DNA of 63,224 bases, counting the filler, from Collodictyon triciliatum (taxonomy: Eukaryota): assembly GCA_043381765.1 (NCBI GenBank). It is 50 parts of 50 records of this genome, joined end to end, with 100 filler letters (N's around TTAATTAATTAA, not from the genome) between each part and the next. Parts side by side here need not be neighbours in the genome. Positions count along the whole stretch, not along the records: positions 25,411 to 26,577 come from JBHJMP010012008.1; 49 more parts are not named here. One strand, 5' to 3'. The translations under genes and the position numbers were made by a program. The notes beneath the pieces were generated by a model. It was not told where the DNA came from. It did no database searches and saw only the letters and a program-made list of their open reading frames with translations. Below, in pieces: positions 1-63,224 of the stretch (position 1 is its first letter; every line of letters starts with the position of its first letter).

Positions 1-61
1 GATAATGATAATGATAATGATAATGATAATGATAATGATAATGATAATGATAATGATAATG

Positions 62-98
<37 letters not shown>
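1..98. repeat. (GATAAT)n microsatellite grading into (AAT)n; representative of the many contig-terminal microsatellites
   Basis: Direct reading. Confidence 0.97.
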
Positions 99-99
<1 letters not shown>

Positions 100-349
100 T
101 TCGTTTCGTTTCGTTTCGACGGTTTATTGAGAGAAAACAAAGCCGAGGTTACCACCTTCACCTCAAGGATAAAATGAGCTGTTGAAGAGACTGTGGAAAC
201 CCCCGGATAGCTTGCTTGAACTTTTTGTGTTTCGGGATGAAAAGAAAGAAAAATAAGTAAAAAGGAGATATATTGCTCATACCTGCAGATTATTCTATCC
301 AAAGTGTTCAAACTACCACGCGATTTCTGATTGTGTTCGAGACTGACAA

Positions 350-460
350 GAGAGCGGATAAAGGTAGCGGGTCGATGAAAGTACGCAAATGGCAATTACT
401 TCTAAAGTCGATTCCGACGAGTACTTTCAACCATCTATCTCAGATAGCCTTGTTCTTGAT
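350..460 (-). repeat. Degenerate copy of a dispersed coding-like repeat shared with 59015-59105
   Basis: Minus strand reads KAI*DRWLKVLVGIDFRSNCHLRTFIDP, versus NLVWDRLSKGLVGIDLRSNCNARTFIDP* at ~59020-59105 plus. Confidence 0.7.
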
Positions 461-1172
461 CTAAACGACTTGCTTGACCGTTGAAAAACATTGTTCGCTC
501 AGACAAATCTGCAGGCGGCTTCCTTGCATGGGTCTTTCTGGACTTGCGTGTAACTCAGGGTTTCTCAGCATCCATGTTGGAACTAGAAGAACTGGATGCA
601 ATATGGGAAACCTTCGACGGGTCGCGGCCCTTTTTTTATCCATCAAGCGCGGGAGGCTGAATTGAAAAACAAGCCTAGTTGCTAAGTTTGCTATATTATT
701 TTTTCCTTTATTTGATTCAAAGTGTCGCCTGATTTGAAAAAAAAAAGTCGAGACCTACCATTCGAAATTGACGCAGGAACCCATCTGCTTCAAGATTAAC
801 CTATTGAATACAAATTAATGCCTTGTTTAGTTTACCCACGCTATGACACCCCGAAAAGTTAACACCGCGTAATCCAATCTTTTGATGAGGAGGAATCAGG
901 ATGTGAAGATTGAAATCGAAAATGAATGTGATACGTAGGAGTTAAATCACTGTAAGCTTTTTTTTGAATCTTTTAACATGATATGTATGAATTATCTCAT
1001 AATGAATTGTGGGTTATTACAAAGACAACTGCGGAGTTGCGAAGTTCTGGGTACGATAAATAATCCTTTGTTTTCTTTTTTCTTTTTCTTTTTCTTTTTC
1101 TTTTTCTTTTTCTTTTTCTTTTTCTTTTTCTTTTTCTTTTTCTTTTTCTTTTTCTTTTTCTTTTTCTTTTTC

Positions 1173-1272
1173 NNNNNNNNNNNNNNNNNNNNNNNNNNNN
1201 NNNNNNNNNNNNNNNNTTAATTAATTAANNNNNNNNNNNNNNNNNNNNNNNNNNNNNNNNNNNNNNNNNNNN
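1173..1272. other. Artificial contig spacer (44 N + TTAATTAATTAA + 44 N); first of 49 such spacers, the last at 61965-62064
   Basis: Identical 100-nt structure recurs every ~1.26-1.27 kb; TTAATTAATTAA gives stops in all six frames. Confidence 0.99.
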
Positions 1273-1346
<74 letters not shown>

Positions 1347-1595
1347 TCCTTCAAAAAAACTGAAAGCAATAAAAACTAAATGGTTTTGTTCGTTCATCGG
1401 GTAAATAATAAGGTATAGTCGATATTCTCCATTTTATGTTTCATATAGATACATCGACCCAAAGATATGATTTTAAAATGCGATAATAGCAACACCAGAA
1501 TTCAGCAATCTGACATAGTATCCTGGATACAAAGACACAGTCTGGACAATAATCTTCTTCTTTTAATTAGAAAGACATCTCTTCTGATTGCTCAC

Positions 1596-2076
1596 CCTCT
1601 TGAAAACATCCAGAGAATTTCTTTCCTGATGCCCAGGTGAACGTGCCCTCCCCGTGACTTTGGTCGTCCTTCCAGTTACCAACATACGTGTCCCCGTTAC
1701 GAAAAACGAATCTTCCAAGTCCCTAAAGCGCGCATAAGGCGATAAACACAGAGTTGAAAGAGGCCAAGTTGTTCTTTTGGTTCTCTTCATTTAAAGGTTT
1801 ATCAACCTTAATTGTGGTATTGACCATGAAAATGAAAGGGTTAGGGTTGAAAGAAAATAAATAAAAGGGTGATGAGACAGCACTTCAGAGATTTACTATT
1901 TTTATTTTTACAAAGATTAGTAAATAAATTACACAGCGAAGATCATCGCTAAACTCTCCGTCGTATTCATGCCCATCTGCAAACTTGTATACTCCGCGCC
2001 CGTGAGGTTTTTTTTCGCTGTTGACTTCACCGACGTACACATCGCCATTCGGAAGTAAAAGGCGTGCTCTTTCCAT
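1596..2076 (-). CDS. MORN-repeat protein, first two exons (partial)
   Basis: Spliced translation PNGDVYVGEV..HGRGVYKFADGHEYDGEFSDDLRC|GLGRFVFRNGDTYVGNWKDDQSHGEGTFTWASGKKFSGCF matches the MORN consensus (GxxYxGxW/FxxxxxxGxG). Confidence 0.9.
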
Positions 2077-2600
2077 GACAGTTTGACAGTTTGGCAGTTT
2101 GTTGTCCTCCTTTGTCTCTTATTTTTCTCTTCTCTCTCTCTGTCTCCCTCTTTTTTTTCTCTCGCTGAGTTGGCGCTAGTTGATTTTAAGGACAAACAGG
2201 GCCACGAATGACCCGATTTATGTGTGACTGTGTCACGACGCCGATTATTATTTATTCATTTAGTTGTAAAGCGCTTCATTTCTAAATTTTCTTTTGTTGT
2301 TTTTATTCTTATTTTTGTTACTTTTGTTACTTTTGTTTTTTGTTTTTTTTGTTTTTGTTTTTGTTTTTGTTTTGTTTTTTGTTTTTTGTTTTTTGTTTTT
2401 TGTTTTTTGTTTTTTGTTTTTTGTTTTTTGTTTTTTGTTTTTTTNNNNNNNNNNNNNNNNNNNNNNNNNNNNNNNNNNNNNNNNNNNNTTAATTAATTAA
2501 NNNNNNNNNNNNNNNNNNNNNNNNNNNNNNNNNNNNNNNNNNNNTTTTTTTTTTTTTTTTTTTTTTTTTCTTCCTTTTTTTTTTTTTTTTTATGATACAG

Positions 2601-3715
2601 CTCGTGGGCGAACTTGACATACACGAGAAATACTGGCCTTGGAGAACAGAGGAATGTCCAGCGAAGAAAAAAATTATTCCTCACTCAAAGAAAAAAGTAT
2701 TGTTAAGCTCTTTTGCTCGATTTTTCGAATATTTGATCAAATGAATGAGTCAAATTGAGTGATGTAATCTTTCTTTAATATTCAAATCATATCAGCTTCA
2801 CCGTTTCATATCCATCGAACTCTCAGAAACTTATACTGACTTGCATCTCGATTCTGGTGGTGCCTCTGTAATTTTATCCATCCATTTTTGCTCATTTTTG
2901 TAAAAAAAATAAAAATAATAATCATAATAATAAATAAATAAATTTTTTGTTACATTAATAACCTCACAAGATAGTTATGAAACCATTTTATTTGCAGCTA
3001 TGGTGCCATGTCCTAAGAGGAGAAAAGTGGTTCTTGGTACTTCCACCAACTAAAGAAAACATAGAGTCATACAAGAAATGGTACCTCGCAGGCTCACTTA
3101 TGGATTCTAAAGCTGCTTTTCAAAGAAGTCGTTTGAAGTACCTTTATTTTGAAAAAAAATTAACCATTTGCAACGAATTCAATACATTGTAAAGAATAGA
3201 AATGAAATGAGTAGTTCCAGCTAAAATTGACGGGTTATTCTTACATAGGTATTTCCGGTTGAGACAGGGAGAGACTTTATTTTTGCCAGGAGGTTGGATG
3301 CATGCGTCATACACCCCCGTAGATACTGTTAGTATTGGCGGAAATTTCATGCACACGTACGACTTTGAAACAACTGTCAGAGCAATAGAGCTTGAGCGCA
3401 AAATTAATCCAAGAGGGTCATTTCATTTCATCGAGGTTGGTTTCATAGAATACATATGTGGTACTTTTGTGACAAAAACAAATTATAATACTGTATTCAT
3501 GTACTTTCCTACATCCATTTTCACTTTGAATATACCATATTATATGGTCAATAGGAGATGCTCTTCCATGCAATCGGACAATTACTTTTGGAAACTCAGC
3601 TCGGTGTGCGGAAACTCACTGTTGATGAGTTCTATAGCATGGATATATTTATTGACTATTTGGAGCGTACTTGGAGGGATAATACCAATAACGAAGTGAC
3701 CAGGGAGCTTGTTTT
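2601..3715 (+). CDS. JmjC histone demethylase-like protein (KDM2/KDM7/JHD1 type), multi-exon, partial
   Basis: Exons give LVGELDIHEKYWPW.., TYTDLHLDSGGAS, LWCHVLRGEKWFLVLPPTKEN, LRQGETLFLPGGWMHASYTPVDTVSIGGNFMH; Fe(II) ligands HxD...H are present. Confidence 0.88.
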
Positions 3716-6153
3716 NNNNNNNNNNNNNNNNNNNNNNNNNNNNNNNNNNNNNNNNNNNNTTAATTAATTAANNNNNNNNNNNNNNNNNNNNNNNNNNNNN
3801 NNNNNNNNNNNNNNNATAAATAAAACGTTAGACGTAAAATAATTTTAATTTAATCGATGAGGTTCAGTATACTAGAGCGCGTAAGCAAAGCTCTGAGGCA
3901 TTTTTCAAAATAATCCAAATGTTTCATTTTAAGACATGGTGTTTGATGCTGTCCGCGATTCATTCGCAAATATTCCAGCCAACTTCAATAATTTAAGCTA
4001 GTGGCAATTTATGATCGAGCCAATCATGTTTATTTCGTTGAAAAAAAACATAAATCATATAGTATAATTCTTATGGTTAGTCAGTCAAAATTCATTTCAT
4101 TTTAACTTAGTATGCTTGTCATATTCCAATGTAAGAAGATTTCAATTATCCATCAAAAAATTGAATTAAACATTTCATCGTGATGAATGTGATACACACA
4201 CAAAAATGACAATATCAATGTCTAAAAAATTCGATTGAAAAAAATCATAATTAACTACAGCAATACAAACTTAATATACTCTTACCTTCCTTTCAAATCA
4301 ATTTGACCAATTTCAACAAACATCGTTCAGTAGTATTGATGTAATTAATTTAATAATAATTACACATATACCTCTGTAAATGAGATTATCCTTTTAAATC
4401 ATTTAATATTAAAAACATATTCTTAAAGTGTGGTGATTTTGAAATTTACCAACAAAGCTTGCCATTTGCATTTTCGAAAATTTAACAAGGAGAAATGAAA
4501 TGAATATACACATTTTTTTTTGATATCGCATTCTTGGCACAGAAAATCAATAACCTAAGAAATAATGCATTATTTATCGATATTTTATTACCAGAATATA
4601 GTTTTATATATTAGTTTTAATTAGAAATTTCCGCAAAATGAATTGAAAAATATTCCAGTCTTAAATTTTTGGATCAATAAGAGCCCTAACATTTTCGATT
4701 TAACAGTTTGAATATGTTCATATTTTAAAAAAAAGGGATATTTTGTGTTATTTAAGTACCTACTGAATATCAAAGCATGGCTGATATTAAACATGAATTA
4801 AATATTAGCCAAAATGAAGGTTTATATGACTGATGATATAATTTTAAATAAAGAGCTAATTTTAAAATTATAGAAAAATAGAAGTGATGTCCAGCATTTC
4901 AAGCATCTTGATACAGAGAACCTTTATTGGTGAGATATCTTTCTCCCTTTGAATTTTTAATTTTGATTATAATATACTCACAAAAANNNNNNNNNNNNNN
5001 NNNNNNNNNNNNNNNNNNNNNNNNNNNNNNTTAATTAATTAANNNNNNNNNNNNNNNNNNNNNNNNNNNNNNNNNNNNNNNNNNNNTTTTTTTTTTTTTT
5101 TTTGTTTTTTGTTTTTTGTTTTTTGTTTTTTGTTTTTTGTTTTTTGTTTTTTGTTTTTTGTTTTTTGTTTTTTGTTTTTTGTTTGTTTTTTGCACTTAAT
5201 ATAGTTGAATCAAGGCCCGTGCTTGTGCCTTAAATGGTTAGGGCTAGGGTTTGGAAGTAAACTGTACATGAGTTTTGCTATGTGCGCGTATATATTGTGT
5301 TATAGTACATCAGTTTTCCTTGAATCGAATGTAGGAATAGGAAATCAGTTTTACAAAAGAAATTTGCATATTTCTGGGCGTAACAGGTATACTTAAACCA
5401 AAGATGCAATTTAGGAGAGACCAACGTGGTTCATTGCTAAGTGATAAAGTGGTTTTCATTTTGCAAGAGGCAAACTAATATCGAAGAATATTTCATTCTT
5501 TGACTTGTAACCCAATTATAAAGAATTATATACTACGCCTAGTAATAGTTTTTGATATAATTTTAATGACCTAACTACAGTTACTTTTTACATACGCTAA
5601 AGAGAGAAGATGTATTTTTTTTTTGATAAAAAGAGATCTTATTTTTACAGCGAACATATATGGCGAGTAAATATTTAACGGTTTACGGGACTGCATCTGA
5701 CAGCAAACAAAGAGAAATGTGGGAATGTGTCGTGCGATATCTCCCATAGCACATCCAACCCCTGCTACCCACGCAACCAATCAACCAGTTGGGTCGCTCA
5801 CCTGACCAGCTCGCTATCACTGATTTCTCTCCAATGCTAGCCTCTCCACGGTAGTGTCTTCTTCTACTCGCGTTTGCTCTCTCCCATGCGCTCCCATCCC
5901 ACTCCCTTGTATGGCATAAACTCGCTGCACTTTGAATGAATAAAGGAAAAAATGTAAGTATTTTCTTTAGAATTGTCAGATTATTTGTTCGTAATTTTAA
6001 TGGACGGTTTCAAGGAACCAAATATTAATAGATTGTTTTATTCTTCTTGGTAAGACCCGTTGCATCTCCTCATACAATCTAATCACAGTCTCATCCCCAT
6101 TTGCTTAAAAGCGAAAATTGGCGGATGGATGGTTATTTTAGAGAGTGAGAGTG

Positions 6154-6257
<104 letters not shown>

Positions 6258-6734
6258 NNNNNNNNNNNNNNNNNNNNNNNNNNNNNNNNNNNNNNNNNNN
6301 NTTAATTAATTAANNNNNNNNNNNNNNNNNNNNNNNNNNNNNNNNNNNNNNNNNNNNAAAGAGAAAAAGAGAAAAAGAGAAAAAGAGAAAAAGAGAAAAA
6401 GAGAAAAAGAGAAAAAGAGAAAAAGAGAAAAAGAGAAAAAGAGAAAAAGAGAAAGAAAAAATTACAGCATGGATTCGATAAGGCGAGAACAACTCTATCT
6501 CCGGTCTACCCGTACAGTTTTGCATGAAAACTACTCAGCCAATTATTTCAGTTTATTTCTTCCATTCCTTTATGGGTCTGTGTATTTCTACTTTCGCTTT
6601 GTAAAATTAGGGAATTTCATGTACGGATGTAAAAACAGAAAATCCTGACTTTATTGTGTATATTATCGAAGACGCAAATATTCAATTTAGCATATCTTTT
6701 GCATTTTCCATCGCAAACCTAGATCCATTGCAGT

Positions 6735-7528
6735 ATAATATGGTCAACAAAATAAAGTCCACAATTGCCTCTTGGAAAAGATTCCATCTGTCAGACATCA
6801 GAAAAGCGAGGCTATGGAACAAACTCATGCTATCGAATCTCATCCACAACATGAAGGGCTCTCACCTGCCACAAAAGCATCTCGACAGACTGGAGAGTAA
6901 ATGCTGCACCTTCATCACAACAAATAAACAAAAATACAAAATAAAAACACTGATTAAGCCATCCACAGAAGGAGGCGTTGGACTCATCACACCCAAAACC
7001 GCATGGATATCACTGACCATGAAGTGGTGGACGGACATGTTCATGCATCCGAAAGGGTTTTGGCTAATTGGGATGTGGAAACTCATCACCAAAATGTTTG
7101 CAGACTTCAAAACACAGTTGCAACAAAGTATCAATACCACAACCACCTCCAAACGCACCTGAGCCTTTGCTCTCGCGTTGGCAGATTCTGTATAATCACT
7201 GCGAAATGACAATACCCCTGAACGAGCCATTAGCAGCAGGACAAATATGCTGGGACAACCGGAAAGGCTTCTGCATCACCAAACAGGTTCACGAAGGCAA
7301 CACAGCCACCATCATAGAAATCTCATTCAAAGAAGACGGCTCGTACATCACAACGCCAGGCTCCACCGCATTCCGCACACAAGATACACAGCCAACCACA
7401 GCCGTCCTGAATAACAAAGGAAAATGGCACTCACGCAGACCAATCTCATACGACATCCCGTCGCCATTCTTTTTCCGCCTCAAGAACGAACGCTCGTCTA
7501 ACGGTGCGCAGTCTACTCAGTTCTCGAT
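6735..7528 (+). mobile_element. L1/Tx1-like non-LTR retrotransposon ORF2 fragment (post-RT region), frameshifted near 7140
   Basis: WKRFHLSDIRKARLWNKLMLSNLIHNM..LP..LIKPSTEGGVGL..WISLTMKWW matches the LS..G+..L..S...LP....P..EGGLG...KW pattern of L1/Tx1 ORF2; homologous to 45069-45558. Confidence 0.85.
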
Positions 7529-7628
7529 NNNNNNNNNNNNNNNNNNNNNNNNNNNNNNNNNNNNNNNNNNNNTTAATTAATTAANNNNNNNNNNNNNNNN
7601 NNNNNNNNNNNNNNNNNNNNNNNNNNNN

Positions 7629-8798
7629 AACTAGTGTTATATCCGGAAGTAGCGATAAAACAATAAAAATTACCAACATATCTGATGGAAGATTAATTAG
7701 AACATTAAGTGGACACACTGGAATTGTAACGAGTCTTGCTTTAACTCCTGACAATTCAAAAATTATATCCGGAGGTGCTGACAAAACAATCAAAGTTTGG
7801 AATTTTATCGATGGAACACTAGTCCAAGATATAAAAGTTCACACTGATTCTGTGAACTGCGTTTTAATCACATCAGATGCAACAAAAATTGTTTCTTCAA
7901 GCAGCGACAAATCAATCAAAATAACAAGCATTTTAGATGGGAGCTTAATTCGCACACTCAATGGGCATACTGGAATCGTTAAGACAGCTTCTATTTCTTC
8001 AGATGGCTCAAAAATTATTTCTGGAGGCAGTGATAATACAATTAGAATTTGGAATTTTTCACCTGGAGTGACAATACATATCATGAATGAGCATGGAGTT
8101 ACAGTTAATGGAATTTCAGTTCTCTCAGATGGCTCCAGATTTTTGTCAGGAAGCGATGACACAACAATCAAATTGTGGAACTTTCCTGATTTCAGCTTGA
8201 TTTTGACTGTTTCAGGCCACACAAGTACAGTGAATAGCGTTTATTTAAGCCCAGATAAAACTAAAATTTTGTCAGGAGGCAGTGATAATACAATTAGAAT
8301 CTGGAATTATGCCGATGGTTCTCAAGTGCTTTCAATAAATGCACATACAAGTGCTGTGAATAGTGTAGTTGTTTCGGCTGATGGAACAAAAATAGTCTCA
8401 GGAAGCAGTGATAGCACAATAAAAATGTGGAATTTCTCTGATGCTTTATTATTGAGAACATTCAACGGTCATACTGCAGCTGTTAGAAGCGTAGCTATAT
8501 CATCAGATAGTTCAACAGTAGCATCAGGAAGTGATGATATGAATGTTAATGTTTGGAGAGTTTCAGATGGAATTTTAACTCGTACCTTATCAGGACATAC
8601 CAAAGGAGTGAATTATGTTTTCATCACTCCAGATAACGCAAAAATTATCTCAGGCAGTGCTGATTTTTCAATAAAATTATGGAATTTGTCAGATGGAATA
8701 TTACTCAGAACCATAACAGGTCACGGAAATGCTGTCAGGTGTGTCATTACCTCTCCAGATGGAACAAGAATCCTCTCTGGAAGCAGCGATAACACAAT
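7629..8798 (+). CDS. WD40-repeat protein (~9 repeats), intronless, open at both contig ends
   Basis: Repeated GH(T)..V..V..S.DG.KI(I/V)SGS.D.TIK(I/L)WN units; the frame is open upstream of the annotated ORF start. Confidence 0.95.
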
Positions 8799-8898
8799 NN
8801 NNNNNNNNNNNNNNNNNNNNNNNNNNNNNNNNNNNNNNNNNNTTAATTAATTAANNNNNNNNNNNNNNNNNNNNNNNNNNNNNNNNNNNNNNNNNNNN

Positions 8899-9170
8899 TT
8901 AACCATGGATTCTGCCTCCCTTTCGTTCGCCACAGAGCAGTTGTTTGTTACCAGCTCGAGGGTTGCACGGTCAAAGTCTCGTTTCTTCCACACATCGGCG
9001 TAGAAGTTTTGGATATTAGTTTTGCCAATCTCTTCAGGTGGCAGCGGTTCATTCTCGTCTGACTCTGGCAGTGGAGGGCAGAGCGTCATTTCTTTTTCTT
9101 TGCCGAGTCCGAAGAACCATCAGTCGATTTGCTCGTAGTACCTGATGTGCCGTGATTCCAATTTCTGCCC
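8899..9170 (-). mobile_element. Inverted LINE ORF2 fragment (endonuclease-RT linker region) with a premature stop
   Basis: YYEQID*WFFGLGKEKE..EEIGKTNIQNFYADVWKK resembles the xFF..K...EI....FYxxL linker of L1-type ORF2. Confidence 0.6.
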
Positions 9171-9199
9171 TAAAAATCATGATTCTCCTCGACCTCGTC

Positions 9200-9877
9200 G
9201 GGAACAACTCATAGAGCCCGACTCGAGTGTGGAGGTCGAAAGCGAAAGCTGGAGACAAACACAATCGAATGCACAAGAATCGAGTACACAACTCAATCAA
9301 CGCTCCTTGGCAACACAGATACGCCGATCAAAGAGAGCCCAGGAGCTGAACCTGTACGGAGCCGGCTGTTACTTCCGCATTCGAGGTAAGCACAAACTGC
9401 CCCAGAACCACGAAGCCTGCAACCAAGCGAAGAAAGAACTCGCCCAAGTCCTTAAACAACTCGAGTGGTACGAGGAGAATGTCATCATGCAACTGTACAA
9501 TCAACCCCAAGGTTACACAGTAGCCTTCCCGCACCAAGAAAACGCCGCAGAGTTTGTCAAGGCAGGACAGTTTAAACTACTCAACCGCTCTTTCCGCCCA
9601 TACCAAGAAAGGACACCTCTCCATTCCGCTATCATCGGCGATATCCCCCCAGGCTTCACCAAGGCAGACATTGAAGAGGCCTGCAAAGTATTATTTTCGC
9701 CTACCGTAGTTTACTACGAAGCTGTAGACGGCATCTGGACTAATGACGTGCTGGTCAAGTTCCAGGCATCAGAACTGTCCAAAGTGTTAAAAAAAGAAAA
9801 TAAACTTGCAAGGTTTCTCCGTCCCCTTCATACTCCTCCCCGAACGAAAGGAGAAGCCACAACACGATACCAAACAT
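9200..9877 (+). mobile_element. LINE ORF1 fragment (subfamily alpha)
   Basis: YTVAFPHQENAAEFVKAGQFKLLN..SAIIGDIPPGFTKADIEEAC.. is an RRM-like Tx1/L1 ORF1 pattern; ~93% identical by eye to 43880-44294 minus. Confidence 0.75.
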
Positions 9878-10068
9878 GACCATTTTGAAAAGTCTAAATA
9901 AATTGAAGGAAAGAGGAGCAACAGCCGTCGGCGGAAAAATTAACTATGACGAGACAGATGGAATTCTGTTTGGGTTTCAGGATGGACTTATGTTTCCAGG
10001 AAACATTGTGTGGAAGTCACCGTCACATCCACTCAAGTATCTTGGTATCATATTCGGTCCACAATCGG
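9878..10068 (+). mobile_element. LINE reverse transcriptase C-terminal fragment (motif 7 region)
   Basis: GGKINYDETDGILFG....PLKYLGIIFG matches the G.kiN..Kt......KYLG motif. Confidence 0.75.
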
Positions 10069-10478
10069 NNNNNNNNNNNNNNNNNNNNNNNNNNNNNNNN
10101 NNNNNNNNNNNNTTAATTAATTAANNNNNNNNNNNNNNNNNNNNNNNNNNNNNNNNNNNNNNNNNNNNAAAAAGAAAAAAAGAAAAAAAGAAAAAAAGAA
10201 AAAAAGAAAAAAAGAAAAAAAGAAAAAAAGAAAAAAAGAAAAAAAGAAAAAAAGAAAAAGAAAAAAGGAAAAAAGGAAAAAAAGAAAAAAAAGGAAAAAA
10301 AGAAAAAAAAGGAAAAAAAGGAAAAAGGAAAAAGAAAAAAAGAAAAAAAGAAAAAAGAAAAAAGAAAAAAGAAAAAAGAAAAAAAGAAAAAAGAAAAAAA
10401 AGAGAAAAAAAGAAAAAGAGAAGAATCATATATGATACAAACACAAACCATCCCACCCAGTGATATAGTAAACTCTTG

Positions 10479-11060
10479 CATAATCCCGTATCATAATCCC
10501 ATAGCATAATCCCATACCATAATTCCGTAGCATAATCCCGTGTCATAATCCCGTGGCATAATCCCGTGGCATAATCCCGTATCATATCTCGTAGTGTCAT
10601 AATCTCGTGGCATAATCCTGTGGTGGCATAATCCAGTATCATAATCCCATATCATAATCCCATATCATAATCCCATATCATAATCCAGTATCATAATCCC
10701 ATGCCATAACCCCGTAGTATCATAATCCTGTATCATAATCCCGTGGCATAATCCCGTATCATATCTCGTAGTGTCATAATCTCGTGGAATAATCCCGTGG
10801 CATAATCCCGTGTCATAATCCCGTGGCATAATCCCGTGGCATAATCCCGTGGCATAATCCCGTGGCATAATCCCGTGTATAATCCCGTGTATAATCCCGT
10901 GTCATAATCCCGTGTCATAATCCCGTGGCATAATCCCGTGGCATAATCTCGTGCCATAATCCTGTATCATAATCCCGTGGCATAATTCCGTGTCATAATC
11001 CCGTAGCATAATCCAGTATCATAATCCCGTGTATAATCCCGTGGCATAATCCCGTAGCAT
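10479..11060. repeat. Degenerate 12-13 bp minisatellite, consensus CATAATCCCGTGG
   Basis: Direct reading; variants include CATAATCCCGTAT, CATAATCCCATAT, CATAATCCCGTGT and TATAATCCCGTG. Confidence 0.95.
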
Positions 11061-11663
11061 GTCTCATCAGGAGCTGTTACATGGACATATTTATAAAAAA
11101 AAAGTTCAGTACATCTTAAACTCCATTTTCTTTTCTACTTTTTTTTTTGATTTTTTCACCTTTCAGTTTTCTATTTCGTTATTTTCTCCTTTTGATTTTT
11201 GATTTCCCTTTCTTCACGCAACTCATTTTGCCTCTTGAGTTTTGCAAGAGCCCTTTTTCTCTCCCTCGCTTCTTTCCCCGTTTATCGTACTCCTCATTTA
11301 ACGGCTTCTCTGTTCCTCATTTTTCTTCATTTTTTTTTTTTTTNNNNNNNNNNNNNNNNNNNNNNNNNNNNNNNNNNNNNNNNNNNNTTAATTAATTAAN
11401 NNNNNNNNNNNNNNNNNNNNNNNNNNNNNNNNNNNNNNNNNNNTCTTTTTTCTTATTCTTTTTTCTTATTCTTTTTTCTTATTCTTTTTTCTTATTCTTT
11501 TTTCTTATTCTTTTTTCTTATTCTTTTTTCTTATTCTTTTTTTATTCTTTTTCTTATTCTTTTTTTAACTTATATCAGAACTTAATTGTGAGAGTTACAA
11601 AAGAGAACTGAGTTATGTAGCGGTTTTTTAAAAGGAAATGCAACTTTCTGCTTGCAAACTCAC

Positions 11664-11736
11664 CAAGACTTGTTTTACCACTGTCGACGTGGCCGAGTAT
11701 GCCCACGTTCACATTCACAATCCTGCCGTCGCTCAT
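11664..11736 (-). CDS. EEFSEC: Selenocysteine-specific elongation factor (eEFSec/SelB), first coding exon
   Basis: ATG at 11736 gives MSDGRIVNVNVGILGHVDSGKTSL followed by a GTGAGT donor; matches the eEFSec N-terminus (VNVNVGVLGHIDSGKT). Confidence 0.8.
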
Positions 11737-13114
11737 TGTGTCTACCTTGGCGATGATCTTCTATGTAACTTTTTGTCTGAGTTTTTGGGGGTGGTGTTTT
11801 TTTTTTTATTTTGGAGTGCGCGGGCGGCTTTTGGTTTGATTCCTGATTTTGATTCTTCTCTATGATTTTGATGTGGGTTTTGCAGCATTTCTTGCAATTT
11901 TTTTTTTTTTTGTTTTTGTTTTTGTTTGTTTGTTTTTTTCTTGTTGCACTATTCACATTTCTCTTGATATATTATTAACACCGATTGGCAAGGGCAGTTA
12001 AGCTTGAAAAGCGGGCGGATAAAATGTGCATGGCATTTTCATTTTCTTTATTCTTCCTTACATTTTGTGCAAGCTAGTGGATGACATTATTAATAGAAAA
12101 AAGGTTGTGTGTTTCAGCAAGATATTCAAGAAGCTGTGTTGCATGAGGTTTTCCAGCCTGGATACATCGATTTCTCGTTCAGTCGAGGCACTGTAGCGAG
12201 AGAACGCACGCATAGCCCATTAGCACCGCAGTATATATCCCCTTGCGACTGACCAGAGTATTCTAGAGCTGCGGGTTATATGGTGTAGAGAATGAACAGA
12301 ATCTCAACTGGATGACAGCACCCCATAAACCAGGTGAGGTTGACCAGAATGCAATGAGAAGTAAGTTTCATTTTCATGCTTAAGAAATACAGAACCCCTG
12401 CCTCCCGGAGGCAAAAAGGAATAAAGCGGCTGGCGCAGTGATGCCCATGCTTGAAGATATAAAAATTGCATCTTCGGATATATGAATCGAATAAAGGGTA
12501 AGAAATCCTCTTGCACCTTCGGTTCTGTCATGCCCTTCTCGCCTTCAACCCCTCAAGCACAAAACCGCGCGAGCAAATTCAGGGAAAATAACTAGATGCA
12601 GTTTAAAAAAATCNNNNNNNNNNNNNNNNNNNNNNNNNNNNNNNNNNNNNNNNNNNNTTAATTAATTAANNNNNNNNNNNNNNNNNNNNNNNNNNNNNNN
12701 NNNNNNNNNNNNNGTAAATAGTAGCGCTCTACTTGATAACTCAAAAACCTTCGAACAGTTCAACAAAAACTTTCTCCATTTCCATGGGGTCTCCGCGCAG
12801 GCTGGTGTATGTCCCAGAGGCGTAGTTCCCCACATAACTCAACATGATGAGATAATCAGCATCCGAAATCAGTCCAAGGCTCGACTTAATATATCGTTAG
12901 ATATATTCATCGATAGCAAGCTTTCTACTTTTTTTTTCTTCATGACAAACCCAGACACTATTTGATGTAGATAAAATTTTTTTGGAGAAAACGCTCTGAG
13001 TTCCAAGCATCATCATGGTTTTGGAGCGCTTTTATGATGTTGTATGGTGACACTAGGTCGAAACCCTTCAAGAAGAAGAAAAAAGAAAGAAAGAAAGAGA
13101 GGTAGAAAGAGAGC

Positions 13115-13636
13115 CTATTCTAGACCAACAGGAGGAGCAGTAAGGATTTGTTGAGCAACCACAAACTGATCCGAAGGAACGTCCAAATTGTACGAGATAA
13201 GCTTCAGGAAGATGACTTCCGCCTGATTGATCATCTCAAGCGGAGCGCCGCTGAGAATGGAATAAGACTGGTTGTCAAAATAGTCGTCCTTGTTGTACTT
13301 TGCGGCCTGCATCAAGGCCACGGTCCAGACAAGACGCAAAGAGTAGGGATTCAGCGCAGCAGGTGCGTTGTTCATGAGTCGGTCGATGTAGATCAAGGCA
13401 AGCACAACCTCCGAATCGCCAGACACGGCGTGGCGTCGAATGCGCCGCAGAAGCATGTCGGGCGGGTAGAGATCGAGCTGGGTGTCGACTGCTTGGCGCA
13501 CAAGGATAGTCAGTTGCTGCACAGCCGAGTCGAAGGAGTGCGAGCCCACAGGGTTCTCTCTCGTCGTGGCCACGGCTTCCTCCAGCAGGCTGTGCAAGTA
13601 TTGAATGCTTTGTGTATCGATCAGAGTGAGCGCCAT
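13115..13636 (-). CDS. Pho80/cyclin P/U-like cyclin (173 aa from MALTLID), intronless
   Basis: LALIYIDRL..LNPYSLRLVWTVALMQAAKYNKDDYFDNQSYSILSGAPLEMINQAEVIFLKLISYNL is the Pho80-family cyclin box. Confidence 0.88.
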   Translation of the reverse strand: MALTLIDTQSIQYLHSLLEEAVATTRENPVGSHSFDSAVQQLTILVRQAVDTQLDLYPPDMLLRRIRRHAVSGDSEVVLALIYIDRLMNNAPAALNPYSLRLVWTVALMQAAKYNKDDYFDNQSYSILSGAPLEMINQAEVIFLKLISYNLDVPSDQFVVAQQILTAPPVGLE

Positions 13637-13817
13637 TTCCGTGCTTCTTCTTTTTTTTTTTTTTTTTTTTATTTTTTTCCTTGTTTTTTGTTTTTTTTTT
13701 TTTTTTTTTTTGAAGTCTTGGCCTTGGTCTTGCCTTTTGTCTTTGTGTTTCTCTGGCTGGCTGGCTGGCTGGCTGTCTTTTTTCTTGTACACAAGAGTTA
13801 GTTTTTCGTCGGCTTTT

Positions 13818-13848
<31 letters not shown>

Positions 13849-14298
13849 TTTTTTTTGTGGTGGCCTTTTTGCAAAGCGTAGGTTTTTNNNNNNNNNNNNN
13901 NNNNNNNNNNNNNNNNNNNNNNNNNNNNNNNTTAATTAATTAANNNNNNNNNNNNNNNNNNNNNNNNNNNNNNNNNNNNNNNNNNNNTTTTTTTTTCTTT
14001 TTTTTATGTTCTTTTTTTTATGTTCTTTTTTTTATGTTCTTTTTTTTATGTTCTTTTTTTATGTTCTTTTTTATGTTCTTTTTTTATGTTCTTTTTTTAT
14101 GTTCTTTTTTTATGTTCTTTTTTTATGTTCTTTTTTTATGTTCTTTTTCTTTTATTATTTTCATTCACTAAGCTCTCCCGTGTTTTGAATTATGATTCTT
14201 TATTATTTACTTTTAATGGCTGTGATGGGTTTGCATTCCATAAATTGACTGTATCTCGCGGTAACCATACAATCATTTGATTATCAACTTTTGAATAG

Positions 14299-14960
14299 CG
14301 CCAGTGTTATTAAAGCTTTGGAGCCTGCTGAAGATGGGAGCAAAGTATATGAAGAAAATTACATCTTTCGTAACATGGGTATTCTTCACTTTTGCTCATT
14401 TATTGATCATCTAAGGTGGACGGTGTTTTTCATGTGGCAGGGCTGGTTTCTTATGACTCTCTTGACAGAGAAAAGATGGAAAGGGTTTTTGTTTCTCTTA
14501 CGCTTGTGCCATGCGCAGTATAAACAAAACAAAAAAACGAGAAGATTACCAATTCAGTATACCAGCAATAAGTTACAGCCTCATTGTTATTCTCATCGAT
14601 AACAGATAAACGTACGAGGGACCCAGAATGTTGTTGATGCTTGCTTGCTAGTAGGAGTTAGGTATCCAAAGCCAAACTTGATTGTCTTATTACTTGATTT
14701 TACCTTAGTAAAACTTAACAACCTCTCCCTTTTCTCCATAACGGCATAATAATTTGGTGTTAATTATTGAAGTCATTTATAATTTATGTAATTATCCACC
14801 TTACCTCCACTTCAAAATGGAACCGATGTATTAGAAACCTCGTATTTGTTAGTTCTGTCGTTTCTGTGGGTACATGTGAAACCCTTGATACTGTTCCTTT
14901 GAACGAGGATGCGGTTTACAACCTTGGTCGATATAATCTTGGCTACTGTGAGACTAAGCG
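14299..14960 (+). CDS. NAD-dependent epimerase/dehydratase (extended SDR, 3-beta-HSD/DFR/HpnA-like), multi-exon, partial
   Basis: Exons ASVIKALEPAEDGSK|VDGVFHVAGLVSY..|INVRGTQNVVDACLLVGV|RNLVFVSSVVSVG..YCETK (YxxxK). Confidence 0.88.
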
Positions 14961-15056
14961 GTACTTTTATTCTCCATCTTCTGTTAAAATATAATTATAG
15001 ACACTAAATGCCAAGATTCAGCAATCTTGTAAAGTTCGTATTCTTTTACTGAATTT

Positions 15057-15159
15057 CTTGTATTATCTCTTGTATTATCTCTTGTATTATCTCTTGTATT
15101 ATCTCTTGTATTATCTCTTGTATTATCTCTTGTATTATCTCTTGTATTATCTCTTGTAT
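15057..15159. repeat. 12-bp tandem repeat (CTTGTATTATCT)n
   Basis: Direct reading. Confidence 0.95.
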
Positions 15160-15259
15160 NNNNNNNNNNNNNNNNNNNNNNNNNNNNNNNNNNNNNNNNN
15201 NNNTTAATTAATTAANNNNNNNNNNNNNNNNNNNNNNNNNNNNNNNNNNNNNNNNNNNN

Positions 15260-15414
15260 CATAAAGCATAAAGCATAAAGCATAAAGCATAAAGCATAAA
15301 GCATAAAGCATAAAGCATAAAGCATAAAGCATAAAGCATAAAGCATAAAGCATAAAGCATAAAGCATAAAGCATAAAGCATAAAGCATAAAGCATAAAGC
15401 ATAAAGCATAAAGC
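15260..15414. repeat. 7-bp tandem repeat (CATAAAG)n just downstream of the Vps16 stop
   Basis: Direct reading. Confidence 0.95.
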
Positions 15415-15428
15415 AGCCTCTTGCGCGT

Positions 15429-16279
15429 TTATTTGAGAGAGCGCAGATAGTTGTCGATTTGTGTTTGCACCTCGCGGATGTTTGTTTTCGACTTGATGAG
15501 ATTCAGGGCGTCCGGACTCTTTGCTTGATATGCAGCCTCCGCCGCCTCTTTCATGAATCTGTCCAAAGTAAAAGACGGTAAGAATGTGGGGTAAAAACGA
15601 TGCCAGCGTATCCAAAGTGCAAAGAGACCCGATTTCCAGAAAGTATTGAGAGCGGCGCAGGGGCTCTGCAATCTTCTGAATGTACGGTGCGGCTTCGTTG
15701 TAGGCTTTTGCTTTGATGCACACATCGGCAAAAGGCTGGTGCAAGAGAGCGTTGTTTTTGTGAGTGTGGATTCGGAAGTTTATATTCAGTGCCGCGAACC
15801 TCGTATCCAATCGGTGACTTTTTCTCCTTGGAGAATTTGTCCAGCTGGTCCCATTGCTTCAGCTCACCCAGAGACCGGACACGCAGCCAAGTGTAGCTGG
15901 CCGGAAAGAAATCGTTTAGTCTTTTTTATGCATATATTTTCCAGACGAATACATTTGAAAGGTTTCAAGGAAAGAAGCGAAGTCTTTTGCCTTCTCGAAC
16001 AAAAATGATGAAAGCAGAGCGTTTTCGGCACCTTCGTTCTGACATCTTGAAGTCGGTCCTCAGCTTTTGTGCAGCCTTAAGCTGGGGCGTTTTGGTTCAG
16101 CAACCAGGTCGGTTTCATACAAAATGATATAATATTGTGTCATTTTTTCTTTCTCAAAGCGTCCATATTCCCATGATTCACTGATACTTACATCGCCCGA
16201 CATGAGACACTTGTAGATGGTCTCGTTCAGAGAGAGTCCAACCATTTTGGTGCTCAGTCTATTGTATTGCAGTAAGTTT
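15429..16279 (-). CDS. VPS16: Vps16 (HOPS/CORVET subunit), C-terminal exons
   Basis: Spliced: MVGLSLNETIYKCLMSGD|LKAAQKLRTDFKMSER..|YTWLRVRSLGELKQWDQLDKFSKEKKSPIGYE|PFADVCIKAKAYNEAAPYIQKI..; KKSPIGY.PF is the Vps16_C signature. Confidence 0.88.
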
Positions 16280-16528
16280 CTAGACATGTAATGAACGAGC
16301 GCGGTAGAATGAAAAAATAACTAAAAAGGGAGTGAAAGAGAGTGAAAGAGAGTGAAAGAGAGTGAAAGAGAGTGAAAGAGAGTGAAAGAGAGTGAAAGAG
16401 AGTGAAAGAGAGTGAAAGAGAGTGAAAGNNNNNNNNNNNNNNNNNNNNNNNNNNNNNNNNNNNNNNNNNNNNTTAATTAATTAANNNNNNNNNNNNNNNN
16501 NNNNNNNNNNNNNNNNNNNNNNNNNNNN

Positions 16529-17697
16529 GAATGTCCTTCAGATACTTATAGCGATGATTATGGACTAAAATATTGTAAAATGTGTCCTGAGGGATTTGAA
16601 TGTGAAGGAACCAGTCAACCAACAGTTGCCCCTGGATATTGGCAGACTCAAACCTCAAATGGAGAATATGTTGCCTACAAATGCTTGAATGAAAATGCAT
16701 GTAACGGAGGAAATAAAACTTGTGCTGATGGATACACCGGGCCATTATGTAGTATTTGTGACGGTGGATACGGAAAAACTGGGTATTATTGCACTAAATG
16801 CCCACCGAAAGGAGTGAACATATTCTTGATTTTCCTGAGCTTTTTTATTCCACTTGCATTTGTGTTTTTCATGATAGAGCAATCAAGACAAACAAGAACG
16901 GGAAATATTCAAATCCTGAAATCTCTCTCCACCCATTTCCAAGTTTTGTCATATTTGGCGAACTTTGATGTAAAATGGAGCTCAATCATAATTTCAGCTA
17001 TGAAAATCCCAGCTCTGTTTTCATTTTCTCTGTCAATAGACAGCTACCCAATTGAATGCCAACTCGAGCTATCGATTTACGAAAAAATATTGCTGACGAT
17101 GTTAAGTCCAATAATACTGACTTTAATAATGTTGATTTTCGTTTTGATGAAAGATTTGAGGAGACTTTACAAAAATGAGATTTCAAGAAGTAGCTTTACA
17201 TTTAATCATTTCCGGGAAGAAATCATGTACTCGATGTTGGTTATGCTGTTTTTTGTCCATCCTTCAATCACATCGAGCGTTGCACAAATATTTCCATGTG
17301 AAAAACTCGGGGATGTAAGATATTTGAAAGCTGATATGTCGATTTTATGTGATGACGAAACTTACAAATTTTGGAGGAATATTTCTTTTGTTTTCCTTTT
17401 TGCCTATTGTATCGGCGGACCGCTCTTAATTTTAGTCAGAATCATTTGCAAAAGAACAGCACTGGCGAATCCAACTTCGAAAACATATGCACTTTTCAGA
17501 TTTTTGATTGATGGATATACTGAAAAGTGCCAATACTGGGAGGTCGTCTTGATGATGCAAAAGTTGGTCATTGTGATGATAAGCACGTTCTTTCCTGCTT
17601 CGCTACAAATATACTTTGGTTTGTGGCTGCTGTTTCTGATGATTGCTTCGACCATTTATTTCAGGCCATTCATATCCAATGTGCTGAAAAAGTCACA
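16529..17697 (+). CDS. Cys-rich (GCC2/GCC3/EGF-like) extracellular region followed by a multipass transmembrane domain; common protist surface-protein family; intronless, partial
   Basis: CPEGFECEG..PGYW..CADGYTGPLCSICDGGYGK..CTKCP, then hydrophobic helices with LKADMSILC and YWEVVLMMQKL motifs. Confidence 0.85.
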
Positions 17698-17797
17698 NNN
17701 NNNNNNNNNNNNNNNNNNNNNNNNNNNNNNNNNNNNNNNNNTTAATTAATTAANNNNNNNNNNNNNNNNNNNNNNNNNNNNNNNNNNNNNNNNNNNN

Positions 17798-17920
17798 GAG
17801 CCATGTTTCTTGGAGGCAGATGATATCTGCATGAGAGAAAAGAGCAGTGTTTAGGGCCTCTTTTCTTTTTTGGGGGTCGTTAATCCCCCTAACGTTACAC
17901 GACAGAACGTTAAAACGCAT
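17798..17920 (-). mobile_element. Start of LINE ORF2: apurinic-type (APE) endonuclease N-terminus
   Basis: ATG at 17920 gives MRFNVLSCNVRGINDPQKRKEALNTALFSHADIICLQETWL, with the NVRG and DIICLQET motifs of L1-EN. Confidence 0.92.
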
Positions 17921-18966
17921 GAATAATCTTTTGGCTTCTGGAGGCCGTAGCCTCCGGTGATTGGCCCTCTCCGCTGGAGCTGAGTTACTCAGAGTGGGAT
18001 GGCTTACTCGATTTGTCCTTCATTTGGCCGGTGCCATAATTGCTCGCGGTTCAGCCAGGATTTGTCGGATGGTCTTGGGCTTTTGGCTGCACCCCCTTTG
18101 TAGCTGGTGTGTTGGGAGATGCACTCTATCGGTCACTAGCAACCCTCGGTTCCAATTTTTCCCCCTCATCCACGCGGTAGGCAGGGCCACCCATGTTTCC
18201 ACTTTCATTCTGGCTTGCTTTCTGGCTCGATATATTAGGTGGTGTACTTGACTGATTCACTCTCTTTTCCTCGGGCGAGGCTTTATCTTCGACGGTTTCG
18301 ATATTTTTTGGGGCGCCAGTGATTGCAGCATGAGTAACCGGTGTTTCATATTCGTCTACGTTTCTTTTTCTTGTATAGGAGGCCGTTTATCGCTGGGGAG
18401 TCGCAAGAGTTGTCGATAATAGGTTTGCTCCCATAAACAGTACTTGAGGAGTAGTTTGTCGTTCCCGAAGCTTCGAGGTGTTCGTTTTCTTCTTCAGCAA
18501 AGCATTCTATGATGACGACAGGTTGGATGGACTGTTGTTCTTCCAATCCCGAGTCTGAGACGTCGCTTCTTATGGATTGCGCAGTACTTGCTGAAGAAAG
18601 AGTCTCTTGAGTGGTCCCAGGAGTCATGCCCTCTAAGGTGGTTGGTGGATATGGTTTGCTGGGTGCCATTATGCTGTTTCCCGATTCTGTTACCGAGTTG
18701 GCTTGAACTTCCCTTTCCTCGGCATCTCTCCATGATTTAAAGGAGGTTTTGGTGAGATATCATTGGCTTGAGTAGGTTGGTAATCTTGGAGGTTATCGAT
18801 GTTTCCTCCACTTCCTTGAAGCCATTCCACGATTGATATTGCTTCCTCTGTGTTCATTGGCGAACTTGATGCACTTTCGGGCAAATCGCCTGGTGTTTCG
18901 TCCATTATATCAATGTCCATTTCTTGATTTTGGGGCCGCTCTTGAACCTTTGTCTTGAATATGACA
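17921..18966 (-). mobile_element. LINE ORF1 C-terminal low-complexity region (subfamily beta), frameshifted
   Basis: 18490-18960 is homologous to 27380-27844 (MDIDIMDETP..PMNTEEAISIVEW..) and lies directly upstream of the APE start. Confidence 0.85.
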
Positions 18967-20335
18967 NNNNNNNNNNNNNNNNNNNNNNNNNNNNNNNNNN
19001 NNNNNNNNNNTTAATTAATTAANNNNNNNNNNNNNNNNNNNNNNNNNNNNNNNNNNNNNNNNNNNNTGGTTATTTAGGATTCTTACCAGTGCATAGCCGC
19101 CCTCAATCAAATTGGAAGGTTGGTATATGATTCTTGAAGTATCGATTTTAATGAATGTGCGAGATGGTCTCAATGGTTTCAAAGTAGTCTGCTACAGTTC
19201 TGTAAATATATGAATGAAACCCCGAGGGTGCTTCACCTTGATAGTTTGGGAGAAGCAACCTCATAAGCGGCCAGTGGATATGTTCATTTACTGAAACAGA
19301 TGTAACGGTCAATTCTAACCGGATATGTCAGATCTACGACATGAGGCTTTTATATGTTTAGCCATAAGAAAAAGTCTCTTTGGATTTACATGAACAGAAA
19401 GTGATGTGATGAAACCTGAATCAACGAAAACACAGGGTTGTACCATGAAATCCTAATATTCAGCCATGTCTTGCACATGTATAGGTCATATTGGTCTATT
19501 AAATGAACTTTCCCCTAAACTCACACATTATTTTCATCATTGATGAACAAATAACAGAGTTCATTTTTTGATTGAAAGTTTAAATTTTTAATCAACGTCA
19601 TTGCTCACCGCACAGCCAATGGGCAGATATTTTTAAAGGAAGGGCATATTCTGTCGGTCTATTCTTACGCATATTACGCACCATGAGTAGTACAGTTGTC
19701 AACTGTAGATATGACTTTACTAGAGGCATAATTTATTCACATGCCCTTTGTTGTTTTCGATGTTTTTAAGAGGATTGGTTACGATAATTCTATGCCAAAA
19801 CATTTAGAAAAAAGGTTAGATTTTATACAAAAATGTTATCTATCTCTTTGAATTCTGTTTAAATTTAAGATTTTGTCAATCAAATTGAACAATAGTGGAT
19901 AGAGCAACAAAAAAAACCTTTGCTAACATCGAGTTAAGCAAAATGATAGAAAATCAATTTCTATCAGATACAATTGACGGCCAACAATAATACAATCTCC
20001 ATCAAGTACAATTGTCCCGGAAACTAAAATTGGACGAAGCCTTTCATATTGACTTCCAGCCCCACAAAGGAAGTGAATTTACGAAAATTCGTCATTTAAT
20101 CGACGTGCGCTAAATATTTTATGCAAACAAGACAGTTATTAAAGCAAAATTAAAATCCTTAAGCTGTTCATGTTGGTTGAATACTTAGAATATGAATGTT
20201 ACGGAATTTCATTATCGGGCAAAGCACTTGTTGCTNNNNNNNNNNNNNNNNNNNNNNNNNNNNNNNNNNNNNNNNNNNNTTAATTAATTAANNNNNNNNN
20301 NNNNNNNNNNNNNNNNNNNNNNNNNNNNNNNNNNN

Positions 20336-21150
20336 TGGACTTCTTGCGCTTCTTGGACTTCTTGCGCTTCTTGGACTTCTTGCGCTTCTTGGACTTCTTG
20401 CGCTTCTTGGACTTCTTGCGCTTCTTGGACTTCTTGGACTTCTTGCACTTCTTGCGCTTCTTGGACTTCTTGCGCTTCTTGCACTTCTTGGACTTTTTGG
20501 GCTTCTTGGACTTCTTGAACTTCTTGGACTTTTTGGACTTCTTGCACTTCCTGTGTATTTTGGACTTCTTGCACTTCTTGCGTTTCTTGGACTTCTTGGA
20601 CTTTTTGGGCTTCTTGCACTTCCTGTGTATTTTGGACTTCTTGCACTTCTTGCACTTCTTGCACTTCTTGCACTTTTTGGGCATCTTGCACTTCTTGCGC
20701 TTCTTGGACTTCTTGCACTTCTTGCACTTCTTGCGCTTTTTGCACTTCTTGCGCTTCTTGGACTTCTTGCGCTTTTTGCACTTCTTGCGCTTCTTGGACT
20801 TCTTGCGCTTTTTGGACTTCTTGCGCTTTTTGCACTTCTTGCACTTCTTGCACTTCTTGGACTTTTTGGACTTCTTGGATTTCTTGGACTTTTTGGACTT
20901 CTTGGATTTCTTGGGCTTCTTGCACTTCTTGGACTTTTTGGACTTTTTGGGCTTCTTGCACTTCCTGTGTATTTTGGACTTCTTGCGCTTCTTGGACTTC
21001 TTGCGCTTCTTGGACTTCTTGCGCTTCTTGGACTTCTTGCGCTTCTTGGACTTCTTGCGCTTCTTGCACTTCCTGTGTATTTTGGACTTCTTGGACTTCT
21101 TGGGCTTGGGCTTCTTGGGCTTTTTGGACTTGCACTTCTTGCGCTTCTTG
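20336..21150 (-). repeat. 9-bp tandem array (minus strand CAAGAAGTC/GTG/GCG/GCC), probably coding (QEV/QEA)n or (SPR/SAR)n
   Basis: ~800 bp with no frameshifting indel; several frames stay open; the QEV frame extends upstream to a ctaacag acceptor at ~21283. Confidence 0.75.
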
Positions 21151-21644
21151 GGGTTGTCCTAGAACTGTCTTCTTTCCGGCTGTTTCGAATGTCAAGATTG
21201 ATGATATAGCATCGGAGGGACAATTTGCGACGAGGGGATCTGCAGTCCTCCGCTCTCCTAAGGATATGGATATTTTACCAAGCTGTTAGAGTGGTAATTA
21301 TTCTCTTGAAAATCAGAAAAAAATATCAATGAACCAAACATTCTTGTGTGGCGAAAATAGCCATTCTTTTTATTTTTCTTGTTTGTTAAATCTGTTTTCT
21401 TTTATTGTTTTATTGTTTTATTGTTTTATTGTTTTATTGTTTTATTGTTTTATTGTTTTATTGTTTTATTGTTTTATTGTTTTATTGTTTTATTGTTTTA
21501 TTGTNNNNNNNNNNNNNNNNNNNNNNNNNNNNNNNNNNNNNNNNNNNNTTAATTAATTAANNNNNNNNNNNNNNNNNNNNNNNNNNNNNNNNNNNNNNNN
21601 NNNNTTTTTTTTTTTTTTTTTTTTTTGTTGTTCTTTTTTTTAAA

Positions 21645-21675
<31 letters not shown>

Positions 21676-22873
21676 TTTTTGATCTGGCTGAAACCTTTTA
21701 TGACTATCATCCCACGTGGAGCCATATACATTACAGAAATACCCGCTACATCAGAAACATTTCACTCTTTCTCCATTTTTCTTCCTTTTTTTCCCTTTCC
21801 CCCCTTTTTCTTCCTCTTTCTTTCTCTTTCTTTCTCTTTCTTTCTCTTTCTTCCTCTTTCTTCCTCTTTCTTCCTCTTTCTTCCTCTTTCTTCCTCTCTC
21901 TTCCTCTCTCTTCCTCTCTCTTCCTCTTTCTTCCCCTTTCTCCCCCCTTTTCCCCCCTTTTCCCCCTTTTTTTGTCATCACACCCAGTCATATTTCCTTT
22001 TCGATTCCCCATGCTGTTTAGTTTTGTGTTTCATATTTACGAATCCCGACGAGATAGCAACATATCGCATATACACCTGAAAGGTGATGCTGGAATGATA
22101 AGCGTGTGCGCACATGGGAAGCGTCTTGTGGTGTCCAACCAAAGAACCGTCCGTGCATCTCATTTGCGTCTACAAAGAAAAAAAAATGACATGTTTACAC
22201 CAGCCTCGTGGCAAGACGCGGTCAGCTCTCCGCGATATTTTCATCGACCAAGAGGCGAAAGAGAAACTATAAATGGACTCCTACTTATAAATGTGTACAT
22301 ATATATGATTCTAATGATACGATGCAGCTGTCTTATACCTTGATTAGAAGGCATTAAAAATAAATTATATATTCCACAAATAGACAGGAATCACGGTGTG
22401 CAAAAAGCCACAGCCTCATACTCCCACGATCTCAAACACTTCCTTCCAGCGCAAAAAGTTGTAGCAACGTTCTGGTGTGTGAAAGTCCTGCAGCTTCCAA
22501 AAGACCACCCGATTTTCTGTTCGTCTTCATGAATGCATACATGGACAAATCAGTCTATTCATTTTTCTCTCCTTTCTTTCTTCCTTTCTTTGTTTCTTTG
22601 TTTCTTTGTTTCTTTGTTTCTTTGTTTCTTTGTTTCTTTGTTTCTTTGTTTCTTTGTTTTTTTTGTTTTTTTGTTTTTTTGTTTTTTTGTTTTTTGTTTT
22701 TTGTTTTTTGTTTTTTGTTTTTTGTTTTTTGTTTTTTGTTTTTTTGTTTTTTGTTTTTTTGATATCACTTTTTNNNNNNNNNNNNNNNNNNNNNNNNNNN
22801 NNNNNNNNNNNNNNNNNTTAATTAATTAANNNNNNNNNNNNNNNNNNNNNNNNNNNNNNNNNNNNNNNNNNNN

Positions 22874-24042
22874 AATAGTGTCTCACCAGTATCTTCCAAG
22901 TCATCCAGAATCATTCCAACTTGCTTCTCGTTCAGGGTCTTGTCATAGCGAGTGAGGAATGTTTCGACACCATCCTTAACTTCACCCTCGGTTAACTTGG
23001 TGACAGGAATCGGCTCCAATCCACTTTGCTTGGCAGACTAATAATAGATTAATTAATAAAATCGAACTCAAATTTTCACATATGAAATAAACAACAAAAA
23101 ATTATGAAGCAATTGAATACCGTGCACGATTCATGGGTATCAATTGTCGACACAACCATGGAAACATTAGGTGGCGTTTTTTTCGGCAACCAGGTCAGCA
23201 GATGCGGAGCTGGCGTTCCTTGAGATGAGTGGATTTGGTCGATGGCATCGATGAGGAAGATGAACTTCTCTTCTCTTTAAAAAGGTAAGTTAACACAAAT
23301 CATTATTTCATTCATATTTTAACTATGAACCAAGATAATATGTGGACATAAAATTGACGTAAGAATCACTTGGTTTTCTCCTGAATCATCTTCAATAAGC
23401 CCTGGAGTCCCTCTTTTCCGTATTCTGGTGGTAATATAAAGAAATCATGTTAAACATGATATCATATTCAAATTAAAAAGAAAATATAAAAAATCACAAT
23501 ATAATACCAGCTTCTTGCTTCTTTTCATCGACAAAGTTGGCAGAGTTTGTGACCAGAGCCCAGAAGCGAATCGAAACACTAAAATAAAACAAATATTAAA
23601 AATACCAAAAAAAAAAAAAAAACATATACTAAAACCATACGTAAATCAGAGAGGAATAGAAATAGAGAACATACCTCTCCACGTAGTTGCTGAGATTTGT
23701 GCATCCAACAAAATGGAAAAATACACTAAGTCCAGGATGCTTCAGGCTTTCCAGGTCTCTCGCTGTAGCAGCCATGAGTGACGACTTTCCAATCCCAGAC
23801 TCTGCAGCAAGAACGATGATTTCGGACTTGTCCACGTTCAGCTGATTCATGGCCTGATAACATAAAATGGAATAAGAGAATTAGAAAATAAAAATAAAAG
23901 GAGAGTATTTTCATTCTATTTTATTCAATGTCTTCATTTCAACTTACTTGCTCCGTGATTGTCTTGAGAAGCTCCTTTCTTCCGCCAAACCCAGCCAGTC
24001 GATGCATCTTGAACTGGTGCTGCGCTTGGTCTTCAGGGTCTC
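22874..24042 (-). CDS. NACHT/STAND NTPase of the TEP1/NPHP3/NWD type, multi-exon, partial
   Basis: Exons FGGRKELLKTI|..IIVLAAESGIGKSSLMA..VFFHFVGCT (Walker A), KFIFLIDAIDQI..LLTWLPKKTPPNVSMVVST (Walker B), ..LTRYDKTLNEKQV. Confidence 0.85.
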
Positions 24043-24626
24043 NNNNNNNNNNNNNNNNNNNNNNNNNNNNNNNNNNNNNNNNNNNNTTAATTAATTAANN
24101 NNNNNNNNNNNNNNNNNNNNNNNNNNNNNNNNNNNNNNNNNNAGAAGAAAAAAGAAGAAAAAAGAAGAAAAAAGAAGAAAAAAGAAGAAAAAAGAAGAAA
24201 AAAGAAGAAAAAAGAAGAAAAAAGAAGAAAAAAGAAGAAAAGAAGAAAAAAACTGCTTACAAGCACACAAGCAGCAAATCGAATAGCACTACTAATAATG
24301 ATAAAAAGAATAAGGAAAGAAAAAAGAAAGAAATGATGATAAAAAGAAAAAGGAAACAAAAAAAAAAGAAAGAAAAAGGAAATCCTGAGGGAAGAAAAGA
24401 AAAAGGAAAAAGAAGGAAATCCTGAAGGATGGAAACAGCTCCAGTAGTATGTTGTGTATCGTCCGCTCGCAAAGGAAAGTTTGCTCGTTTACACCAGCGT
24501 CCCCGACTCGGGCGCTGCATTCACTGAAAAGCGACACGATATCCACGCAACTTCTCCTGTGCTTGTGGCCGAGCTTTCGCAGGCCACGCGGTGATGCTTT
24601 ATATGTGCCAGCGTTGCTGATAGCCT

Positions 24627-25047
24627 TCATCGGTACTGACTCAGTAAGGCAACGCATTCGTGGCTGTGGCGCACTTGGGCCAGTGTGAGGGCGATGAAGC
24701 CTTTGCGGTCTTTCGCGTACGGATTTCCTCCTTTCTGCAGCAGCACATGTACAACAGCAGCGTGGTTTTCAAAGGCCGCCCAATGCAGGGCACTTAAGCC
24801 CTCCTCATCCTGGTCGGTGGCCGCTGCGATGCGCGTTGGGAAGCGTATTAGATTGCCAGTTTGGAGACCTTGGTAGAAGCACATGCATGTCTCTGTCGGT
24901 GTTTGATGAAAGGATGGCCCGGCTGGGTCGGAAGCAGCTACCTGAGCCGCTCTGAAGCAGCATTTCGCAGCACTCCAGATGCCCGCCTTTTGCTGCCTCC
25001 ATCAACGGGGTCTTGCCAGTCCTGTCCCGCATATTGCTTCGTGATCC
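24627..25047 (-). CDS. Ankyrin-repeat protein, partial
   Basis: DRTGKTPLMEAAKGGHLECCEMLLQSG and DEEGLSALHWAAFENHAAVVHVLLQKGGNPYAKDRKG. Confidence 0.9.
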
Positions 25048-25210
25048 CTTCGCTTTTTTTTTTTAAAAAAAAATAAATATTAATAAATAAATAAATAAGT
25101 GATGGGCAAAAGTATAATGAGTACGAAAGAACGCAATAGGGACGAGACCAGACAAATAGGAGACGAGAACAAATGGGAAAGATTGTTTAGATACATACAG
25201 ATAGGTAAAT

Positions 25211-25305
<95 letters not shown>

Positions 25306-25410
25306 TAGATNNNNNNNNNNNNNNNNNNNNNNNNNNNNNNNNNNNNNNNNNNNNTTAATTAATTAANNNNNNNNNNNNNNNNNNNNNNNNNNNNNNNNNN
25401 NNNNNNNNNN

Positions 25411-26132
25411 AGCTTCTTCAGCTTTTTTAGCTTCTTCAGCTCTTTTAGCTTCTTCAGCTTTTTTAGCTTCTTCAGCTCTTTTAGCTTCTTCAGCTTTTTT
25501 AGCTTCTTCAGCTCTTTTAGCTTCAGCTGCGGTATCGACCTAGAGTTATGTTAGTTGTGTCCTGTGTTGTGTATGTGGGGGTTGGGGGTGGATGTGTGCT
25601 TACGGGGTCGTAGAGCTGCAGCTTTCGGAGGGTGTCGGCAAAGTTCAGTGTCATTCCAGACCAAGGTTTCTCTGTGTTGTTCCAGCAGGGGAGATTTGAG
25701 ATGCCACGCGGGGCTCTCTTTATGGTTTGTCGGCTCTGCCATTCGATGAGTAGTCTTTTCAGATTTGTGAGTGCTGTGATCTGTGCTGGAAGCTCCTCCA
25801 TCTGCGTGTATCGTTGTCAGTCATTTTCTTTTAAACATAAATAGTAATATAATGTATGAATAAAAACATACTGGATTTGTATGAACAGAAAGCTCTGTGA
25901 GACCAGTCAAACACGATATTTGTGCAGGTAGTGACGACAACTTATTGAAACCAAGACCCAATGCTTTCAGACCAGTCAACAAAAAAACACCAGGTGGCAC
26001 AGATGACAGATTCTTGAAATTGAGTTCCAGGAATGTGGAGCTTTTTAGAGCGGCAATATCAGGTTTCCCAGAGAGATTCAGGACTTCTTCCATCAGTGCA
26101 TCCACTTGGGCAGGTGTGAGACAGTCGGACAT
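25411..26132 (-). CDS. LRR protein copy A: N-cap + short LRR array + C-cap + (AEEAKK/R)n stalk; exons 26132-25872, 25801-25604, 25539-<25411
   Basis: NKLSSLPAQISCLTGL repeat; phase-0 GT-AG introns of 70 and 64 nt; exon 3 reads VDTAAEAKRAEEAKKAEEAKR.. Confidence 0.88.
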
Positions 26133-26134
26133 CT

Positions 26135-26505
26135 GGACAGATTCCGGCTGTATATATGGGTAGACTGGCTAGGTGTCAATACAATACACATCATTTATTT
26201 GTTTTATGAGTGGACTTGACAATCACACAGGACAGAATTACTCGAGTCAGGATGGTGGGGTTGTGCACTTAGAGATCAGAAAGTACTTTGTGAATAAAAA
26301 AAGACGAGCAAGGATTTCGACAAGACAACATTAAATATCCCGCAAAGGCCGGCGGATTTTTCAGAGAAGACGACTTGTGCAGAACTTGTGTGCTTGTGCT
26401 TCCTTGGAAATTCACCGGTTCGAGGTTGGCCACAGACAAGGTTGACCTCTTGCATCGAAAGTCTTGGGAATAGCTGGGTGCTTGTCGCGTGCGTCACCGG
26501 GCGTC
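26135..26505 (-). promoter_or_regulatory. Conserved upstream/5'UTR block of the LRR gene family (copy A)
   Basis: About 22 differences in ~345 nt versus 57022-57366; begins with a TGACGC direct repeat; possible 5'UTR intron ending tccag. Confidence 0.7.
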
Positions 26506-26677
26506 ACCAAAGACCTGGGAATTGCCATATGGTTGGGAATACTGGGGGTGGCCACATGAGTCGCGTTGGTGCGGAGGNNNNNNNNNNNNNNNNNNNNNNN
26601 NNNNNNNNNNNNNNNNNNNNNTTAATTAATTAANNNNNNNNNNNNNNNNNNNNNNNNNNNNNNNNNNNNNNNNNNNN

Positions 26678-27844
26678 AGGACGTGACTCTAATGGTGGAC
26701 AGCCCTGCCCTCGGACTCCGGATCGCCTTCCCAAGAAAAGAAAACGCAGCTGCCTTCATTAAGGAGGGGTCGTTTAAGCTCCTCAATCACCAATACACCC
26801 CCATGCCAGCCAAAACTGTCACAAAGGTTGCGCACCTGTCTAACATACCGCTGGGTGTCAGCTGGACTGACATTTTCGAAGCCTGCAGCGAATACTTCAC
26901 CCCAATCAAAGTCAACTGGACAAAGCCTGGAGGAATATGCATGAATGATGCACTCGTTACTTATGACAAAGAACAGGAAGAATTGGGGAAAATACCTACC
27001 TTTGTCGTCATTCATGGCAGACGCTGTCGCGTGGAGATACGCGCCCTCAAAGAGTCTGACATCCCACCAACTCTCCCCAACAAAGAAGGGTATGACACAA
27101 AAGGTCAAGCCACAAAAAAAAAACAGCTACTGCCAAGCCGATGCCCACCAATCAGGCGGCCACCAACAAACAAAACACCGCCACTCGCTTCTCGGGCTTC
27201 CACGCAAAAGTAGCCGACTATTGCGCTAAAGACTGGCCAACCGTGCAGGAATCGTCTGTGCAAAACAATTCCAGAGCCCACAAACAAGGCCAAAGGCAAC
27301 ACGCGTCGTCTTCTAATGCCAGAGGGATAAATCGTGACAAGACATCCGCGTATTAAGTTCTCGAGGTCTCAACCAAGACAAGGGTTCAGGAATGGCCCCA
27401 AAATCAAGAAATGGATATCGAAATGATGGACGAAACACCAGTCGATTTGTACGCATGTGCTTCATCAAGTTCGCCAATGAACACAGAGGAAGCAATATCA
27501 ATCGTGGAATGGCCTCAAGGAAGTGGAGGAAACATGGCTAGCCCTCAAGATTTCCAACCTCCTCAAGCCGATGATATCTCACCAAACTCTCCTTTAAACC
27601 ATGGAGAGAACGCCGAGGAAAGGGAAGTCCAAGCCAACTCGGTAACAGAATCGGGAAACAGCATAATGGCACCCAGCAAACCACACCCGCCTACCTCCTT
27701 AGAGGGCATGACTCCTGGGACCACTCGAGAGACTCTTTCTTCAGCAAGTACTGCGCAATCCATAAGAAGCGACGTCCCAGACTCGGGATTGGAAGAACAA
27801 CAGTCCATCCAACCTGTCGTCATCATAGAAGGTTCTACTGAAGA
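26678..27844 (+). mobile_element. LINE ORF1 (subfamily beta), frameshifted copy
   Basis: IAFPRKENAAAFIKEGSFKLLN..VAHLSNIPLGVSWTDIFEACSEYF..GGICMNDALV..IPTFVVIHGRRCRV is a Tx1/L1 ORF1 pattern; the 3' part matches 18490-18960. Confidence 0.82.
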
Positions 27845-28173
27845 NNNNNNNNNNNNNNNNNNNNNNNNNNNNNNNNNNNNNNNNNNNNTTAATTAATTAA
27901 NNNNNNNNNNNNNNNNNNNNNNNNNNNNNNNNNNNNNNNNNNNNGAATGCCTCTCCAATTACTCTAGACACATCACCAACAAGGTTTTCAGCCTAAAATG
28001 TTTCAGGGTCATTGAGGACTCAAATAATCCTTATTTTACTATTACTAGATTCAAAGTGTAAAATTACATGAATATATTAATCGATGGGATAAAAAGTTCA
28101 TTTATCTTAAGAGGAGAGAATTTCCCTTGTCATTTGTTGTTGAGGAGAAATTTCTACTACAATATTGTATCAT

Positions 28174-28973
28174 ACCTCAACAACTAACTTTGGCAAGAAC
28201 CGGGACTGGCAAAATGTGCTTTGCTTTAAAACCTCTTGAATAGTCAAGGGTGGAATCCCTTTCGTGCGTTTGTTCCTCTTGTGTATAATTTTCGAGATAG
28301 CGATGTAATTAAACAAAACATACTTGCGAAGGTGGTCTATGGTTTCGCTCAAATTGACCAACATCGTTGTCATCTCCAGTATTTTTGCAAATGAATATTT
28401 CGGGGAGGTGAGTAAATGTGCTGCACTTTGAGACGATGAGCCAAAGTGCAATAAAGAAGTCTTTGCATCCTTCAAATTCTCAAAGTAGCTGCGAATCAAA
28501 TTGAACTGGTCCACGCTGTCTCTCTCCACCACCGCATAGAACTGATCTATCCGAACAAGCTCCGATGACAGCTGATGCAAAAAGATTGCATGAATGGAAT
28601 TTGCTGTGCTAATATGCGTCGACTCAAAAGCGATGCGCCAGTTCGTGTAACCAGTCCCTGATCCAAAGAAACAAGTGCTGCTCGAGTTGTTTTGCCCCTT
28701 GGTTCCTGAGAACGGTGTTGGCGTTGCGGACGAGGACGATGAAGTCGATGAAGGAGAGTGCAGAAGCGAAGAGGACGCGTGGTACGACGTTCCCTGATTC
28801 GGTATGGGTGCGCAGAATGTGACGGAACCAAGGGCAGGGAGTTGCCGCGTCATCCCCACGGGCGTGTTTGCGCTGGGGTTGCAGTCGATGGCCTTCTTGA
28901 GGGTCTTATAGTCGAGATAGAAAGCATCCCAGCCTGAGCGGGCCGCATGCTTGAGACGCTTGCCGAATTTCAT
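28174..28973 (-). CDS. SPX-domain protein, first exon
   Basis: MKFGKRL..WDAFYLDYKTLKKAI..LSSELVRIDQFY..LRKYVLFNYIAISKIIHKRNK are SPX motifs. Confidence 0.93.
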
Positions 28974-29485
28974 CGTCCTTGGGCGAGCAAGTCGGTGTGT
29001 TGTGAGATAGCGAGCCGCATTTTGTTTTTTTTGTTTTTTTGTTTTTTTTTTTTTTTGTTTTTTTGTTTTTTTGTTTTTTTGTTTTTTTGTTTTTTTGTTT
29101 TTTTGTTTNNNNNNNNNNNNNNNNNNNNNNNNNNNNNNNNNNNNNNNNNNNNTTAATTAATTAANNNNNNNNNNNNNNNNNNNNNNNNNNNNNNNNNNNN
29201 NNNNNNNNAAAACAAAAAAAAAAAAAAACAAAAAAACAAAAAAACAAAAAAACAAAAAAACAAAAAAACAAAAAAACAAAAAAACAAAAAAACAAAAAAA
29301 CAAAAAACCGAATACCAATATAAACATAAATAGATATCGAATAAAGGAAAAAAATAAACATAAATAGATAGACGAGCTCATCATTTTTCTGTCTGCGCAT
29401 GTGATTTTTTTATGGCTAAAAACCAAAACATCGAATTCATGAGCAATATATAACAAAAAAGAAAAAGAAAAGAAAAGAAAAGAAC

Positions 29486-30176
29486 TTGGTTGACAGCTGG
29501 TGAAACGGTGCAATCTGCCAACAAAATTTGGAGATGGCGAACATTGTAATTGCTAACACCAATCGCCCTGATTTTTTTCTCCTGGTACAGTTTCTCAAGT
29601 GCTCTCCAAGACTCAGCACGAAGGCGAGCATGATCCTGTATTTCAAAGTAGATGACAAACCGAAAGAGGCAAAGGGAATAAAAAAAGAAAAAGAAAACAT
29701 GTTTAGAGTAAATCGATATTCACGGTAGCGTCTTGGGCATCAGTCGATGATGGATGATGGATCAAAAAAAGGTCTAGATAGTCCAGTTGCAGTTTGCGTA
29801 GACTTTCTTCAAACGCATCAAGAGCTTTCTGATATCCCTGAGAAGATATCTGTATAGTGTTTAATGTATGAGAAAAAAAAATTCTTTCGATGCTTGATCA
29901 TGTCCACCGATTTTTGTGGTGATCATATTAATCTCTTTCTCTCTTTCTCTTCCCCAAAGCGAGGAAGAAGAAGGATGCAATGGCAAGCAAATGTCACTTT
30001 TCGGTTTAGAAGAAGTACCCATAGCTTGGAGGTGATGAAGAGTTGTTCACGAGGCACACTCAATTCCTTCAATGCATCTCCAATCTCCTGTTCATTCTCA
30101 TAAAAGGCTGCTGTGTCAATGTGGCGCATTCCAAGAGTTTCTACAGCGTACTTGATAGACTCCTTCACACTCGTCC
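29486..30176 (-). CDS. Aldo-keto reductase, multi-exon, partial
   Basis: [74 protein letters not shown]. Confidence 0.93.
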
Positions 30177-32039
30177 CTAATTTGAGGATTTTCGACCGTT
30201 AGTGTACGTGCGGCAAGGTTTAAAGAAAAGAATAATCAATCAAGTCCAAAATAAAATAAAATAATAATGAAATAAAACAAAATAAAACAAAATAAAACAA
30301 AATAAAACAAAATAAAACAAAATAAAACAAAATAAAACAAAATAAAACAAAATAAAACAAAATAAAACAAAATANNNNNNNNNNNNNNNNNNNNNNNNNN
30401 NNNNNNNNNNNNNNNNNNTTAATTAATTAANNNNNNNNNNNNNNNNNNNNNNNNNNNNNNNNNNNNNNNNNNNNTTTTCTTTTTCTTTTTCTTTTTCTTT
30501 TTCTTTTCTTTTTCTTTTTCTTTTTCTTTTTCTTTTTCTTTTTCTTTTTCTTTTTCTTTTTCTTTTTCTTTTTTTCCTACAACTCACAAATGTTTCAGAG
30601 GTCATGCGATCATCTAGCGTGTTCACGATTAATGCGCCGGCCTCGAATACCCTTGGTTCTTGGTTCTTTGGTGATTGGTTCTTTGGTGATTGGTTCTTTG
30701 GTTCTTGGTTCTTTGTTCTTGGTTCTTTGTTCTTGGTTCTTGGTTATTGGTTCTTGGTTCTTTGGTGATTGGCTTCTCTTGTGCATTCCTCCAGCTGCAG
30801 CAGAATTATAAGTGAAGCTAGCTTCAGAGAATAGCACAGGAATGATAATTCTTTGAATGTTTGTTTGTGTCCAATTTATCTATTTGCGGAAAATAATATA
30901 AGCATCTAATCATGGGCTACAATGACGAATATATTTGTTTATGCAATTGATTATATATTTTAATGTCAATACTCTACTCTGATCAGAATTTCAAGCATCG
31001 TAACGTGTATAGTAGGTATAAATATTTCGAATGGCTCATTTTCTTGGCTGTGCGTCAGCTTTAGTTTTAATTATTCGTCATCATCTTCGTTACCCTTTTC
31101 AATCTTTTCTTATGTTTTCCCTTGTTTTCCTTTGCTTTCTGTTCCGTTCTGTTCCTTTCCTTTCCATTCTTTTCTTTTCTTTTCTTTTCTTTTCTTTTCT
31201 TTTCTTTTCTTTTCTTTTCTTTTCTTTTCTTTTCTTTTCTTTTCCGTTCAGTTCAGTTCAGTTCTTTTCTTTTCCTTATTTCTCCTTATCCTTCCTACGA
31301 GATCACCCTCCAGATGGCCAACAGAGAAGAGCGCAACGAGAATGAAGTTGATATCGAAGGAAGTGGAATCCTTTGTGTGCTTCCGTCTGGGGACTTCCAA
31401 GGTTCTTGATAGCTATGTCTACGGCCTTTCATTTGCCTATTGAGTCTTAAGTTTCCATTAATTCTCGGCTTGGAAGAATATTAAGAGTGTGCCTATATAC
31501 CTATTTAATGGGCCAGTACCAAACGAGTGAGATGTTGACATAGTTCTTCTTCTTCTTCTTCTTCTTCTTCTTCTTCTTCTTCTTCTTCTTCTTCTTCTTC
31601 TTCTTCTTCTTCTTCTTCTTCTTCTTCTTCTTCTTCTTCTNNNNNNNNNNNNNNNNNNNNNNNNNNNNNNNNNNNNNNNNNNNNTTAATTAATTAANNNN
31701 NNNNNNNNNNNNNNNNNNNNNNNNNNNNNNNNNNNNNNNNAGAGACAGAGACAGAGACAGAGACAGAGACAGAGACAGAGACAGAGACAGAGACAGAGAC
31801 AGAGACAGAGACAGAGACAGAGACAGAGACAGAGACAGAGACATAGACATGGACATAGACATAGACATAGACAGAGACATAGACAGATCAAATGTGTTAA
31901 AAGAGAGCACTGAAAAGAAAGCGGATGTTTTCCATGCCGTTGTGAAAGATAGAATATATATATATGGAAATTATAGGTAACGTTGTAATAAGGCAATTAG
32001 TGAAATGAGAAATAAATGGTCCGATGATTATGTAAAATC

Positions 32040-32772
32040 ATGCTTTGCATTGTGATCGGATTGAATCGAAGAAGAAGAGTCGGATGGGCCTTGCCCGTGC
32101 TTCATCAGCATTAATGGCATCTGCTTCAGCAGTCTCCAGGATATTGCTATTGGTATATTATTAGATTAGACTTGGATGATATTTGATTTGTCTGTATCAC
32201 AACTACTAAAAGTATGAATAATTCAAGTCTCTATTTTGATAGTGTATCATCCCTTTTTCTTTTTTTTTTTTTCATTTTCATTATCATTATTTATATTTTT
32301 TGGCATTCATCAATGTTTGACGAAGAAAAGAAAAAAAATTATTTTTTTTACTTTTAACCAATTTCATGGTGAGCTTTTCCCAAGTCCCTACGAGACTGGT
32401 TTCATTTACTCTCTGAATATTAATTTTTAGGCGATTTAAATCAGGAATCATAAACTCCTTCATTCCCTTTGTGCTTAAGATAAATTCACAGGGGGTTATC
32501 GTAATGTTGTTGAAGACGACCTACATTCATTTTGATTTAGAGCAAAAACTTAATTAAAAAATTTCAAATTTTTCTTGTAAAAAAAAAAAAATAAGACCAA
32601 GAATTAATTCATATAGACACTCTTTTAGTTTCATTTTTGTTTTTATATTCCTATGAGGCCCAGCATAGCCTTACTGTTTTTTCAGCCCTTTCTTTCATAA
32701 CGGATATATCATTTTCTTCCTCTTTGCCATCCCCGTGCTGCACTTTCATATCAGATGTCATATTTGATGCCG
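32040..32772 (-). CDS. Multi-exon protein of unknown function, partial
   Basis: Several open GT-AG-bounded segments (e.g. VVFNNITITPCEFILSTKGMKEF, RVNETSLVGTWEKLTMKL); no family recognised. Confidence 0.35.
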
Positions 32773-33006
32773 CTACAAGACAGTTATTTAAATTTTAATT
32801 CAATACTAATATTTATGAATAATTTTAGGAACTGAAAAAAATTGATAATCTCGATGTTTTTTTCCGGAAAAATTTAAATAGATACTAATGTGATTATCAA
32901 TATAGGNNNNNNNNNNNNNNNNNNNNNNNNNNNNNNNNNNNNNNNNNNNNTTAATTAATTAANNNNNNNNNNNNNNNNNNNNNNNNNNNNNNNNNNNNNN
33001 NNNNNN

Positions 33007-33140
33007 TAATACTACAAATAATACTACAAATAATACTACAAATAATACTACAAATAATACTACAAATAATACTACAAATAATACTACAAATAATACTACA
33101 AATAATACTACAAATAATCCTACAAATAATACTACAAATA
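33007..33140. repeat. 12-bp tandem repeat (TAATACTACAAA)n
   Basis: Direct reading. Confidence 0.95.
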
Positions 33141-33221
33141 CTACTAATAATAATGCTAATAATAAGCCACAAATATTAGAATACTAGTAAAACTCCAAAT
33201 CAAACAAAGGAATAATAATAG

Positions 33222-33812
33222 TTAATACTTGTGCTCTCGATCCAAAGCAATGCACATAAGACATATGAAAGAGGAATCACCTCGACCGAAAGAGGCCAGC
33301 AAGCTCGGAGGAAGGCGATCAGTCGTGCGATCGGCAGGCGGCAAAATCCTGCGCGGATCAACCTCTATGTACAATCGGGCCAAGAAGCGCGCCTGCTTTG
33401 CGTTTGCCTCGCGGGCCAAATGCAGCGTGGAGCACGGAGTCGGCCCAGCCACAGATCCAAGCGCCTTGTGGACTTTTCGCAGCTGATCAAAAACCGGCGT
33501 GATCGAGCCGATCGGCCCCGAAACAACGACACAAGGGTGTGCTTTGAGCAGGTGGGCCAAAGCGTTTGTGTCCAGTGCGCAGGTCCACACAGGAACTTCG
33601 GCCGGCTGCTGCGTGTGCTGCTCAGCGGGTTCGCTCCGCGTGGTGGGCGGATTTATGCAGAGAACGAGTCCGGCTTTCCAGCGTTGTCGGAAGGCTTCTT
33701 CGGGCGAAAAGCTGAACGACAAAGGCGCGCTGGTCAGGCAGGCTTGTTGGTGTGCTGCGTGCAAGGACAGAGAGTGCCTGAGGCCTTTGGCCATACTTGT
33801 CCACAGCTGCAT
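33222..33812 (-). CDS. Hypothetical protein (GC-rich ORF)
   Basis: GC-rich 196-codon ORF in an AT-rich context; no motif recognised; strand uncertain. Confidence 0.4.
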   Translation of the reverse strand: MQLWTSMAKGLRHSLSLHAAHQQACLTSAPLSFSFSPEEAFRQRWKAGLVLCINPPTTRSEPAEQHTQQPAEVPVWTCALDTNALAHLLKAHPCVVVSGPIGSITPVFDQLRKVHKALGSVAGPTPCSTLHLAREANAKQARFLARLYIEVDPRRILPPADRTTDRLPPSLLASFGRGDSSFICLMCIALDREHKY

Positions 33813-34272
33813 CTGTGGCTGTTTGTGAATCGTCGAGAGTTATTTCTGTTTTTTTTTCTGGCTATTTATATATACATATCTGTTTAGTTGTTTATCTTAT
33901 TCGGAGGATATGCGAATCTCGTAGTGATTTGTTTTGGTCAGCGAACAAAAGCTAAAACCTCCCTTTCTCGCTCAAACTGTAGGGGAGAATAAATATAAAT
34001 ATAAATATAAATATAAATATAAATATAAATATAAATATAAATATAAATATAAATATAAATATAAATATAAATATAAATAATAATACTACTACTAATAATA
34101 ATACTAATAATAATACTAATAATAATACTAATAATAATACTAATAATAATACTAATAATAATACTAATAATANNNNNNNNNNNNNNNNNNNNNNNNNNNN
34201 NNNNNNNNNNNNNNNNTTAATTAATTAANNNNNNNNNNNNNNNNNNNNNNNNNNNNNNNNNNNNNNNNNNNN

Positions 34273-34367
<95 letters not shown>

Positions 34368-34513
34368 GAATCCAAAAAAAAACAAACAAATCGTGCTGGA
34401 GAGAAGAAAGAGAACAGAAGAATGAAATAAAAATGCCAGTCGTTCACTTTTTCTTCTGCGGCTTTGGAATCTGCACAGATCGACAAACAGACAGCAACGC
34501 CTGCACCGAAGCG

Positions 34514-35311
34514 ATGTGTGGTAAGTCTGTTTTTTTTTCTTTCTGTTAGACTTCGCCACTCAAACTTTGGCTTTTTGGCAGCGTGCTCTCTTATGAAAAG
34601 TAAAGAAAATAATAACCCAATATTAACACGCGGAAAGGTATATTTGCTTTTCTCAACCACAACACTCCCTTCAAGCGTCGTGCCATTCTGGAGATTTTGA
34701 TCAACGGGCTTCGAAGGTTTCTATATTGCATGCATAGCTATCGAGTCGCGTATATAAATATTACATATCCAGGAATGAAAACACCCTTTTTCTTTTTCTT
34801 TTCTATTTGTTATGTTTTCTTTTCATTTTATTTCAAACATGTACCTACACCATTGCGTATTCATTTCACACATATGTGGTCCTTTGAATATCAATATGTG
34901 CCTAAAATATCACAATACGTGCGATTTTTGTTTCAAAGACTTGAATACCGTGGGTACGACTCTGCTGGAGTTGCCATCGATGGCCTTTCAGATAAGACGC
35001 TGATATACAAACAGCAGGTACTTATCCTAAAAAAAGGGCATTCTTTATATTTTGTTGAAATACTGATTTCATCGTAATATGTGACAGGGTGCAGAAACAC
35101 TTAAACAATAATGACAATGACAATGATTATAATAATAGTAGCAATCCTCCCTCGTTTCTCCTTGGCATGATGAATGGATACGAATAACAATTTTCTTTGG
35201 TTATTTCATTACGAATTTCCTTTGAACAGGGCAACGTGTCTGCGTTGTGGAATATGGTTGTCGAAAACGAAAGGGAGTGGGAAGATGAAGAGATGCTCAG
35301 CACTCATGTTG
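34514..35311 (+). CDS. GFPT: Glutamine--fructose-6-phosphate aminotransferase (GFAT), first four exons (34514-34520, 34638-34716, 34939-35017, 35230-35311)
   Basis: Spliced [44 protein letters not shown]..; N-terminal nucleophile Cys and the [10 protein letters not shown] signature. Confidence 0.95.
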
Positions 35312-35366
35312 GTTTGTGACGTATATCGGATGTAGCAAAAACAACACATCTATAGCTTTCCTTGCC

Positions 35367-35438
<72 letters not shown>

Positions 35439-35719
35439 NNNNNNNNNNNNNNNNNNNNNNNNNNNNNNNNNNNNNNNNNNNNTTAATTAATTAANNNNNN
35501 NNNNNNNNNNNNNNNNNNNNNNNNNNNNNNNNNNNNNNAAAAAAGAAAGAAAAAAAGAAAGAAAAAAAGAAAGAAAAAAAGAAAGAAAAAAAGAAAGAAA
35601 AAAAGAAAGAAAAAAAGAAAGAAAAAAAGAAAGAAAAGGAAAAGAACAAAATGAACAGGGCGTTACTTCTCACGATAACTGCAATTATTGGGCGCATATA
35701 TACATATCCAACAGCCCAC

Positions 35720-35968
35720 CTTTGAGCGCTTCAGGTACGTGTCCACACCGATCGTCGGAGAGTACTTTGCGTCGAAAGGCTACGCAGAGAGAACAGTTCG
35801 GTTGAGCCCTGCGCATCGGTCTTTTACTCGACAAAGCAGCCTCACCTTCTTCATGAATCTGCGCAGGATGGAGGTTTTGCCAGAGCCGGCCGGCCCGAGA
35901 GCAAGAATGCGGCAGAGTTGGACTTGGCGGGGGGCAATCGCAGGCGGCCCTGTTCGCTTCCGGTCCAT
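35720..35968 (-). CDS. Rab-like small GTPase, first exons
   Basis: RILALGPAGSGKTSILRRFMKK (P-loop)|PFDAKYSPTIGVDTYLK (switch I PTIGVD). Confidence 0.82.
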
Positions 35969-36578
35969 GGGGACTGTGGCTTTTGCGTGAGCGGCAGGGC
36001 TTGATAGGCCTTTCCTCTTTCCTCTTGTTCGTGTTTGTGTTTACATTGATGAAGTTTATGATGGTGATGCTTTGCGATGATTTACACAAGCGCATAAAGT
36101 GATGAAGTAAGTCAGTTGTTGTTGAGGTCGAGGCGATAACAGACACATGTTTCAGAAGGAAGCTCCGAATGATGAAGGGTTGCGCTGGGTTTAAATGCCT
36201 TCTTTTTCTTTTTCTCTTTTTCTTCTTTCTTTGTGGAGCCAAGATGTAGGGTTGTTCGTGAGAAAGAAGGCCAGGTGACGAAGGCGCTGCTCATTTGGAG
36301 GCGTTCGCAATATGGGAAGCGTACTTTGTAATCCAAGGATGCGACAGGACCTCGGTTAGTGGCAAGCGCTTCTTGGAATCGCGTACAAGAAGCTGGAGAG
36401 CAATAGAGACATCCCACAGAAGGGACAAAAGTCAACAGACAGGACAATGGAGTAAAAAGGACGAAGTGCTTTGTAAGTAATTTGTGATTAAAGTAAAAAA
36501 GAAAAAAGAAAAGAAAAAAAAGAAAAGAAAAAAAAGAAAAGAAAAAAAAGAAAAGAAAAAAAAGAAAAGAAAAAAAAG

Positions 36579-36704
<126 letters not shown>

Positions 36705-38203
36705 NNNNNNNNNNNNNNNNNNNNNNNNNNNNNNNNNNNNNNNNNNNNTTAATTAATTAANNNNNNNNNNNNNNNNNNNNNNNNNNNNNNNNNNNNNNNN
36801 NNNNGAATAAAAAAGAATAAAAAAGAATAAAAAAGAATAAAAAAGAATAAAAAAGAATAAAAAAGAATAAAAAAGAATAAAAAAGAATAAAAAAGAATAA
36901 AAAAGAATAAAAAAAGAATAAAAAAAGAATAAAAAAGAATAAAAAAGAATAATAAAGAATAATAAAGAATAAAAAAAGGATAAAAAAAGAATAAAAAAGA
37001 ATAAAAAGAATAAAAAGAAAATAGAGGCACATGTGAAGAGTCGGGATACGATTCAGTATTTCAGCTCTTCGTTTGATGGGTGCTGGATGCTGGCTGGCTG
37101 GCTTATCGAGGGACAACGCAAGGATCCTGGATCACAGAGCAAGCCGCCGCTAAGCTTTGCAAACTCTTATCCCAACAATCCACATATAGAAATCCGAAAC
37201 GGCTCATTCTGGCAAACGCGTTTCCATCAAGGGCCGAAATCCAGGGTTTGCGGGATGGGCTCCATCGCCAGCCTGGGTGCACTATCCTGGAGATTGAAGG
37301 CCGTAAGACATATGCCACGGTTCCTTCGGTATGATACTGAGAATGTATCCTCACCAAAATCTTAATTAAATGTTTCGAAGTTTCAATATTAAAAACGAAC
37401 TATCTGCCGTATTATTATAATTCTCATTCTCTTCAAAGGCCTTGTGGGCTGGATTTACGTTTATTTTTATTTATTTATTTTTTTTTAATGTTTTTACGAT
37501 AATTGAGTTTACTGACCGTCCTTGCATTACCGAATTCCTCCTGGAGGTCTCATCTTTTCACAATCATCTTTGATAGATTATGCATCAACGCCTGGCTCCG
37601 CTTATCACCCGTAACCTGTCAATGAGAATCGAAAAGAAATGAATATGCGATGGTGTCTAATGCAAACGTCGCGTCCTACTTGATGGTGCAGCAATAATTT
37701 ACATATAATTTCCAAAATAAAAATAACGGGACCTATTTGTGGATATAATTCAAAAATTTTTGACTCTAAGGATTATTCTGTCTGATCTTCAATCCGCCGA
37801 GCTTACTGGTATCCTGTATCGTGTGCGCTGCGAGACACGGGCGCGAGAAGGCTGAATTCTCCAAGCACTGGAGCTGAAAGAAAAATAAAAATAAAAATAA
37901 AAATAAAAATAAAAATAAAAATAAAAATAAAAATAAAAATAAAAATAAAAAGAAAAAAGAAAAAAGAAANNNNNNNNNNNNNNNNNNNNNNNNNNNNNNN
38001 NNNNNNNNNNNNNTTAATTAATTAANNNNNNNNNNNNNNNNNNNNNNNNNNNNNNNNNNNNNNNNNNNNGCGTTGTTGAGTCCCTCAAGCCGTCGTATGG
38101 CTCTGTCAGTTGATGTAGTAAGAAACCGCCCTACCCCTCGTGCTCCTCGTTGTGCGTAATTTACAATCATACTGAAAGCACAGATAAAAATCTAGGGTAT
38201 AGC

Positions 38204-39234
38204 ATGAGCAACCCCCCAACTTTCAGTGCAGCATTTCAACCAGCAGACAGAATGCAACAGATTACAACTTACGTAGAAAACATGTACCAAGAGGGCAAAA
38301 TAGATGCTGAAGAAATCAAAGTCGACGCAGTAAGAAAATATGCATACGGAAAAAAAAAACCCGAGCCTAGTTTTAAATTTGCTATTATAAATAAGATTGC
38401 TTTGCTAAGATACGGATCTTACAAAAGAGCAAATGAAGAAGGTAAAAAAAAGGGCAACGACAACGACTACTTTTTAAATGCTTATGGAATATCAAAAGCC
38501 CAAGGGTTTGTTGAATTAATACCAGACAACCTTCATCAGGCTTTAATCAATGCATGGTTCGAGTCTAATGAGCCACTGCCTGCTAATTTGTCCGGAGGAG
38601 TTACACAACCCACGACAGTCCCATACGAACGAACAGGAAGTGAAGAGTCAGGGCGTCAAAGTGAAAAGTCGAGTGTGTCGGACTTTTTTCAACGACCTCA
38701 ACGTACTTATAGATCATCTAAACGTGAAGAAACAGCTCAATCACAAGATACTGTAATAGCCCCTTCAAGTCAAACACCTGCAGAAGTAATAGCCCCTTCA
38801 AGTCAAACACCTGCAGAAGTAATTGATGATGATGAACCAGCAGTATTTCAAGAAATAAACACTAGAAGATTTCAAGCGGACGAACAAACTTATCAACAAG
38901 TACAAGAAGTAGTAGAAGACGAGAACACAGTTTTATTAGACCCTGACCAGATCAGTGTTCGTTACGGTCTGCTTCGAAACTCCTTTTCGTCCGCCACCAA
39001 AGAGGTTTTCGTTTTAGGTTACTTACAGAAACGCAATAGGGGGGTTCCGGTCCCGACACACATCCACGCTCTCGCTAATCGCATTTTACTATTGCTGCGT
39101 GGACGAGGAGTTCTACAATACACAGACTTTCCAAAGTACGTACCCTCAGGAGACTATGATGATACAGAATGGGACGATGCTGAAGCAGTATTGAACGAGT
39201 ACCTTACAGCAGAAGTAACACAAATACTTTACAA
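38204..39234 (+). CDS. Intronless hypothetical protein (>340 aa) with a 33-bp internal duplication
   Basis: Long ORF running off the contig end; VIAPSSQTPAE repeated twice; no family recognised. Confidence 0.75.
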
Positions 39235-39492
39235 NNNNNNNNNNNNNNNNNNNNNNNNNNNNNNNNNNNNNNNNNNNNTTAATTAATTAANNNNNNNNNN
39301 NNNNNNNNNNNNNNNNNNNNNNNNNNNNNNNNNNGGGGTGGGTTTAAATTCTTTTCTACTGGAAAATTTATTATTGCTCTTTTTTTTTTTTTTTTTGATG
39401 CAATAAAGAATGGGATTTCAATGCTTACACGCTGCCTTCAATAATGATTGTTGTTATTATTCCTCTTCTTTTTTTTTTTCAATGAGAAAAAC

Positions 39493-40372
39493 CTGCTAAA
39501 AGGATAACTGGTGATTTCTTGGTGCCTGATTTATCTTCGTACTCAAAGTTAGAATTAACCAAAACAGGAAGGGAGCTATCGTTGATGATAATTATCTTGC
39601 GTGTATCTAAGAGTGATAAAGGTATGCATATCAAACTCAAAATCTTCTTAATTAACTAGATTTATTATTCTCATAAGTACATCTAAACATTATTCATCAT
39701 TATCATATTTTTTTTACTGTCCCTTTTAAATACATATACTGTTAAGAAATTTTTTGAAGGTATTTGAATTGTGATGAATAAAGATAGATGCAAAGTATTC
39801 TTACAGTTATGGTTGAAAGCCACTTCACCAAAATTAAGATCGCCCTCGTGCCTGATTTTAATTGAGCAACACATACCTCGTACAGGAATTTGGAATATTC
39901 GCCGGTCATCACCAACATGCAAAGTGCCTTAGTTGTAAATCAGCCGATATAATTATTATTAATTTTCACCTTTTTTTTTTTTTAAAAAAAACTGTACGTA
40001 AATATCTTGGAAATATAGAGACTAATAATAATTTTTTTTAAAAAAAAGTACGCGTTGATAGCAAATGTACACTTTTATTCAATGGGATTTAATATACATG
40101 AGAAAGGGCCAATCTGGTTGAGAAACAATTTAGCTAGCAGATGTTTGCTCTCTCCAGGCTGAAGGGAAATCTAATATAAAATATTTTAGATTTTACTTTA
40201 TCGTATTATTCGCATTTTTATCTGGTCTATGATGTAATATTGACTTATGAAAGCAATAAATATAAATAGTTGGTCTAAAAGACTCATACGTGTGAGATGC
40301 GGTGATACTCTCTTTTACTATAGGTAGAAAACTTGACGGGCTCTGATTTAGAGGCAGACGCTTCATCCCAGT
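39493..40372 (-). CDS. ASH (ASPM-SPD2-Hydin)/Ig-like domain protein, probably ciliary/flagellar; multi-exon, partial
   Basis: Spliced ISLQPGESKHLLAKLFLNQIGPFSCTLHVGDDRRIFQIPVRG..GDLNFGEVAFNHNYTRKIIIINDSSLPV matches the L.FG.V......+.+.N.S and L.PG.S motifs. Confidence 0.7.
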
Positions 40373-40639
40373 CTAAAACATTTCAGTAACTGATAAGCTA
40401 ATGAATTATTTTACAGATGGCTATAACTACAATTTACTTGATTGCTAAAAAAAAAATGTGTGTGTGTGCGTGTGTGTGCGTGTGTGTGTGTGTGTGTGTN
40501 NNNNNNNNNNNNNNNNNNNNNNNNNNNNNNNNNNNNNNNNNNNTTAATTAATTAANNNNNNNNNNNNNNNNNNNNNNNNNNNNNNNNNNNNNNNNNNNNA
40601 TGTAATCATGAATTTTTTAATTCAATAAAACGATGTTAC

Positions 40640-40902
40640 TTTTTTTCGGCATTTGCAAAGAACTCGTCTCTTTCTCTTTGCATGTCTCGAAACGTGGAGG
40701 ACATGAAGATTCTCAAGACTTTGTTATCATAGACAACAATCCATCTCCCTTCGTCATCAGAATAAACTGCGCCTGGAATTAAGCCTGTGCGAATTTTCTC
40801 ATCGAGTGGCGCGGGTTTTGGGGTTGGTTCCATCTGTTTCTGGTCTACAGATTCTTGCTGGTTGGTGGCGTCAGATTGTCTGCTTGGTGATGGCTCGGAC
40901 AT
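40640..40902 (-). CDS. DUF4062/DUF5920-type N-terminal domain protein (TEP1/NWD/TTC41-like), first exon
   Basis: MSEPSPSRQ..VLRIFMSSTFRDMQRERDEFF matches the R.F.SSTF.DM..ER signature. Confidence 0.85.
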
Positions 40903-41865
40903 CTTCCTGTTGATTAAATGCGAATAATATATAGGATTAAGAAATACCTCATTATATACTATTTTCATAAGCTATTCTCTTTTTTTTGGTCATCTCGGTT
41001 GATTCGATGCGATTAATCGACTCATTATATCTCCTCCTATTTTATATTTTCATGATTACTCCAGTATTATTTATTTTTGACAGAATTTCTCGGATGAATA
41101 TATTTGGTTGATATAACAGTGAGGGCTAAACCTCTACTTTTGATTACATTATGCTATTCTACTATATAATGATGAATCTTTAACTAAGCCCGTATTTGAA
41201 AGTAAAAAAAGGTAAAATAATGTGTGTATCATGAAAGATGAGGCCTTTTGAAACAAAGCATTTGCTTTTAGACTATGCATTATATTATATTTTAAAAAAT
41301 TATCTGAGAACAAAGAATTAGTATAGATCATTTAGACCAATTAGCCAAATCGTGCTTGAATGTTCCTGAAAAAATAATTATTTTCATTAAGTTAATCAAT
41401 CATTAATACAAAAATTCATCTCAAATAATCCAGCAGCCGGTGCGAAAACCTTCCATATTTACTTACCTTCATACTTAGCCTCCAAGGAATGACATCAACC
41501 TGTAAATGGGACAGTTTTTTTAGTGATAACCTTTCCGTAATTGCGAATTGTAAATAATTGGGAGTCATAATCTGAGCTGAAAGGAAACAAGCACATATTT
41601 TATGAATATTATGAATACTTACAAATGAAAATGTCGATTGCAATAACCAAGAGACTTGGTTCATCATAATTCGGTAGATTTTGGAAATGATTCGACAAAT
41701 CTGCACATTTGTTGCATCTATTCAGATTAAATCAATATGATATATAATATTTGCCTTGTATGAANNNNNNNNNNNNNNNNNNNNNNNNNNNNNNNNNNNN
41801 NNNNNNNNTTAATTAATTAANNNNNNNNNNNNNNNNNNNNNNNNNNNNNNNNNNNNNNNNNNNNT

Positions 41866-41961
<96 letters not shown>

Positions 41962-42037
41962 TATGTAACAGGGTAGACACACGCCAAAGTCGGCCAGTAT
42001 TCTTAATTGCCTAAATTTTTGTCTGTTCTACCTGTAG

Positions 42038-42947
42038 AAATTCAGAAGAAAGTCATCAGCGCACAACCTATGCTCAAAATTCTCCCACCAGAGGACAAAA
42101 TTCGAAAATGGGTTTTCTACATCGTAATGGTAAGACGTTTCATCAGTAAAGTATATCTGTCCCAAAAAAAAACGAAAATTGAAATATAATTGAAATCCCA
42201 AGTTTTTTTTTATTCTAACATGGTATCTCCTTAACCCAGAACAATCGCTTTGAGTTATTTACAGGATTCATGATTGTAATCAATATCGTCCTGAAGATGT
42301 TTGAACATCACAACCAACCAGAAAACTTTACCAATGCGATAAGTATGATAATAATATATTTAGTCGATGGAACATCCTTGTTTTCTTTTTTTTTTTTTTC
42401 AAAATCTTTACCTAATTTTTCCTATTCGGCATCATTATTCTAATATTTGTCATGCCATGTACCCTAACTAATCAAAATTTACTCGTAAATGTGCGCCTTA
42501 GAACACTTGGATTACTTTTTCAACACATTCTTCTTGTGCGAATGTCTAATGCGAATAACAGCGGTTGGAATGTATGTATATTCACTTTATCTGGATAAAG
42601 ACGAATAGGCCGTGTACCATAGCCACCAAAACTTTTTAAATCGCAGGAAAGTATATCTGCAAGACGGCTGGAACATAATAGACGTTGTTATTGTCTTTGT
42701 TTCTTTCGTGTGTATGTATTGTCCGATTTATTAAAATATCTGAAAGTGAAAATCGAGACGAATATCTCTAATTTGCATCTTGATGAACTCGCCTGTGATG
42801 TCATATTTGCTCAACTTGCATGAATACACTAGGCCAATTCTTGAATTTTACTGTGGGTGTCATCTTGGCCCGCATATTCCGAGTTGCAAGACTGTTCCGC
42901 CTCGTCAGAAGAGCAAGAGGACTGAAAATCCTTTTCACCACACTCAT
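42038..42947 (+). CDS. Four-domain voltage-gated Ca2+/Na+ channel alpha subunit: III-IV linker and repeat S1-S4, five exons
   Basis: RFELFTGFMIVINIVLKMFEHHNQP, LDYFFNTFFLCECLMRITAVG, YLQDGWNIIDVVIV, and S4 LARIFRVARLFRLVRRARGLKILFTTL. Confidence 0.92.
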
Positions 42948-43129
42948 GTAACTTTGCTTTATCATCTAGGCATCGCACGGGTTCTTCAGTTGGTTTTTTT
43001 TTTTTTTTATACATTTCTCAATTAAATAANNNNNNNNNNNNNNNNNNNNNNNNNNNNNNNNNNNNNNNNNNNNTTAATTAATTAANNNNNNNNNNNNNNN
43101 NNNNNNNNNNNNNNNNNNNNNNNNNNNNN

Positions 43130-44294
43130 CGAGCAATATACATGGGTGTTACAGCATGCTGGTAGTTTGCTTTGTTAGGGGTGCCCTCGAATGTTGGGAA
43201 TTTCGGTGTGAAGCTGACGCTGCTCTGGGGTGTTCCTGATGCAGTCCCTGCCTCTTGGGACGCAGGTGAGAGATGGAACGAGTCGTTGCTGGAGTTTGCT
43301 TCTTTAGGGCTATTCGATTTTTGCACATGCTTTGCTGGGGTCACGTCGGGGCTCCTATGGAGCATGAAGTTGGTTATGTTTGGTTGTCTAGTCGACTTGG
43401 ATTGAGGCGCTGGTGAAGGTCTTTCTGCTCTCGGTGGTTTAGATTGGGGTTTGGAGCTCAGGTTTACTGTTGGTGTATTTGGTTTAGTCGTCTTCCTCTC
43501 AGGGGTTCTTCCAGACGAAGAAGCCGTGCCTTGGTATGTTTGTTCGGTTGATTTCAGGGTGATGCTCACTCCCAAAGTCTCATTTGCTTTCTTTGGGAGT
43601 TCCTTGCGAGAGGAGCTTCTTGGTTGGGTGGCGGTAATGAGCTGAGGTGGTTCATCATCCTCGTCTTCCATGGCTTCGGGTGATTGTGTCCGGGAGGGTT
43701 GGGCCCGTCTTTCAGTCCTGGACTGCGTGGGTTGCGAGGGTTTGCGGTTGGGTTTACCGTGGTATTTGCCCTGGTGCTTGTTATGTTTGGTATCGTGTTC
43801 GGGCTTCTTCTTCCGTTCAGGGAGGAGTATGAAGGGGACGAGGAATCCTTGCAAGCTTATTTTCTTTTTTGGCACTTTGGACAGTTCTGATGCCGGGAAC
43901 TTGACCAGCGCGTCATTGGTTCAGATACCGTCCACAGATTCGTAGTAAACTATGGTAGGCGAAAATAATGCTTTGCAGACCTCTTCAATGCCTGCCTTGG
44001 TGAAGCCTGGGGGATATCGCCGATGATAGCGGAGTGGAGAGGTGGCCTCTCTTGGTATGGGCGGAAAAAGCGGTTGAGTAGTTTAAACTGTCCTGCTTTG
44101 GCAAACTCTGCGGCGTTTTGTTGGTGCGGGAAGGCTACTGTGTATCCTTGGGGTTGATCGTACAGTTGCATGATGACGTTCTCCTCGTAGCACTCGAGTT
44201 ATTTAAGGACTTGGGCGAGTTCTTTCATCGCTTGGTTGCGGGCTTCGTGGTTCTGGGGCAGTTTGTGCTTACCTCGAAGGCGGACGTAGCAGCC
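43130..44294 (-). mobile_element. LINE ORF1 (subfamily alpha), degenerate copy with stops/frameshift and a long S/T/P/K-rich tail
   Basis: 43790-44294 aligns with 9364-9877. Confidence 0.82.
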
Positions 44295-44394
44295 NNNNNN
44301 NNNNNNNNNNNNNNNNNNNNNNNNNNNNNNNNNNNNNNTTAATTAATTAANNNNNNNNNNNNNNNNNNNNNNNNNNNNNNNNNNNNNNNNNNNN

Positions 44395-44742
44395 TCGGTT
44401 ATACTCCTCTATGGAGCCGGTTTGTGAGAGTTTGTCTAACTTTAGTCGAAGTAAGCGCTGACTCGTCGCTCCTCTAAACTGTCGGGTTATCGCTTCTCTG
44501 AAGTCCTTCAAGCTGTTAAGCGCTTGCACTTGTCATTTCTCCTCGTCCGCCCGGTAGCGTAGCCACCATTCTGCTGCGGATCCATCCAGCATTAAACTTA
44601 CGAACATTAATTCCTGCTTCTGGGGTACCTGGCGTATTTGGAAGAATGTCTCCACCTTGTATAACCATGTCCTCACGTTCTGCCCTGGTGCCCCGGAGAA
44701 CATATCCGGCGGTCGAATGGCTCCCTCTGTGATGGACTGCAT
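44395..44742 (-). mobile_element. Ty3/Gypsy-like retrotransposon gag (one in-frame TGA at 44533-44535)
   Basis: PDMFSGAPGQNVRTWLYKVETFF..LMLDGSAAEWW..DFREAITRQF..LDKLSQTGSIEEY is a Retrotrans_gag pattern. Confidence 0.9.
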
Positions 44743-44805
44743 GGTCTATACTCTCGTGCTAGGTTTGGCGTGTTTCTGTTCTTCGGTCTTCCTTAGGAAG
44801 GTCAC

Positions 44806-44820
44806 TTCGCTTTGCTACCA
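44806..44820 (-). promoter_or_regulatory. Primer-binding site, initiator-tRNA-Met-like (TGGTAGCAAAGCGAA)
   Basis: Begins TGG, 3 nt after the LTR end ...CCTTACA; resembles the TGGTA(T/G)CAGAG iMet PBS. Confidence 0.78.
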
Positions 44821-44823
44821 AAA

Positions 44824-45067
44824 TGTAAGGGGATGTCCTTTTATTCTGTTATAAGCTTGTTTTATGATTCCCAACCTATTAACGAGTCGACGGACTCGTT
44901 AAATATCCCCTGGACAAAGGGTTCAGGGGAGGTTTCTGAGAACGCTCCTGGAGCGTCCCTCGGTGGTTCTTTGGACTGATTCTAAGAACATACTTGGAGA
45001 AATCCAAGATGGGTCTTAGCATCAGATCAGAGATTCCAAGGACGCACTTGGGTGTCCAGTTGTTGCA
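44824..45067 (-). mobile_element. Probable 5' LTR (~244 bp, TG...CA)
   Basis: Minus strand starts TGCAACA and ends CTTACA next to the PBS; LINE homology begins immediately outside it. Confidence 0.7.
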
Positions 45068-45068
45068 C

Positions 45069-45558
45069 TAAGCCACCTACGGAGGGAGGGCTGGGACTCA
45101 TAACGCCTGGCATTGCATAGTCATCGCTCACTATGGACGGTGGACCGATATCCTTATCCACCCGAAAGGATTTTGGCAGCGTGGAATGTGTCATCTTATT
45201 CACCGCATATGTCCGAACTTCAAAGCACGTCTCTGTGAGAGTATAATGCCATCACCTCTGCCAAACACTCCCGAGTCGCTACTAGCGCGGTTGAAGATTC
45301 TGTATGAAAACTGTGAAATGTGCGAGTTTACTCAACTACACGCTGTTACGGGGCAAATTTGCTGGGATAGAGCAAAAGGCTTCTCTATTAACAAGTCGAG
45401 AGAAGGAAACAGCTCATTCATTCTGCAACATGTCGCTTTCCAAAAGGATAGGAGCTTTTCATCGTCGAAAAATGCAGCGATATTTCACTCCTCGAATGCA
45501 ACAGCCAACCACAGTCGTCCTGAACAACAAAGGAGAATGGCGCTCACGCCGCCTGACC
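45069..45558 (+). mobile_element. LINE ORF2 post-RT fragment, degenerate
   Basis: KPPTEGGLGLITPGIA*SSLTM..HPKGFW..GQICWDRAKGF..VVLNNKGEWRSRR, homologous to 6955-7440. Confidence 0.85.
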
Positions 45559-45658
45559 NNNNNNNNNNNNNNNNNNNNNNNNNNNNNNNNNNNNNNNNNN
45601 NNTTAATTAATTAANNNNNNNNNNNNNNNNNNNNNNNNNNNNNNNNNNNNNNNNNNNN

Positions 45659-45749
<91 letters not shown>

Positions 45750-46937
45750 AAAAAACAAAAAATTGAAGTCAATATAAGAATGAAATGAAAATGATTTTTG
45801 TCGCACGAACTTACCAAAGCTGTTGTATGACTCCAATACCCGACTCAAACCTTTTCGTCTCTAAAATTTTTGTCCTCACTGCCTGCTAGACGAGAGTTTT
45901 GATCTTAACCAAACCCAACCCAACCCAACCCCTCCTCTAAAGGCTGGGCAGCCTATACTTTTTTTTCTTTTGGTGTACCTCACCCTTTTTCTTTTCTTTT
46001 CTTTCCTTTTCTTTCCTTTATGAAATCTTCTGTTCTGTTTCAGACGAAAATACCAATATTTTATTGCGAAAAAGCGATAGAAAAAAAAAAAAAGATAAGG
46101 ATTTGATTGGACGCCTTCCCCAGAAAACGCGACTTGTTTAGCACGCACTAGCCAGCCAAAGCCTGTTCCTCCCTCCGCGCGACTCGTGATCGAAATTCTA
46201 GAAACTGTCGCACTAGCCACATATTGGTTGGTAGAGTTGCTGTGCTTTAAAGGGGCCAGGCCAAACGAAACGAAACGAGACAGAATGAAAAAGAGAAAAA
46301 AAAAAAAAAGAGAAAGAAAAAGAGAATAAAACGTAAAGGAAAGGAAGAGGTGCTAGAAAAGCTAATACCTTTTTGTACAACGCACTTTTGTCCTATGAAA
46401 ACATCAAAAATATGTAAGTCCTGACCCTTATATTTATTTATTCTCTTTTCCAGTACGCAAACTAAGAGAAAGACCCGCCCATGGAAGTCGACACTCCACA
46501 AACCCTTGGTCAAGAGGCACTGGAGAGCGTGCGCCAGTGGATGGAAACATCGGAGTCGAACCTCCAAGAGGTACGCCATGGCTATGTGCTCTTCTAGGTC
46601 ACGCCCCTTTTTCACCTTTGACTATTTTCCTATGGAATTATTTTACAACCAAAAAAGAAAAAAAAAGAAAAAAAAAGAAAAAAAAAGAAAAAAAGAAAAA
46701 AAAAGAAAAAAAGTAAAAAAAGGAATAAGAAAAGAAAAAGAAAAGAAAAAGAAAAGAAAAAGAAAAGAAAAAGAAAAGAAAAAGAAAAGAAAAAGAAAAG
46801 AAAAAGAAAAGAAGAAAAAAGANNNNNNNNNNNNNNNNNNNNNNNNNNNNNNNNNNNNNNNNNNNNTTAATTAATTAANNNNNNNNNNNNNNNNNNNNNN
46901 NNNNNNNNNNNNNNNNNNNNNNTTTATTGTGCCATAG

Positions 46938-47266
46938 AACGTTATGGTCGCTATTGAAATGGTTCCCTTCGCGCTCTTGTTCTCTTATTGTTTCAGCTAC
47001 AATGATGCTCCTATTGGTAACTACCCCGCAAGCCATGCTCCTTTTACGGAGAAGCTCATCAAGGTATAAACTTTTATGTGATATTCATCAATTTCTTTGA
47101 CGCCAAAATTTTGTTTCTTCGGGCCCAGTTGATTTGTTTTGAGCATAATTGGTAGTATTCACTATACCTTGAACTGTAGTGCCTGTCGTTTTATGACTTT
47201 ATCATGAATCCTATGGAACCCAAAGAATCTCTTCTGGACACCCCCAGAGCCGAGGAACGCCTATAA
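46938..47266 (+). CDS. TMEM184/organic solute transporter alpha-like protein, last exons
   Basis: NVMVAIEMVPFALLFSYCFSYND resembles the QN.L+..EM...A....Y.F.Y motif; last exon ends ..RAEERL*. Confidence 0.65.
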
Positions 47267-49450
47267 ACTGGCTAATAAGTATTCCGTCTCAAGAAACTTG
47301 TGATTGGTTTAGAGAGGACCTGAAAGACGGCACGCTATCGCTTTGTTGAGCTCTCAACCTTGCCGCTATCTCCCTCTCTTTCTCTTTGCACCCCAAACAC
47401 CCCCACAAAATAAACCGACAACTTGAGAACTTTCTCGTGACAGTTCTGGTATGACGCCACGGATAAAGATTATATGTCGATTTACATTTATGGAAAATAC
47501 AATATGATTGATTTTTTATCGATGATAAGGAATTAATTATGACGAGAGCAATATTTTCATTAATAATTCTATGATATTAGGTACCTGAAGGAGTAAATGA
47601 CAATGTGAATAAGTCGCCCATTTCAAATTTGCTTGAGAAGTAGGATACTTATGACTGTTTCCAGAGAAAGCCATAAACAATTCCAGAAAGGTGTTCCGTT
47701 CCAGTAAAGATAAAATTACTAGTATATAGCAATAGATAGCCACAAGTAACCTTCTGGCTACGCACACGACTCTTGAATCGCACGCGCACAGATCGCGGTC
47801 ACTCATGCGCATGGATCGCACACCTTTGCCACACGAAGGCGGAAAAACCCTCCGCAAAGCAGATCACAAGCGACTCGACGGGCAGAAGCGGACGGCTGGA
47901 ATTCAGGGCACGCGCCGAGATATGTTTGTTCGTAGGGGCTCCATGGTATTATAACTAATTGACAAAATACAGTCCACAGCAGTCCTTGCATGAAAGAAGA
48001 AAATAGCAACAAAAAGAAACAAAAAAGAAACAAAAAAAGAAACAAAAAAAGAAACAAAAAAAGAAACAAAAAAAGAAACAAAAAAGNNNNNNNNNNNNNN
48101 NNNNNNNNNNNNNNNNNNNNNNNNNNNNNNTTAATTAATTAANNNNNNNNNNNNNNNNNNNNNNNNNNNNNNNNNNNNNNNNNNNNAAAAAATAAACAAT
48201 AATAAACAATAAAAAACAATAAAAAACAATAAAAACAATAAAAAAAATAAAAACAATAAAAACAATAAAAACAATAAAAACAATTAAAATTAAAAAGAAT
48301 TAAAGAGAATTAAAAATAAAAAGGAACTAAAAGTTAACTGTTAAACTAGTCAAGAAAAGTATCTTTGCTTGCTCCAACACACAGGAGAGGCTTTTGCGAA
48401 GCAGCCAGTCCAATGGGAAAACACCGGCAGCATGAATGCGTGCGATCACCAGTCCTTCGGAGGCCTACCCCAGAACGGGCGCTCTTGTCACCGGTGAAAA
48501 AATTCGGCTGTGGGTTAATGTAGACAAATAATATTTGTGGAATATATAATATATCAATAATTTACCCCATTCTCTTTGTATTAAATGAGTCCATTAATAT
48601 ACAGTATCATATATATCTTTTTTATGCGTATTATATAAATTCAGTAGCCTTGCGGATTCGATGCTTAATGTGGAAAAAACTAACCTTGGAAATTTCGTCT
48701 CACGGCAACAAACAAAAAAACCTTCCAGCTTAATGCAACATACATATTCTGATTGGGAACAAGGACGGGACAGTTTATATTATAATTCTTTGAACATTCC
48801 TGGGAATCAGACGTACACGTTTCAAGCAGATATTCCCAGTGTTTGCTGCCTGGTCAAGGAAAAATCAGGCGCCACCCCTTCAAGGCTCAAGGGCTACGAA
48901 TCTGCTACTTCTTTCTCACCTGCCAACAAGGACAGAGTAAAAACCAGCAGCGATAGGCTTGTGGATACACGGTTGACTTTCGCTGGAGATGCCTTTTTGC
49001 TCGGTGGGTGATCAAAGTCGCAAGCTTACGCCAGCCAGAACAAATCCCAGCCCCCGTTATTTATAGTTTTTTTTTTGATCTCTTTATCCCTCTTTTTTTT
49101 TTCTTTTCTGTTCTTTCTGTTTAACTTTCTCTGTTCTCTTTTGACTCGACTTTTTTTTTTAATAGAAGAAAGGTTTCTTTCCCTCTTGCCTATTCTTTTA
49201 CAAGATCTATTGCTAAGTTCTCTAATATTGGAGCTGCCAAGTTAGAAGACATGAACAAAAACAAAAACAAAAACAAAAACAAAAACAAAAACAAAAACAA
49301 AAACAAAAACAAAAACAAAAACAAAAACAAAAACAAAAACAAAAACAAAANNNNNNNNNNNNNNNNNNNNNNNNNNNNNNNNNNNNNNNNNNNNTTAATT
49401 AATTAANNNNNNNNNNNNNNNNNNNNNNNNNNNNNNNNNNNNNNNNNNNN

Positions 49451-49854
49451 TATGGGCAGTGACGCGAGGCCATTTGCTATGGACTATGTGGATAGCGCGC
49501 ATATACTCACGCAAAGCAAGACTCAACAACCAACCACCCATTCCTGATAATAGACTGGATGACATCATACAAATCTCTTTTCTCAATAGCTTCCTTCGCC
49601 ACCTGCTCGTTCTCTACTACCCAGACCCCGTGAGAAGAGGGATGTGGAAAGAAGCAGAGAAAGATATTAAACATCGCCTTGTATCTCTCATGCAGGCACA
49701 AGACCCAGGCTACAGGCCAAACCGCAGGATGCAATTCCTGATTACCGACTACTTCTCTGCCACCCGGCCAACAAGTAGCGTCCATGCAAACGATGGCGAG
49801 CGAACCAAAGTCAGTATTTCCATCATCCTGCACAAAATTGAAAGGAAGAATAAA
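49451..49854 (+). mobile_element. LINE ORF2 C-terminal region
   Basis: HLLWTMWIARIYSR resembles the W.IW..RN motif; near-identical copy at 55243-55660 minus. Confidence 0.72.
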
Positions 49855-62064: not shown

Positions 62065-63006
62065 CCACCAGTGCAAAGAAATCAGAATGGGGACTATCGA
62101 ACCAGGACCAAATTATTAACGCTATCATTACAGAGAGCCGAGATAATACCAACTGGAAGCTTCTGATAGACAACTCTGTGAGGACGATTTTCAATCTAGA
62201 TATCTATCTATTTCAAAAAAAAAAGCAGCGCAATAGTTTAACAATGCGAATGAATTTTTTGTGGTTTACTTAATTCAATTTTCATTTCTGAAGGATATTC
62301 TAGTCTTCACGAAAGAGAACGCCAAAAAGTCTGTCTTATGTTTCAAGTCCATTTCAATCATCCCAACTGACTCGCAAGTAATGTGACGAAAGTGAATTTA
62401 ACTACACACAAATTAACTAATGAATTCACAATGAATTACATATCACATATGTGCGAATCTTATTTGAAGCGTGAAAAGTAAGGCACAAGAATACACTAAA
62501 ATGGATAGGTCCTCTTCAATTATCTGGCGCAAGAACCTTACAGAGCGTCATGGAACGTCCTCTTCAACCAAATCACAAAGGTGGAAGAAATATCCAACGG
62601 TATTGATATAGTTCATGTAACCATGCCGTCACTTGGGCCTGTTCAAGCTCGTGATTTTTGTTGCGTGAAAGTGAAAAGGTTATATATATTGGAATTTAGT
62701 GTCACTGATTACATACTTTAAATATCTTTTTTTTCTCTTTCTTAAATAAAAGGAATACTTTCAAATATTGAATGATAAATTTCTTTGATGTATACATTAC
62801 TAAAGAATATGTTGACATTTTATACACTTTAGGCACACAATCGAAGGAGGTGCCATTATTGGGATGAAATCGATATTTCATCCCGACAAGCCTGAAGTGC
62901 ATAACTATACTCGAGGGGAAATGAGCTTACATGGATTCCACGTTCGCCCTCACAAAAAATGTCCAAATACAACCCTCTTGTATCATATCTTTATCGCAGA
63001 CCTAAA
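62065..63006 (+). CDS. START lipid-binding domain protein, four exons, partial
   Basis: NWKLLIDNS|DILVFTKENAKKSVLCFKS..|VLFNYLAQEPYRASWN..IDIVHVTMP..QARDFC..|IIGMKSIFHPDKPEVHNYTRGEMSLHGFHVRP..IFIADLK. Confidence 0.88.
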
Positions 63007-63224
63007 GTGAGCATCATAGTTTATGTGTCTAATAATAAGGCAGTTTTTCAAAATATAATAACAAGATTGTTAATAATCATGGTTATTTGATATATGCATA
63101 AACGCAAAATGAAGCCCCCCCCCCCCCCAAAGAAAAAAAAGAAAAGAAAAGAAAAGAAAAAGAAAAAACAAAAAAATATTTAAGATATTCTAAAGGGGGG
63201 GGGGTCACAAAAAAAAAAAGGATT

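What the first reader, a model, noticed from the sequence alone, without database searches (positions are those of the whole stretch)
25411..26505. Mosaic LRR paralogs: shared upstream region and intron, but swapped N-cap, different repeat number and different C-terminal tail
Seen: A (minus) and B (57022-58182) differ at only ~22 of ~345 nt upstream, and their LRR backbones are near-identical. The ~150-165 nt N-cap between them is hardly alignable at DNA level (MSDCLTPAQVDALMEEVLNLSGKPDIAALKSSTFLELNFKNLSSVPPGVFLL vs MSDGGDLPLDELLDLIRDCDFETIASRRAPDLQYRELISIPNEIFLY). A has 1 full backbone unit and B has 4. In the C-cap exon the differences cluster in two loops (LIEWQSRQT vs YIQNGEGQII; EKPWSGMTLN vs EDEYGGIS). 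Inference: modules of very different ages are being exchanged inside a recently homogenised frame, by gene conversion from donor cassettes or unequal crossover, analogous to VLR assembly or trypanosome mosaic VSGs.
Basis: partly seen in the sequence, partly recalled or inferred. Interest (0 to 1): 0.75.

Follow-up and report, generated by a model that had tools for sequence, protein, structure and literature searches.

The report
Patchwork LRR gene family, unknown eukaryote
Two short contigs carry the front ends of two members of a large, expressed leucine-rich-repeat gene family in which near-identical stretches of DNA alternate with very old, very different patches, a pattern already familiar from other receptor-like gene families.

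Summary
The window is 50 unrelated contigs of about 1.16 kb. Contigs A (25411-26577, minus) and B (57022-58182, plus) share a 5' flank (347 of 370 aligned bases), a 70-nt intron (67/70) and the frame of exon 2. Their first 46 in-register codons are 49% identical (pS 0.67). They have 1 versus 4 units of 69 nt. Two exon-2 loops differ at 18/30 and 20/27 columns. The tails are unrelated.

New here:
- Spliced contigs in two public runs confirm the intron and show that the family is expressed and has many variants.
- The "C-cap" is a conserved irregular repeat with no Pfam model, found in 24 database proteins. Some are fused to kinase, Roc-COR, RING/NHL or NYN RNase domains.
- Both loop types are old. 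A's loops match a relative with 45% frame identity at 11/18 columns, and B's match another at 11/17, while A and B share 42/47 frame positions but only 1/19 loop positions.

So segments of different age are supported, and gene conversion or concerted evolution is the best explanation. Module swapping is not shown: the N-caps are colinear homologues (17/54), and no recombinant combination was seen. Nothing supports donor cassettes or VLR/VSG-like assembly. The proteins look cytosolic. This is a new member of a known kind.

The parts
26133..26506 (-). A: non-coding 5' flank shared with B
   Evidence: 347 matches and 23 mismatches against B. No frame looks coding in either copy.
25941..26132 (-). 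A: start codon, N-terminal cap and first, divergent LRR (64 codons)
   Evidence: Translation. 49% DNA identity to B over the 46 in-register codons. Protein 17/54 identical to B. Variants of its first bases follow the same flank in runs X1 and X4 (table 7).
25872..25940 (-). A: single 69-nt backbone LRR unit (LSSLPAQISCLTGLTELSVHTNP)
25802..25871 (-). A: intron 1, 70 nt, GTATGT..CAG, phase 0
   Evidence: 67/70 identical to B's intron. The splice was seen on B and its relatives, not on A itself.
25604..25801 (-). A: exon 2, irregular long LRR ('cap module'), with loop 1 at 25724-25750 and loop 2 at 25643-25669
   Evidence: The only Pfam hit is a weak LRR_14 match.
25540..25603 (-). A: putative intron 2, 64 nt, GTAAGC..TAG (inferred)
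   Evidence: Reading frame resumes after it. Database exon-2 ORFs run into GTA-type codons at the same place. No RNA evidence.
25411..25539 (-). A: start of the tail, VDTA(AEAKRAEEAKKAEE)n, open at the contig end
   Evidence: Translation. Perfect 36-nt tandem repeat, 3.2 copies.
57022..57410 (+). B: non-coding 5' flank shared with A, with an 18-nt insertion at 57393-57410
   Evidence: Record 23 of run X4 runs from the flank to 57436, i.e. 26 nt into B's coding sequence, which is under the tool's 31-letter bridging rule (table 8).
57411..57587 (+). B: start codon, N-terminal cap and first, divergent LRR (59 codons)
   Evidence: Contigs 96-98% alike in X1 (record 5) and X4 (record 25).
57588..57863 (+). 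B: four 69-nt backbone LRR units
   Evidence: Backbone 42 nt has mean pairwise identity 92.1%, variable 27 nt 59.6%.
57864..57933 (+). B: intron 1, 70 nt, GTATGT..CAG, phase 0
   Evidence: Four contigs in runs X1 and X2 join an exon-1 end (..AA[TC]CC+G) directly to 57933/57934 (tables 5 and 5c).
57934..58182 (+). B: exon 2 (cap module, loop 1 at 57985-58014, loop 2 at 58069-58089) and start of the tail AENRPAVKTPAKNTLAAGS, open at the contig end
   Evidence: No Pfam family. 101 representatives at E<=1e-3.

Best explanation
A and B are the 5' parts of two germline members of a large, transcribed family of intracellular LRR proteins in an unidentified, probably freshwater, eukaryote.

Each gene has the same layout:
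- a shared promoter/5' flank;
- an N-terminal cap plus a first divergent LRR;
- a variable number of 23-residue LRR units whose convex-side 'backbone' (LSSLPxQISCLTGL) is kept nearly identical at DNA level, while the concave-face positions (xxLxVxxNx) differ;
- a conserved phase-0 intron;
- a 46-residue irregular LRR carrying two loops;
- a tail that differs between members.

The near-identical parts, non-coding DNA and silent sites included, are kept alike by sequence exchange between members (gene conversion and unequal crossover, i.e. concerted evolution). The N-cap, the concave-face codons and the two loops belong to old, distinct types that escape homogenisation or are moved as short patches, most likely because selection favours different binding surfaces.

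Shown: the anatomy, the segment-wise discordance, the age of the loop types, splicing and expression, and many variants within single runs.

Inferred: the exchange mechanism and its direction, selection, a binding function, and cytosolic location.
For: Discordant divergence within one pair:
- flank 23 mismatches in 370 aligned bases;
- intron 3/70;
- exon-2 frame 15 differences in 141 nt against 38 in 57 loop columns;
- N-cap/LRR1 pS 0.665.

Clustering beyond chance: none of 20000 permutations reached the observed maximum.

Incongruence with outside relatives:
- frame A-B 42/47, loops A-B 1/19;
- A loops against P0111 11/18, where the frame is 21/47;
- B loops against P0105 11/17, where the frame is 29/47;
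- B and P0105 share the same loop indels.

LRR units: the variable residues are positions 15, 16, 18, 20, 21 and 23 of 23, plus position 6. Backbone identity is 92% against 60% for the variable part.

Many members, and expression:
- 79 (X1) and 119 (X2) contigs at 80% likeness or more were laid on B, spread over all identity classes.
- Four contigs carry spliced exon1|exon2 joints.
- Loose ends show further variants of A-type N-cap, LRR1, loop 1 and loop 2 next to shared sequence.
- B-type N-cap contigs and A-type N-cap ends both occur in run X1.

Cytosolic look: no hydrophobic N-terminus. The nearest solved relatives are SHOC2, Rsu1 and similar small LRR proteins. Relatives of the cap module carry kinase, Roc-COR, RING/NHL or NYN RNase domains.
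Against: - Only two genomic copies were available, and both are about 1.16-kb contigs of a very fragmented assembly whose reads I could not lay.
- No run holds half of B's words.
- Contig A itself was never laid.
- No recombinant combination of module types was seen, so exchange is inferred from discordant divergence, not observed.
- The loop comparison rests on 17-19 columns.
- I have no evidence on function or location beyond sequence features.
- A and B might come from different strains in a mixed sample.
Confidence: 0.6

Rival explanations
1. Assembly artefact. A and/or B are chimeric or collapsed paths through a repeat-rich assembly graph, so the mosaic, the unit number (1 versus 4) or the linkage of parts is not real.
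For: The window is made of contigs of 1160-1175 bp. B starts inside the shared flank, and A ends in a perfect 36-nt tandem repeat. A and B share exact words of 32 nt and more, which short-read graphs can cross. No run holding the source reads was found. The Sp185/333 abstract reports exactly this collapse problem for a similar small-gene family.
Against: Contigs from independent runs cover much of B. In X4, record 23 covers 57289-57436 and record 25 covers 57424-57574 with 3 differences. In X1, record 5 covers 57413-57607. In X12, record 11 covers 57722-57820, across units 3 and 4. In X1 and X2, records 7 and 18 cover unit 4, the intron and exon 2 (table 8). However, record 23 reaches only 26 nt past the ATG, under the tool's 31-letter bridging rule. 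Ends of A-type N-cap, LRR1, loop 1 and loop 2 lie next to the shared sequence in X1, X2 and X4 (table 7). Both loop types exist in database proteins from other assemblies. The shared parts of A and B differ at scattered sites, so they were assembled apart.
Confidence: 0.12
2. No exchange at all. A and B are ordinary old paralogues. The flank, intron and frame are alike because they are under strong constraint, and the N-cap and loops changed by point mutation under positive selection.
For: The variable positions are those expected to face a ligand, and pN is high in the N-cap (0.459).
Against: Silent sites in the N-cap are near saturation (pS 0.665) while 370 non-coding bases and a 70-nt intron differ by only 4-6%. 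Constraint on every base of a flank and an intron is unlikely. The loops differ at 18/30 and 20/27 columns, with indels, next to frame codons that have no silent change. Each loop type recurs in a relative whose frame is much more distant.
Confidence: 0.08
3. A and B are not paralogues of one genome but alleles or orthologues from two strains or species mixed in the sample that was assembled.
For: The origin of the assembly is unknown and no genome is held. Similar sequences turn up in several freshwater metagenomes and in runs labelled as different organisms.
Against: Run X1, a run under a single organism label, holds both a B-type N-cap contig (record 5, 7 differences in 195) and an A-type N-cap end, plus many further variants. 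The different unit numbers and unrelated tails are unlike alleles.
Confidence: 0.1
4. Programmed diversification. Expressed genes are rebuilt, somatically or at high rate in the germline, from silent donor cassettes, as in lamprey VLR genes or mosaic VSGs.
For: Only the general look: a constant frame with cassette-like variable patches, and many expressed variants. Lamprey VLRs are among the structural neighbours of a family member, as of any short LRR protein (rank 3, TMq 0.52).
Against: Both genomic copies are complete, in frame, and have their own flank and a normal intron. Among the other 48 contigs none carries a unit or cap. There is no signal-peptide-like N-terminus, and LRRNT/LRRCT are not among the Pfam hits. 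The variants seen in RNA-containing runs cannot be told from germline paralogues.
Confidence: 0.03

Closest known systems
Plant NLR / R-gene families such as RPP8 (PMC6771003, abstract read)
   Same: [quoted passage not shown] Variation is focused on the LRR.
   Different: No NB-ARC or other known domain is visible on the two contigs. The units are the short 23-residue cytosolic kind. The homogenised parts include a non-coding flank and an intron. The organism is an unidentified microbial or small eukaryote.
Zebrafish NLR-B30.2 family (PMC4852459, abstract read)
   Same: A very large family in which gene conversion acts differently on different parts of the gene, giving discordant histories for its parts.
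   Different: There the recognition module is B30.2 rather than the LRRs. Here the discordant pieces are as short as 27-54 nt.
Sea urchin Sp185/333 genes (PMC3091723, abstract read)
   Same: Small two-exon genes in a family of more than 40. The 5' and 3' flanks are highly similar, microsatellites lie nearby, gene conversion is suspected, and shotgun assemblies collapse the family.
   Different: Not LRR proteins. They are secreted immune effectors. Their mosaic consists of presence or absence of elements rather than alternative old types at fixed places (this last point is recalled, not read here).
Lamprey/hagfish variable lymphocyte receptors (recalled; PDB neighbours 4k5u, 2o6r)
   Same: A short LRR solenoid with a constant frame and variable concave face. 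The number of LRR units varies.
   Different: VLRs are assembled somatically from flanking cassettes into an incomplete germline gene, and they have a signal peptide and cysteine-rich LRRNT/LRRCT caps. None of this is seen here.
Mosaic VSG formation in Trypanosoma brucei and segmental gene conversion of Babesia ves genes (PMC11383311, PMC7485966; search listing and start of abstract only)
   Same: New gene variants built from short segments of other family members.
   Different: Those are surface antigens of parasites switched at an expression site. Here there is no sign of an expression site, of surface location or of a host.
SHOC2 / Rsu1 / Leptospira LIC-type cytosolic LRR proteins
   Same: The same class of 23-24-residue LRR (LxxLPxxIxxLxxLxxLxLxxNx). 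These are the best sequence and fold matches to a family member: 4u08 at E 2.6e-42 by sequence, 4tzh_A at TMq 0.65 by fold.
   Different: The best-scoring stretches and the two printed alignments (4u08, SHOC2 7t7a) fall in the ordinary LRRs of P0111 (residues 3-78 and 128-220). None is centred on the first irregular repeat with RAPxGIxxLPCW at about residues 75-127.

Membership tests
Leucine-rich repeat proteins (Pfam LRR_4 / LRR_8 / LRR_1) | Repeats matching the LRR profiles above the curated cut-off | tested here: met
   B exon 1: LRR_4 65.8 bits (cut-off 27) and LRR_8 43.3 bits. A exon 1: LRR_8 31.3 bits (cut-off 27).
Cap-module LRR family (unnamed; motif NPIxELPxxIxxLxxLxxLxIExxGxxxVxRAPxGITxLPCWxN...LxxLxLY) | Irregular repeat of about 46 residues with RAPxGI(T/S)xLPCW after an ordinary LRR | tested here: met
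   Both A and B carry IKRAPRGISNLPCW. The motif pattern I used matched 33 places in 26 of the 101 representative hits. After I dropped two that do not look like the module (P0152, P0181), 31 places in 24 proteins remain. No Pfam family covers B's exon 2, and A's gets only a sub-threshold LRR_14 hit. No paper holds both 'LPCW' and 'leucine-rich repeat'.
Cap-module LRR family | Shared gene structure: phase-0 intron just before the module, and a second intron one codon after LYD/LYE | tested here: inconclusive
   The first intron is confirmed by spliced contigs on B.
Multigene families shaped by gene conversion plus diversifying selection (R-gene-like evolution) | Many paralogues in one genome | tested here: inconclusive
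   Two copies among the 50 contigs. Runs X1 and X2 hold 79 and 119 contigs at 80% likeness or more, with many variants. Those are fragments from runs that are not shown to be the source organism, and no genome is held.
Multigene families shaped by gene conversion plus diversifying selection | Different segments of the same genes give discordant relationships or ages | tested here: met
   (figures in the observation check and Best explanation).
Multigene families shaped by gene conversion plus diversifying selection | Recombinant combinations of segment types among members | tested here: not met
   In A and B the N-cap, loop 1, loop 2 and tail types go together. One X2 contig end (at 57653) hints at a B-unit-1-like last unit joined to an A-like exon-2 start, but only 22 letters are shown (table 7). 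With two genes the test has almost no power.
Multigene families shaped by gene conversion plus diversifying selection | Variation concentrated at the solvent-exposed xxLxLxx positions | tested here: met
   Across the 5 backbone units the variable residues are positions 6, 15, 16, 18, 20, 21 and 23. Positions 1-5, 7-14, 17, 19 and 22 are invariant.
VLR-type somatic LRR assembly | Incomplete germline gene plus flanking promoterless LRR cassettes | tested here: not met
   Both genomic copies are complete from ATG through LRRs, intron and exon 2. No cassette is present among the other 48 contigs. The rest of the genome could not be searched.
VLR-type somatic LRR assembly | Signal peptide and cysteine-rich LRRNT / LRRCT caps | tested here: not met
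   The N-termini are acidic and hydrophilic, with maximum mean hydropathy 1.05 (A) and 0.62 (B) in 12-residue windows. LRRNT and LRRCT are not among the Pfam hits.
Mosaic VSG-type antigenic variation | Silent archive plus single expression site, surface coat protein | not testable with these tools
   There is no genome, no organism identity and no expression-site information. The sequence features argue against a surface protein.

The most novel reading that the evidence does not exclude
These genes encode the variable recognition head of an intracellular, immune-type receptor repertoire of a freshwater microbial eukaryote. Old cassette-like patches (the N-cap, the concave-face codons of each unit, and the two loops of the irregular repeat) are actively moved among dozens of expressed genes by tracts of a few tens of bases, possibly at a raised or programmed rate. 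That would be a pseudogene-conversion or VSG-like diversity generator working on a cytosolic LRR scaffold outside vertebrates and parasites. In relatives the same head is attached to kinase, Roc-COR, RING/NHL and NYN RNase effector domains, which fits a sensor-plus-effector design.
Probability: 0.1. Interest if true: 0.75.

Novelty: new member of a known kind. Interest (0 to 1): 0.4.

Why it matters
If the reading is right, this is one more example, from a poorly sampled part of the eukaryote tree, of an LRR family that keeps a homogenised frame while preserving old alternative binding patches. That is the same evolutionary solution seen in plant R genes, fish NLRs and other receptor families.

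Two by-products may be of more lasting use:
- An irregular LRR with the motif RAPxGIxxLPCW and two variable loops. It has no Pfam model, turned up no paper in one search, and folds with high confidence.
- The finding that this LRR head is combined in other proteins with kinase+SAM-like, Roc-COR, RING/B-box/NHL and NYN RNase domains. This suggests a modular family of intracellular sensors worth defining.

The case is also a warning. In assemblies this fragmented such families appear only as 1-kb pieces, so unit counts and linkage of parts should not be trusted without long reads.

Tried and rejected
- **The search for homologous proteins, three searches:**
  - B exon 1 gave 102 generic LRR hits among 1737 candidates, the best 46-56% identical, with no family member.
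  - B exon 2 gave no candidate, although the representative library does hold relatives.
  - An unrelated 389-residue protein of the window, tried in order to place the organism, gave nothing at E<=1e-10 among 1638 candidates.
- **Metagenome DNA scan:** the 20-nt backbone pattern gave 5 loci, all chance matches with nothing alike beyond the pattern.
- **The listing of cluster members:** Organisms and names of P0105-P0205 therefore remain unknown.
- **Protein Atlas:** P0111 gave only generic LRR clusters. The 389-residue protein's nearest cluster is labelled mostly Haptophyta, which is too weak to name the organism.
- **Viral contigs:** 89 stretches matched the peptide patterns and 1 passed tblastn. 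It is an ordinary LRR protein without the cap motif.
- **Rfam:** no match in the whole window.
- **Upstream block:** no convincing reading frame in either copy.
- **Earlier notes of this scan:** none on this genome or by sequence.
- **My own error:** a wrong frame for A's exon 2 (window:25602-25796) went into. Those rows are void and were redone with 25604-25801.
- **Read laying depth:** the contrasts along B (low on B's N-cap and tail, high on backbone and frame) are not usable as copy number, by the tool's own warning. The absence of cover of B's N-cap in X2 and of parts of B in X4 and X12 is no evidence of absence.
- **Runs listed but not laid:** the shares of 0.04-0.11 in the other freshwater runs are not used as evidence.
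- **Other 91-92% contig pairs in the window:** I considered that they might indicate two haplotypes. The ORFs on two of the three pairs (c08/c35 and c15/c22) look like repeated-element ORFs, so this was dropped.
- **Targeted hypermutation (DGR- or AID-like) of the loops:** rejected because each loop type recurs in distant relatives.
Full report
**What the window is.** The 63224 bases are not one stretch of genome. They are 50 contigs of 1160-1175 bp, ordered by length and joined by spacers of N with TTAATTAATTAA in the middle. No whole genome is held. The finding concerns contig 21 (25411-26577, read on the minus strand, 'A') and contig 46 (57022-58182, plus strand, 'B'). They sit in one window only because they are nearly the same length. 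An all-against-all blastn of the 50 contigs shows that A and B match only each other. The 32-nt LRR backbone word occurs once in A, four times in B and nowhere else, with 0 expected in 100 shuffles.

**Anatomy.** Both contigs have the same layout:
- a non-coding flank;
- ATG-TCC-GA (MSD);
- about 36-41 residues of N-terminal cap;
- a first divergent LRR;
- backbone LRR units of 23 residues (LSSLPxQISCLTGL + xxLxVxxNx), one in A and four in B;
- a 70-nt phase-0 intron (GTATGT..CAG);
- exon 2, which begins MEELP and carries IKRAPRGISNLPCW.

After ..LYD the two part company. A has a likely second intron (GTAAGC..TAG, 64 nt) and then VDTA(AEAKRAEEAKKAEE)n up to the contig end, which lies in a perfect 36-nt tandem repeat. 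B runs on as AENRPAVKTPAKNTLAAGS to its contig end. Neither contig reaches a stop codon, so these are 5' parts of genes and the 'tails' are only beginnings. Pfam sees LRR_4/LRR_8 in exon 1 of both. It sees nothing in B's exon 2 and only a sub-threshold LRR_14 hit in A's.

**Check of the observation.** Every element is confirmed.
- Flank: 347 matches, 23 mismatches, 5 small gap columns and one 18-nt insertion before B's ATG.
- Intron: 67/70.
- N-cap region, read in register: the 46 codons before the first backbone unit are 49.3% identical, pS 0.665 (dS about 1.6), pN 0.459.
- Exon 2 differences: F1 5/51, loop 1 18/30, F2 3/54, loop 2 20/27, F3 7/36. The maximum of 21 differences in a 30-nt window was reached by none of 20000 permutations, and the longest identical run of 38 gave p about 0.004.
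- Within the LRR units the same contrast recurs at a smaller scale. Across the 5 backbone units the 42-nt backbone is 92.1% identical on average and the 27-nt variable part 59.6%. The variable residues are positions 6, 15, 16, 18, 20, 21 and 23, which are mostly the x positions of xxLxLxxNx.

**Are the contigs real and is the gene model right?** No public run holds half of B's sampled words. The best are X1 (0.21) and X2 (0.14), both from one study, followed by freshwater metagenomes. I laid X1, X2, one freshwater metagenome (X4) and one freshwater metatranscriptome (X12) on B at 80% likeness or more.
- 79, 119, 10 and 4 contigs were laid, spread over all identity classes. X1, for example, gave 8 at 99% or more, 18 at 95-99%, 29 at 90-95% and 24 below 90%.
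- Four contigs in X1 and X2 join an exon-1 end (..AATCC or ..AACCC plus G) directly to the first base of exon 2. The intron is therefore real, and these runs contain spliced RNA of family members.
- Independent contigs cover much of B. X4 record 23 runs from the flank to 57436. X4 record 25 has 3 differences in 151. X1 record 5 has 7 differences in 195 over the N-cap up to unit 1. X12 record 11 crosses units 3-4. X1 and X2 records 7 and 18 cover unit 4, the intron and exon 2. Record 23 reaches only 26 nt past the ATG, under the tool's 31-letter bridging rule.
- Contig ends that leave B show variants of A's parts next to shared sequence: A-type N-cap starts after the flank (X1, X4), A-type LRR1 before the backbone (X1, X2), A-type loop 1 (X1 three contigs, X2 one) and A-type loop 2 (X1 two, X2 one).
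- Both a B-type N-cap contig and an A-type N-cap end occur in X1.

This makes a pure assembly artefact unlikely. However, contig A as a whole, the order and number of B's four units, and the co-residence of A and B in one genome were not tested directly.

**What exon 2 is.** A full HMMER scan of 1.84 billion representatives with B's 83 exon-2 residues gave 101 proteins at E<=1e-3 and 18 at E<=1e-10. My motif pattern found 33 places in 26 of them. Two (P0152, P0181) do not look like the module and were dropped, leaving 31 places in 24 proteins.

The consensus is NPIxELPxxIxxLxxLxxLxIExxGxxxVxRAPxGITxLPCWxNxxKPWxxMxxxxxEALxxLxLY.

- Eight short hits (P0105, P0108, P0126, P0131, P0137, P0144, P0146, P0193) look like exon-2 ORFs of the same gene structure. 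Some start with intron-end residues (YTQ|MEKLP), and after LYD/LYE plus one residue they run into GTA-type codons.
- Longer hits place the LRR-plus-module block, sometimes twice, in front of a protein kinase (P0120, P0125), Roc-COR (P0109, P0127; Roc only in P0128), RING with NHL (P0122) or a Zc3h12a-type NYN RNase (P0158).
- A 168-residue relative with the same layout as A (P0160) folds with mean pLDDT 96.9. The module is not a terminal cap but a long irregular LRR: an ordinary beta strand, a short beta hairpin (loop 1), the RAPxGIxxLPCW turn and helices, a 12-residue coil (loop 2), a helix and the next beta strand.
- Whether the two loops touch could not be measured, because coordinates are not returned.
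- The nearest solved structures are small cytosolic or bacterial LRR proteins (Leptospira LIC12234, SHOC2, Rsu1) and lamprey VLRs. In the sequence search, the best-scoring stretches and the two printed alignments fall in the ordinary LRRs of P0111, and none is centred on its first irregular repeat.
- No paper in the library holds both 'LPCW' and 'leucine-rich repeat'.

**The key test: are the patches old?** In the module alignment I compared 47 frame columns and 17-19 loop columns.

| Pair | Frame | Loops |
|---|---|---|
| A vs B | 42/47 | 1/19 |
| A vs P0111 | 21/47 | 11/18 |
| A vs P0125 | 22/47 | 8/18 |
| B vs P0105 | 29/47 | 11/17 |

A's loops (IEW-QSRQT, KPWSGMTLN) resemble those of P0111 and also P0125. 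B's loops (IQNGEGQII, DEYGGIS) resemble those of P0105, with the same extra residue in loop 1 and the same shorter loop 2. The frame and the loops therefore tell different histories. The two loop types are older than the split that left the B and P0105 frames only 62% alike, yet the A and B frames are 89% alike and nearly identical at silent sites. Together with the flank and intron, this is what exchange between family members produces. It is not what point mutation plus selection produces. It also rules out locally targeted hypermutation.

**What is not shown.** The N-caps are not unrelated cassettes. They align without a gap, 17/54 identical and 28/54 similar, and have the same length to within five residues, so they are old versions of one module. 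In both contigs the N-cap type, loop-1 type, loop-2 type and tail go together. That is what one expects of two old sub-lineages whose frame has been homogenised, and it does not require that modules are 'being exchanged'. I found no recombinant combination. A single 22-letter contig end in X2 that may join a B-unit-1-like last unit to an A-like exon 2 is too short to count (table 7). No donor cassette is present among the other 48 contigs. Nothing could be said about the rest of the genome.

**Likely function.** This is inferred. The N-termini are acidic, without a hydrophobic stretch. The LRR class is the cytosolic SHOC2/Rsu1 kind. Relatives carry intracellular signalling or effector domains. 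I therefore read the family as intracellular binding modules whose specificity lies in the N-cap, the concave face and the two loops, possibly the sensor end of larger proteins. An immune-like role is a guess.

**The organism.** It remains unidentified. It is a eukaryote with short GTATGT introns, about 35% G+C, many microsatellites and repeated elements. Members of the gene family 95-99% identical to B occur in one freshwater metagenome and one freshwater metatranscriptome.

**Comparison with what is known.** Discordant histories of gene parts through intergenic gene conversion, with selection preserving diversity, are described for plant RPP8 (PMC6771003, abstract) and for the zebrafish NLR-B30.2 family (PMC4852459, abstract). 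The sea urchin Sp185/333 family has small two-exon genes with conserved flanks, suspected conversion and assembly collapse (PMC3091723, abstract). Mosaic VSGs and Babesia ves genes (listing only) and lamprey VLRs (recalled) are looser analogies whose defining features were either not met or not testable here. The present genes have spliceosomal introns, and the cap motif was not found in viral contigs: 1 of 89 candidate stretches passed tblastn, and it is an ordinary LRR protein.

**Verdict.** The core inference, segments of different age in a homogenised frame, is supported. The mechanism is ordinary exchange within a multigene family, and the cassette or VLR/VSG reading is unsupported. This is a new member of a known kind. 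It comes with one modestly new by-product, the unannotated irregular LRR module and its fusion partners. Interest 0.4.

Noticed in passing
whole window (spacers such as 25311-25410 and 26578-26677): The window is a concatenation of 50 contigs of 1160-1175 bp in order of length, joined by 100-nt spacers of N with TTAATTAATTAA in the middle. Neighbouring features on different contigs are therefore not neighbours in the genome.
   Followed up: yes
8899-10068 vs 43130-44294; 17798-18966 vs 26678-27844; 49451-50612 vs 54499-55660; 6358-7528 vs 44395-45558: Further contig pairs are 91-92% identical over 400-520 nt (the fourth pair 67-92% over shorter stretches). The ORFs on 9139-9879 and 26626-27213 share a motif (AFP..ENAA.F.K.G.FKLLN). 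They look like copies of a repeated element, perhaps a retroelement ORF1. Pfam finds nothing on 9139-9879.
   Followed up: partly
7629-8798 (+): The whole contig is one open frame of WD40 repeats (Pfam WD40 at 4e-85, 9 stretches), open at both ends.
   Followed up: partly
16529-17697 (+): Open frame across the whole contig: a cysteine-rich region followed by several hydrophobic segments. There is a weak DUF7630 hit. The nearest Atlas cluster (score 0.97) has Ephrin_rec_like in 23% of members and is labelled mostly Haptophyta. No relative at E<=1e-10 in the word-indexed search.
   Followed up: partly
28170-29108 (-): SPX-domain protein N-terminus (Pfam SPX 3.5e-15), preceded by a lysine-rich low-complexity stretch in the same frame.
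   Followed up: no
13115-13939 (-): An ORF with a region that reads like a PHO80-type cyclin box (..LIYIDRLMNN..). This is my reading of the translation and was not tested against Pfam.
   Followed up: no
25211-25310, 58283-58382, 20336-21504, 56400-56470: Long microsatellites and low-complexity arrays lie at many contig ends: (ATCT)n, (AAT)n, a roughly 1-kb imperfect short-period array, and (AATAAAACAAT)n. These are the likely reason why the assembly breaks into 1-kb pieces.
   Followed up: no
24800-25050 (-): The contig next to A in the window encodes an ankyrin-repeat-like stretch (..GKTPLMEAAKGGHLECCEMLLQSG..). This was read from the sequence and not tested.
   Followed up: no
57022-57220 (+): The distal part of the shared 5' flank is covered by a 225-nt contig of a freshwater metatranscriptome (X12 record 9, 6 differences). 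The flank may therefore be transcribed, as a long 5' UTR or as a neighbouring or antisense transcript, or the library may contain DNA.
   Followed up: no
L006:2791-3200: A 138-kb IMG/VR contig encodes an ordinary LRR protein (..LPTEIGxLxNLxEL.. repeats) that matched only the LRR part of the query. There is no cap motif.
   Followed up: partly
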